In this document: positions 1 through 64,000 of the stretch, one piece after another
How positions within the stretch are numbered: position 1 is the stretch's first letter
Layout: each line of letters opens with the position of its first letter
Source: a virus
IMG/VR virus record: IMGVR_UViG_3300044646_002092
Location: 1-64,000 of that record
DNA: 64,000 nt
Reading direction: 5' to 3' (one strand)
Program-made: the position numbers and the translations under genes
The notes under the pieces: generated by a model
What the model saw: the letters and a program-made list of their open reading frames with translations, nothing else
Database searches by the model: none
What the model was told of the DNA's origin: nothing

Positions 1-197
1 GGTACAAGAACTCTCTAGTCAGGTACAACACCTGAGACAGAAAATACAACTGGCGTTGTTGAGTACTTAAATCTAGAGCCACTACAAGGTCGCGCCAATG
101 AAGCATGAACATTTTGACTTTAGCCATTGGAAATGATAGCGAGGCGGAGTATACAAGCTTGTCTGTGATGTAATCCTTTGGGTCTGGGGTCATGTGA

Positions 198-884
198 TTA
201 GAAATTTTTTGTGGTTGTTGTAGGTTTTGAATAACGACCTGATTTTATATCGTCTTGTAAACTAACTAAATTTTTATAAGTTGTCTCTTTTTCTAAAGTG
301 CCGTAAATATTGTTACGGGCTTTTTTAGATAAGGTTGGGTCATTGTAGGCTTTGCCCAAAGCTTTAAGGTCAAAATTATTGTCGCTTAAATGTTCCCATG
401 TATCTCGTCTATCTGCCAATTTCTCTGCTCTAGCATCTGGACTAAGACCACGATATCCAGTTGGTCTACTTAGGGGAGGTGGTGTTGCAGGTTCAGGTCT
501 AGGATTCGCCCAACTATTTGCTGAATTGATAGCTTCTTGTCCCTCTTGCTTCAGATTGTCGATTCTAGCCTGTACTTCAGCAGCCTTACGCCTACCCTCG
601 GATTGAAGAGGGGCAACTATAGCAGGTTCAGGTGGTTGAGGTCTACGTGGAGGAGTTTCCGCCGAATTATTACTATTTCCTCGAACATATTTAACAGCCA
701 TGCCAGCCCCAACGCCTAACGCAGCCCCACTACCACCATATCCAGCAAGCTTACCCAGTCTACCTAGCCATGTAGTTGAGTCACGTTCTTCTTGAGACTC
801 TCCGATTAGCCCAGAACCTCTAGCAAGACCTACCGCAGCACCTACACCAAGACCGATATTGTTAAAATTAGCAAAATGTTTCAT
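198..884 (-). CDS. Gly/Ala-rich (glycine-zipper) late protein, putative internal virion protein; paralog of the C-terminal half of 3684..4718
   Basis: 228 aa. GLGVGAAVGLARGSGLIGESQEERDSTTWLGRLGK closely matches GLGVGALYGLARGTGAGETQEEKDSTTALGRVGK. It lies directly downstream of terL. Function is inferred. Confidence 0.6.
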   Translation of the reverse strand: MKHFANFNNIGLGVGAAVGLARGSGLIGESQEERDSTTWLGRLGKLAGYGGSGAALGVGAGMAVKYVRGNSNNSAETPPRRPQPPEPAIVAPLQSEGRRKAAEVQARIDNLKQEGQEAINSANSWANPRPEPATPPPLSRPTGYRGLSPDARAEKLADRRDTWEHLSDNNFDLKALGKAYNDPTLSKKARNNIYGTLEKETTYKNLVSLQDDIKSGRYSKPTTTTKNF

Positions 885-889
885 GTTAT

Positions 890-2575
890 TTAAAATTGGA
901 TACTACTAATATCTTCGCAGCTAGGTATGTTGTCAGTAAATATAAAAATGTCGTTACTCTCATTGTAGCTTGAGTCGTACCTTTGCTCGTATTTTGCCCA
1001 ATACTCGTCTTCAGTCAGTTTGTGGTCATTATCGCTAAATAGCATGATAGTGCTGTTACTGGTTTTTTGGCTAAGGTAGCCAATCGCATACGCTATACAA
1101 TCTACCCACTCATTAGTCGAGAAAAGTGGAAATCCAACTAGTTCATTGATAGCGTGGTCTGGGTCATACGTCTCGTCAAGTGTGTAGTCTGTTGAGTGAG
1201 GTTTGTAAAAGTATAATTGACCATTCTTGATGTAAGGAACAGCAGCGCCAAAACGTTTCTCTTTATCAGCCTGTGCTTTTCCACCCCACTCACTAGGACG
1301 AAAAGGTACGATGTTGGGGAACTCACTAGCAAGCAAGCGCATCACTGCTTCGCCATTAGCTTTCGCCTCAACACCAATTTCAGCTTCAGGATATTTCTTG
1401 GCTAGTTTTTTGATAGCTGCCATTTGCCCCACGATGTCCAGCTTTGCGCGAATACCATCAATGACATAATAGTTATCTTCTCTTATGCCTACCACCGCAC
1501 CCAGATTCCACGATGTAGACGCAGTTGATGCTGCGAAGGTCAAATCCCACATGATTAGCATCGAATCCATCTTAGTTGGCTTCTGGGATACGATGCGGAT
1601 ATCTTTCTCGTCGAGTGTGATTCCCTTACCACCACCTGAAGGGTCTTGGTTGAATAGAGTCTTACGTCTTATAGGGTCTAAACCATCTAGTAGTTTTAAG
1701 GGTATTCTATTTTTATCTAGTAATTCTCCTTCTTTTTTTCTGGGGTCGTTCCATTTTTCCCCTAAAGGTGAGAAGTATGTCTTACGCTTAGCAAACTCAG
1801 CAGGAACACAAAGCTCAAAAAAACAGTCTTCACCTATAAATTTATTGTGTAAGTGATTTACAAGGTCACTGTCACCTAATCTTTGGTTAATAGCTATTCG
1901 GACATCCGAGTTAAAATCATTAGTTCTGCCGAATAATTGGTCAGTCACCCATCTATTTCGTTGTTCTCTGATAGTCTCATTTTTATACATCTCTTCATCA
2001 ATGATGTCATCAATAAGAAATACAGTACCCCCACTACCAATAATCCCTGTGTCTGGAGACGAAATATTTATTTCTCCTTTGCCCGTATTACTAATCTTAG
2101 TTTTAGTTGATTGGTCATCTGATAGTTTAAAACTAAACAATTCGTGGTCTGGATTGCAATATCTGTTTTTATAATTTGGATGATTTACAATATTTCTGGT
2201 TGCGATTAAGTTACTTGTACATAATCCTAATTTGTGAGAACTTAAATAGAACTTCTCTTCAGGGTGAGATATCCACCTAAATGCTGGGGCAGAAATAGAT
2301 GTGATAGTCGTCTTTCCACTACGAGGAGGTACGGTAACAATTAGTCTTTTTATTTGGCGATTTAGTGCTGCCTCTACGTGTTCCGCCACACAGTCTATAT
2401 GCCAGTTCTTCTCTAACGGTACACCTTGATGAAAACCCCAAGCCCACGCATAAAAATGGCGTAACTTCTTACTTGCTTTTTCTGCCAATACATCATCGAG
2501 CGCGTCACTCATCTTGCGGAGTTCGGCTTCGCTCATGTCGTTGCTTTGCTTTTGCTTACTTCGTGCGCTTGTCAT
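890..2575 (-). CDS. terL: Terminase large subunit
   Basis: Walker A VTVPPRSGKTT, Walker B VFLIDDII, coupling-motif region INQRL, and an RNase H-like nuclease domain (LIMWD, GVEAKANG, NEWVD); 561 aa. Confidence 0.95.
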   Translation of the reverse strand: MTSARSKQKQSNDMSEAELRKMSDALDDVLAEKASKKLRHFYAWAWGFHQGVPLEKNWHIDCVAEHVEAALNRQIKRLIVTVPPRSGKTTITSISAPAFRWISHPEEKFYLSSHKLGLCTSNLIATRNIVNHPNYKNRYCNPDHELFSFKLSDDQSTKTKISNTGKGEINISSPDTGIIGSGGTVFLIDDIIDEEMYKNETIREQRNRWVTDQLFGRTNDFNSDVRIAINQRLGDSDLVNHLHNKFIGEDCFFELCVPAEFAKRKTYFSPLGEKWNDPRKKEGELLDKNRIPLKLLDGLDPIRRKTLFNQDPSGGGKGITLDEKDIRIVSQKPTKMDSMLIMWDLTFAASTASTSWNLGAVVGIREDNYYVIDGIRAKLDIVGQMAAIKKLAKKYPEAEIGVEAKANGEAVMRLLASEFPNIVPFRPSEWGGKAQADKEKRFGAAVPYIKNGQLYFYKPHSTDYTLDETYDPDHAINELVGFPLFSTNEWVDCIAYAIGYLSQKTSNSTIMLFSDNDHKLTEDEYWAKYEQRYDSSYNESNDIFIFTDNIPSCEDISSIQF

Positions 2576-2968
2576 TTATATGTATGTTGTGATATATTGG
2601 GTAGTATAGCATTCTGCCTAAACTACTTGGCTCGATTCAAGGTTCAGATTAAAGATAGCATCCTCAAACAGCCCGTCAAGCGCTACATTCCGCCCGATAC
2701 TATTGGTGTGCAGTTCTTGATTGATTTTGCTAAGTGTGACGCTAAGAATCCACGCACTATCGAGTACTTGAAGGTTATCATGCCGTCAGAAAAGAATATT
2801 GTGGCGGCGAACGCAGTGATGGTGTGGATAGTGACCCATAAAGAACTGGACTTGAAGCTATATAGTCCTAAGCAGAGTGTGGTAGATTACATAGAAAGTA
2901 ACCTCACTCCGTTCGGCGTGCAGAAAAAAGAAATCTTGAGAGGCGAATCAAATAATGACCAGCAATAA
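2546..2968 (+). CDS. Hypothetical protein divergent from terL (true start probably further downstream)
   Basis: Open frame whose end overlaps the start of 2955..3683; no motif recognised. Confidence 0.45.
   Translation: MLLLTSCACHLYVCCDILGSIAFCLNYLARFKVQIKDSILKQPVKRYIPPDTIGVQFLIDFAKCDAKNPRTIEYLKVIMPSEKNIVAANAVMVWIVTHKELDLKLYSPKQSVVDYIESNLTPFGVQKKEILRGESNNDQQ
2603..2611 (-). promoter_or_regulatory. Extended -10 promoter for terL
   Basis: TGcTATACT on the minus strand, 28 nt upstream of the terL ATG. Confidence 0.5.
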
Positions 2969-3683
2969 CATCGAGCAAAAGCTGCAATCACTACGCAACT
3001 TGAATAGTGAACAGTCCGAAATGCAAAAGATAACGATACATAAACTCAGCAAGACAAGCTGGGTAAATTGGACTGATATTAAACGCGCATATATTCTTGG
3101 CAAGCGTATTGAAGAGTTTGACGAGGAAACTGGGCATACGCGGATTTGGTCTGAGAGCTACAACTTAAAAGAACTTGCAGATGAGTTTGGTGTTGGGGTC
3201 AGTCAGTTAACAAAGAAATCTGCTGTCGAAGGGTGGGGGCAATTACGTGATAGTTACTTGGCGCGAGTACAGGAGGAAGCGCTTGGTACTGAGCTTGGTT
3301 ATTTTACCAACGAGGAGAGCGAGACTGAGGCAAACAGCTTGGCTATCATTCGTAAGGGCATGAAGCTGATTAACTTAGGTCTGGAGCAAGAGTATGGCGA
3401 TTTACTTGAGGCTGTAGACGCTGATGGTGATGTGGACTTGCGCGAATATAGTAAGGTCAACTTGAAGGCGCTGAGTGAGGGAATCAAGGGACTGAAGGCA
3501 CTCCATGAGTTGCATAGTAAGGTGATGGAACAAGCACCCAAAACTAATCAGGAGCTACTAGAGCAACTAAATCGTAGTAAAACGGTCGAGAGACTGAAAA
3601 ATCCTAAAGAGCGTGAGAAATTGCAAAAAGAATTACAGAAGAAATTGGCGCTCCTTAGTCAGATAGAGGAAGATGACGATTAG
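2955..3683 (+). CDS. HTH-containing helical protein, candidate terminase small subunit
   Basis: YNLKELADEFGVGVSQLTKKSAVEGW looks like a TerS-type N-terminal HTH ending in W, followed by helical/coiled-coil segments. Adjacent to terL but on the opposite strand. Confidence 0.45.
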   Translation: MTSNNIEQKLQSLRNLNSEQSEMQKITIHKLSKTSWVNWTDIKRAYILGKRIEEFDEETGHTRIWSESYNLKELADEFGVGVSQLTKKSAVEGWGQLRDSYLARVQEEALGTELGYFTNEESETEANSLAIIRKGMKLINLGLEQEYGDLLEAVDADGDVDLREYSKVNLKALSEGIKGLKALHELHSKVMEQAPKTNQELLEQLNRSKTVERLKNPKEREKLQKELQKKLALLSQIEEDDD

Positions 3684-4718
3684 TCAGTCCAAGGAATAGG
3701 TGTTGGGGGCTTGTCCAGCCTGTCTTGCAGCGTTAGCTTGAGGGTCTGGCACAGTTCTTTTTGCACGTACAGCAGCGATTCTATCGTCCCAATTTTTCTC
3801 GCTAGTAAGTCCTGCTTTATCTGCCCACTTATCAAATCCTTGGTTCTTGCGTCGAAGTTGCCCGTAACCAACAGCAGCAGCACCTCCAGCTACAGTACCA
3901 ATACCCGCACCAGCTACAGAGCCTGTGGCAGTTCTACCTAGTATTTTACCTACTCTTCCTAATGCTGTAGTGCTGTCTTTTTCTTCTTGGGTTTCGCCAG
4001 CGCCTGTACCTCTAGCTAATCCATATAAAGCACCCACACCTAACCCAGTTCTAGCTCCTTGAACAGCACCTACCGCACCAAGATTCGTGAGGCTGAAATT
4101 TGCACCCGACGAACGAGTGGCAGCGAAGTGAGTGAAATGTTGCATCTGTTTTTGTTGTGTGAAGTTTATTCTATTATTGTAGCCTGTCATAAATGGCTTA
4201 CCTAAAGATTTCTTCCAATATAAATTTTTCATTTCTGCTTCGTCATACTTGGTATTCATGTTTTTAATAGCGTCATTGTCAATCAGTTTTACTTGACGCT
4301 TGTTAACGTCGGGTTTTACTATATTGCCTTCATGTATATCTGTATGACCTAGACCTTCTTTTAAAAGACGATTTTGCATACGACCCACTTGACTACCAAG
4401 TTTGTATTGCTCTTTAGAATTAATTCCTTTAAATCTTTTCGGTAATGGTGTACCTGCGTAATTTTGAGTGTAAGAAACCATATTGCCAAGTTCGCGATAG
4501 TTCTGAACTGGAGGTACTAGTCCTGTCGCTCTAGCAGCTTTATCTGCATTATTGTATTCTTTTCTGATTGCATCTACAAAAGCTTCTGGGTACTCTCGCT
4601 CAGGATTCATGTTGTCGATGCGTACTTTGTTTGTAGCAGGGAAATGTAGTACGCGCTTGTCTGGTGTAAGAAGAAGGGCTTTGGCGTTGCGGATTCGGGC
4701 GAAGTCGGTGATGTTCAT
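3684..4718 (-). CDS. Protein-kinase-like (RIO/Kdo/Bud32-like) domain fused to a Gly-zipper module
   Basis: Catalytic loop GLGHTDIHEGNI, metal-binding VKLIDND and upstream TGLVPPV...YAGTPL. The C-terminal half is paralogous to 198..884. Confidence 0.7.
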   Translation of the reverse strand: MNITDFARIRNAKALLLTPDKRVLHFPATNKVRIDNMNPEREYPEAFVDAIRKEYNNADKAARATGLVPPVQNYRELGNMVSYTQNYAGTPLPKRFKGINSKEQYKLGSQVGRMQNRLLKEGLGHTDIHEGNIVKPDVNKRQVKLIDNDAIKNMNTKYDEAEMKNLYWKKSLGKPFMTGYNNRINFTQQKQMQHFTHFAATRSSGANFSLTNLGAVGAVQGARTGLGVGALYGLARGTGAGETQEEKDSTTALGRVGKILGRTATGSVAGAGIGTVAGGAAAVGYGQLRRKNQGFDKWADKAGLTSEKNWDDRIAAVRAKRTVPDPQANAARQAGQAPNTYSLD

Positions 4719-4722
4719 GTGG

Positions 4723-5085
4723 TTAGAATACTTTATAGAGGATATCGGGATTCAAAGACATTATTTTTCTTGACTCTGCGCTGAGGGGATTGCGGTCTGA
4801 AGTGCAGAAATAAAGCTTGGTACGTTCTTTGTTGTAATGCATGGCGTAGTGCCTGAGTTGAGAAATTGCAGATTTTAGGCTACTAGAATCGTTCCTTCTC
4901 TTACATTCAATAATGTGCCAACAAACACCGCCAGAGGGCAAGTATTCACGCACCAAGCAGTCTATACGTCCTGTGGGTACTTTTACCTCAGTTTGTACGA
5001 CAAAACCGCTAGACCGCATAAAATTGGCAACTGCGTCTCTGGTATATTTCTCTAGTGGTGGCGATGTTTTGCGCTTAGAGGTCAT
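4723..5085 (-). CDS. Small PD-(D/E)XK restriction-endonuclease-like protein
   Basis: VVQTEVKVPTGRIDCLV...IIECK...AISQLRHY motif set. Confidence 0.75.
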   Translation of the reverse strand: MTSKRKTSPPLEKYTRDAVANFMRSSGFVVQTEVKVPTGRIDCLVREYLPSGGVCWHIIECKRRNDSSSLKSAISQLRHYAMHYNKERTKLYFCTSDRNPLSAESRKIMSLNPDILYKVF

Positions 5086-5294
5086 TAGCTCTTTATACGT
5101 TCCAACAACTCTTTTGATGCATTGGCTTTGGACAACGCTTTGGGCATGAGAGGAGGCTTGGCGATACTTTTCAGCATCTTTTTATCAGCCTTTTTGCCAG
5201 TTAGCGCTTTTAGTTCTTCTAGCTTAGGTGGAAAGATGTCAGGTAGCTTGGTTGCTGGTTTCTTGGTTGCTACTGGTGTGCTTAGTTCATTCAT
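5085..5294 (-). CDS. Small basic hypothetical protein
   Basis: 69 aa ORF tightly coupled to both neighbours. Confidence 0.55.
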   Translation of the reverse strand: MNELSTPVATKKPATKLPDIFPPKLEELKALTGKKADKKMLKSIAKPPLMPKALSKANASKELLERIKS

Positions 5295-5584
5295 CTTGTG
5301 AGGGGCTGTCCAATGTTATTTCTATTGTACTGTACCTCGCTGACTCGGCGCATCTCGCCGTCGGACAGGTGCAGAAAGAACTGGTCGGGTTTGCAGTAGA
5401 GTCGTTCGGCAAAATCGCGCTCCACGTAGGTGTAGCAGTTGTTAGGTATTTTGATGCGTACTTTTTGAACTACTGTGGGTTGTTGGTATGGGCGAATGTC
5501 TTCGTGAGGGAAAGAGAAGGAAAACGCTGGCGCTACGGGGCAGAAAAGGAGGCTGAGGGTCAGGGCGAGTGATTTAGGATTCAT
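5291..5584 (-). CDS. Hypothetical protein with signal-peptide-like N-terminus
   Basis: The ATG at 5584 overlaps the upstream stop (ATGA); begins MNPKSLALTLSLLFCPVAPAFS. Confidence 0.55.
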   Translation of the reverse strand: MNPKSLALTLSLLFCPVAPAFSFSFPHEDIRPYQQPTVVQKVRIKIPNNCYTYVERDFAERLYCKPDQFFLHLSDGEMRRVSEVQYNRNNIGQPLTR

Positions 5585-6300
5585 GGTTGGTTGTCTTGGT
5601 AAATGATTGTGAAAAAAGCTGTTTTGCAAGTGCCTGATTTTACTATAGACCATCCTGCATCAAGTAAAGTCTCTTTGATATATGGAGTACTTTCTTGTAA
5701 TGGTAGCAAATATGTTTTTAATTCTGGGATAGTAATTTTCCTTGCTTTTTTACGAAGCAGTAAACATTCTGCCTTGGTAAGTATTAACGTTTTTTTATCA
5801 ATTTCGTTCAACTGTTCTAGCTGTACATTCCTCCAGTTGTGAGATTTGATAATAGCCTGAGCCATTGTAGAGTGGTGAATTTCTTTATAACCAAAGTGTT
5901 GTGCAAGATAAAGATGAAGTCGGTCATAACCTTCAGCAACTTGCCTCTTTCCTGTCTGCCCTTTGTAAGATATCTTTAAGTTGTCATCTTCTGAGTCTAT
6001 GAATACTTCAAAGCCAGTTAGTAGTTCAGGGCAGTTGGCAAATTTACCTGCTAGAGCCGCTACACCTATGACTTTGGTGCTTTCTACACTTTGTCTGAGT
6101 TGACGTAACTCTAGGGCAATACTTTCGAGGTTATCCCCCATTTTTACGACCATCAACTGAGAGAATGTGGACATCTTAGCTATTTGCCCCTCGTTTTCCC
6201 AATCACTTAATGTCTTTTGAACTAAAGCTCTATCGGCTGGTATTTTTTCAATAGCGGCAATCAGTTCAGCATCTACTTCGTATACTTTATCTATTTCCAC
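5581..6300 (-). CDS. Putative DNA-binding protein with C-terminal winged helix; paralog of 20417..21064
   Basis: Shared blocks PELLTGF..D.E...K.SYKGQ / PEYLDGF.ID.ESRRVKYCGQ and ITIPEL...LLDAGW / VTIPEI...LDKLGW. Confidence 0.6.
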   Translation of the reverse strand: MEIDKVYEVDAELIAAIEKIPADRALVQKTLSDWENEGQIAKMSTFSQLMVVKMGDNLESIALELRQLRQSVESTKVIGVAALAGKFANCPELLTGFEVFIDSEDDNLKISYKGQTGKRQVAEGYDRLHLYLAQHFGYKEIHHSTMAQAIIKSHNWRNVQLEQLNEIDKKTLILTKAECLLLRKKARKITIPELKTYLLPLQESTPYIKETLLDAGWSIVKSGTCKTAFFTIIYQDNQP

Positions 6301-6315
6301 AGTTATATTGTAATT

Positions 6316-6499
6316 CTGTACTTATTTATCATAACATAGTTAAAATCCTGTACCTCAGTCTGTACTTTTTTTGTGTTAGCTGCTCCAACCTCAATATAAA
6401 CGTCAAATTACCTTGTACCTAACTTTGTAATTTCCCTCTTTCTGTTTGTACTTTTGGTCAAATAATGCCCTCAAACGTCGAGGATTCGTTAAGGTACAA
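6316..6499. repeat. Six dispersed YTGTACYT copies upstream of 5581..6300
   Basis: Copies at 6316, 6348, 6360, 6413 and 6446, plus an inverted copy at 6493. They bracket the minus-strand extended -10 TGtTATGAT (6328-6336). Confidence 0.6.
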
Positions 6500-6750
6500 G
6501 ATTTTCTTTTATTACTATTATTATTGGAGACACTTTTGAATTAGCCATGCGGCGTATGAGCTAGTACCTTAGTATCTACCTCACTTAGCATAGGAATCTC
6601 TGTGTTTTGCCATAGTATCTAGGTAAATTCACGCTATGTATGAAAGTTCGAGTACTATCGAACAATGCTGTGATGGCGCAAACTCGTTGCTATATGTTAT
6701 ATCGATGAGTGGGAATATTGATGAGCGTCGATATATCGAGAGAGTGGAAG

Positions 6751-6769
6751 CAAAATGATAATCATTCTC
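6751..6769. promoter_or_regulatory. Fur box-like operator
   Basis: CAAAATGATAATCATTCTC matches the canonical GATAATGATAATCATTATC at 16/19 positions. Confidence 0.55.
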
Positions 6770-6892
6770 ATTCTCGTTTAACTCTCGTATATACGAACAT
6801 CACATGAGCATACCCCATACTTCCCTCACACAAATATCATATATCCCTTATCTATCTCTAAGTCAAATATCATCCTTTTCATTATAAATTCA

Positions 6893-6935
6893 GTATCATA
6901 CGATACAGATTAAGCTACACTCTATACTGTATAAT
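6893..6935 (+). promoter_or_regulatory. NtcA-type activated promoter candidate
   Basis: GTATCATACGATAC (GTA-N8-TAC, palindromic GTATC/GATAC) followed by 23 nt and then TATAAT (6930-6935). Confidence 0.45.
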
Positions 6936-7319
6936 GCTTTCAGCGCATAAATAAAGCGCTCAGACAACTTTCACCAAGGAGAAATAAAAAAGAACCTCAC
7001 TTACCCTCACATAACGAACATGAAAATAATATAATGGGAGATTAAAAATATCCGATTGAAAATAGCCCCAAATTTTGAAGAGATAAGCCTGACCCATAGG
7101 ATTAAGCATACAAATACAGCTAAGCAGACTAACAAAGTCTTAGAGATGCCAAAAACTAGCAGTGTAGAGAGATATTAAGTTAACCGCTAATAGGAATATC
7201 GCGCACGATACTATATGCTAATACGAAAATTAGAGGAGCAAAAAGAATTTTCAAACTTTTTTATTCCTACAGTGTATAGCTTACAGCCACTTTTAAACGT
7301 TTACATACTACAAGGGGGC

Positions 7320-7348
7320 TTTACATTCTAGAGATAACCTGATAGATT
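7320..7348 (+). promoter_or_regulatory. Sigma70-type early promoter
   Basis: TTTACA-17 nt-TAGATT. Confidence 0.6.
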
Positions 7349-7449
7349 AAATCTCATGGAAAACGAGTTAAACGAGCCGCAAGGCAAGCACTTCTAATCC
7401 ATAGCTGGGTTGGTTTCCAGCACTGCCAAAAAGATTTTTTCTTTAGGGC

Positions 7450-7478
7450 TTGCAATTTAAAAGGAACTAAGCTAAGCT
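7450..7478 (+). promoter_or_regulatory. Sigma70-type early promoter
   Basis: TTGCAA-17 nt-TAAGCT. Confidence 0.65.
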
Positions 7479-7549
7479 ACTAAGGCGGTTGAAAAAGACT
7501 GCAAAAACAAAAAAGAGTGCTTAACTCTTTACCCAAACATTAAGCGACA

Positions 7550-7568
7550 GTACCTTGAAAACTGAATA
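7550..7568 (+). promoter_or_regulatory. rrn-type boxA antitermination element
   Basis: GTACCTTGAAAACTGAATA resembles the cyanobacterial rRNA ITS boxA (GAACCTTGAAAACTG) and sits just after the promoters. Confidence 0.55.
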
Positions 7569-8068
7569 TAGACTAACGTCAAATCACATCAAGTAATCAG
7601 TCTTGAGTGTCAAAACTTAGTACCTGTGTAAAAGATATCCTGTGATAAGGTTGCGAGTGGAAAAGTACGGTTAGTTATGTGAGAGTGAAAAGATAAGACT
7701 GAGTTATTCGGAAAATACTCGTAATTCAGCTTATACTTAGTATCTCGTGATTGGCTCTACGGGGCAAAACGTTGTCTATCTTGCTTAATGGGTAGAATCG
7801 TAAGAATAATTAAGCCTAGCATTGCTAGACATAACCTAACGATGGGTTGATACATCGCGTTACTTCTTTCTGTAAAGAGAGGGTAACTAAGACAAAAACT
7901 AAGTAGCTCTGACTATTCAAGATTGCTATAGGCTACTAGCTGAAATACCGCTAGAGACAGCTAAGACATATTCTTAGGTCTAATACACTATCCAATCTAA
8001 TAGAACGCTGTAACAGGCAAAAAGTGAGCTATGTAGTCTAGTCCTAACTGTGCTGTAAAGCTTTTCAC
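7569..8068 (+). ncRNA. Candidate large structured ncRNA (~500 nt), family unassigned
   Basis: No ORF. Closing stem TAGACTA 7569-7575 / TAGTCTA 8033-8039; c(UACG)g hairpin 7753-7764; GUAA-capped hairpin 7858-7886; long hairpin 7692-7733; CTAAGA/TCTTAG 7960-7976. Confidence 0.55.
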
Positions 8069-8093
8069 TTGAAATAACTAAGGAGATAAGATT

Positions 8094-9999
8094 ATGAGTG
8101 TATTAACTAAAGAATCATTAGACCGAAGAAGGCTTCATTCTGCAATGGGTGAAAATACTGATGCTTACTACGATAAGCTATATTCAAACTACATCTTACA
8201 TCCTGATGAGCCTATTTTAGAAGAGCATAAAGATAAGGCTCTTAACATTATCTCTAGAGATATTCGGGATTTAGAACGTAAACTTCAAACACTAAAAGAT
8301 AAACAAGAACGTATTACATTGATTGAAATTGTATAAATAAGCTGACAGCACAGCTAAGACTAGCACTATCGCTATGTCTATTATCGTGAGATTTATATGC
8401 TACTTGCTACTTTTAAGTATCCTGAAAGTGACTATGTAAGCGCTTTACAGGTTGAGAGTAAAGAAGTTCTTACAACACTTTTCAATGAGTTAAACGAAGA
8501 GCATCAACCGATTGATGTTAAGTTCTATCCTATTGAACAAGTTGAAGAGCGCTATATTTCTAGTAATGGGAGTATAGATAAGGTTTGGTGTATGAAAGAT
8601 AAGGCATTACGAAAGATTGTCTTGTCTGGTAAGTATGTTAAAAGCTTGTAACATTATGGGATAAGGGGTGAGGGGTTATTGTACCCCATCTAGAAATAAA
8701 ATATTCTCTAGAAAAAAAGTACCCGTACCCTTTGTAACCCTATCCCATAATTTCGATTTTCCCCAAAAAAATCTCAAACTATCTATGAGGCAATGAAATA
8801 AAATGGTTCAATACAACTTGATAAAAAGAGCAGAAGAAAAAGATTACGAACTTCTGCAAGAGAAAGGCTTTTTCGGTATTGATGCAAGTCTTGAAGAATC
8901 GCTTGAAGAATATAACCTAGCTATATCGTATAACTCTGGTTGGGGCGATATTGGTGACTGTACGGTATTATATCGCAGCAATGATGCAGACGGCTCTAGG
9001 ACATGGAAACAAACCTATGTAGACGGTGCAGAAATTTGTGCCAAAGTTGATGCAAGTTGGTTTGACAAAAAAGCGTTTTTCTCATTCATTGATTCTACTG
9101 ATAATGATTGGAAACTACAGCCACTAGTGCATCAACTCTACAGCCTAATACAGTACTATGGTGTAGACAATATCTTGTAGTGATTATTCCTAGCAGCATA
9201 GTGACAGTGTTGCTAAGAGTATTCACCTAACTAGTGTATATCTCTACTAACCTCTAAACTTGCCTATAGGGTAAGGAACCAATGAACAAACGTGAGATTA
9301 TAGCCGAAGGGCTACAACGTGGCTACAGCATCGCAAAGTCGATAGACCTTGTAGGTATCGGTGATTATGGTGATGGTCAATTTCTAGATGAACGTGAAAG
9401 AGTCAAAATTACTTCTCAAAATTGGCTAGAGTTCCATACTAACTATGCTTATGAGTGCGAAAGTCAAGATAGACAGTTTTCCCCTTTTGAGTTCTTGGCT
9501 AACGACATTAACGCGACTGAAGATAATCCAAGGGTTAAATTTGAGCCGTGGTTTGAGTTTGATGAGGCAATCTCTAGAGGTATCCGCAAAGCGCTGAAAG
9601 AGCGATGGAAGTCTATTCGTATGACTAAGGAAGATTACTGGAAAAGTTTTGAGGGTAGCCGTGATTTATTCGATGAATGCTGGAAAATGTTGAGACGTGA
9701 AGCTAAGCATACTGAGATTGATTTTAACGAAAATCTTGACATTGAGCAACGTCTCAAAAACTTCGCTAGTGACAAGGTAAACGACCCTAGAAGCAGGTTT
9801 TATATCTATGGCTAACTACGTTCGCAAGACTAGAGACTTATGGGATATCCTTGGTAACTACGGTCAAGGTTGGGAAGTGCTAACCTGCGCTACTTCCCTA
9901 AAAGAGAAACGCGAACTCATGCGAGACTATCGCGAAAACGAAGGTATTCCGCTAAAGTCTAGAAAATATAGACAAAAATCGCTAACTAGCGTAAGTTGA
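8094..9999 (+). other. Run of short early hypothetical CDSs: 8094..8336, 8397..8651, 8803..9180, 9282..9815, 9808..9999
   Basis: Co-oriented ORFs, several with SD-like leaders (e.g. AAGGAG before 8094), immediately downstream of the early promoters. Confidence 0.75.
8653..8751. repeat. Inverted repeat element (11 bp perfect arms, ~100 bp)
   Basis: ATTATGGGATA 8653-8663 / TATCCCATAAT 8741-8751, with an internal GGGG/CCCC hairpin and two TCTAGA palindromes. Confidence 0.6.
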
Positions 10000-10024
10000 C
10001 ATTTTTCCTAACTGTCTGTAAGCT
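9996..10024 (+). promoter_or_regulatory. Sigma70-type early promoter
   Basis: TTGACA-17 nt-TAAGCT (same -10 as at 7473). Confidence 0.7.
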
Positions 10025-10100
10025 AACAACTTATGGACAGTCAAGAGCAATGTAGCTCTTTTCGCTCAATCACTTACTGTAAAAACAGGAATAAAATCTC

Positions 10101-11054
10101 ATGGCTCGTATCAAACGTGTATTCTCTAATGCTTCTGAGTGTATCCACATCTGGGCTAACCGTGTTCAAGATGAAGGTAGAAGCTCTAATGTGTCTTTCA
10201 GGGCTTCTAAGCTGCCTAGTGATATTGGTGATGTTCTGTATTCCTACTCAACTCCCATTGCTGCTTTTCGAGAAAGTGCTAAAGGTCTTGTGGTTATCCT
10301 GAATAATTACAGCTATTCGCACACTACAAGCGGTCATCAAAGCGATATTCGCAGTGCAGTCACACAACAGATTTTTGATTATGACTCTATCCCAAAATGG
10401 GTTAGTCAAGATGTACTTTGCATTGGTAGTGGCAGAGGCGTGGGGCGTTCTAGCCTCGATGATAGACCTCAATATATCAAACCTGAAAGTATCTGGCAAC
10501 AATACCACAACATCTATATCAAGTTGCTTGAAACTGCTTGCTTGCGTAAATTCAGCCGTACAAGTGATGACAGAAAGAACATGGCTTTTCAATACGCTAC
10601 TAAAGCCAATCTCATCAAAGAATATTTCGAGTTGTCTGATGTTGACTGCCCTTTGCTCTCTTTCGAGATTACTGATGAACTACAGGCGGTGCTAGATGCC
10701 GCTAACGCTAAGAAAGCAGAAAAAGAGAGGCTTGCCTTTGAGCGCTCAAAACAAGAACGTCTTGACTGGCTTGCTGGTATCTCACACACATACCCTAACG
10801 CACATACAAACCCTATCGTTCTAAGAGTACATCCTAGCGAAGAGAATCGCGTCCAAACAAGTCGTGGGGCTGTAGTCCCCTTGAAAGTCTGCAAGTCACT
10901 CTATACTGCCTTCAAAAATCAAGCTATGCCCGAAGATACACAAGTTGGCAATTTCACACTGCAAGGTGTATTCGACTGGGGAATTAGAATTGGCTGTCAC
11001 GATATTCAAGCGAAAGAACTTGAGCGCTTTGCTAAGGTAATCGGTATCGCGTAA
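10101..11054 (+). CDS. Conserved-type early phage protein of unknown function
   Basis: 317 aa with the LYSYSTPIA and YSYSHTTSGHQS motifs typical of large-phage early proteins. Confidence 0.7.
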   Translation: MARIKRVFSNASECIHIWANRVQDEGRSSNVSFRASKLPSDIGDVLYSYSTPIAAFRESAKGLVVILNNYSYSHTTSGHQSDIRSAVTQQIFDYDSIPKWVSQDVLCIGSGRGVGRSSLDDRPQYIKPESIWQQYHNIYIKLLETACLRKFSRTSDDRKNMAFQYATKANLIKEYFELSDVDCPLLSFEITDELQAVLDAANAKKAEKERLAFERSKQERLDWLAGISHTYPNAHTNPIVLRVHPSEENRVQTSRGAVVPLKVCKSLYTAFKNQAMPEDTQVGNFTLQGVFDWGIRIGCHDIQAKELERFAKVIGIA

Positions 11055-11204
11055 CTTTCTTTTCTGACTATGCCTTGTAGTGTCTTGCAAGGCTTGCTAG
11101 CCCTAATATAACTATGGATGGATGAATGGTAATGTCTATAACAACTTTGATTACGTACTAGATGTTTGTGAAGTGATTACAACCTATAGAGAGGTAACTA
11201 TCCG

Positions 11205-14200
11205 ATGAATAACACAGGTCTTGAATTGCGGTTAAGTGATAAGAAAGCATATCTTATCCTAGATGGTTCTAACATCCCCTCTACACTCGATGAGAATGAA
11301 ATCGAGTATCTTAACTCGCTACCACACGATACAGCCCTTTGCGAACTACTAGAGAGCTATCTGTGCAATGGTTGGCAAACTGTCAATGTAGCTTTGTTTG
11401 GTGGTTTGGTGCTAGAGAGTCCAGATGGCAAATACTACGCTGATACACAATACGCTGTACTTAGTGCTGTAGATGCTTTGTTGAAAGGTGAGCAGTACAA
11501 TTTCTATGAGGTCGATTAACAATGCCTGATATACAATTTTACAAAAATGCCGTAGTCTTTAACGGTGTTAACTGGCAACTTGATTTTCGGTTACTTGCTT
11601 TCAGTTGGGTTTGGGACTTTCATAGAAAGAGTAAATCAAGTCTTGAGATTTTTACCCCTCTTGTATCCATCTATTTTTGGAAAGATAGTCATGATTGAAG
11701 GAACTATTTTTGGCTTCCTTGTAGGCTGTGTCATATCTGGTTTTGCTTGTTTCCATCTAGGTTATGAGCAACGCATTTACGATACTCGCGAAATTACCGC
11801 CGCTAAAGATGCCAAACTAGAAGCGTATGAAAGTATGCTTGGCATCATGAAAGTGAAAAAAGAACTTCACTAAATCGCTTGACTTTTTCTATCGTTTCGT
11901 GCGAAGCTTTTATTTCAATCAATCAATTAAAAACATGACAGACACAGAATTTTCAAGACGTACATCTAACCGTAACAGCACTGAGATGATACCACTGCCT
12001 AAATTTGACGCACCTACTCAAATCAGCTATTCTCTTGTCAACAACAATGCAGACTGGGAAAATTTACGCTTAAAGCTTATTGAACTAAGCACAGCATCTA
12101 TTCCTTTCACTCTCGAAAAAGAGGATGGTATAAAGCGTATTCGATTGACCTACTAACATCCCTAAAGAGAGGGGCTACCCTTAATTCCCCTCCCTTTTCT
12201 GCCCAACTGTTTTGGAGAAAAATTATGACTACTTATGACACTTCAGTTAAATTTGCCAAGCTCGGTTTTGATGATTATGTACAATTTGAAAATCGCAAAG
12301 TTCAGCTAACTCACTACGACACTGACCACAAAACCCCTCTTTTTCTGCAATTCGTAGGTGATATCGCGCAACCTGCTTACTGTATCGGTTTTAAGAATGC
12401 TATCGACTGGCTGAAAACTGGTGTTCTCGAAAACCCTAAAATCAAGGTCAAGACCAGCAAAGCCAAACTTGACGGTAAGCACTTGATTGTAAAGACTTGG
12501 AAAGCTGCTAATGATGGCACAGTCTTCTCTCTGAACTATGACGGTAAAGATTTGGAAGTATGGGAGTTTGAGAAAGTAATATTTCCTGACCTCTCAGACT
12601 TATCACGAAGCAGCCTTAATCTGTTTTCTCCTTGGTTCTTAAATGTCTTCACGCCGTCAAAGAATAAATTTCGCTCTACTTTCAATGTAGAACACTGGAA
12701 TGTCGCAAAACACATTGTAGAACGTATCGCAATCGTGCGTGAGGTATTGAAAAATGAATCTCGCTAAACTCACCCATAGCTACCACATCTCATTGGCAGA
12801 AAAAGAAGCTACCAAGACACGCAACCAAGCGAACCTCACTCGCATAGCTTCGCACCTTCAACAAGTCTCTAATCGTCAAATCTTGCACTCTCTAGGAGAA
12901 TACTTAAATGTCTGCCAAAAAACAAACTTGGGTGAAACGTCACCATACTTGTAAAGGACACAGCACCACAGATATTGTCAGATATTCCAATCCTGACAAG
13001 CTTCTAACCCAACTATTCGACAGTGATGTACCTGACGGCTTTGCTGTCTCACTAAACACACCAGAACGCATTGAACTTACTTTCGATGATGAACCAGACT
13101 TTTATTTTGAACCTATAGGGAGAATTAGGCGATGAAAGCAATCCAAGTTTCTCGGTCTTCTGTCACTGGAAAACTTCGCGCTAAAGCTGAAGGTGTTCCC
13201 GCAATCATTCGCAGCAAAGAAACTCTTGATGACAACAATCCTGCATTAGATATTGCAACTCGACTCTGTGCTGAATACAATTGGCTTCAAGATGGAAAAT
13301 TTCGCCTTGAAGAAGGTGGGCTCCCTAATGGCGATACTGTGTTTGTGTTCGTCAAGAACGAAGTTGAGCCTAAGCCTGACATTCGCCGAGATTTGCGCCT
13401 ACTTCTCGAAAAATACGATGCTCGGCTTGTTGCAATGGATTACACTTATCCTGATTTTGAATCTATCCAAATCAGTATTAGAACTGTAAAAGACTATAAA
13501 CCGATACTAGAGTTCGGTACAGATGAGACAATTATCGATTCTACTCATTATCTTTTATCTGAGGAAGTTATCGCTAATGAAAACTAAAAATCTCTCGCGT
13601 GAACAACTCCTCAATTCTTTTCTGTCACGCGCTAGCGACCTCTCTTCCAGTGGCTTGCAAATCGATTCTGAAGGCTATCTCTACGCTTCTGGTGAAATGA
13701 TAGCAGCATGGCAAGGAGAAGTGCTGTTTATCGATTGTGGCTCTGACAAGGTGTGCAATCGTAAAGCCGCTAACGACCTCAAAGAGTTGGCAGAAAAGGA
13801 AGGTGTCGTGTATGTTCCTTACAACGTACACTCCTATGTAATCTCACACGAATTTCAGTTTGCTGCAAGAATGGTGTCGTATACCATCTGGGCTACTCCT
13901 AAAGATGTAAATCCCATAAACATCTTCAAACAAGCTCAAAAAGTACTTGACAAAGCCATAGAGAAGGCAATAAGCTATGGAAGTATTCAGGAATTGATTG
14001 ATTCAACACAACACATTGCAACGTTGTTTGGTTTCACATTTGATTCAACGTCTTACGACATTAAGAGACAACAACACATCGAAACAGCAAACGCAGCGAA
14101 AGCAGCACGCATCGAATACCACAAAAAAGAGCTAGAGAGGTTACTTGCATCATGAAATTAATTCAAATTGGAAAAGAAACCTTCATTCCTTCCGACGCTA

Positions 14201-15003
14201 AAATTGTAAAGGTCAAGTTAGACCCAGACTATCCTAAAGGAGTTGGTACTCTCACTATTGTGTATGATGTTCCTCATAACATTCGCGAACAACATGAAGT
14301 ACTTCATTTGACTGACCCTGAAGATAAGGCAATGGTACTTCGGGTTTTTAGAAAAATGGCTGCTCAGGTTGTCAACACTACGCCCGAAATTGATTTTTGG
14401 GTAAACGTAGTCAACCGTAAATAGATTCAGATTCTCTCTCGCTAGGTAGCTTCAACTCTCCCTAGCCAAAGGTAATCTGACGAAAGCCTTACCCCAAACC
14501 AACTGCATTAAGGAGCTTATAAAATGACCGCACAATTACACCATCGTCAGACTGCGCCAAAACGGTTTCGTGACCCATACATCATCGCCCAACAACTCTC
14601 TTTACTGTTTCACGCACAGAAGTCTCTCATCATTTCCAATCATGCCCAGAACAAACATAGAGGCTACCACTGGGGGGATTATTATGTAGAGCGAAATGGT
14701 AAGTATTTTGACGTATCCTTCAGAGATGAAAACAGCATCAAAGATAATACTCTTTTTTCTGCCCTTCTAGTGAAAGCGAATGACGAGAACATCTTTGAGA
14801 TTGTTTTAAATGCAGATTACGAGGTGGTAAAGTTAGCTCTTCGGATAGATTTACCAACTAGCCCTGATACCGATATTATATTGGTGCTTGGAGGCGAACT
14901 TGAGCCTGAGCGACTTGAGTATCAAAGCGTGAGACTCGTGACTTGGTATTTGAACGAGAAAACTGACAACCACTCAACATTGCAGAAAGAGAGATACAGC
15001 TAA
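11205..15003 (+). other. Run of early hypothetical CDSs: 11205..11519, 11565..11873, ~11935..12156, 12225..12767, 12754..12954, 12908..13135, 13132..13587, 13577..14155, 14152..14424, 14524..15003
   Basis: Tightly packed co-oriented ORFs, several with overlapping stop/start codons; no family recognised. Confidence 0.7.
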
Positions 15004-15190
15004 TCATGACATCCAACTCATTAGCCCGACCTCCTCCGCCTTACGAGCGATGACTCCAATTATATTACTCTCTCTCTAACAATCTCTACTTGGTACAACT
15101 ATGTTCTTCCCTTGGACTGGCTTCTGTTTAACTGTTTGGGCTATCTCTGTAACTATCGCAATCATCACTCCCCCAGATGAGGATAAATAA

Positions 15191-16291
15191 ATGACAACTA
15201 CCATCGACAACACTCCCAAATCTTTGCACGTCAGCACTACTGGTGCGTTCGGACAACTCGAAACATCTAAAGTAGTCCCCAAGATTACTCCTGACGACAT
15301 CATCGAGCAAGCCCAGTTGGAAACATGGCAAGCTTTTATGTATCCCAACATGAATGAAGACAATTTACCTGTAGACGAGCGTAAGTCTAATTACATTCGT
15401 CAAGAGTTCCTTAAGGAAGAGTCTATCAGTAAACCTCCTTTTGCTCTTGAGCAAGAAGATATTGACCATCATGGTCGCAATTTTGCCTTGAAGGTTCCTT
15501 CCTCTTACCGTATCATCCAGTATCAACAGGGATTGCGCTGGTTAGAGAACTACACTGATGAAGGCTTGATTGAGATTCAAGATTGGCTTTTGCTTGATTC
15601 TGGAGCTATTCTTGCAGTTAATAACCTCATTCCCGATGAAGTACTAACGATTCAAGGCGAAGCCGATAAAATCACTCCATACATGATTTTCTGCTTGTCT
15701 CACGATGGGACTACACCTCGCGCAGTCTTCTTCTCTTCGTTCCGAGCTATCTGCAAGAACACTCTACTGATGGCGTTAGCGTCAGCCAAGAGTACTGAGA
15801 AATTTTTCGGCTTTGACCCCAAGAAGGACAGTCACAAGTCACCTCAAGAGCTAATGGCAATGGCTAAGCAAAATATCGACTTGGCTAAAACTAGGTTCCA
15901 CGAACAAACAGCGCCTCATCTCGAAGCTCTGCGCGACCTACAGCTTGATACGAAGGTGGTGGACACATTAACTCGCGACCTCTTTGCAATTCGCCGTACA
16001 CAAGAGATTCCTGCGGTTCTCGATGAGGACGAAAGTTATCCTAGCTCGGTCAAGAACTACCACAAGTTCATGGACATCTACAGAAGTTTGTCTGATATCG
16101 ATATCTTTGATGTCAATCAGCACACAGGGTATCGCTACGCTAATGCTGCTACTTCCTATGTCAAGACTGTTGGTAAGGATAACGGCTTTGAGCCTTTGTC
16201 GGGCTTCAAGGGTAATATGTTCAACAAGGTTCGCAAGAATGCGTTCGACTACCTAGACGAGCTATTACCTGCTAAGCACATCGGCAGTTAG
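15191..16291 (+). CDS. DUF932/DUF945-family phage/plasmid protein
   Basis: YRIIQY...CLSHDGTTP...FRAICKNTL matches the SHDG...RxxCxNTL signature. Confidence 0.7.
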   Translation: MTTTIDNTPKSLHVSTTGAFGQLETSKVVPKITPDDIIEQAQLETWQAFMYPNMNEDNLPVDERKSNYIRQEFLKEESISKPPFALEQEDIDHHGRNFALKVPSSYRIIQYQQGLRWLENYTDEGLIEIQDWLLLDSGAILAVNNLIPDEVLTIQGEADKITPYMIFCLSHDGTTPRAVFFSSFRAICKNTLLMALASAKSTEKFFGFDPKKDSHKSPQELMAMAKQNIDLAKTRFHEQTAPHLEALRDLQLDTKVVDTLTRDLFAIRRTQEIPAVLDEDESYPSSVKNYHKFMDIYRSLSDIDIFDVNQHTGYRYANAATSYVKTVGKDNGFEPLSGFKGNMFNKVRKNAFDYLDELLPAKHIGS

Positions 16292-16366
16292 TTAAACCTT
16301 TCTTTTGAGGGAGTGACAACAAAACTCCCTCACTCTACAATTTTTGTTACTAACAGGAAACGAATT

Positions 16367-16567
16367 ATGAAAACTCTTCTCGCTGTAATTATTGCTATCC
16401 CTCTTGCAATCAGTTTCTCTGCTCTTGGTGCTTATGTTTTCATGCTCCTATGGAACTGGGCTTTGGTTGGTATTTTCCCTGCTGTACCTGTGCTTGAGTT
16501 CTACAAAGCTTGGGGCTTGACAATCTTACTATCAATTATCGGTTCATTTTTCAAAAGTAGCAAGTAA
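16367..16567 (+). CDS. Small membrane protein
   Basis: Two hydrophobic segments; AGGA upstream of ATG 16367. Confidence 0.65.
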   Translation: MKTLLAVIIAIPLAISFSALGAYVFMLLWNWALVGIFPAVPVLEFYKAWGLTILLSIIGSFFKSSK

Positions 16568-16768
16568 TCCTTATGACACAACAACAAGTAATCCATTTGA
16601 TGAGCAGCGCGACATCTGAAAGTGACTGGAACGACAAATGTGACCAAGTTAAAACTGCTTGCAATGGCTACCCTGATTTTTGGTTTTCGTCGATTGTTCC
16701 TTCTGGTTTAGTTGATAGAGTTTCTGCTAAGTGGTAAAAGCTCTAGGCAATGTCAATAAGTCCTAATC

Positions 16769-16858
16769 ACAGAACCCGAAAAAGACCGCTTGTGCTGAGC
16801 AAGAGTCGCAGCTACCCGTACCCAACAAAGGACGGTTGACGGTTGCTATAGGTTCTGT
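16769..16858 (+). ncRNA. Candidate 90 nt three-way-junction RNA in a 5' leader
   Basis: ACAGAACC/GGTTCTGT closing stem enclosing a CTTG/CAAG arm and a GCAGC/GTTGC arm. Confidence 0.4.
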
Positions 16859-16891
16859 TTTATTTTTCTTTAACTATTAGGAGAAACTTCC

Positions 16892-18697
16892 ATGTCTTAC
16901 GCTAGAGTTCGAGTCGAAAAGTTTGGTGACAATTTCTATTTGCAAATTAATGGTCAGACTAAGCAGTTCAATCGTGAGTCATCTGACCTACTAACATCAC
17001 CTATCGAAGCTGCTGAAGATTTTCGTAGTGGCATTTTCTCTTCTGGTTTTGTGGTTAAATTCTCTGACGGTGCAAAGACATTAGCTATAGACTTTCAGTA
17101 CTCGTTTAGTCCCAAGGAAACAGACGCTAACCCATTGGCAGAGATTCGGCGCAGAGTTCGACTGGTGCAAGAGACTTTCGCTAAAGCAGAGGCAGAAAAA
17201 GAAGTGTGGGAAGGTATTGTCGGTGAGCTACCGCTAGTTACTGAGTCTGAGGAGTTGTACGATGTATTTTTCCTCTCTACTACCCCTGACTGCATTCAAG
17301 TCACTCGTATCGCCGCTAAAGCTGTTACTTTAGCCGAAGCTCAAAGCTGGAAATTACATTGGGAAGGTTTCTTTATTGCGCCTTCTGGTAAATATAAAGT
17401 TGGATATAAACTCTAATGAAAAAAGCCCGTACAACTACAGCAGCTATCGGTTTTCGCAATAAAATCTGGGGCATCACACCCAAACCTACAGAACCGACAT
17501 CAACCAAACTCAAGGTGAAGCGAACTCCTGCTACGCCTCTTGAAGAAATGGCTCAAGTGTTCTCACTCATTACAGGTTAAATCATGTCACTCACAATACT
17601 TTCTGGCTTACCCAAATCTGGCAAAACTCGACAAGCTTATCTTCTCGCTGCTAAAGTTGCTGAGACTGGTAAGGTGCTGATTTTTACCGAAGATGATTTA
17701 TCTACTCTTGTTGGCAGAAGTTCTTGGCTGGTAGGTGATACTTGGCTCTCTATACCCAAACCCGACAACATCTATTTCAATCGCTTGTTTTCTCTCCCTG
17801 AACTCGAAGATAAAATTGAGAAAATCAAACCTGAACTTGTAGTGATTGATGCACCTTGGCAACGAAAACCTTCTTTGGAATTTCAACTGGAGAAATTCGA
17901 TATCCCTATTCTTTTGGTTCGCAACACTCTTGCGGTACTTGACCACTAAGTACCGTTTCATTTACTATAGGAGCTATTATGACTGACCTCCGTGCTACTA
18001 ACTTCCTACCTCTCTCCATCGCATTTCATAAAATTGACCGTAACTCAAAATTTTTTCGACAAATCTACAAGCGCGACAGCTACATCGATGCTGCGTATGC
18101 GTTCGCTACTAACCAGAACGAACTACTCACTATAATTGGTAACAAATTACAATACTGGCATCAAGTCGGCAATCCTGCTACGCACACAGAAAAGAAGGTA
18201 AGGGCGTTCATTTCTCGCTTCAACGCTTTGGTTCACAGGGCTTTGTTGACACACCCGACTCATTCCGATACTCTGGTTGTAATTCGTGGCTTTGCGGGGT
18301 TAATCAACAGCATAGAGGACAGTAAGATTGTCGCTGATGTCAAGCCGTTACTTCGTGAATATGTCGAGTACTTCTTTTATCCCTACGTTAGACAGGTGAA
18401 ACCATAATGACAGACCCTCTTGGTATGCGAGGTATGAGGCTTATTATCACCGACACTCAACTAGAAAAGCTTGGTACAGCACTGAATAAAGAAGCTGAAA
18501 TTGGTGAAGACGGACTGAACCAATTTGACCGAACTCGCGCCGAACTTTTGCAACAGCTTGCCAACACATTGCAGAAATTACCCTACATGAGGTTGGGGCA
18601 ACTGATTTCAAACTCTCTTCCTGAAGATACTGACATTTTCTATGTGACCGATGCTAAATTGATTCAACTACTCAAAGACTTCGAGGCACACCATTGA
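16892..18697 (+). other. Hypothetical CDSs 16892..17416, 17979..18407, 18407..18697 (plus a 54-codon ORF starting near 17416)
   Basis: Co-oriented ORFs, several with AGGAG leaders. Confidence 0.65.
17584..17949 (+). CDS. Minimal P-loop NTPase-like protein
   Basis: ILSGLPKSGKT (Walker A) and LVVIDAP (Walker B) in only 121 aa. Confidence 0.6.
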   Translation: MSLTILSGLPKSGKTRQAYLLAAKVAETGKVLIFTEDDLSTLVGRSSWLVGDTWLSIPKPDNIYFNRLFSLPELEDKIEKIKPELVVIDAPWQRKPSLEFQLEKFDIPILLVRNTLAVLDH

Positions 18698-18824
18698 AAC
18701 TCTACATATTCTTTTCTACCCTAGCTGCACTGGCTTTGAAGTTAGCACACGATGTTCTTCCTGAAGTTCGCTTCGAGTTCCAAATTGATTGGTTTTGGTT
18801 TTGGGCGTTACTTATTGTTGACGC

Positions 18825-19214
18825 TTGGATTATCTACTCAGTTGTCTTTTTTCTACCTCAAGGGCAATGACTAACTCACTACTGCCCCATTACATTCTGA
18901 CCACAATAAGCGACCCCCAAGGGCGCGGTAACGCCAGTCTCCTCCTCGACCACACCAACAAGAAAATCATCTTAGAGGAAATCGAGGTAGAGGCGCAATT
19001 TCGAGGCATGAAGCTCGGCAGTCGGTTGTTGAGCCAAGTGTGTTGGTTAGCTGATTCACTTGGCTTCACAGTTGTATTAGTCCCTGTTTCGCTAGTATCT
19101 ACTAAGTGTCTAACAATCTGGCAACTTGAGGATTGGTATGGGAGATATGGCTTCCACTTGCGCGATGATTATAAAGATGGATACCCTTATGCGAGAGAAC
19201 CTAGAATAATATGA
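18825..19214 (+). CDS. GNAT-family acetyltransferase
   Basis: IEVEAQFRGMKLGSRLL (acetyl-CoA motif A) and WYGRYGF. Confidence 0.8.
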   Translation: MDYLLSCLFSTSRAMTNSLLPHYILTTISDPQGRGNASLLLDHTNKKIILEEIEVEAQFRGMKLGSRLLSQVCWLADSLGFTVVLVPVSLVSTKCLTIWQLEDWYGRYGFHLRDDYKDGYPYAREPRII

Positions 19215-19687
19215 ATATCTTCGTACTTCACGAAAATCCAATCGAAGCTGCGCGTCTTGTCCCAGTCAGAGTAGCTAGTAAAATGGCTCTTGAAGCTGCT
19301 CAAATGCTTGCAGTCGCTTGCGCTCATCGTGGTTTGGCGCTACCTCACAAAAAAGATGGTAATGAGTATTCCCCAAAATCGCACGTTAATCATCCTTGCA
19401 CCAAATGGGCTTGTCAGAGTCGTGAAAATATGCAATGGTTGGCTTTACATGGTATCGCGCTCTGTAAACGACATTTAGAAGTTTATGAGAAAATGCCAGC
19501 ACACTCTCTCGCCCTAAACGAAGTGCTTGTTGAAATCGCTTTCAATACGATTCAATGTTATTGGAGTAATCACACACCATTTGTTTCTGCCATGCCTGAC
19601 GAGTTCAAGACTGATGATGTAGTTGAGAGTTATCGAGCTTATATCAAGACCAAACCATATTATGTTGAAGGAGAAGCGCAGCTATGA
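19211..19687 (+). CDS. Pyrimidine dimer DNA glycosylase / endonuclease V-like protein
   Basis: MNIFVL...KMALEAAQML...HVNHPCTKW family signature. Confidence 0.8.
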   Translation: MNIFVLHENPIEAARLVPVRVASKMALEAAQMLAVACAHRGLALPHKKDGNEYSPKSHVNHPCTKWACQSRENMQWLALHGIALCKRHLEVYEKMPAHSLALNEVLVEIAFNTIQCYWSNHTPFVSAMPDEFKTDDVVESYRAYIKTKPYYVEGEAQL

Positions 19688-19870
19688 GTGAAGCTAAATG
19701 TGATTACACTTACTTGACTGCGATACAAAACTGCGGTTGGTGGTTGGAAGCTTTTACAAATTACGATGACGCGGAGTGGTACGGGAGTACGCAAGCGCTT
19801 TAATAGAGGGAGATGTTGTTATGCAGCATCTCTTTTTTCTTTTCTGCACATGAACGGAGTGAGATTTGTT

Positions 19871-20110
19871 ATGCAGGTATTTTGCCCGTATTGCAACAAC
19901 GAAGCAAAGTTGGTTGACAGTGCAATTATTTATCGTGGAGTTAGTTATGGGGATATTTGGTTGTGTAAGCCTTGCGATGCTTATAATGGCGTACATCCTG
20001 ATGGTTACACTGCACACATAGGAGGTTTTACTGTGAAGCAATGCAAAGAGTTGGTAGCTAAGGTGCGCTATCCGAGTATTGCTGTGGAGGATTTTCTACA
20101 AGGAAGCTAA
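19871..20110 (+). CDS. DUF3268-like zinc-finger protein (short)
   Basis: CPYC...WLCKPCDAYNGVH. Confidence 0.6.
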   Translation: MQVFCPYCNNEAKLVDSAIIYRGVSYGDIWLCKPCDAYNGVHPDGYTAHIGGFTVKQCKELVAKVRYPSIAVEDFLQGS

Positions 20111-20215
20111 GTCTTTCTCATTGCCGAAGGGCTAGGCTAACGCCAGTTGTCTCAAGCGCCGACGGCTTAGTAATATCTAGTAAAAAGAGTAGGAGTAAAA
20201 CTCTTATGTGCCAAA

Positions 20216-20396
20216 ACCATAAGAAAGTGAAATCCCGAATGTAAGTCTCTGTAACGTGTTTAGGCAAAACCCTAATACGGACAACTTTATGGTTATGATT
20301 TATATTTCTATGGTCGTTTCTCTTATGTTTATGGTTTAGTCTAGGTTTATTCCATAAGTCCTGCGAAACTTTATGTTTTATGGTCTATGGTATAAT
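20216..20396. repeat. Seven (Y)TATGG copies overlapping an extended -10 promoter
   Basis: YTATGGT at 20287, 20308, 20329, 20378 and 20385; inverted copies at 20216 and 20352; TGgTATAAT at 20388-20396. Confidence 0.6.
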
Positions 20397-20416
20397 AAAA
20401 AGAAAAAAGAAAATAA

Positions 20417-21064
20417 ATGTTGGCAAAAATAACAGAAATAGAGATGGTACGTCATCTTAAGCCCCCAGTAGACAACATAGCGATTTGCGAATATGTTGTC
20501 AACTTACCAGAAGAGCAACAACTAAAATCAGCATTGTTCATCATTGGAGAATTATCTTCGAGATACAACAACCTCAGCCACACAAGTATAGAGACAGCCC
20601 AAGTATTGCAACTAGACGGTTTGGCTAATTACCTACAAGATAATCCTGAGTATCTGGACGGGTTTGCAATTGACCCAGAAAGCCGAAGAGTCAAGTATTG
20701 CGGTCAAGAAGTTAATGAGGATGTGTACGGTCTTGATATTAGCCCTATAGACATCTTAAGCAAACGTCTTAGTGAAAATTTCAATCATCGCTATACATTT
20801 CACTACAAATTTCTCTTGACTGCGGTTAAAAAAGCGCTTAAAATAACTAGCAATCTAGCTGCTTTCGAGGATATAGAGTATGTGAAAAAAGTGGTGCTGA
20901 GTTTGGTAGAAGGTTCTCGAAAATCTCAAGTAACTATACCTGAAATATATAAAGGGACTGAAGGTATTTCCAAAAAACAGATTGCAAACGCCTTAGACAA
21001 ACTGGGTTGGACTAAAAAAACCTACGCCAGTGGGAATGTAGTTTACCTTAAACCGAAAAAATAG
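20417..21064 (+). CDS. Putative DNA-binding protein with C-terminal winged helix; paralog of 5581..6300
   Basis: QIANALDKLGWTKK resembles the C-terminal wHTH of VapE/VirE-type proteins and aligns with the 5581..6300 product. Confidence 0.6.
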   Translation: MLAKITEIEMVRHLKPPVDNIAICEYVVNLPEEQQLKSALFIIGELSSRYNNLSHTSIETAQVLQLDGLANYLQDNPEYLDGFAIDPESRRVKYCGQEVNEDVYGLDISPIDILSKRLSENFNHRYTFHYKFLLTAVKKALKITSNLAAFEDIEYVKKVVLSLVEGSRKSQVTIPEIYKGTEGISKKQIANALDKLGWTKKTYASGNVVYLKPKK

Positions 21065-21065
21065 C

Positions 21066-24000
21066 ATGGCAACACAAACCAATCGCATCAATTCTTCTTC
21101 TGCACATATCACCGCAGACAGCCTAGATTGGCTCCGCAAGACACATGAAGACAACATCACATGGATTCCTATGTTCGCAAACTATTACTTCGCCTACAGA
21201 GCCATAGAGCAGCAATGGTGGTACGTTGACGAGGAGAAGAAATTCAAAGTAGATGCAGCACCAGATATTGAATCAATTTATCAAGGAATGGTAAAGCCAT
21301 GAGTCAACCCCAGTATCGCCTCATATCTCGCGGTCAATCCTTTACTGGTCAAGAAGTAATCGAGCTTCACGTTTATAATCCTTCGAGAGGCATATGGACG
21401 AAGATGCCGATGAAAGTTACTATTGTTCCACAGTGTTGTTTGACATTAGCAGAAATCGAGGCACAAAATGCGACCTACCAACTACAACCAGCTTGAGTTT
21501 TGTCAAGTCGAACAAGTACCAATCTTTCCCCCCAAGAAAATTCACATCATCCGTTCCGAGCAACAAGGTGCATTCAAGGTTGTACTTAGCTCCAGAGATG
21601 CAGCTAAAATCGTCTCTGAGCTTCAGAAGGGCAATCCACATAAACTGACTTGCTACATGAGCTTCGGAGGTACTAGTGATACCAAATGGACTATTCTCGA
21701 TGACTGCAAGCAATACTCTCTGCATGGTGATTGGCTTGGAGATAACGAGGCTGTTCGGGAGTATCTAAATTCACAACTGAACATTTTGGTGGACTAATAT
21801 GAAAATTATATCTGAAAATCAATTTTCCAAAAACTTCATAGAATTTGAAGATGGTGCTAAATATCTTCGGATTGAGGTATCTAGATTCAAAATTTCATGG
21901 GAATCGGCACAGTCGGGGCATACTTTTTTATTAAAAGAAGGTCGTTGGTGGGAATGGGTTGAGGCGGAACAAAGTTTTCAATTGATGACTAAGAATATTC
22001 CGACATTAGAAGAGGACTATCAACAACATCTTTTGGCAAAGTATCCGTTTGAAAAGCGTGTGCGCGAGATTGCAGAAAAGAATGTTGATGTTGGGACTGT
22101 GATGTTTGATTTAGCACGAGATTTTAATTTCGTAGAAGCAGTTAAAGAATATTTGAAGAAACTACCGAGGTAACATGATTACTACGCATCAAGAGTTCTG
22201 GGAGTTAGCAGAAGAAAACAATTTAAGTATTTTAACTGTAAGTCAGATGACGAATGCTCCTATTAAAGTTTTACTAGAGTGGCTTGACAACCAGACTACC
22301 CCCGAATCTGCCCTAAACGATTTAAAGAAATATTTAAAATGAAACTCCTGCCCCTCTCAGACCTGCATCTAGAGTTTTCGGCGCTACACATCCCTAACAC
22401 CGACAAAGCTGATGTCGCTTTACTGCTTGGCGACATCCACACAAGTATTAGCGGAGTTCAGTGGGCTGCTAATACCATCGAGTCGAAGCATATTATCTAT
22501 GTCTAAAGATAATATTCCTTTTGAGTTATCGACAGCCGACGGTAAAAAGATTATCATTGAGTACAATTCAGAGACAAAGCAGCTAGTTGTAAAGGCTGGC
22601 GCTAACACATCGAAATCAACATTGGTGAATTAACATGGCAATAAACAGGCAACAAGCACAGTCTTTAGTAGACCTTTCTATTAGACTATTTCCAGTGAAT
22701 CTTGACAAGTACATTTTTGTAAACAATATTCCATTTAAAACAAACCATGAAATCAATACTTCCCCAACTCCTAGCGGAAATTAATTCTTTATCCTACAAT
22801 GCAATCATCACCCTAAAAACTTATGTTGGTAAAAATATCAGCACGATTAAATTACAACTAAGTGCTTCCCAGACTGACGGAGCTACAGGTTTTGACTGCC
22901 CAGAGTTTTTCATACACTTTAAACCAGACAGTAGTTATATTGATAAATACTTGCAAATTTTTGAAAAGGCTTCAGAGCGTGAAGTGCATAATATTTCTGG
23001 AAAGTTCTACCCAAGCGGTGTAGAATTTTCACTCAACATGAATCTAGAGGATTTTTCCTAATATGAAAGCACATTTGCTACAAGTTTTAGTAATTGACCA
23101 CGACCACCTTGGGGCTGATGAAGTCGAGCGTGTCCTTGAAGATACAAAGTACCCAAACGATTGCATCATTCCTAACGTAATCAAGTCCCAGAGTGTAGAT
23201 ATTGGTGAATGGGATGACGATAACCCATTGAACCACAGTGACACTCAAGCTGCGGAAATTGACCGATTGTTTAAAGAAACTCTTAGACCGATGGAAGATG
23301 CTCCAATAGATACTTGTCAATATATTTTACTGTTTGCCGAGTCTGGTTATATCGGCACTCCTTGGCGAGTTGAGGTTTGTCGTTTTTATCATAACTATGG
23401 TTGGCTTAATCATGCTGGCGACCGTTTTACTGATAGCGGTGGTGAACCTGTTGGTTGGCTACCTCTACCTTCCGCTAGATGATGCCTTAAGTAAAATCAC
23501 TTATTATCTAAAAATAACTACCCACCGTACACTTATATGCTTAGCGGTTTAATTAATTGGTTGTTTCGACGCAACAGTGTTTCTCGATATTTACATAGAA
23601 TAGAGAAACTGATTGCAGAAAAAAAGTATTGCGAAGCAGATGCTTGTGCATTTCTTGCTCTTCAAAATTTTCCTAACCACCCCGAACTTCTTGCTCTCAA
23701 AATCGAGGCGGAAAAAGGGTTCTCTTCATACCTCTACTCACAGGAGTTTTAGTTAGCATGACACAGTTTGAAATTTGGTATGCAATTGAAAAAGACGGGC
23801 AATATTTTGGATTTACGAAAAATCTAAAAGAGGCTGTTGCAAATGGATTTTTGTCTTCTGTTGTAGAGTTGGCAGTTTTTATCGCCTCAAAGACCGATAA
23901 AATGCCTTTCCCTTATTTAGGTATGGTAGAAGGGGATAGGGTAGTTTCAATAGTTCATCACAAAGTTGCTGAACATCTGTATGACGACACCACTAAATTA

Positions 24001-24821
24001 AGCTTCCTCATCGTACAACCTATTATTCGTTGTGAAAAATGTCGTATTATGTACGTTGACAATGTGTTCTACTGGGACTATGTTTCAGAGACAAGAGGCA
24101 GACAGGCTGCAACCCCTGAGCAAGTGTTGGCGAAAGTTTGCATTCCGACCGCAAGACATGGAGATAGGCAGCACATCTCTTGTCTTGCCAAGCAATTATA
24201 CGAATCTGACTTGGGCTTACTGCAAAAGTCTCCCGCAGAGTTACAGGATTTTGTTCGAGCTAACAACAATCAGGTCGAAATGGATTTGCCTGATGAAGAG
24301 TACTATTTAGATATGGCTAGGGAGATTCTCGATGAGCAAAACTAACTTCAAATTCAAAGTCGGTCAGCTTGTCCGATTTGGTGCTACAAACCAAGACTGG
24401 GAAGTTTTTTCCCGCCATTTCCCTGAACACGCAGAAGAGCCTCAATATTATTTGCAGAGTCAGACTACGCCTAGTTATCAGCAATGGGTTTTAGAAAGCG
24501 ATTTACGTGAGGTTAGCGATGTTTAAAATTGATGAACGTGTGTATTTTCTGAAAGACAACCGCATACAAAGCGGTCTTGTTCTAGGTTGGCAGCAGAGTG
24601 TAGTAAAAACAAAAGATACCCAAATCACCTACTTAATCGGTGAAGAAATTGGTGGGAATATTCCCGCTAGTGGGTATTTTCGCCATTCAGATAATCTAGA
24701 CTATATTTTTATGCCTTCACACTTGGTTTTCGCGCATATTCATGATTTAACTCGGTTTTATACAGATAACTACAACCAAAGCAAAGGTATACAAAAACTA
24801 ATCCACATGATTAATACTTGA
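21066..24821 (+). other. Hypothetical CDSs 21066..21302, 21299..21496, 21468..21797, 21799..22173, 22747..23061, 23063..23482, 23537..23752, 23758..24345, 24332..24526 and ~24519..24821 (the last two SH3/KOW-like)
   Basis: Packed co-oriented ORFs. FKVGQLVRF and FKIDERVYF starts suggest SH3-like barrels. Confidence 0.65.
22339..22506 (+). pseudogene. Truncated calcineurin-like metallophosphoesterase
   Basis: MKLLPLSDLHLEF...LLGDIH...KHIIYV* stops just before the expected GNH motif. Confidence 0.65.
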
Positions 24822-25305
24822 TTTGGTCTTTTTTACTAATTGGTTTAGCTTTACCATTTTCGCGCTTGTCGTTGGCAAACCCGTCCCTCGAAGCTGATGA
24901 TTTACTCTCATCCATCACTGGCTTACCCTTATTCTCTTTTCTGACCTTATCCACGAAGTCTTGAGTCTTGTCAGTCCCTGCGCCAGCTACGGCTCTAGGC
25001 TTGCGAGGCTCAACATACTTCAATGTAGTGTCCTTAGCAGTTTTCTCTCTTTCTGCTGCTTTGTTAGCCTCATTTTTGTCCTTTAGAGCTTTGTTGGCAC
25101 GACCTTTGGCTTCAGATGCACCTTTACCTAAATCAGTGTAGCTAGCATTTTTCTTAGGGTCTTTCCACGCTGCTTTGCTTGCGATATCTTTCACAGCTCC
25201 TACAGTTGTTTTGATATCTGCCTTAGCGCGAGTTAGTAGGCGGTCAAGATTGCCAATAGCGAAGTCTGCTTCGAGTGGCGAGTTCATATGTTTGAAGTCT
25301 GTCAT
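24811..25305 (-). CDS. Lys/Ala-rich protein on the late strand inserted in the early block
   Basis: 164 aa. Has its own extended -10 TGaTACAAT (25337-25345) and N-terminal TDF/ADF motifs like the other minus-strand proteins. Confidence 0.7.
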   Translation of the reverse strand: MTDFKHMNSPLEADFAIGNLDRLLTRAKADIKTTVGAVKDIASKAAWKDPKKNASYTDLGKGASEAKGRANKALKDKNEANKAAEREKTAKDTTLKYVEPRKPRAVAGAGTDKTQDFVDKVRKENKGKPVMDESKSSASRDGFANDKRENGKAKPISKKDQIKY

Positions 25306-25312
25306 TTGATAG

Positions 25313-27301
25313 ATGTTGTTTTATTATTTTTATACTATTGTATCAGGACGTTGGCAAGAGGTATTTATGGAAGAGTTATTTAGAAATCTACAAGACCGCA
25401 TCTATGAAGAGCCAATTAATCGACAAACAACTTTAGAAGCATTTTACGATTTGCGTAATGCTTATGATAAATTACCCACTAATCCCACTTTTAAGTTTGC
25501 CGTTGGGCAAGAATTTTGGTTACTCAAGAACAATAAAGTTCAAAAGGGAAAAGTACGTGTTCGCCAGATTACTGAAAGTAGTGAAAAACTTGATTCAGAA
25601 AAAGATTATTTTCGTAGAAATACTCCAGAAAAGCTATTAATTCTTTATTCTCCTCATCAATTTAATGATGTGGATGGAAATTGGCAACTTGAAGAGTCTC
25701 AATTATTTGCAAGTAAGCAAGAGCTTTTGGAGTCATTGTAATGTTAGTTGTAGGTCATCTTAAACAACGTCATCTCGAATCGGATATTCGTTGTGACCGC
25801 GCATCTGTGCTGGGCAATCCCTTCGAGTTAATTAATGAAGAGAGCCGTCCTGCGGTATTAGCTGCACATAAAGCTTATTTAAAACTTGTCATCAAGCACA
25901 AAAATTCTGGTTTTGGACATCTAGTTGTTGAACCTTCTCAAGTTGGGGTTATAGATATTCCGACATCAGAAAAATGGAAGCGACCTACTGTAGATGAGAT
26001 TATTTCTGCACTTGAAAACCTTGTGCCTAAATACAAATCTGAAAGAGTCTACAGGCTCATGTGTTGGTGCAGAAGAGATGACGCAGAGAACAATTTACCT
26101 GCTTGTCATTGTGATTCGGTAATTGCTTGTATTAAAAAGTGGAGTGACAAATGAAAAATAATAATTATCGTCGTCTTCGCACTTCCATGTATGCTATGTG
26201 TCAACATCAGCGACCCAAAGGAAAACGTGGCGCTCACAAATTGAAACGATTAGCTTGGCGCGAAGAAATTGCTATGTTAGTTGAAGAGAATCGGCTTGAA
26301 AAAATTAATAGCATCGAAGACTTAGTACTTGCGCTGGTAAAAGCTGGATACAAGGTAAGCAAAGGTAAGAAGGATTTCCACTATCGGTTCGAGAACGACA
26401 TTATTTTTGGATTGTTTGGTGGTGAGGGAGATTATCCGATGTCCCCTTATACAGAAAACAAGATTTGTGCAGCAATCCGTTGCACATTTGATAAATGGAG
26501 TACAGCCGAACTTCTCGACTTAGAGTTTTTAAGTAAAGACCCTGATGTTGTGTTGATGGCATTGAAAGAACTTGAACACAGTAATTGGGTGAATCCATGA
26601 TTAATTTACGAGAAGTATTTGAAAAATATTCTTCTGAGTCACATACATTCCCACGAATCAGAAACCCTCTGCATCCAAAAAGACCTGATATTGCAGCTTT
26701 TTTACTTTTGGACAAGTTAGTACCTAACGATGGCTATAACATTATTGGAGGTGCTGGTCATGATGTAGTTTGGTTAGACACTAATATAGAATTACTTGCA
26801 GAAGTTGCTACAGAAGAAGATATTTTGTATTTAATTCGTTGTGGTGTACGCTTGGGAGATGATACTTTGGAGATGTTTACCTAATGGAAGATGAAATTGA
26901 CCAACCTCGGCTAACAAATCGTGAGCGTTCGCGCAAGCCTCATAAAACGTTGGGTTGGTGCAGTACTTGTGATAGGGATATGGTAAGTGCTGGTAGTAGA
27001 TGCCCTACTTGTGGTAAACGCGAGTCTGGAAACGAAGCTAGAAAAAGAGATGTGAGGATATATGAGTAAATGGTAACTTACATTGATTCAAAATGGCAAG
27101 AAACTTCGTAAATTTGGTGGTACTAAGAGTGATGTAAAGTGGGAGACTGAGCGCATGACTCATTGGTTAGAGCATTATGACCTCCATAAACAACTACCTT
27201 ACGCATTAATTAAAGATGTACCTTGTCAATTTGTCGTCTCGAAGTACAACAATCCCCGCACTAAAAAGAAAATTATCATGGAAGTTCGCAATTTTGAATA
27301 G
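25313..27301 (+). other. Hypothetical CDSs ~25367..25741 (SH3-like), 26151..26600, ~26597..26884, 26884..27069 (Zn ribbon CSTC/CPTC), 27083..27301
   Basis: Packed co-oriented ORFs. Confidence 0.6.
25741..26154 (+). CDS. DUF4326-family protein
   Basis: DRASVLGNPF...LMCWC...ACHCDSVI signature. Confidence 0.7.
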   Translation: MLVVGHLKQRHLESDIRCDRASVLGNPFELINEESRPAVLAAHKAYLKLVIKHKNSGFGHLVVEPSQVGVIDIPTSEKWKRPTVDEIISALENLVPKYKSERVYRLMCWCRRDDAENNLPACHCDSVIACIKKWSDK

Positions 27302-27791
27302 CAATGAACGTTCAAAGACCTTCGCAAAAGGCAATTTCGGTGAAAAAATCGTCAAAGAGTTCTTCATCAGCAAGAACTACGAAGTAATTCCAGCTACACT
27401 TGACCAACAAATCAATGAAAGCTGGGATTTTCGTGTGATTGGCAAAAAAGACTTGCTAATTGAGGTAAAAACCGACTACATGGCAGCTAAAACGGGAAAT
27501 ATTTTCCTTGAAACTGAAGTTGGCGATGGTCTAGGCTTTATTCGCAAGATAAAACCTGACTCAAAAATTATTTTTGCCTTTGTTTTGCCTCAATCTCAAG
27601 AAATTGGGTTTATCGATGCTCAGATGTTGCTGCATATTGAACTAGAAAAGCTACATTTCAAGAAATTTACCCATGTAAGTAACAATTACACTGCTGGAGG
27701 CTATTTATTACCAAGGGCAAATTTCTTTTCTGCCTGTTTTAAGGTATATTATTGGGATAAGTCGGAAAACGGATACACATTTTATACTTAA
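27216..27791 (+). CDS. PD-(D/E)XK endonuclease; possible frameshift near the 5' end
   Basis: GEKIVKEF...WDF...IEVKTD...TGNIFLE. The natural-looking ATG at 27304 is out of frame by one base. Confidence 0.65.
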   Translation: MYLVNLSSRSTTIPALKRKLSWKFAILNSNERSKTFAKGNFGEKIVKEFFISKNYEVIPATLDQQINESWDFRVIGKKDLLIEVKTDYMAAKTGNIFLETEVGDGLGFIRKIKPDSKIIFAFVLPQSQEIGFIDAQMLLHIELEKLHFKKFTHVSNNYTAGGYLLPRANFFSACFKVYYWDKSENGYTFYT

Positions 27792-27821
27792 CAGGTGTTT
27801 TTAGTTATTTAGGCGATACTG

Positions 27822-28000
27822 GTCAATACTTCTTTTGAGGTTGAAAGACAATTATCTTTCTTAAATTGATTAGGTCATTGAGATTCTACTTGGCACAAAC
27901 GTACAGATGCTTCTCCAGTCTGTACCTCTTTAAATCTGAGTTGTCAGATGTTGTGTAATGGCAAGACATCTTAGTAGAATTGACCGAGGAGACTTACAAC
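27822..28000 (+). ncRNA. omegaRNA scaffold of IsrB element 1
   Basis: Starts GTCAAT pairing with ATTGAT. Blocks CATTGAGA, ATGCTTCTCCAGT, CAAGACATCTTA and TTGACCGAGGAGACTT are shared with 60348-60545. Confidence 0.75.
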
Positions 28001-28025
28001 TAGCAATAGGATTATATCCAACTAA

Positions 28026-29117
28026 ATGATTAGAGTTCCAGTATTAGACATCGACGGTAATCCGACTATGCCAACTAAAGCCTCAAGAGCTAGACGTTGG
28101 CTACGCGACGGTAAAGCCAAAGTAGTCCACAATGACCTTGGAGTATTCCAAATTCAACTTCTCCAAGAAGCTTCTGGAAATGTTCAACAAGATATTGTTG
28201 TCGGGATTGACCAAGGTAAGCTGTATACGGGGATGGCTATACAGAGTAGTAAAAGTACTTTGTTGATGCTGCATCTTGAGTTACCCCTTCCAGTAGTAGG
28301 TTTTCGTATGAAACAACGTGCAATGCTTCGTAAAACTAGAAGAAGTAGGAGAATAAACAAACGACTAAAATTCAAGTTACGAAATCATAGGCAAAAAAGG
28401 TTCAACAATCCAGCTAGAAAAGAGGGGGTTATTCCCCCATCTATAAACTCTAATAAACAGTTTGAGAGGAGGGTAGTAATTGAATTAAGTAAATTATTTC
28501 CTCTTAGTCATTGTGTTTTTGAATTAGTTAAAGCTAAAGGTAGTAAAAGTTTCAGTCATGTAATGATAGGTCAACGCCAACAAGAAAAATGGTTAAACTC
28601 TATTTTACCAACTATAACTATAGAAGGATGGAAGACCTCTATACTTCGAGATAAATTAGGCTTAGTTAAAAACAAAGCTAACAAATCTATTCAAGAACCT
28701 GCTACTCATGCGATTGACGGTGTAGCCCTTGCTTGTCATCACTTTATTAAGTATGTTGAAGACAAAGTTAATCAGTGTGCTGATTGGTTTGGTGAGGTCA
28801 AAGTTACTAAATCTCAATTTGTTATTGCACGACGACCTAGTTATTCGCGCAGACAGTTATATCAGCTTAACCCTAAAAAACGTGGTAAATATAAGTTGCA
28901 CGGAGGGTCAAGTACACTCAATAATTTCAGAAAGGGTGACATAGTTCTATATACATCCCAAACTAAAACAATTTTGGGATATTGTTCAGGGGCAACATTA
29001 AAAAATAGACTTATATCTATTTCTGATGTAAATTGGCGTGTTATTGGTAAATTTGCTGTCACTAGATGTAAGTTAATATCTCGGTCTTGCGGAATATTGA
29101 TAAAAGTAACTAACTGA
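28026..29117 (+). mobile_element. isrB: IsrB (RRXRR/PLMP + split RuvC, no HNH), IS200/IS605 OMEGA element 1
   Basis: NPTMPT (PLMP), GIDQG (RuvC-I), Arg-rich bridge helix RKTRRSRR, FELV (RuvC-II), THAIDG (RuvC-III); 363 aa. Confidence 0.8.
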
Positions 29118-29170
29118 TAGATACTTATGGGAAGAAGAAGGAAAAAACAGAACATTTTGGAAGGACTAAG

Positions 29171-30214
29171 ATGACTATTGAAATTCCAGACAATTATTAC
29201 TCTTTGAAAGCCAAGATAGATTATCTTCGCGAACGGAAACCTGTAATCGATTTCCCAAAGAAAGTTGCAGTCCCGCACAAACCTATTGATTTCAGTAACC
29301 ATCTTACAGTGGCTGATGCAAGAAAATATGCAGCCTCTCTGCTAGACTATGCAGAAAAAAGAGAAGTCTATGAAAAAGAATATGAAGTTGCTAAAGCGGC
29401 AAACGAAGCTGCACGACCCAAAGCAGCAGCTATAGAAGCGCAGATTGAAGAACTCATTCAAGAAGATGTTGGCTTAACCAAACTCGGATTGTCAGAAAAG
29501 AAGGTTGCAAAGCTCTGGCAAAAAGCTTGGGACGATGCTAACAGCGAAGATGAAGCTATCAGTAATTTGCGCGAACTTGTAGAACTTTTCGAGGATTAAT
29601 ATGACAATTGAATTTCGCAATACTGGTGTCATTTGCATGGTGCATACAGCCAAAGAAGATGAACTTCATTCCATTGATTTAGGAAATTATTTTGTCAAGT
29701 CTGATACGCAAGAGCAAGTACTGATTACCAGTGAGAGCCTTGCCAATCAATATGGACATCTGGTTAAAGTACCAATTTATACTATGAAAGACAAAAATGA
29801 GTACCACCTCCCAATCTGAACCAAAATTTCCACCTGACATCTCTTTTGGTAAATTTGACCAAATCATAGCATTTGAGGCTTATATCATCGATGGTGACAC
29901 TATTCGAGATATGTTGAGTGCGATGGACTGCAAAACCGCATCACAAGCCTACCGACGCGCTAAGCTACTTGAAGTTTTAGAAGGAGATACCAATGAACTT
30001 CGCTAATTTTGCATTGGGTGTGAGAGATATTGTATCAGAGATGACACTATCTGAAGCCGCTAGCTTAGAAGTTGAATTTAGACTGTTTGACCAACTATTA
30101 CCTATTGGCGAGATTCGTGTTGACAGAATCAATAGTAAGGTGTATATCAATGCCTATCCAAGCAAATTAAATACCTCTCCAGATAGACGTACAGAAAAAG
30201 AAGTTGAGTTATAG
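29171..30214 (+). other. Hypothetical CDSs 29171..29599, 29601..29819, 29797..30006, 29993..30214
   Basis: Packed co-oriented ORFs. Confidence 0.65.
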
Positions 30215-30222
30215 TAATAAAT

Positions 30223-30980
30223 GTGAGGGAGATATAGTGCAGATGGAAACTCTTGCTCAATCATTGAATAATGATTGATGGCGCAACATAAACGTTAAGA
30301 CGCACTCCCACAATAATGTTTAGTAAGTCGGAGGTGTATCTTCAAACAAACTAAACAACTGGATGGCGGTGAATAGGCAATAAACCGCAGGAACACGTAG
30401 AGGTCATCGGCGTTTTCGCTCATTAACTCCTCATAACGAGCTACTAATGTCCAGCACTATTCCAATCTTATGTGGCTGAGGACGGTTGAAAGCTGAACCC
30501 GAATAAGTAAGGGCATGACTGACTAATTGACACCCCTGAAGTCAGATATTCGATAGGGTGGTCATCAAAGGTTCAAATCCTTTCATAAGCGTTTCGGGGA
30601 ATATCGTAAATTCCTTATACACGAAAGCAAAGAGGTTGTGGTCTTAGGATTTCCCTCTTTGCAATCTGGATATTCGAGGAATAGTCAATACTCGATTTGT
30701 GGGTTCGTTCCTGCTAACCCCAGCCGTAACTTGAGCCTAAGTAATCAAGCCCTGCGAAGTTGGGTCTAGGACAGGGCTATCCAGCCATATCATCGTTTCG
30801 GAGGGTATCGTAAACCCTCTGCACCTCACCTTAGTATAAGCTCTTGCTCCGTCTTAGGATTAGCTGGGATTTGATGCCCAAAGCGAGTTGCCTTGTCAGT
30901 ATGGTCAATCTTATTAAGGTGTACAGCACCTTGCGAGATAATTTCAAACTGAAGCGCCCCTTGAACTTAGGTTAGGGGTA
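30223..30980 (+). ncRNA. Cluster of structured non-coding RNA elements (~750 nt)
   Basis: No long ORF; many perfect stems, a tRNA-like unit, two cloverleaves and a duplicated covarying hairpin; ends in a GCCCC/GGGGT hairpin at 30956-30985. Confidence 0.7.
30466..30591 (+). ncRNA. tRNA-like RNA with a replaced/extended anticodon arm (not a decoding tRNA)
   Basis: Acceptor CTTATG/CATAAG, D-arm GCTGAGGACGGTTGAAAGC, perfect T-arm AAAGG-TTCAAAT-CCTTT; a ~65 nt nested stem replaces the anticodon loop. Confidence 0.6.
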
Positions 30981-31001
30981 TTTTCATATCTAAAATAATC
31001 A

Positions 31002-31571
31002 ATGAAAAATATTGCAATAGGAAACATCCCGAAACATAAATATGTCTGGGTAGACACCAATTTCACTCATAAGCAATTCATAGGTTATATTCCTGCTGTT
31101 TGGTTTGCACTCAATAGCGTTGCTGGTCGAAGTTGGGGTTTGCATGTTATGTTGGAGTGCGGCGCAGTTTTTCGGAACTTACCACCCCACGCAATACTTT
31201 TTGAAGACCCGTTATCATTTACCGCTAACCTTTGGGACATTAGACAAGCTCAGCGTTGGGATTGCTACAGCCAAAATTGGAGTGCAATCGAATATAGGTA
31301 TCTAGCCAATTTACGATGCAAGGTAGCTATTGACCCTGAAATAGCCTTTCTAGGAACTTACCTCTTTTCTGTCTGCCCTCTGGATGACGGGTTCACAGAT
31401 TATCCTGACCAAGCCAAAGAGTTCATATTCATCCAACTTGATAACGGAAGATTAACAATTCAACCAACAAATTACGTTTTGTTCAAGGAAAACAGTTTTA
31501 CAACCAATGATGAACTATTATTCCCTAAAGACTTAAAAGTAAGCGACTTAATTTACTCATCGGAGAAGTAG
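31002..31571 (+). CDS. Conserved-type phage protein of unknown function
   Basis: 189 aa with GRSWGLHVMLECGAVFRNLPPHA and AQRWDCYS motifs. Confidence 0.7.
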   Translation: MKNIAIGNIPKHKYVWVDTNFTHKQFIGYIPAVWFALNSVAGRSWGLHVMLECGAVFRNLPPHAILFEDPLSFTANLWDIRQAQRWDCYSQNWSAIEYRYLANLRCKVAIDPEIAFLGTYLFSVCPLDDGFTDYPDQAKEFIFIQLDNGRLTIQPTNYVLFKENSFTTNDELLFPKDLKVSDLIYSSEK

Positions 31572-31748
31572 TATGGATGACCATTATGATGCTCAAGTCT
31601 ATTCCCTAGCTTCAGGCTGGCTTCAAGACCGTTTCGCTGAAGATTACGTTTATTCAACTAAATATTCAGCTAGGTTACTTCCATTTATAATTTGTTTGCA
31701 ACAAATCGTTTTGGCATTGCTTGCTGACCCCAACTATCAGGAGGACTT

Positions 31749-33510
31749 TTGATTATGGCACGACTAACTAACAGCAAGGACGTATACCTGCCTTACAAAT
31801 CGACTGACCAAATTGCGCGTGAAGCTGTCGAAGCCCACGAAGCACGTTTTACTCAATCGGGCTGGCAACTTGCCAAAATCATTATTCCTATTGCATTTTT
31901 GGTATTGTTGGTCAACGACATTATTTTGATTCAGGTGTTGTAATGGAAATCGAAACTATTGTTGAGCAGTTTTTAGCTTCGTCTTCTAAGAGTAAGGTTG
32001 AAGTTGCCAAGTATCTTCAGTTCGTATATGACAGTGGCTTTAATAAAGGTATCTCTGCCGCCCACTCTCTAGCGGAAGAATGTTCTGTACCTGACTCTTA
32101 CTCACAGCCTTGCGTCGATGATTTAGCCGTAGAGATTGCTGACTTGAAACGGAAGATTTAATCATGTACCAAATACAATTCTTTTCTGCCAAGCATAATC
32201 GGTGGTTTTTAATGTGGCATCATGGGGAAGAAAGTCTTGCTAGGATGGTTAGATTTTTTGAAGTTATGTGTAATCTCGAACCTCGACTCAAACGTCGCAT
32301 TATCGACTTAAACACTGGTGCAATCGTCTATACCTAACTTTAGACAGATGCACCAAACATCTACATCCCCTAGACTTATAAAACAAAGTAAAACAACAAA
32401 CACACATGGCAACAGCTAAAACCAAGTCCGATAATACCGACGTAGTTATTTCTTCAGCAGCAGCAGCGCTTGTTAAGGCGACCGCAAGTATCCAAGAAGC
32501 GTTTAAGTCTATTGATGGATTGAATGAAACATCAGAAACCCTTACTCGCGATATCGCATCAAAGAAAGCTGAAGTTGCAAGTCTGGATGAGCAGTATCAA
32601 ACCAAGGCTCGACAAGCGGAAGTTGATTTCAATTTGAAGCTTCAAGAAACGAAGGATAAGACTGTTACCGAATACCTTAAGTCAGTTGGTAAGGAAGCAG
32701 TTGACACCTCTATCTACAGGGCGTTACAAAATGAATTGACCAAAGTTGTTGCTGAACGTGATGCAGAAGTCAAGAAGGCAGTTGCAATCGAGAATAGTCG
32801 CTTGACTCGCGATTTCAACTCTGAGAAAGCGCTACTTCAAAGCCAGTTTGAAACTTCTACTGCCAAGCAACTCGCTCAAATTGAATCTCTCACCGAACGT
32901 AATGGCGCACTCAGCAATGAAATCGCTAAGCTGTTCAAGGAAATCGAAGCTCAACGTGCATTGACTGCGGAAGTCGCTAAGGCTGGCTCAGTTGGTTCTA
33001 TTAACGTTGGCACTCCTAATAACCGTTAAGTTTCACGACTGATTTGGTACACACTATACGGCTCCTTCGGGAGCCTTTTTATTAACATGAACAAAGCACT
33101 ATTTAACAAAATCCAAGAACGCTACCTCGCTAAGATTGCAGAAAAGAATAGTTGGGGTAAGAATGAAATCAAACAGTTGTGGCAAGCTACGGTATCTGAA
33201 GTATTGGTCGAGAATTTGACTGATGAATGACACTATCAATAAAATCGCTTCGCTCATGGCAGAAGAAGAGTTTGCATGGAAAGAATCTCAGATAATGCAA
33301 ACTATGTTAAGTGAGAATGTATCTTTGCCAGAGGAGTTAAGTAAACTTGGCTGGGGTTTTGGTCTAAAACAAGATTCTGGGCAGTGGAACGTACTTACTT
33401 GGGGTAAATTTACGTCTTGCAACTTTGTCGAGGAGTCGCGGTTTGAGTCAAAGGTAAAACAAGAGTTTGAGGCTATTTGTAAAGAGGCTATGCAGAGGGA
33501 ATTAAGTTAA
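31749..33510 (+). other. Hypothetical CDSs 31749..31943, 31943..32161, 32406..33029 (coiled coil, 207 aa), 33223..33510
   Basis: Co-oriented ORFs; heptad pattern in 32406..33029. Confidence 0.65.
33060..33080 (+). terminator. Intrinsic terminator
   Basis: GGCTCC-TTCG-GGAGCC followed by TTTTT. Confidence 0.85.
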
Positions 33511-34130
33511 TGTTGAAAAATTTTGAAGTTGAGTGGAATAATATAGAGGATTTATCTAAATTACATAAAATTATAAAAGCGAGAATTTGCTCTTTAAAAT
33601 CCGATGGAGCTACTTTTGCTAGTAAGGAAGAAAAAAGGAAAATGATTCTAGATTGTTGTTTTTCAATTTATGAAGCAAATCTAGACCATATATTTGTAAA
33701 AGACAAAGATGCGGCAAGTAATTATTATATCTACGCACATTGCAACCCACTACAGGAATTAGATGCTATTTGCAAAGCTAAACCTGCTTTTGCGGCTACA
33801 TTAGGCTTAAATTTTGTTCCTTTCTATGTTGGAAAAGGTACGGGAGATAGAGCTTATAAACTAGAGCGTAATGAGACTTATAGGAAAGTCATGCAATTAC
33901 TAAATGCTAGAAATTTAAAACCAGACATAAAAATAGTCTCTAATAACTTACAAGAAGCTAAAGCATTAGAATTGGAAGCTAAATTAATAGATATTTTTGG
34001 TCTACAAATTTACGGTGGTTGGTTGACAAATTTAGATGAAGGTCACGACTCTAAGTTAAGAAGGCAGAGGTATGCTAAAGAGTTTAGTGTATTAAATCAA
34101 AAACGTTTTCAATTGTTCTCGGATAATTAA
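33510..34130 (+). CDS. GIY-YIG (LEM-3-like) endonuclease, probably homing
   Basis: YYIYAH...FYVGKGTGDRA...EAKALELEAKLIDIFG...LTN. Confidence 0.75.
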   Translation: MLKNFEVEWNNIEDLSKLHKIIKARICSLKSDGATFASKEEKRKMILDCCFSIYEANLDHIFVKDKDAASNYYIYAHCNPLQELDAICKAKPAFAATLGLNFVPFYVGKGTGDRAYKLERNETYRKVMQLLNARNLKPDIKIVSNNLQEAKALELEAKLIDIFGLQIYGGWLTNLDEGHDSKLRRQRYAKEFSVLNQKRFQLFSDN

Positions 34131-34149
34131 TTTCTACACCACAATACGC

Positions 34150-34185
34150 AAAAAGGAGATGCACATAATACATCTCCTTTTCTTT
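34150..34185. terminator. Bidirectional intrinsic terminator
   Basis: AAAAAGGAGATG-loop-CATCTCCTTTT, followed by further T residues. Confidence 0.75.
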
Positions 34186-34426
34186 ACGCTACTACCAAGC
34201 TAGATTTGCGGGTAAAAGCTACAATTGAGTTTTTGCCATTTGTTTTCTTGTCCCATAGTCCTTACTCATAAAGTAAAAACAGTGATAACTCTTACTAAAA
34301 CGTCGATACCTTTATATGCCCTTGTAGTGGGGCTTGATAGTAGTTAATGGACATAGCATTAATCGAAAATGCGTCCGCCTTAGTTCAACGAAATCTTTCA
34401 AGACATATTAATATTAACATAACACT

Positions 34427-35623
34427 ATGAAAAAAGCTTGCGGTTTCCGCTTCCAAGGTCACTACGTCTACCGTCAATATTTTGAAGAGCATGGCAGATA
34501 CAAAATCATGGTGTGGGTCGCCTCTAATCCTCCAGAAGAAGAATTGTGCGCTGATGTTGCCTTCTGCGGTGACTCTCACAACGAATGTATGGACAAACTC
34601 AAGCAATGGCTTGAAATCAATAACGATTGGGTAAACAAAACAGATGCCTAACACTAAATTTGAACTACCCGAAGACTTGAAAGAGATTACAGATTTCGGG
34701 TTTCAAGTCTTCCCAGAAAACGTTGTAGTTTATCCTCCTGATGTGTTGGTATTAACTTTAAATCACTACCCTTTAGAGGCTGTAGCTAAGTTATTTTCCT
34801 CTTTACAGACCACACAAATAAGATACTACGACATCACTTTTGACGGTGCATATCAAACTAAACTGAATCCAGATGGAACAATTACTTGCAGCCCTTACTG
34901 CACGGAAATTAACGGAAAGGAAATAGGCAGAACTCCTGTGAAACTAAAAATTCTGAAAGAGTTTAAATCAATACAATGGAAAGAAACAAATGGCAACACT
35001 TAAAAACCTCAAACCAGACCAAATTCTTTACAAGGTCAGAAAAGAAAAGGCTGGTCGTACAACAATGACTCGTCAAGTACTCGATACCATTCGTATTATC
35101 AGTGTAGACCTCGAAAATGAGAAGGTGGTGGCTAGTTATCGTGGCAGGAAGGGAAACTATCGCGATTGGCAACTCAAGTCTTGGCGAGTTAAAGAACCTC
35201 AAGTAAAGAGTCGTGATATACTCGGAAACCCTCGATACTAATCCTCCTCACGATAGATGACCTGCCCCGACCATCACGCTATTATTTATAAGCAATCAAG
35301 CAAATAACTAAAAACACATGAATCCTGATACCGCAGTTGCTTACGAACCCGAAGTTGCACAACAAGTATTGGCAGCAATCGAAGAAGTTGAGCCAGTTAC
35401 CGAAGAGCCAGAATTTATCTCGAACGAAGACTATCGTGAATTGTTGGCGCTTGCTATCAATGATGCTGAAGTTTGGGTTTCTCAAGCTGAAAGTCTCATC
35501 AACAAGATTGACAATGGCGAAAAAATCAAAGGGACGAAACTAAACGGCGCTGTTCGTAATGGTCGTCTCGAAATTCTTCGCTCTTCACTAACCGACGTAA
35601 AGACTGCCAAAGTAAGCGGCTAA
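34427..35623 (+). other. Hypothetical CDSs 34427..34651, 34644..35003, 34990..35241, 35318..35623
   Basis: Packed co-oriented ORFs. Confidence 0.65.
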
Positions 35624-35682
35624 CAACAACTAAAATGGCTAGGCGCAATTCCTAGCCCTACTATTACAAGGAAAATTACACC

Positions 35683-36618
35683 ATGTCTTCAATTAAATTA
35701 GTCGCATCTCAAGCTTCTCGTCAACAAAAGCCTCTCAAATGCCTTATTTCTGCCCCTACAGGCGGAGGAAAGAGTCTTGGGGCATTGTTGATTGCTAAAG
35801 GTATAACAAATGGCGGTAGAGTCCTCGCTCTCGACACTGAAAATCGCCGCATGGATTTAAAAGTGGGCGACCCTCTTCTTGATGGTTGGCTTTGGGATAG
35901 AGTCGCACTTGCTCCCGACGAAGTGACTTCACATCATTACATTGCAATGATTGAGAAAGCTATTGAAGAAGGATACGAAGCACTCATTTTGGATTCTACT
36001 ACCCATGAATGGCAATGGATTCTCGCACAGTGGAGCGCTCTTGGCGGTAAATGGGGTGTTCAGTGGGATAAAGCTTCTCGTCCTCACTTCGACTTTGTGA
36101 AAGCAATTATCAAAGCGCCTATCCACATCATCTGCACAGCTAGGGCTAAGATGACTACCGAGCAGCAGACAAACGATGCTACTGGTAAGAAAGAAGTTGT
36201 AAAGCTTGGACTTTCTAATCAACAGGAAGGAAACTTCGAGTATGACATGGATTTTCATTTCCGTATCAACGGTACAGATAACTTCGCAGTTGCAGAAAAG
36301 CAGGAAGCTGGTCTTTTCGATGGGGCTTTTAAGATTTCCACTGAAACTGGAATTCGACTCAATTCTTTTCTGTCTCAAGGTGAAACTCCTGCTGAAGCCA
36401 AGCGTCGCGAACAGCGCTCTAGACTGAACGAACTACAAATGAAACTCATTGGTCTAAAGTTACTAGACAAGGCTCAGGCAGAAAAAGAAATGGCTGAGGT
36501 GCTATCGAAGCCTAGCGAAGAAGTGATTGCTTATGGTAAATCTCTTCGTGCTAAATACGATAAGGCTATTGCTGACGAAAATGCTAAAAGTGGCACTACT
36601 CCCGAAGTGGCTGCTTAA
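35683..36618 (+). CDS. Sak4-like AAA_24 ATPase / ssDNA-annealing recombinase
   Basis: ISAPTGGGKS, LALDTEN, LILDSTTHEW, ICTARAK and EYDMD motifs; followed by an SSB-like gene. Confidence 0.8.
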   Translation: MSSIKLVASQASRQQKPLKCLISAPTGGGKSLGALLIAKGITNGGRVLALDTENRRMDLKVGDPLLDGWLWDRVALAPDEVTSHHYIAMIEKAIEEGYEALILDSTTHEWQWILAQWSALGGKWGVQWDKASRPHFDFVKAIIKAPIHIICTARAKMTTEQQTNDATGKKEVVKLGLSNQQEGNFEYDMDFHFRINGTDNFAVAEKQEAGLFDGAFKISTETGIRLNSFLSQGETPAEAKRREQRSRLNELQMKLIGLKLLDKAQAEKEMAEVLSKPSEEVIAYGKSLRAKYDKAIADENAKSGTTPEVAA

Positions 36619-36691
36619 TCAGTCTTTTGATAGATACTTCAGCTACGACTTTTCGATAAACTAACTACATTCAAACAAAGTAAAAAAACAC

Positions 36692-37099
36692 ATGGCTGCT
36701 TTATTTTCTCAATTCGGTTCTGGCAAAGTTGAAGAATTTGTTGGTTACGTTCGTACTTCTCGTCCTGCAAGAGGTGACGACTTCGCTGGTTACGCTGACC
36801 TTGGTGTTTCCGTTAATACTGCTGCCAAAGGTGCTGAGCAGTATGCCCCAAGCGTTTTTCTTTCTGTTCACAGCGATGACGAAAGCATTGGAATTGGTGA
36901 CAAGGTTTTGGTGAAGGGTCTACTAAGAAGTCGCAAGGATGATAGCGGTGAAAAGACTTATTACTCCCTCGACCGCTACACTTTATTCCCTGTTGTTGTG
37001 CTTGAGAAGGCTAAGGCTAAGGATGCTGCGGCTACTACTACTAAGACTGCAACCAAGTCTGCTGCTCCTACTGTTGAGGACGATTCTGACGACTTCTAG
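36692..37099 (+). CDS. Single-stranded DNA-binding protein-like
   Basis: OB-fold-like pattern (GDKVLVKGLLRS) with an acidic C-terminus EDDSDDF. Confidence 0.65.
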   Translation: MAALFSQFGSGKVEEFVGYVRTSRPARGDDFAGYADLGVSVNTAAKGAEQYAPSVFLSVHSDDESIGIGDKVLVKGLLRSRKDDSGEKTYYSLDRYTLFPVVVLEKAKAKDAAATTTKTATKSAAPTVEDDSDDF

Positions 37100-37109
37100 A
37101 TAAAACTGT

Positions 37110-37133
37110 GGGGGTACTTAATCCCCCCTTTTT
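37110..37133 (+). terminator. Intrinsic terminator after the SSB-like gene
   Basis: GGGGG-loop-CCCCC followed by TTTTT. Confidence 0.7.
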
Positions 37134-37137
37134 AACT

Positions 37138-37650
37138 ATGGAAATAGATTTTTACGGCAGAAAGGGAATCAATAAAGGTGTTCGATACACTTTACTTATT
37201 GACCAAGAAGACTTAGACTTAGTGGTTGGTAAGACAATCTATTTAAGTGGTGGAAGACCTGATAACAAATACGTCGCATTCAATAAAAATGGTAATCCTC
37301 AATTAATCCATAAATTGATTGCAGAGCGTATGGGTCTTATTGGTGTTGTAGACCATAAGAATAGAAACAAACTAGACTGTAGACGAGAGAATTTCCGTCT
37401 CGCAGACATATCTAAAAACTCAGCAAACAGGCATACTTGCACAACTGCCTCTGGTTACAAAGGAGTCTTTACACAGACCTCTAAAACTGGAAAGAAAACT
37501 TACTGGTCTACATTAGGTTTTGAAGGTAGCAAAATAAAAGTATGTAGCAAGATGTCTGACCCTTTGGAAGCTGCTAAACTATATGATGCAGCAGCTATCA
37601 AATATTTCGGTGAGTTTGCTTGCACGAATAAAATGATGGGAAAATACTAA
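37138..37650 (+). CDS. HNH-AP2 homing endonuclease
   Basis: VDHKNRNKLDCRRENFR (HNH), SGYKGV and AAKLYDAAAIKYFGEFA (AP2). Confidence 0.85.
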   Translation: MEIDFYGRKGINKGVRYTLLIDQEDLDLVVGKTIYLSGGRPDNKYVAFNKNGNPQLIHKLIAERMGLIGVVDHKNRNKLDCRRENFRLADISKNSANRHTCTTASGYKGVFTQTSKTGKKTYWSTLGFEGSKIKVCSKMSDPLEAAKLYDAAAIKYFGEFACTNKMMGKY

Positions 37651-37706
37651 TTTCGTAATTGTAACATGGGCATCGGCTAGTCCTTTGCCCTTCATAACCA
37701 ACTAAA

Positions 37707-38039
37707 ATGAAGAACAAAATCACACCTCAAGACATTCAAAATTTACTAAACTCTGCCGAAACACAAGAAGCTGTCTTCTGGAATAAAGAAGTTGTAGTCT
37801 CTTATCGATTTCCTACTCGCAACGGGTTTTCTATTATCGGTCGCGGGGCTTGTGTAGACCCCGCTAACTTCGACATTGAGATTGGGCGTAAGATTGCTAG
37901 AGAGCAAGTAGAACATAAGCTGTGGCAACTTGAAGGTTACTTGCTACAACAGCAGCTACCTACCAGCGTTAACGTTACTCAAACAGTACAAGATGTCGTA
38001 AACAGTAACTTCACTGGTATTGTTATTGACAGTCTCTAA
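37707..38039 (+). CDS. N4 Gp49 / Sf6 gp66-family protein (possible nucleotide-signal sponge)
   Basis: NGFSIIGRGACVDPANFDIEIGRKIA...KLWQLEGYLL signature. Confidence 0.75.
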   Translation: MKNKITPQDIQNLLNSAETQEAVFWNKEVVVSYRFPTRNGFSIIGRGACVDPANFDIEIGRKIAREQVEHKLWQLEGYLLQQQLPTSVNVTQTVQDVVNSNFTGIVIDSL

Positions 38040-38044
38040 CAAAC

Positions 38045-38206
38045 AATGTCGGTCGGCATTAAAAACATATCTCTTCCAATATTCTAGTATTGCCTAGATA
38101 CAGCACATCCGAGGTGAATCTACTAACTTGCTCACATAGCTTACTAAGACTCTTAGAGTACCAACGGAAGGACTGAGTTAATACTAGATAGAGGTGGTTC
38201 GACATT
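38045..38206 (+). ncRNA. Candidate structured RNA upstream of dut
   Basis: AATGTCG/CGACATT closing stem, CTCT/AGAG, CTAGTATT/AATACTAG and TAGAT/ATCTA arms; followed by a GGGCGA/TCGCCC hairpin. Confidence 0.5.
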
Positions 38207-38263
38207 TACGAGGGGCGATGATTAAGTTCTCGCCCTTTCAATTTATTTACTTTTTCAGGTACT

Positions 38264-38908
38264 ATGACTAAATTACTTATCTCCCTCCCTCTTTCTGATG
38301 CAGCGCAGCGATTCTATGGTAGCTCTGCACCTACATACAACAAAGTTAATGACGCAGGTATCGACTTGCCATTTGTCAGCGATGTGAAGCCTTATGATGC
38401 TGAAGTTGTTGAGACTATCGGACTAATTAGCTTTGAGACTGTTTTCGCGATGTATGACATCAAAGTAGAATTTGTTGGTTTTGCTATTATGCAATGTGTA
38501 CAAGATGCATTGAAAGAGACTGTAAAATATTTTGTGAGAAAAGAAGAACTCATTCCTTGTCATTTTGATATTCGACCTCGCAGCAGTATTAGCAAAACAC
38601 CATTTCGTTTTGCTAATTGCACAGGCACAATCGACGAAACTTATCGTGGCATCGAGTATCAACACGAAGATATTATCAGTTTTTGGACTGGAGACACACT
38701 TGGTTGTTATCTTGACTACCATCCTCAGCTTGGCATTAAAGGTCGTAAGTCGTATATTGATGCTGGTGACCGATTGTTACAGGTGATAGCCCCTAATCTA
38801 GATTCTATACTGCACATTAAACTAGATTTCACAGAGGAAAACTGTATATTCTGGTCTGAAGTGGTTGGTAATAAGAATAGAGGGGGTTTTGGTAGCAGTG
38901 GAACCTAA
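38264..38908 (+). CDS. dut: Trimeric dUTPase
   Basis: All five motifs: DAGIDL, IRPRSS, GTIDETYRG, GDRLLQ, RGGFGSSG. Confidence 0.9.
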   Translation: MTKLLISLPLSDAAQRFYGSSAPTYNKVNDAGIDLPFVSDVKPYDAEVVETIGLISFETVFAMYDIKVEFVGFAIMQCVQDALKETVKYFVRKEELIPCHFDIRPRSSISKTPFRFANCTGTIDETYRGIEYQHEDIISFWTGDTLGCYLDYHPQLGIKGRKSYIDAGDRLLQVIAPNLDSILHIKLDFTEENCIFWSEVVGNKNRGGFGSSGT

Positions 38909-39124
38909 TACTTTTACTCATTTTCATCTGGTTTGGGTGGATTGCGTAGGCGCGATTACACTATACAAAATACCACTCGAACACGCTCCTAAATTTATAG
39001 AAGCTCAAGACTCCCCTAATGATATTGATTTACTTTTGCATTACAATCCTGAAGTTCAGTGCGAACAAATTAATATCAAGTGTCCCGTTACATTATTTGG
39101 TACTGTTATGTTTGTGGGTGGTTG

Positions 39125-40048
39125 ATGGCTAAGAAACTGTTTGAATACGAACCTTTTATCAAATATAAAGGAGAGGTAACAGAAGAGAATGGTAAGCGTC
39201 AATATGAGTCGGTATGTGGGTTAAAAGCGGCTTCGACAACGACAGTTCTATCTGCTTACGAAGATAAAGACTTCCTTGAGGTGTGGAAGCAGAAAAAAAT
39301 AGCTGAAGGTGAAAATCCCGATGACATTTCAGAAGAGTCTGCGCGGGTAGGAAGTCGCTCTCACGAATATATCGAGTCATACTTAATCGATGGAGTATAT
39401 CCATTAGGCAATCTTGTTGAGCAAAAATTAGCTTGTGTTGCCATCGATAACTTCTACAGCCATGTAGACCCTGAAAATTCGCAATGTGAGCAGCCATTAT
39501 TTTACGACGGTCGCCTACAGAAAAATCCTGAGCCGTTCGTATTGGCTGGCAGATACGATAACCTTGTGAAAATTCCCGATAATACTTTTAAAATTGTAAA
39601 AACAGGAGAAATACTACCAGAAAAATTTGTTATATGCGATTTAAAAACGAAAAGAAGTTATGACAAACTTAAGAAGGGTGGTGTTAAACTGAAAAGCTTG
39701 CCAAGAATGGATAGTTGCGATTTCATGTTTAAGAATTGTCTTCAAGCATCCTTCTACGCTGCTGCGCTTACTTTGGGTACAGATTTCAAGGAAAAGTACG
39801 GTGCTGGAATAACTGGGGCAATTCTCGTATATGTGAATGAAGAACGAAGTAGGCTGGCGTACATCTCACATTCGGATTTAAACTATTATTGGAAGATTTT
39901 CAAGAATATTTTACGAGATTTTTATGGTATTAAGCCACTAGAAAAATCGTGGAAGCAGCTTATACAGGAGAGTAACTGGCGACCAGATTATGTGAATGGT
40001 GGTTATACAAATAATATTCCAAAGGAAATTGAGCTAATAAGACCTTAA
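39125..40048 (+). CDS. PD-(D/E)XK exonuclease (Cas4/MGME1-like phage exonuclease)
   Basis: STTTVLS...W...GSRSHEYIE...AGRYD...DLKT...QASFYA. Confidence 0.8.
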   Translation: MAKKLFEYEPFIKYKGEVTEENGKRQYESVCGLKAASTTTVLSAYEDKDFLEVWKQKKIAEGENPDDISEESARVGSRSHEYIESYLIDGVYPLGNLVEQKLACVAIDNFYSHVDPENSQCEQPLFYDGRLQKNPEPFVLAGRYDNLVKIPDNTFKIVKTGEILPEKFVICDLKTKRSYDKLKKGGVKLKSLPRMDSCDFMFKNCLQASFYAAALTLGTDFKEKYGAGITGAILVYVNEERSRLAYISHSDLNYYWKIFKNILRDFYGIKPLEKSWKQLIQESNWRPDYVNGGYTNNIPKEIELIRP

Positions 40049-40088
40049 GATAGATGACGCGCCTACTTCTATACCCTAAACTACAGCA

Positions 40089-40604
40089 ATGAGCAGAAAC
40101 ACACCCGCATCAATCTTTGAACTTAGTCGAACCGTAATGGAAGTTCATCAGTTTATTAAGTTATGGGAGTATGGAAGATTAGATTGGAATACTTGTCTTT
40201 TGGAAATGCACAAAGCTTTAGTGCAAAGATGTATCGAGTTAAACGACAAGTGGGAGGTTGGTTTGAATATATCTGAGAAGTTATTTGCTATATCTGAAAA
40301 CTGCCAACCTCAACCATATCCAGAAGCAAAATTGTTTGAATACAGCAAACTAGAACAACAACAAAATGTAATTCGCTGTATTCGTATTGTTGCAAATGTC
40401 TATTTTAACCTTCTAGATATTGCAAAACAAAAAGCAAGGGACAGACAAATTGAGCGCATTATGTGCTATAAAGATGGGCGCAGGGAATTTCACTACAGCG
40501 ATGGTCACGTAGAGGCTTGGGAAAATGACGGGCAACTTCTTAATTTTGAAGTACACACACAAACTGAAGAACCTAGAAAACCACAAGACTTGGATATTAG
40601 CTGA
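40089..40604 (+). CDS. Hypothetical protein
   Basis: 171 aa ORF between the exonuclease and primase. Confidence 0.6.
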   Translation: MSRNTPASIFELSRTVMEVHQFIKLWEYGRLDWNTCLLEMHKALVQRCIELNDKWEVGLNISEKLFAISENCQPQPYPEAKLFEYSKLEQQQNVIRCIRIVANVYFNLLDIAKQKARDRQIERIMCYKDGRREFHYSDGHVEAWENDGQLLNFEVHTQTEEPRKPQDLDIS

Positions 40605-41457
40605 TTGTCCTGTTTGCGGGGAACATAAACTCAAAATTGTTGCTGAAGGAACCAAGAAGGGCGCTTACTCATGCTATTCGAGCAGTCAATGCCATCTTCT
40701 CCGCAAAGAAGGTACAGGCTATCAACCAAGCTTAATTTCGGCTAAGTTACAAGAGGGAGAATTTCGTCCTCGCCGTAGTTCATCCCCAAGGCAGATACGG
40801 ATTCCAAAGCTTCAAGATATAGTAACTCCACGACCACTAAACCTCGCTGAAATCGATGTCACCCAATTCTTTTCTTCTATACCTTACGATAAACCTTGGC
40901 ACACTTTCTTTGAGGACGGTAAAAAATTAACAATCTATAAATATGATGATTTCACCGTTAATCGCATCGACCCGTCCCCCAACAGTAACGAGAAAAAGTT
41001 CTTCTACTTTCGTATTAAAAAAGACAACGGAGAATGGTCAAATGAAGTTCCTACGGTATTCCGAAATGTGCCACTCTATCGTAGTAAGTATATTTCGAGC
41101 CATGTAGTTTTTGTTGAAGGAGAGAAATGCGCGGCAGCGCTTCAGCAAATTGGAATCGCAGCACTGAGCTTCCCATCGTTTGTGTATCAACAAAGTTATC
41201 TAGCTAAGTTCTTAAGGTGCTTGAGCTACAAGGTGCGTAACATCGCCTATTTGACCGACAACGACGAAGTAGGAGAAGCCAAGGGACAAAAGTTCTTGCA
41301 TGAAGCTTGGAAATCTGGTATAACAGCTAGCAGCTACAACATCGCAGAATTATTAGGGCGAGGTGCAGAAAAGAATTATGATGCGGCGGATGCCATCGAC
41401 AACTGGGAAATTTGTACTAGAGAAGAATTATTAGGATTATTAAAAAATGCTGTATGA
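40525..41457 (+). CDS. DNA primase (Zn finger + TOPRIM)
   Basis: CPVCGEH...CYSSSQC Zn finger; VFVEGEKCA, LTDNDEVG and YDAAD. Confidence 0.85.
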   Translation: MTGNFLILKYTHKLKNLENHKTWILADCPVCGEHKLKIVAEGTKKGAYSCYSSSQCHLLRKEGTGYQPSLISAKLQEGEFRPRRSSSPRQIRIPKLQDIVTPRPLNLAEIDVTQFFSSIPYDKPWHTFFEDGKKLTIYKYDDFTVNRIDPSPNSNEKKFFYFRIKKDNGEWSNEVPTVFRNVPLYRSKYISSHVVFVEGEKCAAALQQIGIAALSFPSFVYQQSYLAKFLRCLSYKVRNIAYLTDNDEVGEAKGQKFLHEAWKSGITASSYNIAELLGRGAEKNYDAADAIDNWEICTREELLGLLKNAV

Positions 41458-43126
41458 CCCTGCACTTGGATTAGAGAAAATCGAATTTAATACAAGCAAG
41501 CGCAATGCCTTGTACGAAGCTTATTTTGAAGATTTAAAAGGTTTTATTGAATCTATTGGTAATTGTGACACATCCGCAGAGATTCGTCGGCTAGATAAGG
41601 ATTATTTACTCTCAAAATTGCAAGATAAATGGTTCCCTGTCCTGAGTTTCGATGCCAATAAAATTAAAAATCACATCGCGGAATTGCAGACACCTAAGAA
41701 GGAATTTAAGCAGTCGTTCAATCTTGAAGAAGTTCTGTCATCTTACAATCCATCGAGCAACTGGATTATCCCTCAACTATTACGTTCTGCGGGGCTGTTT
41801 GTACTCGCTGGCGAGCCTAAAATTGGCAAATCTATCATCGGATATCACCTAGCATACGCTGTTGCAATCTCTGGAAGGTTCCTCGGTAAGCCTGTTAAAA
41901 AAGGTCGTGTTTTGTATCTTCAACTTGAAGAAGATATGTCCACAATTTCCGAGAGGTTTCATTTCGTCGGGTTTGGTAACAAGCGAAATACAGCCGTGAA
42001 CCTCGCTATCGAGTTTGACCCCAGTGTAGTTACAGTAGACCGTACTTTCGACGCTACAATTGATATCCCTCGACTCTATCAGCGTATTGCTGAACTAAAC
42101 CCGTCCTTAGTAATTATCGATTCACTTCGCGCTGCTACAATTAATTCCTTGACGGCAGAGACAGATTCTCAATTCGGCAAGTTGGTTGCATCTATTCAGC
42201 AAGTATTTAACCAGACAGATACTTGTGGAGTACTTATCCACCACATGAATAAAGAGGCTAACAAGGGCAAAAACAAGCGTAGTGGAAGCATTGTCAATGC
42301 AGTATCAGGCAGTACTTCAATTGTATCTAACTCATCGGGTGTGATAGCTCTGTATGCTGCTGACGAAGAAGAATACGGCAAGGGAAAAGGAAAAGTACTT
42401 ATGAGGACTCTGCCCCGTAACGGGCTTCCAATCACTTTGGAGTATAGTCAGAACACAACAGATTCTGGGTTGTGGGAATTATGCCTTGAAAGTGAAGAAG
42501 ATGTCTCTCAAGACAGTCTAACTTCTAAGGTACTCAGGTTCCTTGCTAATCACCCTAGCAAATATTTCCCCTTATCAGAAATCATCGAGAACATTAAGTC
42601 GGGCGACACTTTTGAATTGCGCCAATCTGTAAACTATTTGGCTACAAGTCAGACAATTATTTGCAAACATTCTGGCGAAGTGACTGAATATTGTTTACCA
42701 GAAGAGTCGTTGTGGATTATAGACCCTGAAAAAAATACTGGGGGTGTGAAACCTGACATTGTTGATGCGAATATACTCTCCCGTTGCAAAACAAAGACAG
42801 AGTTGTACGAGAAAACGAAAGATTGGACTCCCTACCAGCGCAAATCTGCTTTGAAACTGTTAGATGTTAATGAAAAGGCAAGACTAGACGACCTCAGACT
42901 CTCTTTTCTGTACTCCGTAGGGGATTCAGTGTCTCATTCAGGGGAAATCTTCACGGTTGTATCTCGTAGCGACAAAGCTACTCTCCGAGATACAGAATAT
43001 GAGGTGGAAGATTTTAATGGTCAGAGATATACCTTAAGCGAGATGCTAATTGAGGGCTTGGCTGGTAATCTCACTCAAGATGTAATTATAGAAGGTACAA
43101 ATGACCAAGAAGATGACGAGTTCTGA
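41447..43126 (+). CDS. Replicative RecA/DnaB-like (AAA_25) helicase
   Basis: LAGEPKIGKS, LYLQLEE, LVIIDSL, IHHMNK, SGSTSI. Confidence 0.85.
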   Translation: MLYDPALGLEKIEFNTSKRNALYEAYFEDLKGFIESIGNCDTSAEIRRLDKDYLLSKLQDKWFPVLSFDANKIKNHIAELQTPKKEFKQSFNLEEVLSSYNPSSNWIIPQLLRSAGLFVLAGEPKIGKSIIGYHLAYAVAISGRFLGKPVKKGRVLYLQLEEDMSTISERFHFVGFGNKRNTAVNLAIEFDPSVVTVDRTFDATIDIPRLYQRIAELNPSLVIIDSLRAATINSLTAETDSQFGKLVASIQQVFNQTDTCGVLIHHMNKEANKGKNKRSGSIVNAVSGSTSIVSNSSGVIALYAADEEEYGKGKGKVLMRTLPRNGLPITLEYSQNTTDSGLWELCLESEEDVSQDSLTSKVLRFLANHPSKYFPLSEIIENIKSGDTFELRQSVNYLATSQTIICKHSGEVTEYCLPEESLWIIDPEKNTGGVKPDIVDANILSRCKTKTELYEKTKDWTPYQRKSALKLLDVNEKARLDDLRLSFLYSVGDSVSHSGEIFTVVSRSDKATLRDTEYEVEDFNGQRYTLSEMLIEGLAGNLTQDVIIEGTNDQEDDEF

Positions 43127-43571
43127 TTGTTCGATTGATGACATAGACATACCTCTTCTAGAAGGTCGCACAATATTTATGAACAGAAAAGGCTACGGAG
43201 AGATTAAACTTCGTAATAAGGGTGTCCTAGTACATCGTCTCATTCATGTAGCAATGGGGCTTGACCCCAATCTCCAGACCGACCACAAAAATCAAAATAA
43301 ACTAGATTGTAGAAGAGAAAATCTTCGTGAGGCTACACAGACCCAAAACAAAGCTAATTCCAGAGCGTATAAAAATAACACTTCTGGATTTAAAGGGGTT
43401 AGTTTCCACAAAAGACAGAAGAAATATAACGCTCGTCTCAGAATCAATAAAGAGGTTGTCCATCTAGGATGCTTTCTTGACCCTGTAGATGCAGCCAAAG
43501 CTTATGACAAGGCTGCTGTAGAGTATTTTGGTGAGTTTGCGTTTACAAACAAAGACATGGGATTGTACTAA
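43101..43571 (+). CDS. HNH-AP2 homing endonuclease (paralog of 37138..37650)
   Basis: TDHKNQNKLDCRRENLR, TSGFKGV, AAKAYDKAAVEYFGEFA. Confidence 0.85.
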   Translation: MTKKMTSSDCSIDDIDIPLLEGRTIFMNRKGYGEIKLRNKGVLVHRLIHVAMGLDPNLQTDHKNQNKLDCRRENLREATQTQNKANSRAYKNNTSGFKGVSFHKRQKKYNARLRINKEVVHLGCFLDPVDAAKAYDKAAVEYFGEFAFTNKDMGLY

Positions 43572-43572
43572 C

Positions 43573-44006
43573 ATGAAAAGACTATTTCTGCGTCACTATC
43601 TATCAGTTTCGGCATTCTTCCTTGGATGGTCATTATCGGCTCTCATCTTGTCGGCTTTTTTCTCTGGCACTAATCAAAAATATGCTTCTAGGGAAAGTTT
43701 GTTTCAAGCAAGTGCGGCTTTTGTTTTAAGTATTGGTACTGCTTATATTGGTGATACTGAAAGGAAGAAATAATAATGTTAGCCGTCAGTTTCATAGCTA
43801 CGTTCATGTCCATCACAGGGTATGCGCTACTGTCTCGACTCAGTTCCACAATGTTTCAGCAGAAAGTTGGATTGACATTGAAGCTTGTCTCTGGCATACT
43901 ATTTCTCACTTACGCTTGGCATCTACAGGATTTCAGCTTTCTGATTTTGACTGTGTTTTATTTCTGTATCGATTCTGTTAATTTATATCAAAGAGTTAAA
44001 AAGTAA
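43573..44006 (+). other. Two small membrane proteins (~43573..43773 and 43776..44006)
   Basis: Each has two or three hydrophobic segments. Confidence 0.6.
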
Positions 44007-44653
44007 TGAGTAGAAAGATTGTTGCAGCTATATCTAGCATCAACGGAGGAAAAGACTTCATTATGAATCGTCTCCAATCTAGATTGATATATCAGCATCG
44101 CTACACTATGTCTACGGTGCGTTGCCGCTTCGCAGACTCGTTGAATGAAGCCGTTGCACCTATTCTCGGTATTAGTGGCAAGGAGTTGCAAGACCGCAGC
44201 TTAAAAGAGGAAAAACGTTTCAGTTTTGGTACTAACCGTTCTGGAATCAATCACAAATGGTCTTCGAGAGATGTGCAGAAAAGAGTAGGGCAATTACTCC
44301 GCGAAGAACTTGGCGAAGACGTATTTATTAATGCACTTGACAGACGATACAATGGGATTTTACTTATATCAGATTTACGGTATCAAAATGAATTGGATTG
44401 GATACGTTCTCAGGGGGGAAAAGTTGTGTATATTCACAATGAAGCTGCTGCTCAGGTTCAGAAGTCGAGGGAGTCTATTCCTGTAGGGTTCGGTGACGAC
44501 AAGCATTATCCCCCAGAGAGTGAGTTGTTGCAGTGGGATTTCTACAACAAGGTAGAGACACCTGACTACTGGCTAGACAATAATGATTTTGATAATCATT
44601 CTCATTTTGATGATTTTGTTGAGTTTGTTTTGGATTATTTGGAGCAAGATTAA
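44006..44653 (+). CDS. Deoxynucleoside monophosphate kinase
   Basis: SSINGGKD P-loop variant, FADSL, ISDLRYQNE...GGKVVYI. Confidence 0.8.
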   Translation: MSRKIVAAISSINGGKDFIMNRLQSRLIYQHRYTMSTVRCRFADSLNEAVAPILGISGKELQDRSLKEEKRFSFGTNRSGINHKWSSRDVQKRVGQLLREELGEDVFINALDRRYNGILLISDLRYQNELDWIRSQGGKVVYIHNEAAAQVQKSRESIPVGFGDDKHYPPESELLQWDFYNKVETPDYWLDNNDFDNHSHFDDFVEFVLDYLEQD

Positions 44654-47224
44654 GTGGCAGATAGAATTTTGGCGATTGACATTGAAACTGATAATCTCTT
44701 ATCAGGTATGCTCGATTATTCTAGTTTTCCCTACAAGTTGCTTCCTAGCGCGAAGTTGCACTGTGTTGTTGTAAAAAATGTAGAGACAGGAGAGACTTGG
44801 AGTGCAGAGAAGGAAAATGTTACTAAGGCTTGGCTTGCTGGTGTGCTGAAGGGTTGCACACACTTGGTTGCTCATAATGGCATCTCGTTCGACTTTCCAG
44901 CGTTGAAGTTATTCGGCGTTCTCGATTACAGAATTGGATATCTTGACCAGCCTGATACCGTGTTTGGGCAACCTTGCCAAATTGTTGATACGTTGCTTTT
45001 ATCTCGCTTGTTAAGTCCTGACCGTTATACTCCCGAAGGCATGGGACATTCGCTCGAAGTTTGGGGTCAACGGTTGGGCGAAGAAAAGTCAGATTATCGT
45101 GCAGCTTGTATTGCTGCGGGTTACATTGAAAAAAATTCTGGTAAAGGGGAGCAGTTCCTAAATTGGACACCACTTTTGCTCGATTATTGTCGGCAAGATA
45201 CAGTAGTCACTTGCAAACTGTTTCAGCGCTTGTGGTCTGAGTACTTGGAGTATTCGGGCTGGCATCAAGCTTTTAAGATGGAATCGAAGTTGTGTGACCT
45301 TGGAGTAAGGCGAGAACATTTGGGTTTCGCATTTGATGTAGAAAAAGCGAAAATTGCGGTTGCTGACCTGCAAGAGAAAATGAAAGCGATTGCAGACGCT
45401 ATTAATCCAATTCTCCCTCCAAAACCTCGCAATAAAGGGGAACTTGCTGAAGTAACTCCTCCAGCTAACCAACTAAAAACTCACAAAGCTGTCTATCTTC
45501 CTAAAGTGCAAGTCAAGAAAGATGGTAAGCTTTCGTCTGCGGTCGTTAAGTTCTTAAATAACCAAGAAGAAATTGAGTATACCGAAGGGGATTTTAGTTT
45601 CATTTTTGGTGGTCAGACTTTTCAATTGCCTTACTACGAAGCTCTAGTGCCTGAGTTTACTGAACCTAGCGATGTGATGCTACGTTTTACTGAAAGAGTT
45701 GGTGCTACTATCGAAAAAATCGACGAGGAGTGGCTTCTATTTTATAAGGGGCAAATGTATCCCTTGCCTTATAATGAACCGCTAGAGAGCCATATTAAAG
45801 CAGATATTGACGACATTGATTGGGTGAAGTCTGTCCTTATTTCAAAAAACTGGCAACCCACTGAATTTCGGGTTAGGAATCTTATTTGTGATTCCAAGAA
45901 GCAATCTATACCTTACGAGAAACGCTTAGCAGCATTGAAACGGTACGTCAAAGAAACTATTGAAGATGGTAAGTATAAAGAACAAAGACTAGAGATTCTT
46001 GAGCTAAATGAAGAAAATTTGTTTCCTGCTCTAGCAGAAAAAATTAAAGGGAATCGACCAGTGGTAGTCCCCACTTCTCCTTGTATACGGGTCGGGGTTG
46101 AGAAAGAGCTTTGCCCATCTCTTATTAAAATTGGAGAAAAAGTTGCGTTTGCCAAAGATTTCGCTCTGTATCTTACCTATAAACACCGCAAAAATTCGAT
46201 TGCAGGTGGTGTTGACGATGAAGAGTGGGAGTTTAACGAGGATAATCCGCCAAACTCAGGATATCTAAACCAATATCGTCAGGTTGATGGAAGAATACCT
46301 GCACCAGCCATCGAAATTGGAGCCGCAAGTCATCGTTATCGACATATCGGCATCACTAACATACCCAGAGTTACCAGCACTTACGGTTTTCAAATGCGAG
46401 AGCTTTTTGGGTGTGGGTCTGGGGCTTTTCAATTTTCCTATGACTTTTCATCTTTAGAAGCGATGGTGATGGCTTTGTGGTGTTTAAAATACACGAATGG
46501 GGAAGAGTTGGCAAAAGATTTGGTTGCTGTCAAACCTAATGACATTCACACCAAAAACAGCATTAAATTAGGAATACCCAGAAGCGATGCAAAATCTCTT
46601 CAGTATGCCTTAATTTATGGTTGTCAACCTGCCAAAGTTGCAAAAATGTTGTCTGTCTCTTTAAAAGAGGGGCAAAGAATTTACGATGAGTATTGGCAAG
46701 CTGTTCCTGCACTAAAAGAGTTGCGCGACAACTTGGAAAAACATTGGAACAAAAATGGTAAAACTTGGATAAGAACAATCGATGGTAGAAAAATTAATAC
46801 ACGTTCTAAGCACTCTCTACTTAATTTTTTGTTCCAGTCTACAGGCATTATTTGTGCCAAATATACTAATGTTTTGTCAATGCAAATTTTGGAGGAAAAA
46901 GGGTATTGTATTGATTGTTTTGTAGCTGAACCTGATGTAGCTGAGATGATTCATATGCACGATGAACAAGCTCTCCGCATCAAAAAACACATGGTACAAA
47001 TCAAAAAGTTTGCTAGTGAAGAAGAAGGTCGTCAGTTTGTGGAAAATTGGAAAGGTGAACAAATCTCTCCTTTAATGCACGACAAAAATTGGTATATAGT
47101 TCTTCCGAACGATATCTCTAGAGCTATCTCTGATGCTATATTAAAGACCGAAAAACTTCTCAAATTAAGTGTTCACTTGCAGACTGAAATAATGGTTAAT
47201 TACAATTGGGCAAAATGCCACTAA
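44654..47224 (+). CDS. polA: Family A (T7-like) DNA polymerase with 3'-5' exonuclease
   Basis: Exo motifs IDIET, HNGISFD and YCRQD; pol motif A DFSSLE, motif B RSDAKSLQYALIYG (Tyr at the E. coli 762-equivalent position), motif C MHDE. Confidence 0.95.
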   Translation: MADRILAIDIETDNLLSGMLDYSSFPYKLLPSAKLHCVVVKNVETGETWSAEKENVTKAWLAGVLKGCTHLVAHNGISFDFPALKLFGVLDYRIGYLDQPDTVFGQPCQIVDTLLLSRLLSPDRYTPEGMGHSLEVWGQRLGEEKSDYRAACIAAGYIEKNSGKGEQFLNWTPLLLDYCRQDTVVTCKLFQRLWSEYLEYSGWHQAFKMESKLCDLGVRREHLGFAFDVEKAKIAVADLQEKMKAIADAINPILPPKPRNKGELAEVTPPANQLKTHKAVYLPKVQVKKDGKLSSAVVKFLNNQEEIEYTEGDFSFIFGGQTFQLPYYEALVPEFTEPSDVMLRFTERVGATIEKIDEEWLLFYKGQMYPLPYNEPLESHIKADIDDIDWVKSVLISKNWQPTEFRVRNLICDSKKQSIPYEKRLAALKRYVKETIEDGKYKEQRLEILELNEENLFPALAEKIKGNRPVVVPTSPCIRVGVEKELCPSLIKIGEKVAFAKDFALYLTYKHRKNSIAGGVDDEEWEFNEDNPPNSGYLNQYRQVDGRIPAPAIEIGAASHRYRHIGITNIPRVTSTYGFQMRELFGCGSGAFQFSYDFSSLEAMVMALWCLKYTNGEELAKDLVAVKPNDIHTKNSIKLGIPRSDAKSLQYALIYGCQPAKVAKMLSVSLKEGQRIYDEYWQAVPALKELRDNLEKHWNKNGKTWIRTIDGRKINTRSKHSLLNFLFQSTGIICAKYTNVLSMQILEEKGYCIDCFVAEPDVAEMIHMHDEQALRIKKHMVQIKKFASEEEGRQFVENWKGEQISPLMHDKNWYIVLPNDISRAISDAILKTEKLLKLSVHLQTEIMVNYNWAKCH

Positions 47225-47228
47225 ATAT

Positions 47229-47717
47229 ATGTTTAAAGAAATTTACAATGGTTATCAGGTTAACAAAGAAGGTGTTGTGTTAGGTCGAAGGGGTCAACCT
47301 TTATCGCAACACGATAACGGAAGAGGATATTTAATTGTTTCTCTTATCCTTGATGGTAAGTACACATCTAAAGCAGTTCACAGATTAGTAGCCGAAGCAT
47401 TTCTTGACAACCCCAATAACTACTCAGATGTCAACCATATAGATTGCGATAGGCGTAACAACAAAGTTGAAAACTTGGAATGGATGACTCATGGCAACAA
47501 CATCAAGTACAGCTACGACAATGAAAAACGTTCTGCTGTTGGTGAAAGCAATGCCAGATGTAAGACAACTGAAAAAATTGTTGTTGAGATTTGTGAACTA
47601 CTTCAACAAGGTCTAAAACCATCCAAAGTTCGCGACATGGGTTACTATTACAATCTTGTGAGGTCAATTAAGCAGAGAAGGTTGTGGACTAGTATCTCCA
47701 AAGATTATGTCTGGTAA
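47229..47717 (+). CDS. HNH homing endonuclease
   Basis: VHRLVAEAF...VNHIDCDRRNNKVENLEW. Confidence 0.85.
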   Translation: MFKEIYNGYQVNKEGVVLGRRGQPLSQHDNGRGYLIVSLILDGKYTSKAVHRLVAEAFLDNPNNYSDVNHIDCDRRNNKVENLEWMTHGNNIKYSYDNEKRSAVGESNARCKTTEKIVVEICELLQQGLKPSKVRDMGYYYNLVRSIKQRRLWTSISKDYVW

Positions 47718-47776
47718 TACCTCCCTCGACAGATGACGCTCCCTTCAACTAACGACATAATACCCACATCAACTAA

Positions 47777-48688
47777 GTGACGCACATGACCAACAAATTC
47801 ATTAAGCCAATCAAAGAGTTCCTTGAAATCACTCGTGAAAATCTAAAGTGGGCAGCAAGTGAGATTCAGCACCAATATTTCCTTTCTACCCTTCGAGACA
47901 TCGAAAAGAAATACCCTGAAATGCACACCGAAGTGGAAGCGTTCACTGAACATCTCGACGCTATTTTTTATGGTATTACAGACGAAGATTGCCCTGATTT
48001 CGTAGAAACATCTGACACAACTTATTTTCGCGTAGTAGCGAAAGGCACTCAAGGCAACTCAGCAGCCTCCCCAGTAAACAAGTTTGAAAATGGTGTGGTG
48101 ACAACTATCTCCAATTCAATTATCGTGTGGGATTCAGGATTCACGGATACACAATTGTCTGTAGGTGTTGTAATCACTAAAGATGGCAACTCTTACCGTG
48201 TCGTGGACGGATTTAGTGGCAAGCTAGACATCACCGAGCAGCTAGACGTAATTACCAAACTTTCATCGCAGTATCCAGATGCAGTAGTCGGTATCTTGAA
48301 CAAAGCCAACGGCGCAGCATTGTTTCACTTGCTACAGTCGAAAATCCCCAACATTCAACAGATTGAAACGTACTTTAGTGAAGGCACTCGTCTTGAAAAC
48401 ATCAAAAAAGAAGGTAGATTACTATTTGATTTTGGGTATGACGAAGAACGGGAGATTGCTATAAACTACGGTGTTGAGTATCTTTACAATCAATCCCTTA
48501 ATAGCTTTACGGACGTTGACCTCACAGACTTGAAACAAGGTGACTACCTATCGAATCGCTTCGGCGCACCTGAGTTTGAAACCGAAGCTGAAACCGACGC
48601 ATTCAAGTTTGTAGAGATGAAGCAAAATATCTCAGACGACGGACTCAACGAACCACGCTACCCTTACGACACCGAGCCAAGCGCATAA
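47777..48688 (+). CDS. Protein carrying a degenerate paralog of the TerL nuclease domain
   Basis: IIVWDSGF...YRVVDGFSGKLDITEQ...YPDAVVGILNKANGAALFHLL aligns with TerL LIMWDLTF...YYVIDGIRAKLDIVGQ...YPEAEIGVEAKANGEAVMRLL. Confidence 0.8.
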   Translation: MTHMTNKFIKPIKEFLEITRENLKWAASEIQHQYFLSTLRDIEKKYPEMHTEVEAFTEHLDAIFYGITDEDCPDFVETSDTTYFRVVAKGTQGNSAASPVNKFENGVVTTISNSIIVWDSGFTDTQLSVGVVITKDGNSYRVVDGFSGKLDITEQLDVITKLSSQYPDAVVGILNKANGAALFHLLQSKIPNIQQIETYFSEGTRLENIKKEGRLLFDFGYDEEREIAINYGVEYLYNQSLNSFTDVDLTDLKQGDYLSNRFGAPEFETEAETDAFKFVEMKQNISDDGLNEPRYPYDTEPSA

Positions 48689-50203
48689 TGGAACCTGAAG
48701 TAATTCAAATGTTTTACATTTACCCTGAAGGTTGCGAAGACCTATATCGCTACTCAGTTATCGGCGAACTCCGCGATGTAGGTACTAACGGTGTCACTAT
48801 CGACTTCGAGGAACGCGCGAGTGTAGATGACCCGTACAAAGCTCAGCAGACAATCTCATTTACGGTAGAAGAAGCTCAGGCACTACAAAAAAGTATCGGA
48901 CTAATTCTTAAGCAATTTAAGCGCTAGTAGGGAGGCTCTTGTTCAGGCTGCTGACCCTGCGGTAGTAACCCTCCTAGCATCGGAAGGACGTACATCCCCG
49001 TCATCGCGACACCTCCAAGTCCAGCAGCAGCTTTCCCGTATCTTCCAGCAGTATTTTTAGCTTTACCCCAAAATCCTTTTACTTCAGCAACAGGGCTTTG
49101 AGTGTTCAAATTTTTAACTACTTGTTGGTTAATATTCTTAGTAACTTGTTGTTGGGGTAAGTTTTGGTTATTTTGATTTAGTCCCTTAGCAGCATTCTCT
49201 CTTAATTTCGCAGATTGTTCTGCCGCTTGCCTTTTATAATTCTCATAGCCTTCACGGTCATTTTTCATTAACCACTGAGCATCTTTGCCAGTTTGAGATT
49301 GTGTACCAAAACTGTTTTTGGTTGCACCAAACCCTTCTCCTGTAGTTCGATTGTACGCAAAATTTACAAAGTGTTGCATTTCTTCTTTTCTGTGTTATTA
49401 TTTACAACAATTCTACCACCTGATAAACATATGTTATTAGAACCACCATCTGAAGAGCCTATTCATAATTTTGACCTATCCCTTCTTAACAAGCGTATTG
49501 AGGAGGTAAAAACTGCCACCAGAGCAATTCCTGAACAAGATTATGTAGCTACCAAATTAGCTACAGAATTTTTTATGAATAAAGTGTTTCCTGTTTTAAA
49601 TGTCCCCCAAATTCACCAAATGCTGCAAAATCCTGAGTTCGTAAAAGCTCTCGGTAATCTTATTGGAACTGGATTCCAAGGGGCATATATCCTTGGAAAG
49701 ACTTCGCGGCGGAATCTTGACCTTAATGAGTAAAATAATCGCCTCATATCGAGGCACACCGATGAAATCGACAGTTGGGCTACCAATTGGTGTTCGACTG
49801 TTCCCTCCAGACGCAAACTACTCTTATAGCCGTGTGGAAATTGAAACAAAAACGCAGTTGACACCCGAACAAGAGCGCAAACTGTTTAAAATACTTGGTG
49901 ATTGGTTCCTACAACTGAAAAAAGAGGTCTAACATGAAATTATTTCGCATTGTTCGCAACGAATATTACAACGAGTATGGTCAACTGGCTAGAACCTATT
50001 GGACTGTCCTAGAGAAACGCAAATTTCTTTGGTGGTATTACTGGAAGACAGTTGAGCATCAAGCTGATTGGGACTACACTTCACCTATAACCTTTAAATC
50101 GAACGAAGATGCAAATGAATTTGTTCAGGAAGTCTTTGTTCTTGGCAAACCTTATTCTCAGTTCGTAGAAATTATTGAAGAGGAGTTCGCAATGTCAACC
50201 TAA
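48688..50203 (+). other. Hypothetical CDSs 48688..48927, 49431..49733, ~49726..49932, 49934..50203
   Basis: Co-oriented ORFs flanking the inverted gene. Confidence 0.6.
48924..49379 (-). CDS. Late-strand protein with MQHFVNF start and a C-terminal Gly-rich hydrophobic helix
   Basis: Extended -10 TGgTAGAAT (49410-49418); its N-terminus matches those of the 198..884 and 3684..4718 modules. Confidence 0.7.
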   Translation of the reverse strand: MQHFVNFAYNRTTGEGFGATKNSFGTQSQTGKDAQWLMKNDREGYENYKRQAAEQSAKLRENAAKGLNQNNQNLPQQQVTKNINQQVVKNLNTQSPVAEVKGFWGKAKNTAGRYGKAAAGLGGVAMTGMYVLPMLGGLLPQGQQPEQEPPY

Positions 50204-50211
50204 AGATAGAG

Positions 50212-50241
50212 TTGCAGAAAAGAAAGCTTCGATGCTAAAAT
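50212..50241 (+). promoter_or_regulatory. Promoter for nrdJ
   Basis: TTGCAG-18 nt-TAAAAT with an extended TG. Confidence 0.55.
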
Positions 50242-50270
50242 AGATAAACCAAAACGACAAAAAAGATATA

Positions 50271-52391
50271 ATGCAAGTACTTGAATTTGGCTCTGACACA
50301 GACCAGCAATACATTTCAATTGTAAAACCAAAACTCCTCACCCAAAATTTTCTTTCCAAATACATCGATAAACAGCCTCCTTTTGGTCAACTTGGCTTGA
50401 TTGTATACCTGCGAACTTATTCTCGATTCATTCCCCAATTGAAACGCCGAGAAAAATGGTGGGAAACCTGTCTTCGTGTTGTCGAGTATTCTTTCTCTCT
50501 TCTACCTGATAAACCCCGTAAACCCTCTTACTTTACCCAAGATAAGCAGAAAGAGGAAGCTGAAGCTCTATTCGATACTCTATTCAATTTGCGTGGATTT
50601 ACGTCTGGTAGAACTCTTTTTGTAGGTGGTTCTGAAGCCTCAAGACTATACCCTTCTAGCAATTTCAATTGCAGCTACACGAATGTAGATAGTCTCAAAA
50701 GCTTTGCAGACGCGATGTATTTACTTCTTCTTGGGTGTGGCGTTGGTTACAGCGTGGAATCAACGCACGTATCTAAACTCCCTAAATTTAACCCAAACAT
50801 TAAAGTCTCGTTCAAACCTTACGAACCAAAAGAAAAAAATTCCCGTAAGCAAGAGACAGACGTAACTGGATACACAATTACTGTTGGAGATTCCAAAGAA
50901 GGTTGGGTTAGTGCTTTAGTTTATTTCTTGGATTTACATTCTAGTTCATCCACGCAACATATCACTCTAAATTTTGACAGTGTAAGACCAGAGGGTGAGC
51001 GATTAAAAACTTTTGGTGGTCGCGCTTCTGGCTACATTCCTCTTCAGACTATGTTTGAGGAAATTCATGACCGTATCATTTCCACTGATAATGGTGTAAT
51101 TGATTCTGTGGCTGCAATGGACATTATGAACTCTATTGCCAAAGCGATTGTAGTTGGGGGAGTACGCCGCAGTTCTCAGATTGCATTTGGGGATGTCGAT
51201 GATACTAACTTCCGCGATGCCAAGAAAGATTTGTGGTCGAATCCAGAAAAAGCCAAGTACAGCACGACTAGAGTTCTATCAAACAACTCGGTACATCTTT
51301 GGGAAAAGCCTAGTTACGATAGACTTAAAGAACTTTTCGAGACTATCAAGAATAATGGCGAACCTGCACTTTCTATTGCTGGTAACGCATCTCTAAGACG
51401 CGAAAACTATTTTGGCAGTAACCCTTGCCATGAGATTCTGCTAGACAATTTAGGTGTTTGTAATCTAACGACACAAAACTTGCTTAGTTTTGTAGACGAG
51501 TTTGGAAATTTTCTATTCGATGCTGCAATTAAGGCTATCAAGTTACTTACAAGAGTTGGTTCCCGTATCACTCTTGTAGATATGTGGGACAAAGATTGGG
51601 ATTACATTCAAAAGCGTGACCGACTTCTTGGTGTGAGTCTTACAGGTATTGTAGAGGCATATAACGCCCTTAACGACACTGAAAAGCTGAATTGGGAGTA
51701 TTACATCACAGAACTCCACAAAGCCGCTAGAACCGAAGCAGACCTCTACCACGACGCTCTTGGAATCCCCCGCAGCTATCTAGTGACGACACTCAAGCCT
51801 GAAGGGACATTATCACAACTACCAACAGTCTCCTCTGGTGTCCATGCACCGTATGCCCCTTACTATACTCGTAGAATCCGTATTAGTAAGCGCGACCCTA
51901 TTGCTAACGCTCTTTTAGATTTAGGTCTTGTACCTGTACCTGAGAATGGTCAAGGAAACGATATTCATGCAGACGAGTGTAATACTTGGGTATTCTCTTT
52001 TTCTGTTAAGACGAAGGCACAAATCAGGTCAATCGATGAATCTGCAATTGAGCAACTTGAGCGTTATAAGTTCTTCATGAAAAATTGGGCTGAACATACT
52101 GTTTCCGTTACCATCACAGTTGCAGAAAATGAATGGGATGGGGTTGTTGACTGGGTTTGGCAAAATTGGGAATATTGTATTGGCATTGCTTTCTTACCTA
52201 GATTTGACCCAGCCGAACTTGATTCCCCTTACCCAAATATGCCTTACGAGTCTTCAACCGAAGCAGATTACCGACCACTTGAAATATCCGAATCGCAATT
52301 AGTCTCTCTCATTTCTAAGTATGAAACTGAGTACGAAGAATATGAACTAGATGCGTCTTGCGGAGGATTAACAGCTTGCCCCGTTCGTTGA
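50271..52391 (+). CDS. nrdJ: Class II (adenosylcobalamin-dependent) monomeric ribonucleotide reductase
   Basis: NFNCS, GGVRRSSQI, GSNPCHEI...CNLT, TLKPEGTLSQL and C-terminal Cys pair SCGGLTAC; no small-subunit gene nearby. Confidence 0.9.
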   Translation: MQVLEFGSDTDQQYISIVKPKLLTQNFLSKYIDKQPPFGQLGLIVYLRTYSRFIPQLKRREKWWETCLRVVEYSFSLLPDKPRKPSYFTQDKQKEEAEALFDTLFNLRGFTSGRTLFVGGSEASRLYPSSNFNCSYTNVDSLKSFADAMYLLLLGCGVGYSVESTHVSKLPKFNPNIKVSFKPYEPKEKNSRKQETDVTGYTITVGDSKEGWVSALVYFLDLHSSSSTQHITLNFDSVRPEGERLKTFGGRASGYIPLQTMFEEIHDRIISTDNGVIDSVAAMDIMNSIAKAIVVGGVRRSSQIAFGDVDDTNFRDAKKDLWSNPEKAKYSTTRVLSNNSVHLWEKPSYDRLKELFETIKNNGEPALSIAGNASLRRENYFGSNPCHEILLDNLGVCNLTTQNLLSFVDEFGNFLFDAAIKAIKLLTRVGSRITLVDMWDKDWDYIQKRDRLLGVSLTGIVEAYNALNDTEKLNWEYYITELHKAARTEADLYHDALGIPRSYLVTTLKPEGTLSQLPTVSSGVHAPYAPYYTRRIRISKRDPIANALLDLGLVPVPENGQGNDIHADECNTWVFSFSVKTKAQIRSIDESAIEQLERYKFFMKNWAEHTVSVTITVAENEWDGVVDWVWQNWEYCIGIAFLPRFDPAELDSPYPNMPYESSTEADYRPLEISESQLVSLISKYETEYEEYELDASCGGLTACPVR

Positions 52392-52422
52392 TACAATACA
52401 CACAACAACTGAGAAAGACATC

Positions 52423-53013
52423 ATGACTATAAGACTCACCGCTAAAACTTTTGGTAGGGGGTCTTTAGGATACACACAGGCTCATCAAAACAATGGTAAG
52501 CCTGTATTTGTCCGAAAAGACCACATCTCTTGCACAACTTATGCACATATCGACCTTGTTAATGCAGCTATCGGTAAAGTAAAATCTACTCTCACCGAGA
52601 CTAGCAAGACATGGAAGACGCTCGATAAATTGCAAGATGCTATGTTCAATATAGGCTCAATGATTTTCGATACTAAGTATGCCACTTATGAAGTAAATCT
52701 AAAGAATCTCATCTCCCGCATGGAGTCCAGAACTAGTGCTGTAAATACGACCCTAGAAGCGACTGAATTTGTTAAGTATGGACTAGACCCTATTCATGCT
52801 GATTGGGGTACGTTAACTACTCAAACAAGACTTGCAGAGACTGTTTTTGTATCTTGGGTTCATACAAGCACTTTGGACGAAGAAACACTGACTCAGTATC
52901 AGTATGTTTTAGATTTACTCAATACAATGTCTAAGTGGACTTTTGCGGAGAGTAGAGCTTATGCAGCTTCAAAGCAACTCAAAGAAAAAACTTGGGAAAG
53001 TAAAACCGAATGA
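52423..53013 (+). CDS. PduO-type cob(I)alamin adenosyltransferase-like protein (divergent)
   Basis: Colinear with PduO motifs: VRKD...YAHIDLVNAAIG, LQDAMFNIG, TQTRLAE, LLNTMSKWTFAESR...W. The TGDxG motif is degenerate. Confidence 0.65.
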   Translation: MTIRLTAKTFGRGSLGYTQAHQNNGKPVFVRKDHISCTTYAHIDLVNAAIGKVKSTLTETSKTWKTLDKLQDAMFNIGSMIFDTKYATYEVNLKNLISRMESRTSAVNTTLEATEFVKYGLDPIHADWGTLTTQTRLAETVFVSWVHTSTLDEETLTQYQYVLDLLNTMSKWTFAESRAYAASKQLKEKTWESKTE

Positions 53014-53431
53014 GATTCTTCAACTACCGCTTCCATCAACGAGATGGTATTTCCAAAGCTAACTGGCATCCTCGCGCAATGAACAATTGGCGCAAACAAG
53101 GGCTTCCATTTATCGATTTTGGTACTCGCGTTGATTTTGGGCAGCATCATCCAGAATGCCCTCCCAACTACAGCCAAGTGCGACTTCGGGTTGGAAACTG
53201 GCGGCTAACGCTTCATTTTAATTTTGTAAACTGCGAATACGATACATGGGGCTAATATGTGGCAAACACTAAAAGATTTTCAAGACCAAATCGACAAGTA
53301 CTACAAGATTAATGGGGAATACCCCAGAGAACTCCGACTGTCACTAAGAGTCCCTAGACCTAAAGGATTCCGCGCTTACTGTAATCGAATGAAAATCAAG
53401 GTAAACTATAGTCAATACCCTAGAAGATAAC

Positions 53432-53905
53432 ATGATTGACCCAACTCAAGATGGTAAAACTCACATCAGGATTGATTCTAAGGCAGCAACTTTTATTGGC
53501 AAATTTCTCGCGCCTCGTACTCTTTGCGAATTAAATATGCCTGAAGGCAGATTCCTATGCGTAGCCGCTTACCAGTATCATCTAACTTGCAAAGAAGACA
53601 GCCGCCTTAACCGTGTTCATGATTGGGAAACTGAACTTCTTGCTACTCAACTTCAATCACTTCCTCGAAAAGAGCAATTACCAGCCGCCGAACTTCAAGC
53701 GAAGCTGAAAAAAGCGCTCGACCAAAAAATCAAGTGGAGCGAATATTGGATGGAAGAGTTCACTGAATCAGAACTTCCTTTTCTGTACTATCATCTTGAT
53801 GCTGAAGGTAATGTGGTTGATGAAAGTAGGAAATATCGTTGGTTGCTGAATCACTTAGAAGCAAGACGAAAACTATTACAACAGAGAAGAGACAACGCCG
53901 CATGA
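53432..53905 (+). CDS. NADAR/YbiA-like phage protein (divergent)
   Basis: DGKTHIRIDSKAATFIGKFL...EGRFLCV resembles the DGITHINIYSKG..LG..LSNF large-phage family. Confidence 0.5.
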   Translation: MIDPTQDGKTHIRIDSKAATFIGKFLAPRTLCELNMPEGRFLCVAAYQYHLTCKEDSRLNRVHDWETELLATQLQSLPRKEQLPAAELQAKLKKALDQKIKWSEYWMEEFTESELPFLYYHLDAEGNVVDESRKYRWLLNHLEARRKLLQQRRDNAA

Positions 53906-54184
53906 ATCCATTACTCACCGAACAAGAGTGCCTAGATTTTATAAAAGTTTACTTATGTCAAGCAGTTACAAAATATTATTTTGAGTTAGGTTGGTATCCC
54001 CCTGAAGGTGCTGCTTTACCTGAGAGCTACGCAAGCCTTAATTTTGCTTTAAGGGATGATAGTGTGAAAATACTAGAGTCTGGTTGCTGCATGAAAGAAG
54101 CCCTCAACAATCTAGTAACTTATCTCAAGCACCCGTCAAACCAACATTATAAAACTACTGACTTCACATTACCTGAATATAACC

Positions 54185-55072
54185 ATGACTAACTACACTT
54201 CCGCCGACCTTACATACGCTTTTCTATTGCAAGACATTCTGCGCTTCAACAATGTAGTAGAGACACGTAACCATTCGTGTTACTGCAATCCATTTCTTGA
54301 TACCGTTACCTTTAACTCTCTACCTCTAATTACCGTTCGCAAGACAGCTTGGAAGCTTGCTCTAACTGAGATGGAGTGGTTTATGTCGGGGTATAGAGAA
54401 TGCCCCGAAAAATTATCTAAGTGGTGGGCTGGACAACTTAATCATGATGGAGAGTACGTGGACGGATACTCACAGCAGTTTCGAGAGTCCAGTTACTTCA
54501 ATAGAAAAGAAGATGATTTAGGAGGCTTCGACCAAATTGCTTACATTCTTGATGGTCTGAAAAATCACCAGCACTCTCGCCGTTTAGTTATGACATCTTG
54601 GAATACAGGTGAGATGGCTAACATCACGAAGACCAACAACAATCCTCAAACGCCTTCGACCTGCCATAGCACACTAATTCAGTTCTTTGTGGTTAATGGC
54701 GAACTGCACGTAAAACACTATCAAAGGTCTGCGGATACCTTACTTGGCGTTCCTTGCAATTGGGTTCAGCACTGGGCTTTGCTGACTTACTTCGCTTTCC
54801 ACAGCAATCTAAAAGTTGGCTCACTTACTTGGGTATTTGGTGATGCTCATATCTACAATGAAGAATCTCACATCGAAGCTGCTAATCAGATTATTAAAGT
54901 TCTTATGAATAGAAATAATTCTGGATTTGTCGAGCCTATAGAACTTAACCTCGCCTATAATTACTCTGGTGAACTTGACTCATTTGGTACACCTCGCTTT
55001 GCTGCTGCTGACTTCACTATCGAAGGTGAAATTCCTAAACCAACTGTATTGGCTAAACCTAAATTGTTGTAA
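54185..55072 (+). CDS. thyA: Thymidylate synthase ThyA
   Basis: SRRLVMTSWN, catalytic TCH, YQRSAD, GVPCN (dUMP-specifying Asn) and GDAHIY. Confidence 0.9.
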   Translation: MTNYTSADLTYAFLLQDILRFNNVVETRNHSCYCNPFLDTVTFNSLPLITVRKTAWKLALTEMEWFMSGYRECPEKLSKWWAGQLNHDGEYVDGYSQQFRESSYFNRKEDDLGGFDQIAYILDGLKNHQHSRRLVMTSWNTGEMANITKTNNNPQTPSTCHSTLIQFFVVNGELHVKHYQRSADTLLGVPCNWVQHWALLTYFAFHSNLKVGSLTWVFGDAHIYNEESHIEAANQIIKVLMNRNNSGFVEPIELNLAYNYSGELDSFGTPRFAAADFTIEGEIPKPTVLAKPKLL

Positions 55073-55102
55073 TTTACTCCTTTAGATAGATACAATCAAT
55101 AG

Positions 55103-55147
55103 TTACATGATGTTAACTTTAAGACAGTAAACATCATGTAATTTTTT
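55103..55147 (+). terminator. Probable terminator after thyA
   Basis: 12 bp perfect inverted repeat TTACATGATGTT / AACATCATGTAA followed by TTTTTT. Confidence 0.55.
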
Positions 55148-56242
55148 CATGTTAACTTTTTTAATAGCTACATTTGGTACTGCTTTTATATGTTGGCTAA
55201 TTTCATTAGCTTGTGGCACTGAAGGAAATGGTAAGTCTTAATGGTAAAACATGACATTCGCCTCAGAACCGCCAATATTATTCGTCAACTAGATTATCCA
55301 CAAATCCGCCTAAAACGCCTAGACATCGATAAGGTACGCAATTGGTGTTACGTCAATATTCCTAAAGCAGTTTCTAGATTTAAAGATAATCGTTTCGACT
55401 TAAACGAAGCAACAACTTGGGAAGAGCTTTGCGCTTATAATACCATCTTACAAATCTATGGTCGTAAAGTGGCTGTGTACTTCACTTTTGGATGGCTTGA
55501 TTATCAGGGGGTAAAAGAGTTCATAGCTTCGCGTAAGGGGGCAAAGTTTCGTCAAGAGTTTGGGCTTGACCATCACAGTGCAATCTTACTATCTCCTCAA
55601 ACTTTCTTTTCTGCCGAGTCGTTAGATGAATTTTGGGTGAGTTTTGACTTAAAAGGGGGTAAAGGGTATAACTTTCTAGACTATTCACATTATAATGACG
55701 ATGAAGATATGGATTCATCTCAATATGATTGGCTCAATGAAGCCCTAGCTGAACAAGAGAATGAAAAAATAAAGAATCCTTACGAGGATTTGAATCGCCG
55801 TACTAGTACCAAGACTAAACAGAAAAAAAATGTCTCTATTACCAACTAAAAAATACGCCCGAATCCCGCAGCATCAGCCTGAACTTGTTGCAGTCAAAAA
55901 AGAACCTCCGACACTCGTTGAAGTGCTTGAAAATGAAGGGTATGACCTTCAACATGAACTCAATCAAATTGAGGAAGCTAAGAGCCGAGAACGTGACCTG
56001 AGATTGCGGCTTAACGTAGTCCAACAATCACTACAAGCATTTCGTGCCTTGGAAGCTGCGCCCGAACCTGTACAAGAACAATCCGCACCTGCGCCTATCG
56101 TCAAAAATGTTCGGAAAGCCGCCACTAGAAAGACGGCAAGACCTACCCAAAGTAGTGTTGCACCAGAGCCAACTGTGAGCGATACTGAAAATATTGAACT
56201 TGTACACGATGATTTTTCAACTTTTCCTGACTAATAACTAAT

Positions 56243-56734
56243 ATGACCAACAATAGTTTTTATTTTTCTGACCTGATTGGTATTCCAGTAACCGCAGCAT
56301 ATTCAAAAGCAGCTAGAGACAAAGAACTGAAGCAATTATCCGATGCTTTGTATTCTGCACTGACTTCCTCCCCCCCTAAAAAAGAGAAGTTTCTCGAACC
56401 TGTAACTATTTTCCATAACGACGCAAGGTTAACCAGAGTGAAGCCTGAAAATTCTCAGTATTACGAAGATGCTAAAGAGTTTTATGTTTCTCTCGGCATT
56501 TTCGACCTCGACCCCAGTTCTGCTGTTGTCACTGTCACCAAAGACAACAAACTTGAACTAACTTGGACTGAACGTGCAGGCAAAGGGAAATTCTTTAGTA
56601 AAATTCCTAGCTATCTAGTTGCTACTTCAGCGCCTGTATTGAGTTATGAAGGCGGTGTTCTCGATATTCGAGTCAATGTGAAGTCCCGAAGCGAAAATGA
56701 TGTGGTATTTGTCGGTAAGCTTGAATCGAAGTAG
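56243..56734 (+). CDS. Small heat-shock (Hsp20/alpha-crystallin-like) protein
   Basis: VVTVTKDNKLEL...LSYEGGVLDIRV resembles the alpha-crystallin core. Confidence 0.55.
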   Translation: MTNNSFYFSDLIGIPVTAAYSKAARDKELKQLSDALYSALTSSPPKKEKFLEPVTIFHNDARLTRVKPENSQYYEDAKEFYVSLGIFDLDPSSAVVTVTKDNKLELTWTERAGKGKFFSKIPSYLVATSAPVLSYEGGVLDIRVNVKSRSENDVVFVGKLESK

Positions 56735-56795
56735 TAAAGAGTTACGAAAACTAATTCTCCCTATCTTTATTGAAAGGGTAAAGCAACAAATTTAT

Positions 56796-56824
56796 AGGGG
56801 ACGCTGCGGTGTCCCTTTTCTTTT
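56796..56824 (+). terminator. Intrinsic terminator
   Basis: GGGAC-loop-GTCCC followed by TTTTCTTTT. Confidence 0.75.
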
Positions 56825-56959
56825 ACTAAGGAGTAACCATGTTCAATTTTGACCAACTCTACAAATTGATGCTTGAGTATCTACTAATAGTAGTATTGAC
56901 TATTCTTGGTCTTCAAGTTACACTTCTGTTTGTTAAAACTATTTGGGATTTATACAATT

Positions 56960-59147
56960 ATGGCTGACCCTCGCCGTTACAGTATCTCAATCATCGAAAA
57001 CTTTTCAGACAAATCACTACACGAAATTGCACTTGTCGTTACTGAATCTGTATTTTACATTAAACCAGACGAATTTATTTTAGGGCAAACTAAGGAACTT
57101 ACACTTGGCACTGAATTTTTATATACCGAAGAGCCTATTACTTGGCGCGAAGCAGAAAAAGAACTTGCGCCAGCTTTTCGAGATTTTCCTGATGCTTGCT
57201 TCTGTGTTTTTGTCAGTGATGGTGAAGATGGCGGTCAATATCGTACATTGTTCTTCAACGGTAAGGCAGTGACGCAGTACCCTGAAATTCGTTATCCAGA
57301 GTTTCGCTTGAATGAGTTTGAATACGAGACTTCGAGCAAGAAGAGTTTGTTTAGAGATATTATTTTGGAGAGCGTACAGGATGCTTAAATCGATGCCTCA
57401 AGGCGCTAACATTCTCGACGTTGACTTAACTAAGCCTGAGAACTGCATCTTTGTACCTGTGAACTGTGTAGGGGTGATGGGTAAAGGTTTGGCGCTCGAC
57501 TTCAAGAAAAAATATCCCGATTTAGTTTGGCAATACAACAATCTTTGTGAAAAGAATTATCTTAGAGTGGGTTTCCCTGAGTTTATTTCTTTTGATGGCT
57601 CATTTTTAAATATTGTCCTTTTCCCAACTAAAAAACATTGGAAGGACTTATCTCAACTTCATTGGATTAAGCAGGGATTAATAGAATTAGCTACAAGCCC
57701 TAACTTAGACTTTCAGCATTGGCGCAAACAAACTCGCAACCTACATATACCTAAACTTGGTTGTGGTCTTGGTGGTCTTAATTGGGCTGATGTACGCCCT
57801 TTGATTGAACAGTTTGCAGAAATGATGCCTGAACATGAGGTGTATTTATATGAATAGAATATGTTAGGAAGTTTACCAACTGAACCAGAAGAAGTTAAGT
57901 TAGCCATCATTGATGATGAACTTAATAAACTTTATATTGATACTCAACATCTATTACAGAAATACAGTTCTCTTGTTTCTGAAAATACCCCACTCCTAAT
58001 CAACCAAATTAAAAAAGCTCTCAAAGATTTAGACTTTATTTTTGAAAATCTGAGTCTCGAAAGTGAGGATTGGAAAGTAAGTTCCTGTAAGCGGGAGTAC
58101 AAATACTGGTACAAACAATTTACACATTTCGATGAGCTACTTATTCCCGAAGTTATTGAAAAATATCTTGAAGAGGAGTTGGAAAAAGAAAGGCAAAGAG
58201 AATTAGAACGTGAAAAACGTTACCAACTACAAAAAGAAGAGGTTGAAAAAGCAAAATTAAATAATAGATGGATTGACGAAATGCGCCGTACCCACTACAA
58301 TACTTTTTAGTAATACTTAAGGAGCAAAAAGATGTCACGCACCAAGAAGCACAGAGACTTGTTTTTTCTTCAGTTTCTTCACAAACTTATCAAGTCCATC
58401 GGTAGCCCTTTTACCCATCCTCGCGCATCTCGTTGGGCTAAAGTACGTAGCAGAGTCAGCAGACAGTATGGAGGCTCTAACTGGGGCGATAATCAGCGTG
58501 TAGATACCAAATACAACTTCACACCCAAACATCGTGCAATGAAGCGTGCAGCCCGTCGAGAAGCTTTGGAGCAAGCACAGCAACAACTTGAAGAATACGA
58601 ATATGGAGACTAACCTGCGTTGGCAAGATAATGGACAATTTTCTTACGCTTGGTTCGGTATTACTAAGCTCAGCGTCGAGTATGAAGGGTCTATGCATCC
58701 AAGAGGCTCAGATTTACCTACTGGCTACCGAGTAAGCGTAGAAGGTTACAAAAAACGCGAACTCAAGCATCTTTTCTCTAAGCGAGACAATGCAAAAATT
58801 GCTGCTGAACGTCTACTCTGGAAAATTGTAAACGAAATGCACCAAGACCTATCTCAATATTCTTGGGATACGCACAACAAAGAAGAAGTTAAATGGGTGG
58901 TGAGATGATTAAATTACCGCCAAGGTTCAAAATTTTCCACAATGTTAGCGAGGACTATTACTTCATCAAAGAACGATTCTGTTTCTTTTGGTATATGACA
59001 GAAAGGGATATTATTGCTTACGATGGTTCTACAGTAATAACTCGTTACGAGAGTGTTGAAGCTGCCGAAACTGTAATCGACCAATGGCTCCGTAATAAAA
59101 AACAATCCAAAACACCTGATGAAATCAAACTGGTAAAAGAACTATGA
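56960..59147 (+). other. Hypothetical CDSs 56960..57388, 57861..58310, 58332..58613, ~58603..58908, ~58905..59147
   Basis: Packed co-oriented ORFs. Confidence 0.6.
57381..57857 (+). CDS. Macrodomain ADP-ribosylglycohydrolase (DarG/Poa1p-like)
   Basis: PVNCVGVMGKGLA..FKKKYP, LFPTKKHW, IPKLGCGLGGLNW. Confidence 0.9.
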   Translation: MLKSMPQGANILDVDLTKPENCIFVPVNCVGVMGKGLALDFKKKYPDLVWQYNNLCEKNYLRVGFPEFISFDGSFLNIVLFPTKKHWKDLSQLHWIKQGLIELATSPNLDFQHWRKQTRNLHIPKLGCGLGGLNWADVRPLIEQFAEMMPEHEVYLYE

Positions 59148-60274
59148 CCAACGCAGTCGAAATCGTAACAATCTCTCGCATCATCCCTATCTATAAAAAT
59201 GGCGAAGAAGCCTCATCAATCCAAGTCGTTAACTTCAATTTTGCCAATGGCGATGAATGTGGTTATAACGTTGTCTCACAAAAAGGCATCTATCAAGTAG
59301 GCTAAAAGGCTGTATACATCCAACCTGACTACTGCTTACCTGATTCTTCTTTGTTCACAAGCTTCACAGCCCCAAACGGCGACCCCAACAAATCCAGACT
59401 TGGACGCAACAATCGCATTCGGGCGCTCAAGTTCAATTTCAGCTTTGAGAATAGTAGCGACCCAATCTATTCCGTCGGCATCTTACTGAATACAAACGAG
59501 CTGCCTATCGAGTTACTTGCGGCTGAAGACCTCGCAGCAGCTTTGGGCATCACTAAGTACGAAGAACCAGAGAAAGGCGCTACAGGTCAAACCAGAGGCA
59601 CACTGCCTTCTTTTTTGTACTCTACTGATGAAGAAAATTGTGCGAATCTCAAATCCCACATCAATCGTGTTCTTGAAAGTGGGGCAGAAGTTGCTTACAC
59701 TATTAAAGTTGACGGAAGCTCATTCACTGAGTATTTCAAGAAAGATGCTGAAGGCAATTGGTACACAGGTATTTGCTCTCGCTCGTTAGAGAAGAAAATT
59801 ACTGATGACACTGCTGATAGTTGGGTCAAACTGGCTAAGTCTTCTGGATTGTACGAGCGTGGCATGGAATATTGCAAGAAGCACAACGTCGAGTTGGCGT
59901 TTCGGGGAGAAATCTATGGTCAGGGCTTGAAAGGTAGCGGCAATAAGCTGAATCCAGATGCTAATAAGAAGCAAGGACTAATTCTTTTCGGTATCGATAA
60001 CTTATCAAGTGGTTTTGCTACTCGAATCCATTATGGTCAGCCTCACAATCTTGAACTTGTTTGCGACGAACTGCAACTCCAATATACTCCTTTAGTAAGG
60101 TTTTTCTCCCAATTTCGCCCCAAAAATTACGACGAACTAATCTCGTTTGCTTCTGATGTTTTTAAAAGAGAAAAAGAAGCTGGTCGAGTCGTTGAGGGTA
60201 TTGTCGTTCGCACACTTTACTCAAACGATTTGTCGGTCAAGGTCATGAACCCATACTACGACAGCAAAAAATAA
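59144..60274 (+). pseudogene. ATP-dependent RNA ligase (Rnl2/DRB0094-like) with an in-frame TAA at 59303-59305
   Basis: One frame from ATG 59144: ...KGIYQVG*KAVYIQPD... then TIKVDGSS, FRGEIYG, EGIV and VKVMN ligase motifs. Confidence 0.8.
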
Positions 60275-60347
60275 TACTAGATGTACTTCGCTAGGTAGAG
60301 GACAAAAAACTATACTTTTGCATATAATAAAGAAATGAACCCTGAGT

Positions 60348-60545
60348 TTCACTAACCCTACTTTTTAAAATAGGGATTAACCTAATCAGTTAGGTTAACG
60401 TAAGAAGCGAATAGCTCATTGAGACTTGATTTGGTACAGACTTCCGAATGCTTCTCTAGTTCGGATTATCTCTAAACCTGATTGTTCAGGTGTTGGGTAA
60501 AGCCAAGACATCTTAATCAAGTTGAGCGAGGAGACTTAAACAATT
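60348..60545 (+). ncRNA. omegaRNA scaffold of IsrB element 2
   Basis: TTCACTAACCCTA..TAGGG hairpin start; blocks shared with 27822-28000; TATAAT at 60323-60328 upstream. Confidence 0.75.
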
Positions 60546-60561
60546 TTGGGTTATACCAACA

Positions 60562-61659
60562 ATGCGTATTCCAGTAGTAGATACAAATCATCAACCCTTA
60601 ATGCCTACTACACCCGCGAGAGCTAGAAAGTGGATTGAATCTGGCAAAGCGGTAAAACGTTGGTCAGATTGTGGTCAGTTCTACGTTCAGCTACAAGTAG
60701 AGCCATCTGGAAAAGAAAAGCAAGCTATTGTCATCGGGCTTGATTCAGGCAAGAAATATTCAGGTATAGGTGTGCAATCTGCAAAATTCACTTTATACTC
60801 AACCCATTTAAAATTACCATTTCAGATGGTGAGGAATCGGATGGAACTAAGAGGGTTATTGCGAAGAAGTCGTCGGGGTCGCAGAATTAATCGCAAGGTA
60901 AAGTTCTCAAAACGCGCTCATAGACAATTAAGGTTCTCGAACCGCAGGAAAACTAAACTAGCCCCGTCAATCCGTTCTAATCGGCAACTAGAACTTCGTA
61001 TTATATCCGAATTGTGTAAGATTTTTCCAATCAGCGCAATTAGATATGAATATGTAAAAGCAGACATAGATTTAACTAGTGGACGCAAAAAAGCAAGGTC
61101 AGGTAAAAGTTTTTCTCCTGTTATGGTCGGTCAGAAATGGTTGATTGAACAGTTAAATAAATTCGCCACCACTACCACTATTTTTGGCTATCAAACATCC
61201 CTAGTACGTTCTCACCTCGGTTTGGTAAAAAATAAAAATGATAAATCAAAACCTTGCTTTGAGACACACGCTGTTGATGGAGTAGCTATTGCTTGCTCCC
61301 ATTTTGTAGAGTATAAAAAATACCATAAACAAGGAGAGGATGGAGCAGATTGGGTTGGTGCAGTCAGTGTTACTAAAGCTTCTTTTTTTGTAATTCGCAG
61401 ACCATCTTTTTCTCGTCGCCAATTACATTTGATAATACCAATTAAAGGTGGTGTTAGGCATAAATATGGAGGCTCTACTACCCGACACGGTTTCCGTAAG
61501 GGAGATTTAGTAAGCTCCCCTAAAGGTATTGGCTATATTAGTGGCGATACTGTAAAAGCCGTATCTGTTAGCGATTTCAACTGGAAAAGATTAGGGCAAA
61601 TAGCCCCCAGTAAAATTAGATTGATACACCGTTCAAATGGGTTAGTTGTTACTTCCTAA
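60562..61659 (+). mobile_element. isrB: IsrB OMEGA element 2
   Basis: QPLMPT, GLDSG, RRSRRGRR bridge helix, YEYV, THAVDG; no HNH; 365 aa. Confidence 0.8.
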
Positions 61660-61683
61660 GTTAATACGACAGTAAGAAATAAT

Positions 61684-61944
61684 ATGAGTAAAACACTGCA
61701 ACTGAAATGGGAGTACTCTTCTGCCAACCTGCCTAACGGAGAAATTATGGCTCGATTCGGGCTACTCAAGGCTGCTGTTGATGGTACTCATAGTACTATG
61801 AGTTACCCTGACAGATTCACTTCAATAAATGCTGCACAGTTAAAAGCTGAAGATATGCTTTTCCGCCATTTGAAAGAGCTATCAGTAGGTATTGATGCTC
61901 TTGACGTAGATGAGGCTGTTGAAACAAACAAACTCGATAACTAA
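61684..61944 (+). CDS. Hypothetical protein, last gene of the plus-strand block
   Basis: 86 aa; weakly similar to the ~58603..58908 product. Confidence 0.55.
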   Translation: MSKTLQLKWEYSSANLPNGEIMARFGLLKAAVDGTHSTMSYPDRFTSINAAQLKAEDMLFRHLKELSVGIDALDVDEAVETNKLDN

Positions 61945-62391
61945 AAAATTACTGGTGAAAGTAGGGCTAGAAAGTGCCCCAAAACGAAAGCGTGAGTCCC
62001 ACCCCGTAATCGTCCAGCTACCACTATTTCTATCTAAAAGCAAGCTACCAGCACCATTTCTCAGCGTCGTCTGTAGATTAATGGTGCTGTTTTGTGTAAA
62101 TACCACTCGAACCTGCTCGACGGAAGTGAAGTCAGCTATAGTTGTTCCTGAAGTCGTTGTAATACTCGTAATTGTGTTTAATTTATTTGCAGTATTATTT
62201 GACCTGAACCATCGCCCAGACCCCGCAGTGGGAGCAAATATCTGACCTGAAACAGTTGCATCTGAAGCTGTTGCATCGTATATTAGCCAAGACTTGAGTT
62301 CAATGCAGACAACTGCAAAACCTTGTGGAAGTGCGCTGACATCGAGATTGAGAACTTCAGTAAGTGTAGAAAAAGAGATAGGATGTGCCAT
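61882..62391 (-). CDS. Tail-fibre-associated structural protein
   Basis: Thr/Ser-rich beta-strand pattern; follows the LamG tail protein. Confidence 0.6.
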   Translation of the reverse strand: MAHPISFSTLTEVLNLDVSALPQGFAVVCIELKSWLIYDATASDATVSGQIFAPTAGSGRWFRSNNTANKLNTITSITTTSGTTIADFTSVEQVRVVFTQNSTINLQTTLRNGAGSLLLDRNSGSWTITGWDSRFRFGALSSPTFTSNFLVIEFVCFNSLIYVKSINTY

Positions 62392-62395
62392 CTAA

Positions 62396-64000
62396 CTATT
62401 GACCATAAAAAACATCAGGAATGTAGTTGCCAGTATACCGCGCAGACTTAGTGACTCGTAGCTGTGAAATCTCAATCCAACTTCTACTTCTAAACAAAGA
62501 GGTGTTTATAGTGGCTATAGAAGAATCTTGACTGTACAACCTCTTGATACTAAATTCAGACGCTGACGAGGCTATATTCATCGCTTCGCTTGTTGTTGCA
62601 GTTGCTTCGAGTTCGCCATTCAAGAATAGAGAACAGCTTGTACCAAATTTCACAAAAGATACATCAACTACTGTGCTATCTGGAATATCAGTTACACCAT
62701 CCAAAGTGAAGCTACCAAAAGTGACACGAAGCTTGAGGTCATAGATGCCCCACGTAAAACCCCCCTCAACATCGATAATAGCCCCACGAGTATTGCCAGA
62801 TGGATTAAATATCTTGGCTTCAAGTGTTACATCGCCAGTTATCTCCAAGCTGCTATCGGTATACCCAATATGAGAGTACTTATTGAGCCGTCCTGACGCG
62901 ATGAGTGGTTGTACTGTAGTATTTGACGTGAAACTTCTTGTGAGGCTGTACTGAGCAAAATCTGCCTCACCTACATTAAATTTGAGAAGTAGTACTGTGT
63001 TCGCCGTTGCGGTGTCTTTAGGCGGAACGTCATTAGCAGAAAAGGGAATACTAGCTGCTGTATTAATGGTAAGTTGACGCAAATATCCTTGCCAACTTTG
63101 GGAAGTCCATGCAGCAGTACCTACCGAGTTTTTCAAGCTACCTATGCACAGTGGCTCAGTTGAATTATTGTTGAAGTTGTTAGCTGCTTTGAGGTGAGCG
63201 CTTAAGACTCCATCGATAAATATTTTGTAGACTCGCCCGATTCGATTAATGACAACGCTATGCTCGAAGAGGTCGTCTGGTAAGGCACAAGACAGCACGT
63301 TAGACCCAAAGGCAGCAAACAAGGTACTATCTGCCGCTACACCCACATAAAAGCCTATACTAGATGCTTTGTGGCTACCCACAATACAACCATACTCGCC
63401 TACGCTCGTTTTGGCAGAAAAGAAGGAAATAGTGAAGTCAGTTTCGTTGAGGTCGAATGCCGATGTTTTTGTCGCCTCAAGTCTGCCCCCTGAGAGTAAT
63501 AGACGTGCCTTACTGATGGTTGGAGTGCCGACTGTATTGCCGATTGTTGAAATGCCAGCGCCAGTATATGCAGTTGTTGATGATGCAAATGCCAGATACA
63601 ACGCTTCGCTGAAAGGAGCCTCCCACCCTATTTTTTCTGCATAAGCGACAGCGCCAGTTTTGTCCACATTGTCGCTGTAATCAATGTTCGCGTAAAGTTT
63701 GTTGACGTACTGCAATTCAAGTACTTGTTTGCCAAAATATGCAGTGAGAAGTGTTGCTTGGCTGTATTGCTTAGGGAGCGCGAAGATGTCAGTGAAATTC
63801 TTGATTATGTGACCGTTTGGAATCAGCTCGATGAAGTATTTCGTATACTTGCCAGCATTGAGGATTGTGAGCGTTGTATTAGTCGCTAGAGTGATGCTGA
63901 TGTATTGGGTCGCGCCAGCAAGGTCAAGCGAGTATGTGTCGGTAGAAATAGTAATTGAGGTCAGGTCGTATGCGTCGATTTGATTTTGAGGTATAGGCTC
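62396..64000 (-). CDS. Tail fibre / receptor-binding protein with two LamG (concanavalin A-like) domains; 5'-truncated by the window edge
   Basis: DFTISFF...HSVVINRIG...IFIDG and DVTLEAKI...LFLNGELE. The frame stays open upstream of 63715 to position 64000, so the TTG in the ORF track is internal. Confidence 0.75.
   Translation of the reverse strand, partial: EPIPQNQIDAYDLTSITISTDTYSLDLAGATQYISITLATNTTLTILNAGKYTKYFIELIPNGHIIKNFTDIFALPKQYSQATLLTAYFGKQVLELQYVNKLYANIDYSDNVDKTGAVAYAEKIGWEAPFSEALYLAFASSTTAYTGAGISTIGNTVGTPTISKARLLLSGGRLEATKTSAFDLNETDFTISFFSAKTSVGEYGCIVGSHKASSIGFYVGVAADSTLFAAFGSNVLSCALPDDLFEHSVVINRIGRVYKIFIDGVLSAHLKAANNFNNNSTEPLCIGSLKNSVGTAAWTSQSWQGYLRQLTINTAASIPFSANDVPPKDTATANTVLLLKFNVGEADFAQYSLTRSFTSNTTVQPLIASGRLNKYSHIGYTDSSLEITGDVTLEAKIFNPSGNTRGAIIDVEGGFTWGIYDLKLRVTFGSFTLDGVTDIPDSTVVDVSFVKFGTSCSLFLNGELEATATTSEAMNIASSASEFSIKRLYSQDSSIATINTSLFRSRSWIEISQLRVTKSARYTGNYIPDVFYGQ

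Follow-up and report, generated by a model that had tools for sequence, protein, structure and literature searches.

What is half a kilobase without an open reading frame doing directly in front of the first rightward gene of a virus? The question is raised by positions 7569-8068 of a stretch of 64,000 nucleotides (hereafter the window), with which a 116-kb IMG/VR virus record begins. Its only relatives within the phage collection are the Pseudanabaena phages PA-SR01 and Pam2. An earlier note on this DNA had suggested a single, ornate non-coding RNA of about 500 nt. One part of that suggestion stands, namely that the stretch is non-coding and structured; it follows a conserved sigma-70-type promoter and a boxB-boxA pair. 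The other part, a single RNA class of that length, does not. The explanation that we favour, with a probability of roughly 60%, is that the stretch is the mosaic 5' leader of the rightward early operon and is built like the leader of a ribosomal RNA precursor. We prefer it because the layout, with one or more promoters, boxB, boxA, variable helices and a helix flanking the product, is that of pre-16S rRNA.

The setting and the head of the transcript

The plus strand carries nearly all genes from 8094 on, and the minus strand carries the genes left of 6300. Between them lies a divergent gene-free region of 1.8 kb (6300-8093), of which the stretch is the last 500 nt. As the earlier note had it, the stretch begins right after a boxA, lacks ORFs (the longest stop-to-stop frame has 41 codons on the plus and 51 on the minus strand) and stops before the first Shine-Dalgarno (SD) sequence and ATG of the operon (Table 1). 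Upstream of the promoters, 6635-6873 and 7115-7228 share 69-78% identity with PA-SR01 and Pam2, and these conserved patches include a short inverted match at 6754-6802. The early proteins tested, ORF1 and its neighbours, have no family in Pfam or PHROGs, and the literature on PA-SR01 and Pseudanabaena phages that we searched does not mention the region. The motif CTAAGAC recurs after three hairpins and is not enriched within the window. Elsewhere in the window, inside the plus-strand gene block, the minus strand holds a permuted two-piece tmRNA gene (34093-34437; Rfam RF04321, 51.6 bits at 34184-34400), for which ARAGORN gives the tag peptide GKNSIVAFTRKSSLVVA*.

Table 1. Features of the leader and of the first rightward gene, numbered from the first letter of the window
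Feature	Position	Strand	Description
Second, upstream promoter-like site	7320-7348	+	TTTACA-17-TAGATT, TG before the -10; consensus scan
Proximal early promoter, predicted	7450-7478	+	-35 TTGCAA 7450-7455, 17-nt spacer, -10 TAAGCT 7473-7478; read from the sequence
boxB-like hairpin 5' of boxA	7512-7530	+	7 bp, loop GCUUA; predicted fold
rrn-type boxA	7550-7568	+	GTACCTTGAAAACTGAATA; core ACCTTGAAAACTG at 7552-7564, single copy in the window
M1	7571-7676	+	Y-shaped; closing helix 7571-7577/7670-7676; hairpin 7585-7593/7602-7609; GUAC/GUAC helix 7620-7623/7665-7668
M2	7690-7738	+	17-bp hairpin; predicted fold
UACG-tetraloop hairpin	7754-7765	+	GCUC UACG GGGC
M3	7775-7857	+	hairpins 7775-7781/7790-7796, 7816-7820/7824-7828, 7840-7844/7853-7857
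hp2	7859-7887	+	GUAA-loop hairpin, 12 bp; empty form of an ORF-bracketing helix
D3	7920-7998	+	three-way junction; closing helix 7920-7925/7993-7998 and 7928-7931/7988-7991; hairpins 7936-7940/7950-7954, 7955-7966/7972-7981
S2 5' arm (leader strand)	8033-8063	+	nearly invariant in relatives
SD and ORF1	8080-8336	+	SD AAGGAG 8080-8085; ORF1 8094-8336, ATG 8094, 80 aa, no family; in the S2 loop
S2 3' arm (trailer strand)	8339-8369	+	next comes the SD of gene 8397-8651

Transcription would start near 7485 if the proximal promoter is used. This promoter lies 72 nt upstream of boxA and is conserved: where the window has TTGCAA-17-TAAGCT, relatives keep TTGACA-17-TAAGCT or AAAGCT. The promoter motif stands at the head only. 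The upstream promoter-like site may also act as a promoter; in one relative (L017) the block that contains it sits directly 5' of boxA. The place of the boxB-like hairpin is occupied in most relatives by a hairpin of other sequence.

The boxA 19-mer, GTACCTTGAAAACTGAATA, is found unchanged in at least 120 bacterial contigs. In Faecalibacterium the identical sequence lies within the 16S-23S spacer, and in a Vampirovibrionales genome about 145 nt 5' of the 16S gene. Matches were obtained in 44 of the 301 cyanobacterial genomes sampled, almost all of them at the boxA positions of the query, and at two of the four cyanobacterial loci checked a near-identical boxA stands between a tRNA and the 23S gene. 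Since the matches sit in rrn leaders and spacers of bacteria, cyanobacteria included, the assignment as boxA holds. The head of the transcript thus has a boxA of host type downstream of a promoter and a boxB candidate 5' of boxA, which is the rrn order. In the same 301 genomes the rest of the leader, M1 and the S2 arms included, gave no consistent match. What the early operon would need antitermination for is not evident, since terminator-like sites downstream of the leader are no more frequent than in shuffled sequence.

Similar arrangements exist outside this group of phages. In unrelated viral contigs (L023, the 131-kb L031, L020, L044, L051 and L081) the same boxA 20-mer is preceded by a hairpin; in L081 it comes directly after a tRNA-like 3' end. 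A boxA-like match in a cyanobacterial genome (L222 in G293) lies just 5' of a cluster of six tRNA genes and not of an rRNA gene. A search of viral contigs by boxA pattern returned 68 matches and was set aside; most of them belong to a promoter of a different group of phages, CCTTGACAATTGAATA...TATAAT, which is unrelated.

The domains and their distribution

If the stretch were one RNA, something should hold its ends together. The long-range closing helix proposed earlier consists of seven complementary bases whose true register is 7569-7575/8034-8040, one position from that given. When the 500 nt are folded in isolation, these bases pair with a probability of at most 0.065; with downstream sequence added the value is 0.0, and 8034-8063 pairs instead with 8339-8368 at a probability of 0.5-0.95. 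The 3' end of the stretch, in other words, belongs to a helix around ORF1 and not to one around the leader. The suggested pseudoknot is similarly displaced: the partner TTTTCACT lies at 8062-8069 and is mostly TTATCACT in relatives, where the other arm (7684-7691) is mostly lacking. By simple arithmetic, complements of 7-8 nt are expected by chance about 2-8 times in 500 nt, and the two long-range pairings are at chance level. Folding of the whole stretch decides nothing, because its z-scores against shuffles are weak and similar on both strands (-2.07 on plus, -2.69 on minus).

The local elements of the note exist. The UACG and GUAA hairpins and further stems are supported by the relatives, and compensatory changes were found in M1, the M3 hairpins (with the UACG hairpin counted among them), hp2 and D3. 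Two of the apparent hairpins are frames which, in relatives, enclose protein genes. A strong Rfam match would have removed the novelty; the Rfam 15 covariance models gave nothing at gathering score in 6200-8200, where the best E values, 3.4-8.6, belong to unrelated snoRNA and plastid models; none of GOLLD, ROOL, HEARO, OLE, the riboswitches and the tRNA-like models matches. ARAGORN found no tRNA in the same interval.

Fourteen related leaders were compared: those of PA-SR01 and Pam2, nine from IMG/VR contigs and three from metagenome contigs, the latter being all the new loci that a metagenome scan gained. Roughly 14 lake metagenomes contain between 57 and 100% of the words of the stretch. Two further loci that matched a 17-mer of the 5' arm (L008 and L014) were discarded as both matches lie within a 168-aa ORF. 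Depending on the phage, boxA is 280 to 1084 nt away from the conserved sequence at 8034, in the S2 arm. By BLAST, the segments M1 (7569-7678), M2, M3, hp2, M4 and M5 are found in varying combinations, with other sequences or small ORFs between them. Searches with covariance models showed M1 and D3 to be single-copy in a genome and confined to the leader. M1 is absent from two complete relatives (G304, G305) and from a 98%-complete one (G303), and D3 is missing from the complete relative G304. As the combinations of domains vary and complete relatives lack M1 or D3, a single RNA with one global fold is excluded; with closing-helix and pseudoknot partners not kept and domains reshuffled or absent, we reject the single large ornate RNA. 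The stretch is a mosaic of domains which fold independently and which are gained, lost and replaced among relatives.

The alignments behind the structures are shallow, with 4-9 distinct sequences each. In the alignment of D3 (A3, 9 phages) 99.4% of the cells are paired, compared with 88.4% after shuffling, where 0 of 500 shuffles reach the observed value, and 27-40% after sliding; six pairs show compensatory changes, and the covariation score is 0.354 versus 0.147. The first D3 hairpin has the loop UGAAAUACC. The T-loop-like element GCTGAAATA noticed earlier is real and is the loop region of this hairpin, TAGC[UGNAARAYY]GCUA (7936-7954), in which the 9-nt loop UGNAARAYY is conserved.

In M1 (alignment A4, 6 phages) the hairpin has three compensatory pairs, while one-sided changes are mostly to G-U and the closing helix varies mostly by wobble. 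The rest of the domain is 94% identical, including the tandem CCUGUG motifs CCUGUGUAAAAG and CCUGUGAUAAGG; one relative (L085) has an additional stem swap. The same CCUGUG motifs reappear, as GCCUGUAAAGG and GCUGUAAGGG, in an alternative module. The G-U pairs favour the plus strand: paired cells amount to 97.3% on plus versus 93.3% on minus for M1, and to 99.4% versus 89.9% for D3.

M3 was aligned from four sequence types (A5) and has 92.1% of its cells paired, versus 82.7% after shuffling and 24-46% after sliding, with five compensatory pairs in its hairpins. An H-type pseudoknot between the loop GCUUAA (7783-7788) and UUAAGC (7810-7815) is possible, and the alignment neither supports nor refutes it because this helix is invariant. 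The predicted hairpin M2 is present only in the window and two relatives (L013, L088), at 98% identity. In the same two relatives the UACG loop is retained with GUCAU/AUGAC as its stem.

The leader sequence of relatives is present in RNA libraries. Two freshwater metatranscriptome studies yielded contigs that span the leaders of relatives from 7539 as far as 7848 and 8015. Differences in these contigs are located at module borders, and they carry the GUCAU/AUGAC stem variant (differences at 7756-7766). This evidence consists of assembled contigs, which have no strand, whose ends and depths are unreliable and among which DNA carry-over may occur. Assembly graphs of mixed strains break at module borders, so contig ends are not RNA ends. 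One 445-nt contig, with a depth of 32, reaches back about 55 nt beyond 7539 and so to the vicinity of the predicted transcription start, which is a weak hint only. In another run (X18) contigs cover 7141-7287 and 8177-8460 and leave the leader uncovered, and such contig gaps are no evidence on RNA levels.

Several of these observations would also suit a different product. The leader, or single domains of it such as M1 and D3, might be cut out, for example in hp2 or S2, and accumulate as an abundant early non-coding RNA acting in trans. As a decoy or sponge it could occupy a host nuclease, a defence system or an RNA-binding protein, with modules shuffled as anti-defence genes are. Several domains covary and yet have no Rfam family; the position is immediate-early, with highly variable content as in accessory regions. 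Unpaired segments are conserved as well, namely the recurring CCUGUG motifs of M1 and the D3 loop. Their conservation in sequence is an argument for a specific binding partner and hints at a sequence-specific role that may go beyond that of a mere leader. The leader contig of depth 32, set beside a downstream piece of depth 2.4 in the same metatranscriptome, would fit too, but assembly depth is unreliable for ranking the parts. Against such an RNA, no terminator or defined 3' end was found between the leader and ORF1, the contig ends at module borders are assembly breaks, and every domain is dispensable in complete relatives. We consider it unlikely. A more ambitious version is a longer shot again: the excised leader would be an abundant modular RNA, and each of its exchangeable domains (M1, the M3 pseudoknot, D3) would titrate or inactivate a host factor of its own as infection begins. 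If it were true, the modular leader would be the RNA counterpart of the variable anti-defence genes in the same frames.

Helices that frame small genes

In six relatives (L007, L009, L010, L011, L017, L087) the arms of hp2 form a helix of about 31-33 bp (-37 to -47 kcal/mol) that encloses ORFs of 49-73 aa, and in Pam2 they stand around the 64-aa Pam2_182. The inner helix covaries (CUGUGCUGUA/UACAGCACAG versus CUGCGAUGUA/UACAUCGCAG), and the outer helix shows wobble changes.

In the window S2 brings together 29 pairs at -36 kcal/mol across ORF1. The window contains exactly two copies of the arm core CTGTGCTGT, which flank this gene in inverted orientation. Among 14 sequences S2 has 22 consensus pairs with five changes, four of them to G-U and one a break; the pairing rests on wobble changes and not on double compensations because the arms are almost invariant. 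S2 with its 29 pairs and the gene-bearing form of hp2 with its 31-33 bp both have what marks a leader-trailer helix: more than 17 bp, a position flanking the product and conservation in relatives.

Complementarity of gene flanks was also computed for all 104 plus-strand genes. Only two stand out, so that helices bracketing genes are rejected as a feature of the window at large. One is ORF1 (z = -4.0 against mismatched gene flanks). The other, gene 25313-25741 (25238-25806 with its complementary 65-nt flanks; duplex -40 kcal/mol, z -4.4), has a 3' flank that falls inside the next ORF.

The content of the S2 frame varies. PA-SR01 and Pam2 have the two arms next to each other, separated by a gene-less loop of 41-47 nt. 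In the other relatives they enclose seven unrelated ORF families of 54-112 aa, with the same SD upstream of the ORF and the SD of the next gene downstream. A complete relative of 145 kb has two S2-type frames in tandem (L016:1-1130), which hold different ORFs of 109 and 102 aa. In L087 (oriented 3830-4100) the frame holds a C-terminal remnant of the 102-109-aa family of L009 and L016, which looks like a decaying cassette.

Could the whole stretch then be the decayed remains of former gene cassettes, with no function of its own? The truncated ORF of L087 would be a case in point, relatives do carry ORFs where the window has none, and the hp2 site of the window and the S2 sites of PA-SR01 and Pam2 resemble deletion products. 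However, compensatory changes maintain helices in D3, M1, M3 and hp2, and M1 is 85-98% identical among phages in which divergence or replacement has affected the adjoining sequence. Nor does the plus strand retain a frame longer than the 41 codons given above, even from stop to stop. Because of the covariation we regard decay as very improbable.

Both frames share one design: an inner helix of 9-10 bp, an A.C mismatch, two pairs, a C.A mismatch and an outer helix. The resulting symmetric interior motif is found at 8043-8048/8353-8358 and in the hp2 helices of the six relatives named above, and it adjoins an inner helix of the form CUGYGMUGU/ACAKCRCAG. The motif has two-fold symmetry and looks like a site for a dimeric protein that binds double-stranded RNA. 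Neither an RNase III nor a dsRBD was found in the phage and three complete relatives, so for cleavage a host enzyme must be assumed.

Inverted repeats may of course act in DNA. They might be hairpin or cruciform recombination sites of mobile cassettes, as integron attC sites are, or part of an origin or packaging site. Genes come and go exactly inside the repeats, both arms are kept at empty sites, and the region lies between divergent operons; integrons, too, hold small promoter-less genes with imperfect inverted repeats that are exchanged between genomes. The details point the other way. One-sided helix changes give G-U on the plus strand; in DNA, or on the minus strand, the same changes would leave A-C mismatches, so that the wobble pairs speak for RNA. 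The ORF lies inside the hairpin and not between successive sites, and the conserved flanks reach the start codon and resume at the stop codon, with no fixed core triplet such as GTT. D3, M1 and M3 are multi-helix folds and not simple palindromes. Finally, no tyrosine recombinase (IntI; PF00589) matched in the phage and three complete relatives; with no integrase encoded, an integron-like mechanism is unlikely, and we think the DNA explanation as a whole quite improbable.

A possible course of events and known counterparts

Taking the stretch as a leader, the following sequence of events can be suggested. Transcription would start at the conserved proximal promoter. In the nascent RNA, the boxB-type hairpin and the boxA, identical to that of hosts, may recruit the host Nus antitermination complex to RNA polymerase. 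A chain of domains, M1, M2, M3, hp2 and D3, would follow, each folding independently, and last of all the leader strand of S2 would close across ORF1 with the trailer strand. On this account hp2 and S2 are two copies of one kind of frame, which encloses a small early gene or, when empty, is a plain hairpin. The frame helices could be sites of double-stranded RNA processing or stabilisation that cut the early transcript into units, host RNase III being the likely enzyme. The conserved flanks of the frames may also allow homologous recombination, by which relatives would exchange enclosed genes and leader domains.

The closest counterpart is the leader of rRNA operons. It contains boxB, boxA and boxC, helices hA and hB that come and go between clades, and a leader-trailer helix of 25-40 bp around 16S which is cut by RNase III and whose conserved 5' strand varies only by Watson-Crick or wobble exchange (PMC10250234). 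The phage leader has the same order of promoter(s), boxB, boxA, lineage-variable helices and a long helix flanking the product (29 bp, compared with the 25-40 bp of rrn). Its boxA is identical to that of real rrn operons, and the 5' strand of S2 likewise varies by Watson-Crick and wobble exchange only. The differences are that the phage helix encloses a small protein gene with its own SD and not an rRNA, that the phage helices are phage-specific, with no counterpart in the 301 cyanobacterial genomes, and that the frames are swappable and can be empty. It is by analogy with rrn that we suggest Nus loading and RNase III cutting.

Among phages, the lambda pL leader is comparable. There nutL, with boxA and then boxB, is followed by a structured, RNase III-sensitive leader before gene N. 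Common to both are an early promoter, an antitermination signal and a long structured leader before the first early gene. In the cyanophage, in contrast, boxB precedes boxA, as in rrn, and the leader, 2-3 times as long, is a mosaic of several domains. We know of no N-like protein for it. The early region of T7 has RNase III sites in the form of local hairpins between genes. Double-stranded elements among early genes could, similarly, cut the polycistronic early RNA of the cyanophage into units and stabilise them; here, however, the strands of the helix flank a gene on either side.

The exchange of small genes has a parallel in the PeSL cassettes of T4-type phages: in a hyperplastic early region, small accessory ORFs unrelated to one another stand between short regulatory sequences that are conserved. 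The PeSLs, each a terminator stem-loop joined to an early promoter, are repeated in direct orientation and act as exchange points between related phages (PMC2839356, PMC4122927). The modular exchange of small unrelated ORFs by way of conserved flanks is the same. But the leader described here has one promoter, at its head, and inverted arms that pair across the gene, and so it is not a PeSL arrangement.

With GOLLD (RF01998) and ROOL (RF03087) the stretch shares that it is non-coding, structured and borne by a phage. It differs in matching no Rfam model even at an E of 10, in having no conserved global architecture and in being a 5' leader and not a stand-alone gene. The notion of a GOLLD-like giant RNA is thereby corrected, and with it comes a more general point: a hairpin in a phage leader that looks empty can be a frame whose place for a gene is vacant.

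The observation in the earlier note is partly confirmed and its interpretation partly supported: structured RNA is indeed present and is new, yet it does not amount to a single ornate RNA. We place the stretch with antitermination leaders that carry double-stranded, probably processing, helices. The rrn antitermination complex is known to help long-range RNA helices form. If our reading is correct, a lineage of freshwater cyanophages expresses its first genes by the logic of host rRNA, with boxA, leader helices and helices that loop out the product, the looped-out products being swappable small genes. Phage borrowing of the rrn antitermination complex for mRNA processing would then be open to experiment in the culturable PA-SR01 and Pam2 with Pseudanabaena, and so would the exchange of early accessory genes and RNA domains and the role of three new RNA motifs supported by covariation.

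What the first reader, a model, noticed from the sequence alone, without database searches (positions are those of the whole stretch)
30223..30980. 750 nt multi-module non-coding RNA locus: possible undescribed phage RNA system
Seen: an ORF-free interval in an otherwise gene-dense block. In order it holds a GGGAG/CTCCC-closed unit with a perfect 9 bp hairpin (30257-30278), cloverleaf A, a tRNA-like unit, repeat module 1, cloverleaf B, repeat module 2 and a terminal hairpin. It occupies the kind of position a tRNA cluster would, yet contains no decoding tRNA. Inference: a polycistronic precursor processed into several small RNAs, e.g. decoys for tRNA-targeting defences, protein sponges or guide/scaffold RNAs.
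Basis: partly seen in the sequence, partly recalled or inferred. Interest (0 to 1): 0.8.

Follow-up and report, generated by a model that had tools for sequence, protein, structure and literature searches.

The report
Abundant modular non-coding RNA of cyanophages
The gene-free stretch in this freshwater Pseudanabaena-type phage is a real gene for an abundant, roughly 730-base folded non-coding RNA built from swappable modules; it matches no catalogued RNA family and its job is unknown.

Summary
Observation confirmed. Window 30215-31001 is ORF-free. It holds no tRNA by default ARAGORN and no Rfam family at E<=10.

RNA-seq contigs from four studies each cover only about 30229-30959 (one runs to 31030). 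None covers the flanking genes. So one contiguous ~730-nt RNA is made and outnumbers the neighbouring mRNAs.

Nine related loci exist, all in PA-SR01/Pam2-like Pseudanabaena phages. They share the RNA as a mosaic of locally closed modules. The helices covary (type-2 module: 89% of cells paired against 77% in shuffles, 12 pairs changed on both sides). G-U pairs place the RNA on the + strand.

The core, found in every locus, has two parts:
- a hairpin with an invariant GGAGGU (Shine-Dalgarno-like) loop;
- a three-way-junction "CUGGA module" with an invariant 12-nt loop, RAAUAGKCAAUA.

Two relatives carry real tRNAs inside the locus. This window has only a weak tRNA-like element.

The RNA is not GOLLD, ROOL, HEARO, tmRNA or Y RNA. 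Its way of life is closest to GOLLD and ROOL.

Cutting into small RNAs is neither shown nor excluded. I read it as a multivalent scaffold or sponge, which is inference.

This scan already met the family on other DNA (e1-3598351, a 460-nt version). What is new here is the expression evidence, the RNA ends and the module model.

The parts
30165..30219 (+). Conserved upstream block that ends in a -10-like TATAGT (30210-30215). Candidate promoter; no -35 is evident.
   Evidence: About 45 nt are conserved in all nine loci, even where the upstream ORF differs. The consensus promoter scan did not flag it, so it is inferred only.
30229..30959 (+). The RNA as seen in RNA-seq assemblies, about 731 nt. 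The primary transcript probably runs from about 30223 to about 30985.
   Evidence: Each contig lies entirely on the locus with 0 differences: 30229-31030, 30232-30957, 30229-30959 and 30231-30959, in four runs of four studies. No contig covers 28000-30228 or 31031-35300. Six RNA runs hold 74-88% of the stretch's words.
30223..30312 (+). Module M0: a domain closed by GGGAG/CUCCC, with a 9-bp hairpin (30257-30278, GAAU loop) and a GCGC/GCGC stem.
   Evidence: RNAalifold on four loci. The hairpin is kept through two A-U to G-U changes and one compensatory pair. M0 is present in the window, L001, L033 and L059. In L007, L021 and L023 a small GCAA-loop hairpin takes its place.
30318..30356 (+). Module M1 (core): a 7-bp stem GUUUAGU/ACUAAAC that presents an invariant GGAGGU(G)...UCUUCAA loop (Shine-Dalgarno-like). 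No start codon follows it.
   Evidence: Present in all nine loci. The closing pair varies U-A / U-G / C-G. Pattern scans found no copies outside this phage group.
30359..30454 (+). Type-1 CUGGA module: P1 CUGGAU/GUCCAG, P2 GCGGU/ACCGC with the 12-nt loop GAAUAGGCAAUA(A), and inner hairpins.
   Evidence: The covariance model built from type-2 modules matches it end to end, weakly (30357-30456, E 0.56). Its counterparts in L098, L002, L021 and L001 match at E 0.001-0.02. The P2 stems are fully complementary in three different sequence versions.
30467..30592 (+). tRNA-like element: a 6-bp acceptor-like stem, a class-II-like D arm and a consensus T arm (30567-30583). About 75 nt stand in place of an anticodon arm.
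   Evidence: ARAGORN reports it only in intron mode, as 'tRNA-SeC(tca), 47-nt intron'. The Rfam tRNA model matches the T arm alone at 13.5 bits. The element is found only in this phage and near-identical contigs. Weak.
30590..30626 (+). Hairpin H1: CGUUUCGG, then a 5-6 bp stem with loop AUCGUAA.
   Evidence: Four copies in three loci. All cells pair (100%), four of six pairs change on both sides, and the loop is invariant.
30627..30662 (+). A 9-bp hairpin GCAAAGAGG/CCUCUUUGC that carries GUCUUAGGAUU. That 11-mer recurs at 30851-30861.
   Evidence: It is shared with L007 and L021 at 90-93% identity. The stem does not vary, so there is no covariation test.
30666..30784 (+). Type-2 CUGGA module (core), a three-way junction. 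P1 is 30666-72 with 30778-84. P2 is 30674-78 with 30691-95, with the invariant loop GAAUAGUCAAUA. J is UUGUGGG. P3 is 30709-13 with 30772-76. P4 is 30719-24 with 30759-64. P5 is 30730-34 with 30745-49.
   Evidence: Alignment A3 of nine loci: P1 and P2 are 100% paired and P3 98%. Twelve pairs change on both sides. The covariation score is 0.351 against 0.160 in shuffles (0 of 500 as high). Slid controls pair in only 21-41% of cells. Model R1 scores 107-140 bits in every locus.
30794..30822 (+). Hairpin H2, the second copy of the CGUUUCGG / AUCGUAA hairpin.
30827..30921 (+). Domain J: a 10-bp closing stem CACCUUAGUA/UAUUAAGGUG around GUCUUAGGAUU and GGUCAAUCUUAUUAAGG.
   Evidence: 88% identical to Pam2 and 81% to PA-SR01. 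Three pairs of the closing stem are compensatory. Pam2 annotates a minus-strand 'hypothetical protein' over this domain.
30957..30985 (+). Terminator-like hairpin followed by a U run.
   Evidence: It is conserved in L001 and L007. Three of the four RNA contigs stop at its 5' foot and one reads through to 31030.

Best explanation
The interval is a single + strand transcription unit. It makes an abundant, contiguous non-coding RNA of about 730-760 nt (about 30223/30229 to 30959/30985).

The RNA is a chain of independently closed structured modules that recombination swaps between related Pseudanabaena phages. Two modules form an invariant core:
- a hairpin that displays GGAGGU(G), which looks like a Shine-Dalgarno sequence;
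- a three-way-junction 'CUGGA module' that displays the 12-nt loop RAAUAGKCAAUA.

Accessory modules vary between phages. They include a second CUGGA module, two AUCGUAA-loop hairpins, domain J, and a tRNA-like element (real tRNAs in some relatives).

Shown: the RNA exists, it is far more abundant than the flanking mRNAs, its helices are under selection, it lies on the + strand, and it belongs to no catalogued family.

Inferred: it works as a stable multivalent scaffold or sponge. Its sequence-invariant loops, held on freely covarying stems and each present twice, would dock a partner. That partner could be a protein, the 30S subunit through the Shine-Dalgarno-like loop, or a trans RNA. The tRNA or tRNA-like parts would be cargo, or signals for processing or stability.

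My odds: about 0.9 that this is a genuine structured RNA gene of a new family, and about 0.35 for the scaffold/sponge mechanism.
For: Expression:
- One contig per run, identical to the window, covers 30229-30959 in four RNA-seq runs of four studies.
- Nothing covers the flanking 2 kb upstream or 4 kb downstream (holders).

Structure:
- Type-2 module: 28 pairs in nine loci, 89% of cells paired, 12 pairs compensatory, shuffles and slid controls far lower.
- The H hairpin is 100% paired, with four of six pairs compensatory.
- The stem of domain J has three compensatory pairs.
- Seven different, fully complementary P2 stems sit under one invariant loop.

Strand:
- 19 G-U cells in alignment A3.
- No A-C cells in P1-P3.
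- The tRNAs in relatives' loci lie on the same strand.

Not coding:
- No frame stays open across relatives.

Not a known family:
- Rfam gives nothing at E<=10.

Modularity:
- HSPs between loci are mosaic.
- L033 joins 30205-30364 directly to 30666-30819 at the CUGGAU repeat.

Selection:
- The RNA modules are 93-95% identical between phages whose adjacent protein is only 45-48% identical.

Loops:
- No conserved complementary partner for either invariant loop exists inside the RNA. This fits an external partner.
Against: - Contigs cannot give levels along the RNA, exact ends or the strand. The runs were chosen because they hold this stretch.
- The family has only about nine distinct loci from one phage clade. 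Covariation counts are therefore inflated by relatedness.
- No partner protein is known. The contig is about 80% complete, and no RNA-binding or RNA-repair gene was found in it.
- The Shine-Dalgarno-like loop may be partly paired (GGAG with CUUC).
- Folding energy is not exceptional.
- Modules that can be lost without replacement argue against one global fold. They would also fit a precursor of separate RNAs.
Confidence: 0.55

Rival explanations
1. Polycistronic precursor. The ~730-nt transcript is cut at module borders, for instance by RNase P and RNase Z at the tRNA-like element and by RNase E or III elsewhere. The products are several stable small RNAs of 40-130 nt that act separately as decoys, sponges or mimics.
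For: - Every module is closed by its own helix and can be gained, lost or swapped independently.
- Relatives embed genuine tRNAs that must be excised: L023 at 3270-3342 and 3418-3489, L098 at 8169-8244 and 8249-8320.
- The window's element at 30467-30592 has the acceptor stem and T arm that RNase P recognises (established knowledge of RNase P substrates).
- T4 makes two stable small RNAs from its tRNA cluster transcript (own knowledge).
Against: - In all four RNA runs the assembly is continuous across every module border, including 30466/30467 and 30592, with no break or loose end.
- Ordinary RNA-seq libraries under-sample RNAs shorter than 100 nt, yet the locus is the only part of the phage assembled.
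- Contigs cannot exclude partial processing.
Confidence: 0.25
2. A third class of self-assembling 'ornate' phage RNA. Like GOLLD and ROOL, the RNA would form RNA-only homo-oligomers (cages) through loop-loop and A-minor contacts, perhaps enclosing tRNAs or engaging ribosomes.
For: - The size, the phage origin, the high expression, and the tRNAs in or next to a variable linker all match what is reported for GOLLD and ROOL (bioRxiv 10.1101/2024.12.08.627333, read).
- The apical loops are invariant and A-rich.
Against: - There is no match to the GOLLD or ROOL models.
- The invariant loops are not self-complementary, and they have no conserved complement in the RNA.
- No long-range or pseudoknot pairing is supported.
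- Modules are dispensable in relatives, which is unlike a cage protomer that needs a fixed global fold.
Confidence: 0.1
3. A cis-acting element rather than a trans-acting RNA. It would be a long structured leader or attenuator for the downstream genes (31002 onward), or a DNA-level site such as an origin or a packaging site.
For: - It lies in the same orientation as the genes and directly upstream of gene 31002-31571.
- One contig reads through the terminator to 31030.
- The region is ORF-free and rich in repeats.
Against: - RNA cover stops at about 30959 in three of four runs and does not extend into the gene.
- The downstream gene differs between loci: an IscB-like insertion in L033, and tRNAs plus other genes in L023 and L021.
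- G-U pairs are specific to one strand, and the compensatory changes point to RNA helices.
Confidence: 0.04
4. Relic of a tRNA cluster: decayed tRNA genes with no present function.
For: - T-arm-like motifs are present (30567-30583).
- ARAGORN at lowered thresholds calls several poor tRNAs in all the loci.
- Relatives carry real tRNAs at this site.
Against: - Loops are invariant over stems that covary, and pairing is 98-100% maintained.
- Module identity (93-95%) is higher than that of the neighbouring genes.
- RNA abundance is high.
- The tRNA model does not match the CUGGA modules, M1, the H hairpins or domain J even at E<=10.
Confidence: 0.03
5. Guide (omega-type) RNA for the phage's IscB/IsrB-like nuclease.
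For: - An RRXRR + HNH protein lies at 28026-29117 (Pfam E 1e-42).
- In L033 such a gene sits directly after the RNA locus.
Against: - Both nuclease genes have their own HEARO-like RNA immediately upstream: window 27822-27997 at 45 bits, and L033 6051-6230 at 44.6 bits.
- Most RNA-bearing loci have no such gene nearby.
- The locus itself gives no HEARO hit.
Confidence: 0.02

Closest known systems
GOLLD RNA (Rfam RF01998)
   Same: Both are large (700-800 nt or more), phage-encoded and strongly expressed. Both lie at or within tRNA islands, sometimes with tRNAs inside a variable region. Both have a conserved core plus variable parts. The function of both is unknown (for GOLLD; here).
   Different: There is no sequence or structure match. 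No long-range or pseudoknotted global fold is supported here. The modules are locally closed and dispensable. The RNA is known only from a narrow clade of Pseudanabaena phages.
ROOL RNA (Rfam RF03087)
   Same: Both are phage or prophage RNAs near tRNA islands with no known protein partner, and both are abundant.
   Different: There is no model match. ROOL's conserved kissing loops and pseudoknots have no counterpart here: no conserved complement to the invariant loops was found.
Stable RNAs C and D (species 1 and 2) of the phage T4 tRNA cluster (own knowledge, not tested)
   Same: Both are non-decoding structured RNAs co-transcribed with, or in place of, tRNAs in a phage RNA locus.
   Different: The T4 RNAs are about 120-140 nt and are excised by tRNA-processing enzymes. 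Here a contiguous ~730-nt RNA is what the data show.
Multivalent sponge RNAs such as CsrB/RsmZ (own knowledge, analogy only)
   Same: Both have repeated hairpins that present the same short loop sequence on stems of unrelated sequence, in an abundant non-coding RNA.
   Different: The loop motifs differ (RAAUAGKCAAUA and AYCGUAA, not GGA). There are only two copies of each. No partner protein is known.
Earlier finding of this scan, e1-3598351 (the same RNA family in another phage genome)
   Same: It has the same core modules and the same small group of Pseudanabaena phages, and the earlier verdict was also 'new modular structured RNA'.
   Different: That version is about 460 nt. It lacks M0, the type-1 module, the tRNA-like element, the H hairpins and domain J.

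Membership tests
GOLLD (RF01998) | A match to the family covariance model (the conserved 3' domain) | tested here: not met
   cmscan of 30000-31200 with permissive filters at E<=10 gave no GOLLD hit. The gathering scan of the whole window gave none either.
GOLLD (RF01998) | Phage or prophage location at tRNA islands, with tRNAs sometimes inside the RNA | tested here: met
   The contig is a phage. Relatives L023 and L098 carry two tRNAs each inside the homologous locus. This shared way of life does not by itself show membership.
ROOL (RF03087) | A match to the family covariance model | tested here: not met
   No hit at E<=10.
tRNA | A cloverleaf with an anticodon arm, detected by ARAGORN or the Rfam tRNA model | tested here: not met
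   Default ARAGORN finds none in the window. The Rfam tRNA model matches only the T arm 30566-30583 at 13.5 bits, against a gathering score of 29. ARAGORN's intron-mode call has a mismatched anticodon stem.
HEARO / omega RNA of IscB-IsrB (RF02033) | A model match immediately upstream of an RRXRR nuclease gene | tested here: not met
   The locus gives no hit. A separate HEARO-like RNA at 27822-27997 serves the gene at 28026-29117.
tmRNA | A tRNA-like domain plus a tag reading frame | tested here: not met
   The phage's permuted tmRNA lies elsewhere, at 34093-34437. Nothing in the locus matches.
Bacterial Y RNA / YrlA | A Ro-binding helix plus a tRNA-like domain, encoded alongside an Rsr (TROVE) protein | tested here: not met
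   There is no Rfam hit. The 116-kb contig has no TROVE or RtcB gene, but it is only about 80% complete.
Self-cleaving ribozymes of phage tRNA loci (HDV-like/theta, hammerhead, twister and others) | A match to the ribozyme models | tested here: not met
   No Rfam ribozyme family matches at E<=10. Catalysis itself cannot be tested with these tools.
Type III antitoxin RNAs (ToxI-like) | A tandem array of near-identical 34-45-nt repeats | tested here: not met
   The only repeats are two-copy families spaced 204-210 nt apart (81% identical in the longest, D1). There is no tandem array.

The most novel reading that the evidence does not exclude
This is a third, independent class of giant phage RNA beside GOLLD and ROOL. 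It would act on the host translation machinery. Its invariant GGAGGUG loop would engage the 3' end of 16S rRNA, or the RNA would self-assemble into a particle that carries the embedded tRNAs or tRNA mimics. That would make the cultured PA-SR01 and Pam2 / Pseudanabaena pairs a tractable system for asking what such RNAs are for.
Probability: 0.15. Interest if true: 0.85.

Novelty: new variant of a known kind. Interest (0 to 1): 0.62.

Why it matters
Large, highly structured phage RNAs at tRNA islands (GOLLD, ROOL) are among the best-known RNAs whose function is unknown. Here an unrelated family has the same way of life.

Three things make it useful:
- There is direct evidence that it is the most abundant transcript of its phage in lake metatranscriptomes.
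- It has a simple, testable module model with invariant loops.
- It has homologues in two cultured phages, PA-SR01 and Pam2, whose hosts grow in the laboratory.

So the question of what these RNAs do could be tested with knock-outs, pull-downs and structure work. The finding also corrects annotation: the locus is unannotated in PA-SR01, and part of it is called a protein in Pam2.

Tried and rejected
- **Rfam at permissive thresholds.** On the locus and on the tRNA-like part only chance snoRNA-level hits appeared, plus the T arm.
- **Wider homologue hunts.** I scanned viral, metagenome and genome contigs with DNA patterns for the CUGGA module and for M1. Outside the PA-SR01/Pam2-like phages every hit lacked the complementary stem or lay in coding DNA. 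The family stays at about nine distinct loci. Only two of 50,697 phage records hold it.
- **A host counterpart.** Model R1 was not found in 151 sampled cyanobacterial genomes or in one Leptolyngbyaceae MAG. This was a sample with strict filters and no positive control among cells, so it is no proof of absence. The more distant phage L009/G152 (69% complete) also has no copy.
- **A conserved complement to the invariant loops, or to GGAGGUG, inside the RNA.** None lies at homologous positions in all loci. A CACCUC or CCUCC element about 40 nt after the type-2 module occurs in only four of the eight loci compared.
- **An alternative pairing, GCCCUG with CAGGGC.** I rejected it in favour of P3, because L059 and L001 break it while P3 covaries perfectly.
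- **A coding reading.** All frames are broken in some relatives.
- **Folding energy.** It is not informative.
- **The 2023 catalogue of 10,006 candidate viral RNAs (PMC10690425).** It could not be checked for this locus, because no supplement is held.
- **RNA-seq gaps.** The flanking genes and the tmRNA have no RNA contigs. I note this only as an absence of cover.

Full report
**1. What the window is**

The window is the first 64 kb of a 116-kb IMG/VR virus contig that is about 80% complete. Its only relatives among 50,697 phage records are Pseudanabaena phages PA-SR01 and Pam2. The finding lies in a block of small + strand genes.

**2. The observation**

Positions 30215-31001 have no ORF of 60 aa or more. 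Default ARAGORN finds no tRNA anywhere in the window, only a permuted tmRNA at 34.1-34.4 kb. Rfam finds nothing in 30000-31200 even at E<=10.

- the GGGAG/CUCCC closure;
- the perfect 9-bp hairpin at 30257-30278;
- two larger multi-helix units;
- a unit with a textbook T arm;
- a repeated 26-nt element 204 nt apart;
- an 11-nt exact repeat;
- a terminal hairpin followed by a T run.

**3. Expression**

Six RNA-seq runs from five studies hold 74-88% of the sampled words of 30150-31050. I laid the contigs of four runs, from four studies, on window 28000-36000. Each run gave exactly one contig on the locus, identical to the window and lying on it from its first to its last base:

| Run | Contig on the window |
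|---|---|
| X15 | 30229-31030 |
| X16 | 30232-30957 |
| X18 | 30229-30959 |
| X19 | 30231-30959 |

No contig covered the 2.2 kb of genes upstream, the 4.3 kb downstream, or the tmRNA. The only other pieces were short, lower-depth contigs at 35.3-35.8 kb.

DNA carry-over would cover the flanks as well. I therefore read this as a discrete RNA that is much more abundant than the phage's mRNAs. It is contiguous over all modules. Its ends lie near 30229 and near 30959, at the 5' foot of the terminator hairpin, with some read-through.

Contigs cannot give the strand, exact ends or local depth, and the runs were chosen because they hold the stretch. The tool's own guidance rates coinciding contig ends as a weak hint. 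Here the ends coincide within 3 nt at both sides in four studies.

**4. Relatives**

Protein-anchored and pattern searches gave nine distinct homologous loci. They are:
- the window, with three near-identical short contigs;
- PA-SR01 (L001) and Pam2 (L002);
- L007/L097, L021/L099, L023, L033, L059 and L098.

All are PA-SR01/Pam2-like phage contigs. In each, the locus is an ORF-free gap of 0.45-1.5 kb at the same place in the gene order. Each phage has one locus. The more distant relative L009 has none.

Similarity between loci is mosaic. For example, L059 matches 30207-30464 at 95% and then continues at 30664. L033 joins 30205-30364 directly to 30666-30819. L007 and L021 share only 30620-30785, at 90-93%. 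Pam2 shares domain J at 88%.

These module identities exceed those of the adjacent protein, which is 45-48% identical at the amino-acid level in L059 and L021.

**5. The module model**

(a) CUGGA modules. Two units share one plan, 30359-30454 (type 1) and 30666-30784 (type 2). A closing helix P1 (CUGGAU with RUCCAG) is followed by a 5-6-bp hairpin P2 with a 12-nt loop, RAAUAGKCAAUA, and then by a variable arm.

Across all modules the P2 stem occurs in seven unrelated but fully complementary versions under an unchanged loop.

For the type-2 module I aligned nine loci (A3) and counted pairs for a structure I specified. P1 and P2 pair in 100% of cells and P3 in 98%. P3 switches UCCUG/CAGGG to UCAUG/CAUGG in step. 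Twelve of 28 pairs change on both sides. The covariation score is 0.351 against 0.160 in shuffles (0 of 500 reach it). Sliding the partners by 1-3 columns drops pairing to 21-41%.

A covariance model of the type-2 module finds every type-2 copy at 107-140 bits. It also finds the type-1 copies end to end at low scores: E 0.001-0.02 in relatives and 0.56 in the window. This supports the view that the two types are paralogues.

(b) M1 (30318-30356). This is a 7-bp stem whose last pair varies U-A / U-G / C-G. It presents GGAGGU(G)...UCUUCAA, which is invariant in all nine loci. The GGAGGUG motif is Shine-Dalgarno-like, but no start codon follows it.

(c) H hairpins (30590-30626 and 30794-30822). 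They read CGUUUCGG, stem, AYCGUAA loop, stem. The four copies pair in 100% of cells, and four of six pairs are compensatory.

(d) Domain J (30827-30921). It has a 10-bp closing stem with three compensatory pairs.

(e) M0 (30223-30312). Its 9-bp hairpin is kept through G-U changes and one compensatory change.

(f) The tRNA-like element (30467-30592). It has an acceptor-like stem, a D arm and a T arm, but no credible anticodon arm. ARAGORN calls it only in intron mode. Rfam matches only its T arm. It occurs only in this phage.

**6. Strand and coding**

G-U pairs are frequent on the + strand: 19 cells in A3, with more in M0, M1 and J. They would be A-C mismatches on the other strand. P1-P3 contain no A-C cells. 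The tRNAs embedded in relatives and the terminator also lie on the + strand. No reading frame stays open across relatives.

**7. Context**

The locus is not the phage's tRNA cluster. Six ordinary tRNAs lie at 92.7-93.4 kb. But L023 and L098 each carry two genuine tRNAs in the 3' part of their locus. The site is therefore an RNA island where tRNAs and other modules are exchanged.

An IscB/IsrB-like nuclease gene (28026-29117, RRXRR domain, E 1e-42) has its own HEARO-like RNA at 27822-27997. A second copy of this kind of element sits just after the RNA locus in L033. These are separate mobile units, not the users of this RNA.

The contig holds no Ro/TROVE, RtcB or CCA-adding enzyme gene.

A block of about 45 nt upstream, ending in TATAGT (30210-30215), is conserved in all loci regardless of the upstream ORF. 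It is a candidate promoter, but the consensus scan did not flag it.

**8. What it is and how it may work**

Shown: this is a real, abundant, + strand, non-coding, structured RNA of an uncatalogued family. It is built of autonomous modules with a two-module core.

Inferred: the mechanism. Loops of fixed sequence on stems of free sequence, each present twice, are typical of docking sites for an external partner. I found no conserved complementary partner for them inside the RNA. This speaks against intramolecular or homotypic kissing and for a protein, ribosome or trans-RNA partner.

I therefore favour a multivalent scaffold or sponge (about 0.35). Next comes a precursor that is cut into separate small RNAs (about 0.25). 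The contigs neither show nor exclude that, and the tRNAs in relatives make at least some cutting certain there. A GOLLD/ROOL-like self-assembling particle comes third (about 0.1). Relic, cis-leader, DNA-site and guide-RNA readings are each unlikely, for the reasons given under the rival explanations.

**9. Comparison with known systems**

GOLLD and ROOL are the nearest in way of life. They are phage-encoded, lie at tRNA islands, sometimes have tRNAs in a variable linker, are strongly expressed, and have no known function (bioRxiv 10.1101/2024.12.08.627333). Membership fails on the defining model match, and the architecture differs: a string of locally closed modules rather than one intertwined fold.

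The PA-SR01 and Pan/Pam genome papers do not mention the locus. PA-SR01 leaves it unannotated, and Pam2 places a minus-strand hypothetical protein on domain J. A 2023 catalogue of 10,006 candidate viral RNAs could not be checked.

Within this scan the same family was already reported from another genome as a ~460-nt RNA (e1-3598351). Several other phages have shown unrelated modular RNA loci at tRNA sites.

**10. Verdict**

This is a new family of the known kind "large structured phage RNA at a tRNA island". It now has expression evidence, approximate ends and a testable structure. Interest is moderate to high: the clade is narrow and the function is open, but two cultured phage-host pairs make it experimentally tractable.

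Noticed in passing
window 34093-34437 (- strand); L097 14245-14571; L059 13618-13893: The phage encodes a permuted (two-piece) tmRNA: Rfam 51.6 bits against a gathering score of 47, ARAGORN tag GKNSIVAFTRKSSLVVA. Relatives have one at the same place in the gene order, but on the + strand and with no nucleotide similarity; the L097 tag is VNNIVSFSRKATPVAA. No RNA contig covered it.
   Followed up: partly
window 27822-29117; L033 6051-7343: An IscB/IsrB-like unit. A HEARO-like RNA (45 bits, below the gathering score of 83) lies directly upstream of a 363-aa RRXRR + HNH protein. In L033 the same kind of unit is inserted right after the RNA locus, so it appears to move around within this phage group.
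   Followed up: partly
window 6301-8093: A 1.8-kb AT-rich, ORF-free region lies between divergently oriented genes. Parts of it are conserved (69-82%) in PA-SR01 and Pam2, where nothing is annotated. No Rfam family reaches its gathering score there. It could be a regulatory or origin region, or another RNA locus.
   Followed up: no
G000 92741-93417 (outside the window): The phage's ordinary tRNA cluster: Met, Gly, Asn, Lys, Arg and Thr, inside a 1.1-kb ORF-free gap.
   Followed up: no
window 35308-35826: The only other part of the 8 kb examined that has RNA-seq contigs (two runs, lower depth). It covers a 101-aa ORF and the start of a Sak4-like/AAA_24 gene.
   Followed up: no
L023 3270-3342: A tRNA (Rfam 41.9 bits) inside the homologous RNA locus. 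ARAGORN cannot read a three-base anticodon in its anticodon loop (it reports 'tRNA-???').
   Followed up: no
L002 2942-3157 (Pam2_140): The annotated minus-strand 'hypothetical protein' of Pam2 lies on the conserved RNA domain J. It is probably a mis-call.
   Followed up: partly
window 30165-30219 and the same block in 8 other loci: A block of about 45 nt (TAAATAYCUC...GCAGAAAAAGAAGUUGAGUUAUAGUAAU) precedes the RNA in every locus, whether or not it overlaps the end of an upstream ORF. It is a possible promoter or operator of an unusual type.
   Followed up: partly

What the first reader, a model, noticed from the sequence alone, without database searches (positions are those of the whole stretch)
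30466..30591. tRNA mimic with canonical D/T/acceptor arms but a 65 nt pseudoknot-capable domain instead of an anticodon
Seen: a perfect T-arm with TTCAAAT loop, a Ser/Leu-like D-arm and a 6 bp acceptor with a 1:72 mismatch, no encoded CCA and no G3:U70. The anticodon position holds nested stems ACCC/GGGT, GAATA/TATTC and CTGACT/AGTCAG, with possible AGGG/CCCT loop pairing. Known: tmRNA and Y RNAs use tRNA-like domains, but this lacks the tmRNA alanylation determinant and tag ORF, and its topology differs from YrlA. Inference: a decoy for anticodon nucleases or uncharged-tRNA sensors, or an RNase P/Z punctuation mark that releases neighbouring RNAs.
Basis: partly seen in the sequence, partly recalled or inferred. 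Interest (0 to 1): 0.74.

Follow-up and report, generated by a model that had tools for sequence, protein, structure and literature searches.

The report
tRNA-shaped module inside abundant phage RNA
A serine-tRNA look-alike that can no longer read codons sits in the middle of a roughly 730-base, abundant non-coding RNA made by a freshwater cyanobacterial virus; it resembles the tRNAs built into other giant phage RNAs, and what it does is untested.

Summary
The tRNA-like element at 30466-30591 (+) is real. It has a perfect T-arm, a serine-type D-arm, every base that builds the tRNA elbow, a 6-bp acceptor with a 1:72 mismatch, G73 and no encoded CCA. ARAGORN finds it only in intron mode, with 0 hits in 20 genome shuffles. 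With the tRNA shell imposed, the element folds as a class II cloverleaf with a 3-bp anticodon stub (10-base loop) and a 51-base variable arm. No canonical anticodon arm exists, so it cannot decode.

The main new fact is context. In four metatranscriptomes from four studies, contigs of 726-802 bases cover only 30229-30959 (one runs to 31030), unspliced, and the flanking genes are uncovered. The element is therefore an internal module of a discrete, abundant phage RNA.

That RNA belongs to an unannotated, covariation-supported family in Pseudanabaena-type cyanophages. Relatives carry real tRNAs or other non-decoding tRNA look-alikes in the same gap, but none carries this element.

The closest analogue is the tRNA embedded in the GOLLD linker. 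It is not tmRNA and not a Y RNA. Function is inferred, most likely as a tRNA-shaped handle or processing site. The scan has noted similar non-decoding tRNA modules in other phages' non-coding RNAs before.

The parts
30466..30591 (+). Non-decoding tRNA-Ser-like module, including discriminator G at 30591
   Evidence: ARAGORN intron mode calls it exactly, with 0 hits in 20 shuffles. Invariant tRNA bases read. Rfam tRNA model matches only the T-arm locally, 13.5 bits against a gathering score of 29.
30466..30472 (+). Acceptor 5' strand, pairing with 30584-30590; position 1:72 is a U:C mismatch
30475..30493 (+). Serine-type (class II) D-arm with G18G19
   Evidence: The same D-loop word combined with a distant T-loop is rare in IMG/VR: 13 stretches, 3 of them this phage.
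30498..30513 (+). Anticodon-position stub: 3-bp stem with a 10-base loop and no canonical anticodon loop
   Evidence: MFE and pair probabilities of about 0.54. Prediction only.
30515..30565 (+). Oversized variable arm (51 bases), with a 6-bp basal helix abutting C48 at 30566
   Evidence: MFE and shell-constrained fold. Pair probability is only about 0.18, with no covariation available.
30567..30583 (+). Perfect T-arm, 5 bp plus a seven-base consensus loop
30229..30959 (+). Discrete abundant RNA that contains the module. These are the contig limits in metatranscriptomes; the true ends are probably a few bases outside.
   Evidence: Contigs of 726-802 bases in 4 RNA runs from 4 studies, with 0 mismatches and no joints; flanks 29800-30228 and 31031-31400 are uncovered. 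No ORF above 43 aa. The strand is inferred from the terminator and the module's orientation.
30210..30215 (+). -10-like hexamer conserved in relatives, about 15 bases upstream of the contig starts
   Evidence: Conserved block at the head of the gap in PA-SR01, Pam2 and L028. Not picked up by the two-hexamer consensus scan, so this is inferred.
30958..30988 (+). Terminator-like hairpin with a T-rich tail
   Evidence: three RNA contigs stop at 30957-30959
30359..30454 (+). Conserved structured unit A of the host RNA
   Evidence: Shared with PA-SR01, L027 and L028. Paralogue of unit B (shared opening helix and hairpin loop motif).
30666..30784 (+). Conserved structured unit B of the host RNA
   Evidence: Present in all 10 family loci. 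10 of 22 predicted pairs carry compensatory changes.
30590..30614 (+). Repeat module 1, directly after the tRNA-like module; a paralogue of 30794-30818 after unit B
   Evidence: Same flank and loop, with a swapped stem that keeps pairing.

Best explanation
The element descends from a class II (serine-type) tRNA and keeps the parts that make a tRNA look like a tRNA to enzymes: the acceptor helix, T-arm, D-arm, elbow contacts and G73. It has lost the codon-reading arm. It is built into the linker between the two conserved structured units of a roughly 730-base, abundant non-coding RNA of a Pseudanabaena-type cyanophage.

Shown: the shell exists, there is no canonical anticodon arm, the long RNA exists as a discrete unspliced species, and related phages put tRNAs or non-decoding tRNA look-alikes into the same RNA locus.

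Inferred: the module works through its tRNA shape, as a handle for host tRNA-recognising machinery. The most likely form is RNase P cutting at 30465/30466 and RNase Z or another 3' nuclease cutting after 30591. That would divide the long RNA into a 5' part (5' domain plus unit A) and a 3' part (unit B plus 3' domain), or leave a tRNA-like end that receives CCA. This parallels the tRNAs covalently embedded in the linker of GOLLD RNA.
For: The shell and all tertiary-contact bases are intact while the centre is non-canonical. ARAGORN finds 0 such hits in 20 shuffles.

RNA contigs from 4 studies cover only the gap, with the module inside and unspliced.

The host RNA is a structured family with covariation, present in 10 loci.

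7 of these 10 loci hold tRNAs or tRNA-shaped units in the gap. L045 and L025 have real tRNAs. L025 also has a tRNA-like unit with a 6-base anticodon loop. L028 has a leucine-type shell with A73 and a 70-base centre. Pam2, L023 and L026 have other shells. These units have different acceptor and T-stem sequences that keep pairing.

The module sits in the A-B linker, which is about 10 bases long in L028 and about 210 in the window. The extra stretch begins about 10 bases before the module's 5' end.

M. smegmatis YrlA shows that a tRNA-like domain with a 7-bp acceptor is cut by RNase P and receives CCA in vivo (PMC4201824).
Against: Only one lineage carries this element. Three other contigs match at 99.6-100%, and there is no copy in PA-SR01, Pam2, three further relatives, or 301 cyanobacterial genomes. 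There is therefore no evidence of purifying selection on it.

The fold is no more stable than shuffled sequence.

The acceptor has only 6 pairs and a 1:72 mismatch.

The RNA contigs run straight through both proposed cleavage sites, so uncut RNA certainly exists. Contigs cannot show ends or amounts of cut products.

PA-SR01 and L006 have no tRNA-shaped unit in the gap by my scan, so the host RNA does not need one.
Confidence: 0.45

Rival explanations
1. Passenger pseudogene. A phage tRNA-Ser gene landed in this tRNA-rich locus, its anticodon and variable region were wrecked by one insertion or recombination event, and it is now merely co-transcribed with the long RNA without a role.
For: The element is lineage-specific, with no diverged homologue. 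The same gap in relatives is a tRNA landing site where units come and go. It has a 1:72 mismatch. There is no thermodynamic signal. An intact shell is expected if the event is recent.
Against: About 52 shell positions carry a single defect, while the 74-base centre has no recognisable anticodon arm. Three different relatives also carry tRNA-shaped units without a normal anticodon loop. The stub loop ends in the same 7-base word as a hairpin loop of unit B (30738 region), and most of that word recurs in a hairpin loop in Pam2, which hints that the centre is integrated into the host RNA.
Confidence: 0.3
2. Trans-acting decoy or sponge. The module, free or tethered, soaks up a host factor or defence enzyme that recognises the acceptor end, elbow or long variable arm rather than the anticodon. 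Candidates are seryl-tRNA synthetase, or toxins that modify tRNA 3' ends.
For: The RNA is very abundant. It has the serine-type D-arm, G73 and a long variable arm. From established knowledge, these are the features SerRS uses, and SerRS ignores the anticodon.
Against: Nothing here shows binding or charging. No CCA is encoded. The 1:72 mismatch and an AU-rich acceptor are unlike host tRNA-Ser. A decoy for anticodon nucleases is excluded by the missing anticodon loop.
Confidence: 0.1
3. Y-RNA-like module that binds the host Ro60 (Rsr) protein.
For: My pattern scan for a serine-type D-loop with a distant T-loop also recovered cyanobacterial arrays of 120-136-base tRNA-like genes lying next to Ro60 genes. 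So cyanobacteria do use this general design for Y RNAs.
Against: The strongly conserved central domain of those arrays is absent from the window element. The phage has no TROVE gene. The ends lie at the acceptor, not in a Ro-binding stem. No Y-RNA family was among the Rfam matches.
Confidence: 0.05
4. A working tRNA whose insert is spliced out.
For: ARAGORN can force a 79-base tRNA with anticodon tca by removing 47 bases.
Against: That solution abandons the serine-type D-arm and G18G19, has a mismatched anticodon stem, and places the 'intron' at 29/30 rather than 37/38. The insert is far too short for a group I intron, and no ribozyme family matches. Four RNA assemblies show no joint. The phage reads normally under code 11.
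Confidence: 0.03

Closest known systems
tRNAs embedded in the linker of GOLLD RNA, and tRNA-island-associated ROOL RNA (Kretsch et al., bioRxiv 10.1101/2024.12.08.627333; Weinberg et al. 2017, PMC5737381)
   Same: Both are phage-encoded, several hundred bases long, highly abundant and multi-domain, with a tRNA-shaped unit covalently placed in a variable linker between conserved domains. Relatives sit with real tRNAs.
   Different: The host RNA matches neither GOLLD nor ROOL in Rfam 15, even at E up to 10. The embedded unit here is not a working tRNA. No multimer or cage has been shown.
YrlA-type bacterial Y RNAs (Chen et al. 2014, PMC4201824)
   Same: A non-decoding tRNA mimic that keeps the D-arm, T-arm, acceptor and Levitt pair. 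M. smegmatis YrlA is cut by RNase P and receives CCA.
   Different: In YrlA the acceptor is closed by a loop and the RNA ends lie in a Ro60-binding stem at the anticodon position. Here the acceptor is open and the centre is closed. There is no Ro60 gene in the phage, and the conserved Ro-linked central domain is absent.
tmRNA, including the phage's own permuted tmRNA at 34093-34437 (-)
   Same: A tRNA-like acceptor and T-arm joined to a large non-tRNA insert.
   Different: No G3:U70, no tag reading frame, and a full D-arm is present. ARAGORN tmRNA mode and Rfam both miss it.
Class II tRNA-Ser
   Same: D-arm type, G73, and one base between the anticodon stem and the variable arm and between the variable arm and the T-stem in the favoured fold.
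   Different: The anticodon arm is reduced to 3 bp with a 10-base loop. The variable arm is 51 bases rather than about 13-21. There is a 1:72 mismatch. The Rfam tRNA score is below threshold.
Stable RNAs rnaC/rnaD in the T4 tRNA cluster (recalled from memory, not checked here; search found nothing)
   Same: Phage RNAs of unknown function, transcribed with tRNAs and matured by tRNA-processing enzymes.
   Different: No sequence relation was tested. The T4 RNAs are about 120-140 bases and free-standing.
Earlier notes of this scan on other phages (e1-1966294, e1-1993839, e1-2004093, e1-280628)
   Same: Non-decoding tRNA-shaped units inside or beside conserved phage non-coding RNAs. One descends from a class II tRNA-Leu and forms the middle domain of a 470-base RNA.
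   Different: The hosts and sequences are different. These are unchecked AI notes. The present case adds metatranscriptome evidence for a discrete abundant RNA.

Membership tests
tRNA (Rfam RF00005) | Full-length covariance-model match at or above the gathering score (29 bits) | tested here: not met
   Only a local T-arm match, 13.5 bits, E 2.8. Nothing at window scale. ARAGORN default mode misses it.
tRNA (Rfam RF00005) | 5-bp anticodon stem with a 7-base loop (U33, purine 37) | tested here: not met
   No such hairpin anywhere in 30494-30566.
tRNA (Rfam RF00005) | Acceptor, D-arm, T-arm and elbow invariants (U8, A14, G18G19, G15:C48, U54-A58, G53:C61) | tested here: met
   Read. The acceptor has 6 of 7 pairs.
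Class II tRNA-Ser | Serine-type D-arm, G73, and a long variable arm entering just before position 48 | tested here: inconclusive
   The D-arm and G73 are present. The variable arm is predicted only, with no covariation. Charging is not testable with these tools.
Intron-containing tRNA | Removing one contiguous segment leaves a canonical tRNA, and a spliced RNA exists | tested here: not met
   ARAGORN's forced solution is poor. No joint appears in 4 RNA assemblies, though contigs would miss a short product.
tmRNA | G3:U70 alanine determinant, tag reading frame, and a tmRNA model match | tested here: not met
   Pair 3:70 is U:A. ARAGORN tmRNA mode finds nothing in 30101-31100. No Rfam tmRNA match there.
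YrlA / bacterial Y RNA | Encoded beside a Ro60 (TROVE) gene | tested here: not met
   No TROVE match in the 116-kb record at E up to 1; positive controls gave matches. The record is about 80% complete.
YrlA / bacterial Y RNA | Ro-binding stem carrying the RNA ends, with a closed acceptor stem-loop; the conserved central motif | tested here: not met
   The order here is D-arm then T-arm, with an open acceptor. The conserved centre of Ro60-linked cyanobacterial arrays is not shared.
GOLLD / ROOL large phage RNAs (for the host RNA) | Match to Rfam RF01998 or RF03087 | tested here: not met
   No match at E up to 10 over 28500-35500.
GOLLD / ROOL large phage RNAs (for the host RNA) | Phage-encoded, several hundred bases, abundant, linked to tRNAs or containing one in a linker | tested here: met
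   This is a working resemblance, not membership.

The most novel reading that the evidence does not exclude
The module is matured to a CCA end and charged, most plausibly with serine, because SerRS ignores the anticodon and reads the variable arm and G73. The abundant phage RNA, or its released half, would then carry a live aminoacyl-tRNA-like end that docks on EF-Tu, ribosomes or SerRS. That would be a tmRNA-like principle with a different amino-acid identity, built into a new family of large phage RNAs.
Probability: 0.06. Interest if true: 0.85.

Novelty: new variant of a known kind. Interest (0 to 1): 0.55.

Why it matters
Large, abundant phage RNAs such as GOLLD and ROOL are still without a function, and their link to tRNAs is unexplained. 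This locus offers a third, unrelated family in freshwater cyanophages, and two of its relatives (PA-SR01 and Pam2) are cultured isolates.

Natural variants make the role of the tRNA shape directly testable. They carry a non-decoding serine-type module, a leucine-type module, a tRNA with a shortened anticodon loop, real tRNAs, or no tRNA unit at all.

The RNA is assembled on its own from metatranscriptomes of several studies, which suggests it is one of the most abundant products of this virus in nature.

Tried and rejected
- **Standard detectors.** ARAGORN default mode and Rfam at gathering and at E up to 10 find no tRNA, tmRNA, ribozyme, intron, Y RNA, GOLLD, ROOL or HEARO match at the element.
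- **Spliced tRNA.** Rejected.
- **Homologue hunts.** BLAST against phage records found only flanking modules. The syntenic gaps of 9 relatives, the whole genomes of 5 relatives, and 301 cyanobacterial genomes gave nothing.
- **IMG/VR pattern scan.** A scan for a serine D-loop plus a distant T-loop found only identical copies, plus 4 unrelated phage serine-type look-alikes (L010, L018, L020, L021). Their centres are not alignable to this one.
- **A wasted scan.** One viral scan returned zero because I mis-spaced the pattern; it was corrected.
- **Metagenome scan.** The scan with the unit-B motif gave 16 stretches, but only 2 are family members and the rest look like chance matches.
- **Y-RNA idea.** Followed up and rejected.
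- **Neighbouring proteins.** Pfam and PHROGs on the neighbours give no RNA-binding partner.
- **No raw reads.** Only contigs were available for the RNA runs, so ends, strand and levels could not be read. Parts without cover count only as the silent-flank control.
- **Literature.** A search for the T4 stable RNAs found nothing.

Full report
**What the window is.** The window is the first 64 kb of a 116,444-base IMG/VR virus record, about 80% complete. Its closest named relatives are the Pseudanabaena phages PA-SR01 and Pam2. Genes are densely packed on the + strand. The finding lies in a 787-base gap, 30215-31001, with no ORF longer than 43 aa. The phage has an ordinary cluster of six tRNA genes elsewhere, at 92741-93417. 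The published descriptions of PA-SR01 and of the Pan phages mention only ordinary tRNAs and say nothing about this gap.

**The observation.** Reading the sequence confirms the tRNA shell.
- The acceptor is 30466-30472 with 30584-30590: six pairs and a U:C mismatch at 1:72.
- U8 is present.
- The D-arm 30475-30493 is serine-type (class II), with A14, G18G19 and A21.
- C48 is at 30566, opposite G15.
- The T-arm 30567-30583 is perfect, with the consensus loop.
- The discriminator is G at 30591.
- There is no encoded CCA and no G3:U70.

ARAGORN misses the element in default mode but calls exactly these coordinates in intron mode. The same mode finds nothing in 20 Markov shuffles of the genome. A looser shell scan of my own gives about one chance hit per shuffled genome, so the D-arm and the invariant bases carry the significance. 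The Rfam tRNA model sees only the T-arm (13.5 bits).

**The centre.** With the shell imposed they give -10.5 kcal/mol, against -17.4 for a class II cloverleaf, and their pairing probability is about zero. The favoured fold is also the unconstrained minimum. It has a 3-bp stub with a 10-base loop at the anticodon position, one base, a 51-base variable arm, one base (C48), and then the T-arm. That is the geometry of a serine tRNA with an oversized variable arm. Neither fold beats shuffled sequence, and there are no diverged copies, so the internal structure and the pseudoknot stay untested. On any reading there is no 5-bp/7-base anticodon arm, so the RNA cannot decode.

**The context, which changes the picture.**
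- Twenty public runs hold the gap, and six of them are RNA libraries.
- I laid four RNA runs from four studies. Each has a single contig of 726-802 bases covering 30229/30232 to 30957/30959 (one to 31030), with no mismatch, gap or joint.
- The coding DNA on both sides (29800-30228 and 31031-31400) has no cover at all. DNA contamination would cover the flanks too, so this is RNA, and far more abundant than the neighbouring mRNAs.
- A conserved -10-like hexamer lies at 30210-30215. A terminator-like hairpin lies at 30958-30978 on the + strand.
- The element is therefore an internal, unspliced module of a discrete RNA of about 730 bases.
- Contigs cannot show strand, ends or processed products.

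**The host RNA is a family.** The same gap, upstream of the same 189-aa gene, exists in PA-SR01, Pam2 and eight metagenomic loci (six viral contigs and two metagenome contigs). It is a mosaic of modules.
- Two paralogous structured units, A (30359-30454) and B (30666-30784), form the conserved core.
- In unit B, 10 of 22 predicted pairs carry compensatory changes across eight sequences.
- No Rfam family matches the window's gap. One relative (L027) has a sub-threshold HEARO match in its gap.

**tRNA-shaped units recur in this locus.**
- L045 has tRNA-Lys and tRNA-Met.
- L025 has tRNA-Met and a 73-base tRNA-like unit with a 6-base anticodon loop.
- L028 has a leucine-type shell with A73 and a 70-base non-canonical centre.
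- Pam2, L023 and L026 have further shells, and those of L023/L026 carry two T-arms.
- PA-SR01 and L006 have none by my scan.
- In L025, L028, L023 and L026 the unit occupies one slot between conserved flanks. The acceptor and T-stems differ in sequence but keep pairing.

The window's serine-type unit sits elsewhere, in the A-B linker. L028 is 95% identical over the first 250 bases of the gap, yet its linker is about 10 bases long against about 210 in the window. The extra stretch begins about 10 bases before the module. It also contains a duplicate (30590-30614) of the hairpin module that follows unit B.

**No homologue of the element itself.** I found none outside three contigs that are 99.6-100% identical over the gap.

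**A side trail: Y RNAs.** The serine-D-loop/distant-T-loop pattern also hit cyanobacterial chromosomes. There, Rfam's tRNA model matches arrays of 120-136-base units end to end, with 54-71-base insertions. Ro60/Rsr genes lie alongside in two of the three loci. These are Y-RNA loci in the sense of Chen et al. 2014. Their central domain is strongly conserved and is not shared by the window element, and the phage has no Ro60 gene. I therefore reject membership.

**Interpretation.**
- The best reading (0.45) is a functional, non-decoding tRNA-shaped module of a large phage RNA. It would work through recognition by tRNA enzymes, most simply as an RNase P/Z site that divides or end-marks the RNA. 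This matches the tRNAs embedded in the GOLLD linker and the RNase P/CCA processing of M. smegmatis YrlA.
- The main rival (0.3) is a young tRNA-Ser pseudogene riding in a locus where tRNA units come and go.
- A decoy for anticodon nucleases is excluded. A sponge for factors that read the acceptor, elbow or variable arm remains possible (0.1).
- All functional steps are inferred.
- The scan has earlier, unchecked notes of similar modules in other phages.

Noticed in passing
window 30229-30959: The whole ORF-free gap is a discrete, abundant RNA in four metatranscriptomes. It belongs to an unannotated structured RNA family of Pseudanabaena-type phages, with two paralogous units A and B and covariation in unit B. 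It has no Rfam match.
   Followed up: partly
window 34093-34437 (-): A phage-encoded permuted (two-piece) tmRNA is called by ARAGORN with a tag peptide and by Rfam RF04321 at 51.6 bits against a gathering score of 47, plus a partial cyanobacterial tmRNA match. It lies on the strand opposite to all neighbouring genes.
   Followed up: no
window 28026-29117 (+), and L027 6051-6230: A 363-aa protein with the RRXRR domain of the IscB/IsrB family and no HNH domain hit lies 1.1 kb upstream of the RNA. A relative's copy of the gap has a sub-threshold HEARO (omega-RNA) match, 44.6 bits against 83.
   Followed up: partly
L086 3766-5108 (-), L090 99-622 (+), L081 923-1234 (-): Cyanobacterial arrays of 120-136-base tRNA-like genes that Rfam's tRNA model matches end to end, with a 54-71-base insertion. 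Most units of an array share similar acceptor strands while D-arm types differ. Ro60/Rsr genes are adjacent in L086 and L090. These are likely tandem Y RNAs that can be read in two registers.
   Followed up: partly
L010 13041-13167 (-), L018 6050-6170 (-), L020 5374-5491 (-), L021 8362-8482 (+): Unrelated phage contigs carry serine-type tRNA look-alikes of 118-127 bases with perfect acceptors, non-canonical anticodon loops and 45-50-base variable regions. The one in L020 heads a tRNA array.
   Followed up: partly
L025 3270-3342; L028 10583-10703; L023 about 3880-3996 (-): One conserved slot of the RNA family holds, in different phages, a tRNA-like unit with a 6-base anticodon loop, a leucine-type shell with a 70-base centre, and a unit with two T-arms.
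   Followed up: partly
window 30501-30510 and 30735-30744; L002 about 2715-2730: The 10-base loop of the anticodon-position stub ends in the same 7-base word as a hairpin loop of unit B, and most of that word recurs in a hairpin loop in Pam2. There are 2 copies of the 6-base core in the gap against 0.4 expected. This may be a shared tertiary or binding motif.
   Followed up: partly
window 30584-30589 and 30614-30619: The acceptor 3' strand could instead pair with a short complementary word just after repeat module 1, enclosing that hairpin. This is a possible alternative fold and may be chance.
   Followed up: no

Follow-up and report, generated by a model that had tools for sequence, protein, structure and literature searches.

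Paralogous copies of a small hairpin module within a ~730-nt non-coding RNA of a Pseudanabaena phage clade: a possible docking site for a shared partner

Two short hairpin elements in a phage genome are paralogous copies of one small RNA module, and both are internal, optional parts of a single ~730-nt RNA of a small freshwater Pseudanabaena phage clade. At a probability of roughly 45%, we propose that the module is a sequence-specific docking site for a shared trans-acting partner, most likely a protein. The DNA analysed, called the window below, is a stretch of 64,000 nt from an IMG/VR virus record of 116 kb, whose relatives include the Pseudanabaena phages PA-SR01 and Pam2. The features of the locus are listed here by window position.

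30192-30215, + strand: conserved start motif CAGAAAAAGAAGTTGAGTTATAGT, which heads 8 of 8 related loci and overlaps the stop codon of the upstream ORF
30229-30959, + strand: non-coding RNA as assembled in RNA-library contigs, ~730 nt, with no conserved ORF
30229-30358, + strand: 5' domain M1, ~90% identical to PA-SR01; the loci L039 and L040 are alike by eye
30359-30455, + strand: domain X1, with closing stem CUGGAU/..UCCAG followed by C, and an inner hairpin loop GAAUAGGCAAUA
30466-30591, + strand: tRNA-like unit T1, with a 6-bp acceptor stem, D arm, long insertion and T arm
30590-30616, + strand: hairpin module copy 1, at site A downstream of X1; flank CGUUUCGG, stem 30596-30602/30610-30616, loop AUCGUAA at 30603-30609
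30627-30662, + strand: hairpin H1, with 9-bp stem GCAAAGAGG/CCUCUUUGC and a loop that holds GUCUUAGGAUU (30641-30651)
30666-30785, + strand: domain X2, with 7-bp closing stem CUGGAUA/UAUCCAG followed by C, a 5-bp hairpin with loop GAAUAGUCAAUA, and inner loop GCCUAAGUAA at 30735-30744
30794-30820, + strand: hairpin module copy 2, at site B after X2; flank CGUUUCGG, stem 30800-30806/30814-30820, loop AUCGUAA at 30807-30813
30827-30950, + strand: conserved 3' block, with the second GUCUUAGGAUU at 30851-30861; identity to PA-SR01 and Pam2 is 81-88%
30957-30986, + strand: terminator-like hairpin CCCCU..AGGGG followed by a U run; Pam2 has the compensatory stem GCCUC/GAGGC

A preliminary description of this stretch, made from the sequence, had reported a duplicated module with an invariant loop, and we found both copies where it had placed them. 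At the DNA level, copy 1 reads CGTTTCGG-GGAA-TATCGTAAA-TTCC from 30590 and copy 2 reads CGTTTCGG-AGGG-TATCGTAAA-CCCT from 30794. A scan with the 21-nt module pattern, allowing up to 2 mismatches, returned these 2 sites in the 64-kb window and none in 100 shuffles. The description had also noted that the stem is swapped with pairing preserved; this held, and the helix proved to be 7 bp long rather than four pairs. In copy 1, GGGGAAU (30596-30602) pairs with AUUCCUU (30610-30616) around the 7-nt loop, and in copy 2, GGAGGGU (30800-30806) pairs with ACCCUCU (30814-30820) around the same loop, AUCGUAA. The last two G of the flank CGUUUCGG open the stem in both copies, and the flank is otherwise single-stranded. 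Between the two copies, three pairs are swapped on both sides, one G.U becomes G-C and three are unchanged. The sequence GTCTTAGGATT, said to follow each copy, is present in exact form at 30641 downstream of copy 1 and at 30851 downstream of copy 2; at up to 1 mismatch its 2 sites compare with 1.4 expected by chance, so it is a weak repeat on its own.

We built a covariance model, R1, from the two window copies and two orthologues that were found by reading the related loci. The orthologue in PA-SR01 (L001 3248-3272) has the stem GGGAGAU/AUCUCCU and the loop ACCGUAA, with 2 further compensatory swaps. The orthologue in L039, an uncultured relative, lies at 6009-6033 and has the stem AGAGGGU/ACCCUCC, which is nearly that of copy 2. 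In consensus, the four instances have CGUUUYRG as a single strand, then a 7-bp stem that is free in sequence and closes on the invariant heptaloop AYCGUAA. Over the four sequences, 27 of 28 stem cells are paired and 4 of the 7 pairs have changed on both sides, while controls in which the partner strand was shifted by 1-3 columns gave only 32-71% pairing. With four instances the covariation is thin, and 12 of 500 shuffles reached the observed score. Three of the four instances carry G.U pairs at the stem base, which would read A.C on the opposite strand and so indicate the + strand as the one that folds. The comparison supports the view that the module is under selection as folded RNA. Selection on RNA structure had been claimed from the covariation between the two copies; compensatory changes within and between genomes, G.U pairs possible on the + strand only and RNA contigs carrying both copies all bear that claim out.

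Run over nine related phage genomes, R1 gave scores of 46-52 bits to four sites and no more, each of them within the syntenic locus: the two window copies, PA-SR01 (MT234670, 120,932-120,964) and L039 (6007-6038). The next best match reached at most 16 bits. In a sample of 151 cyanobacterial genomes the maximum was 24 bits, which is chance level, and no credible instance was found. The exact pattern CGTTTYGG-N4-TAYCGTAAA occurred in 24 IMG/VR stretches; the matches outside this phage group have unpaired "stems" and were rejected as chance. A metagenome search with the conserved upstream protein gave no further loci, and a scan for the GGAGGUG hairpin of M1 gave no new family members. DNA pattern scans for the X2 loop added 2 true loci, both metagenomic (L075 and L086), and none in cellular genomes. 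The module is real and structurally selected, and it is confined to a single locus in a single phage clade. It is absent from 5 of the 8 related loci (L040, L008, L035, L037 and Pam2), so it is accessory and cannot be essential to the RNA.

The two hairpins sit in a 787-nt ORF-free gap (30215-31001) between + strand genes. This gap is syntenic in eight distinct loci, where it spans ~480 nt to ~1.5 kb, and more in L039, which contains an insertion sequence; it always opens with the motif CAGAAAA..TTATAGT and closes with a hairpin and a U run. The paper on PA-SR01 lists three tRNAs elsewhere in the genome and reports nothing at this locus (PMC10286775). Six RNA libraries hold most of the stretch, and we mapped four, one from each of four studies. 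Each of the four yielded one contig that was 100% identical to the window, had no loose ends and bridged both hairpins. The contigs start at 30229-30232 and end at 30957-30959 in three libraries and at 31030 in one, whereas the DNA contigs (the window and L005-L007) continue where the RNA contigs end. This coincidence across studies is a weak hint that the ends are real RNA ends; the contigs themselves carry no information on strand, level or processing. No RNA contig covered 28500-30018 or 31104-35000, which we do not read as silence or as a relative level.

The contigs begin 14-17 nt downstream of a -10-like TATAGT at 30210-30215 within the start motif, which is probably a promoter to judge from its sequence and position. 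The G.U pairs and the terminator point to the + strand for the RNA. Folding energy of the whole gap was unremarkable and gave no decision on strand (z of -1.6 for the + strand and -3.0 for the - strand). Two small ORFs, at 30638-30769 and 30844-30975, were considered as genes and rejected, as the changes within them are compensatory in helices and not synonymous. The three contigs that end at 30957-30959 stop at the 5' foot of the terminator and not past its U run, so trimming or cleavage may produce the mature 3' end.

The RNA family comprises ~10 genomes and is strongly mosaic. In the window, the order is start, M1, X1, T1, hairpin 1, H1, X2, hairpin 2, 3' block and terminator. PA-SR01 has M1, X1, hairpin, X2, domain Y, 3' block, terminator, a tRNA-Leu-like remnant and a second terminator, and L039 has M1, X2, hairpin, an IsrB-type insertion sequence, Y, terminator and tRNA-like units. 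L040 carries M1, X1, X2 and Y together with tRNA-like units and is without the hairpin module; the short form typified by L008 carries Y and is without X1, T1 and both hairpin modules. Of all the loci, only the window has no Y, and copy 2 occupies its place. The 3' part of relatives holds tRNA genes and tRNA-Leu-like units (L040 10441-10704, L002 3307-3402 and L037 3270-3560); these have canonical D and T arms and 38-56-nt insertions and are called only by relaxed ARAGORN.

X1 and X2 are tRNA-sized, and both contain a hairpin with the loop RAAUAG(G/U)CAAUA. Under the loop GAAUAGGCAAUA, the X1 hairpin has three different paired stems in five loci. All 8 loci retain the closing stem of X2, in which one change is compensatory, and the 5-bp hairpin of X2 has four different, fully paired stems across loci. 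T1 folds as a cloverleaf with a canonical T arm (AAAGG-UUCAAAU-CCUUU, 30567-30583) and no clear anticodon arm. It was called only by ARAGORN in relaxed mode (introns allowed, threshold lowered), as a 126-nt unit with a 47-nt insertion; default ARAGORN and the Rfam tRNA model (RF00005) made no call. The loop of H1 holds CUUAGG (within 30641-30651), complementary to CCUAAG in the inner loop of X2 (30738-30743). H1 and the X2 loop GCCUAAGUAA occur together in the window, L008 and L035/L038 and are both absent from the other loci, a co-occurrence that suggests a kissing (loop-loop) contact between H1 and X2.

The hairpin of M1, GGAGGUG..UCUUCAA, is also found in the related loci. It holds an invariant Shine-Dalgarno-like GGAGGUG (30330-30336 in the window), which lies in the same place in all related loci, with no start codon after it and no conserved reading frame; L008 has a perfect UAAGGAGGUGA. 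In the window, CACCUC just past hairpin 2 (30823-30828) could pair with GGAGGUG.

The module is found at two orthologous sites. Site A, after X1, is used by window copy 1, where T1 has been inserted before the module, and by PA-SR01. Site B, after X2, is used by window copy 2 and by L039, whose stems are nearly the same. All four instances begin 0-8 nt past an acceptor-like closing stem plus one base, and the preceding domain ends in CCAGC. The earlier observation that the module is repeated after each unit is thus upheld. The further statement that each copy follows a cloverleaf-type unit is partly right: copy 1 comes after the tRNA-like unit (a call of relaxed ARAGORN only), and copy 2 comes after a tRNA-sized domain with a 7-bp closing stem and no T-loop.

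We favour a docking site for a shared trans-acting partner because the two copies agree fully in flank and loop and covary at every variable position of the stem, and because the stems have diverged, two copies lie in one molecule and the module is dispensable in relatives. In such a mechanism, flank and loop would be read by sequence and the stem would act as a structural scaffold. The same flank and loop would be offered twice, once per X domain, to one trans partner, and because their stems differ, the copies would not mispair with each other in the same molecule. As most relatives make the RNA without the module, its contribution would be an accessory one. Protein binding, as proposed in the preliminary description, is a plausible candidate role. 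Among the ORFs scanned within ~5 kb, we recognised no RNA-binding protein or domain, and the phage record showed no Ro/TROVE protein and no CCA-adding enzyme.

Instead of a protein, the partner could be RNA: loop and flank might dock on the same RNA or on another copy of it and so help to form a particle that is compact or multimeric. Conserved-loop hairpins abound in this large, modular RNA, the H1-X2 pair, whose two loops are found only together, is a likely loop-loop contact elsewhere in it, and kissing loops and A-minor contacts are what GOLLD and ROOL use to assemble (bioRxiv 10.1101/2024.12.08.627333). A complement scan for the loop and flank, however, gave wobble-rich, non-specific matches, and none was both conserved and limited to module-bearing genomes. 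The element GUCUUAGGAUU does not co-occur with the module; it is present in several module-less loci and is therefore not the module's RNA partner. Moreover, two identical loops would need two receptors. We regard an RNA contact as rather unlikely.

The position of the module resembles that of a tRNA 3' trailer, since all four instances lie 0-8 nt past an acceptor-like stem plus one base, and true tRNA genes occur in the same locus of relatives. RNase E, RNase Z or a phage nuclease might accordingly cut at or beside the U-rich strand and free the tRNA-shaped unit, with the hairpin protecting the new end. In phage T4, stable RNAs are co-processed with tRNAs. The RNA contigs of all four studies nevertheless cross both modules, although partial cleavage could stay hidden in them, and the X domains of relatives that are without the module keep the same closing stem. 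A processing signal is in our judgement unlikely.

The hairpin pair could also be the bait in a larger device. The phage RNA as a whole might be a decoy of a new kind, in which tRNA-shaped bodies, anticodon-arm-like loops and an exposed Shine-Dalgarno-like sequence would, while the phage infects, capture a host translation or tRNA-surveillance factor; the 30S subunit, a tRNA-modifying enzyme and an anticodon nuclease are examples. We think this quite unlikely. A narrower proposal concerns the hairpin itself, whose stem and loop A-U-CGU-A-A would imitate a Thr (CGU) anticodon arm and, as bait or decoy, attract a nuclease, modification enzyme or synthetase that is directed at anticodons. Phages do counter anticodon nucleases. 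Like a tRNA anticodon arm or the E. coli thrS operator hairpins, the module has a regular stem and a 7-nt loop with U2, CGU in the middle and AA at the end; U at position 2, a purine in sixth and A in seventh place are seen in 3 of 4 instances, and the module always adjoins an acceptor-like domain. Unlike those arms, its stem is 7 bp and not 5, the first loop base is A and not a pyrimidine, PA-SR01 has C where U33 is near-universal, and neither placement nor connectivity is that of a tRNA. A loop of 7 nt will always resemble one anticodon loop or another, which makes the match a weak one, and this imitation is improbable.

Two further explanations have little in their favour. One is a DNA-level or selfish element that does nothing in the RNA, either a small mobile insertion or a hairpin used in recombination or by a transposase. 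It would fit the L039 module, which by comparison with L040 and L008 resembles a clean insertion of 33 nt between CAGCAACAA and CUCCAAGG, and would fit a locus that is a recombination mosaic with an IsrB-type insertion sequence inside it in L039. It is nonetheless very unlikely: all copies in the nine genomes belong to this RNA gene, G.U pairing at the base of the stem is kept, the L039 module (6007-6038) lies outside the HEARO match (6051-6230), and loop and flank are invariant across paralogues with fully diverged stems. The other, a self-cleaving ribozyme repeated after each unit, is extremely unlikely, even though small ribozymes are common in phage non-coding regions and the repeat combines a conserved core and a freely varying stem: a search of 29900-31300 at E up to 10 matched none of the ribozyme families, conservation covers only ~17 nt and one helix, and the RNA contigs of four studies bridge both copies uninterrupted (partial cleavage could stay hidden), so that self-cleavage by the module, the self-processing suggested in the preliminary description, is unlikely.

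We compared the RNA and its module with known RNAs. In a cmscan of the whole window against Rfam, no family matched the RNA at the gathering threshold, nor did any in the related loci. At E up to 10, the sole match in 29900-31300 was an unrelated sRNA (E 2.8) in the next gene. The families without a match include GOLLD (RF01998), ROOL (RF03087), tRNA, tmRNA (RF00023, RF01851 and RF04321) and ribozymes (hammerhead, twister, pistol, hatchet and HDV-like). GOLLD and ROOL are phage-encoded, lie near tRNA islands, sometimes with tRNAs in a linker, and are abundant, and their function is not known (bioRxiv 10.1101/2024.12.08.627333). The window RNA shares much with them: all are phage or prophage RNAs of 500-800 nt, separately transcribed, multi-domain, beside or enclosing tRNA or tRNA-like genes and readily found in RNA libraries. 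In contrast, the window RNA has an unrelated domain set (X domains, T1 and the hairpin module) and forms a tiny mosaic family. As it fails their models, it is not a GOLLD or ROOL member, though it occupies the same genomic niche.

At the level of the module, a similar layout is that of the phage lambda nut and rrn antiterminators (boxA plus boxB), which combine a conserved single-stranded box with a hairpin of conserved loop and free stem. Such units are repeated along one transcription unit, and rrn operons have another of them behind the spacer tRNAs. The likeness is one of layout only, as the module has no similarity to the boxA consensus or to the boxB pentaloop, and cyanobacteria are not known to have Rho, which takes away the usual rationale for an antiterminator. 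Phage T4 species 1 and 2 (RNA C and D) are stable phage RNAs of unknown function transcribed with tRNA genes; at ~120-140 nt they are much shorter, and they are not expected to be related in sequence.

Two other relationships were tried and rejected. An IS200/IS605 end hairpin or omega RNA (HEARO, RF02033) does not account for the module, which lies outside both HEARO matches (L039 6051-6230 and window 27822-27997) and has no further copies in the nine genomes. A tmRNA relation of X2 was dismissed since the frame lacks conservation, a stop interrupts it at codon 3 in L039, its changes are not synonymous and the resume-codon context of cyanobacterial tmRNA differs. The frame concerned lies after AAUAGUC (window 30680-30730, L001 3294-3370 and L037 2900-2975) and can be read as NT(E/R)(S/F)VG(A/S)F(M/L)L..; in PA-SR01 and L037 it runs on to ..KLYAVAA, which recalls tmRNA tags. 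This tag-like frame could be the decayed remains of a tmRNA, or the likeness could be coincidental.

GOLLD, ROOL and other large structured RNAs of phages occur widely and assemble into remarkable particles, and this locus provides a further, unrelated example with a cultivable system at hand, PA-SR01 and its Pseudanabaena host. Since the RNA is modular, the relatives offer natural "deletion mutants". The module is small and sharply bounded, its copy number per locus is 0, 1 or 2, and its loop and flank do not vary, which makes it a practical handle for pull-downs and mutagenesis aimed at the binding partners of such RNAs.

Other elements lie near the RNA gene. An IsrB/IscB-like gene (window 28026-29117, + strand; Pfam RRXRR, E 1e-42) is preceded by a sub-threshold HEARO/omega-RNA match on the + strand at 27822-27997 (45 bits, E 1.5e-7). 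The two make up a guide-RNA nuclease element of the IS200/IS605 type (27822-29117), located ~1.1 kb upstream of the non-coding RNA. In L039, the same kind of element (6051-7330, with HEARO at 6051-6230 and an RRXRR ORF at 6255-7330) lies inside the non-coding RNA gene. It starts directly after CUCCAAGGUG, ~15 nt past the hairpin module, and CCAAGGUG is repeated at its far end (7354). Because this element is inserted inside the RNA gene, the promoter of the RNA may drive the omega RNA.

A circularly permuted tmRNA lies downstream on the - strand, opposite to all neighbouring genes. The Rfam match covers window 34184-34400 at 51.6 bits (cut-off 47), ARAGORN places the gene at 34093-34437 with the tag GKNSIVAFTRKSSLVVA, and a counterpart is present in L040 at 13618-13893.
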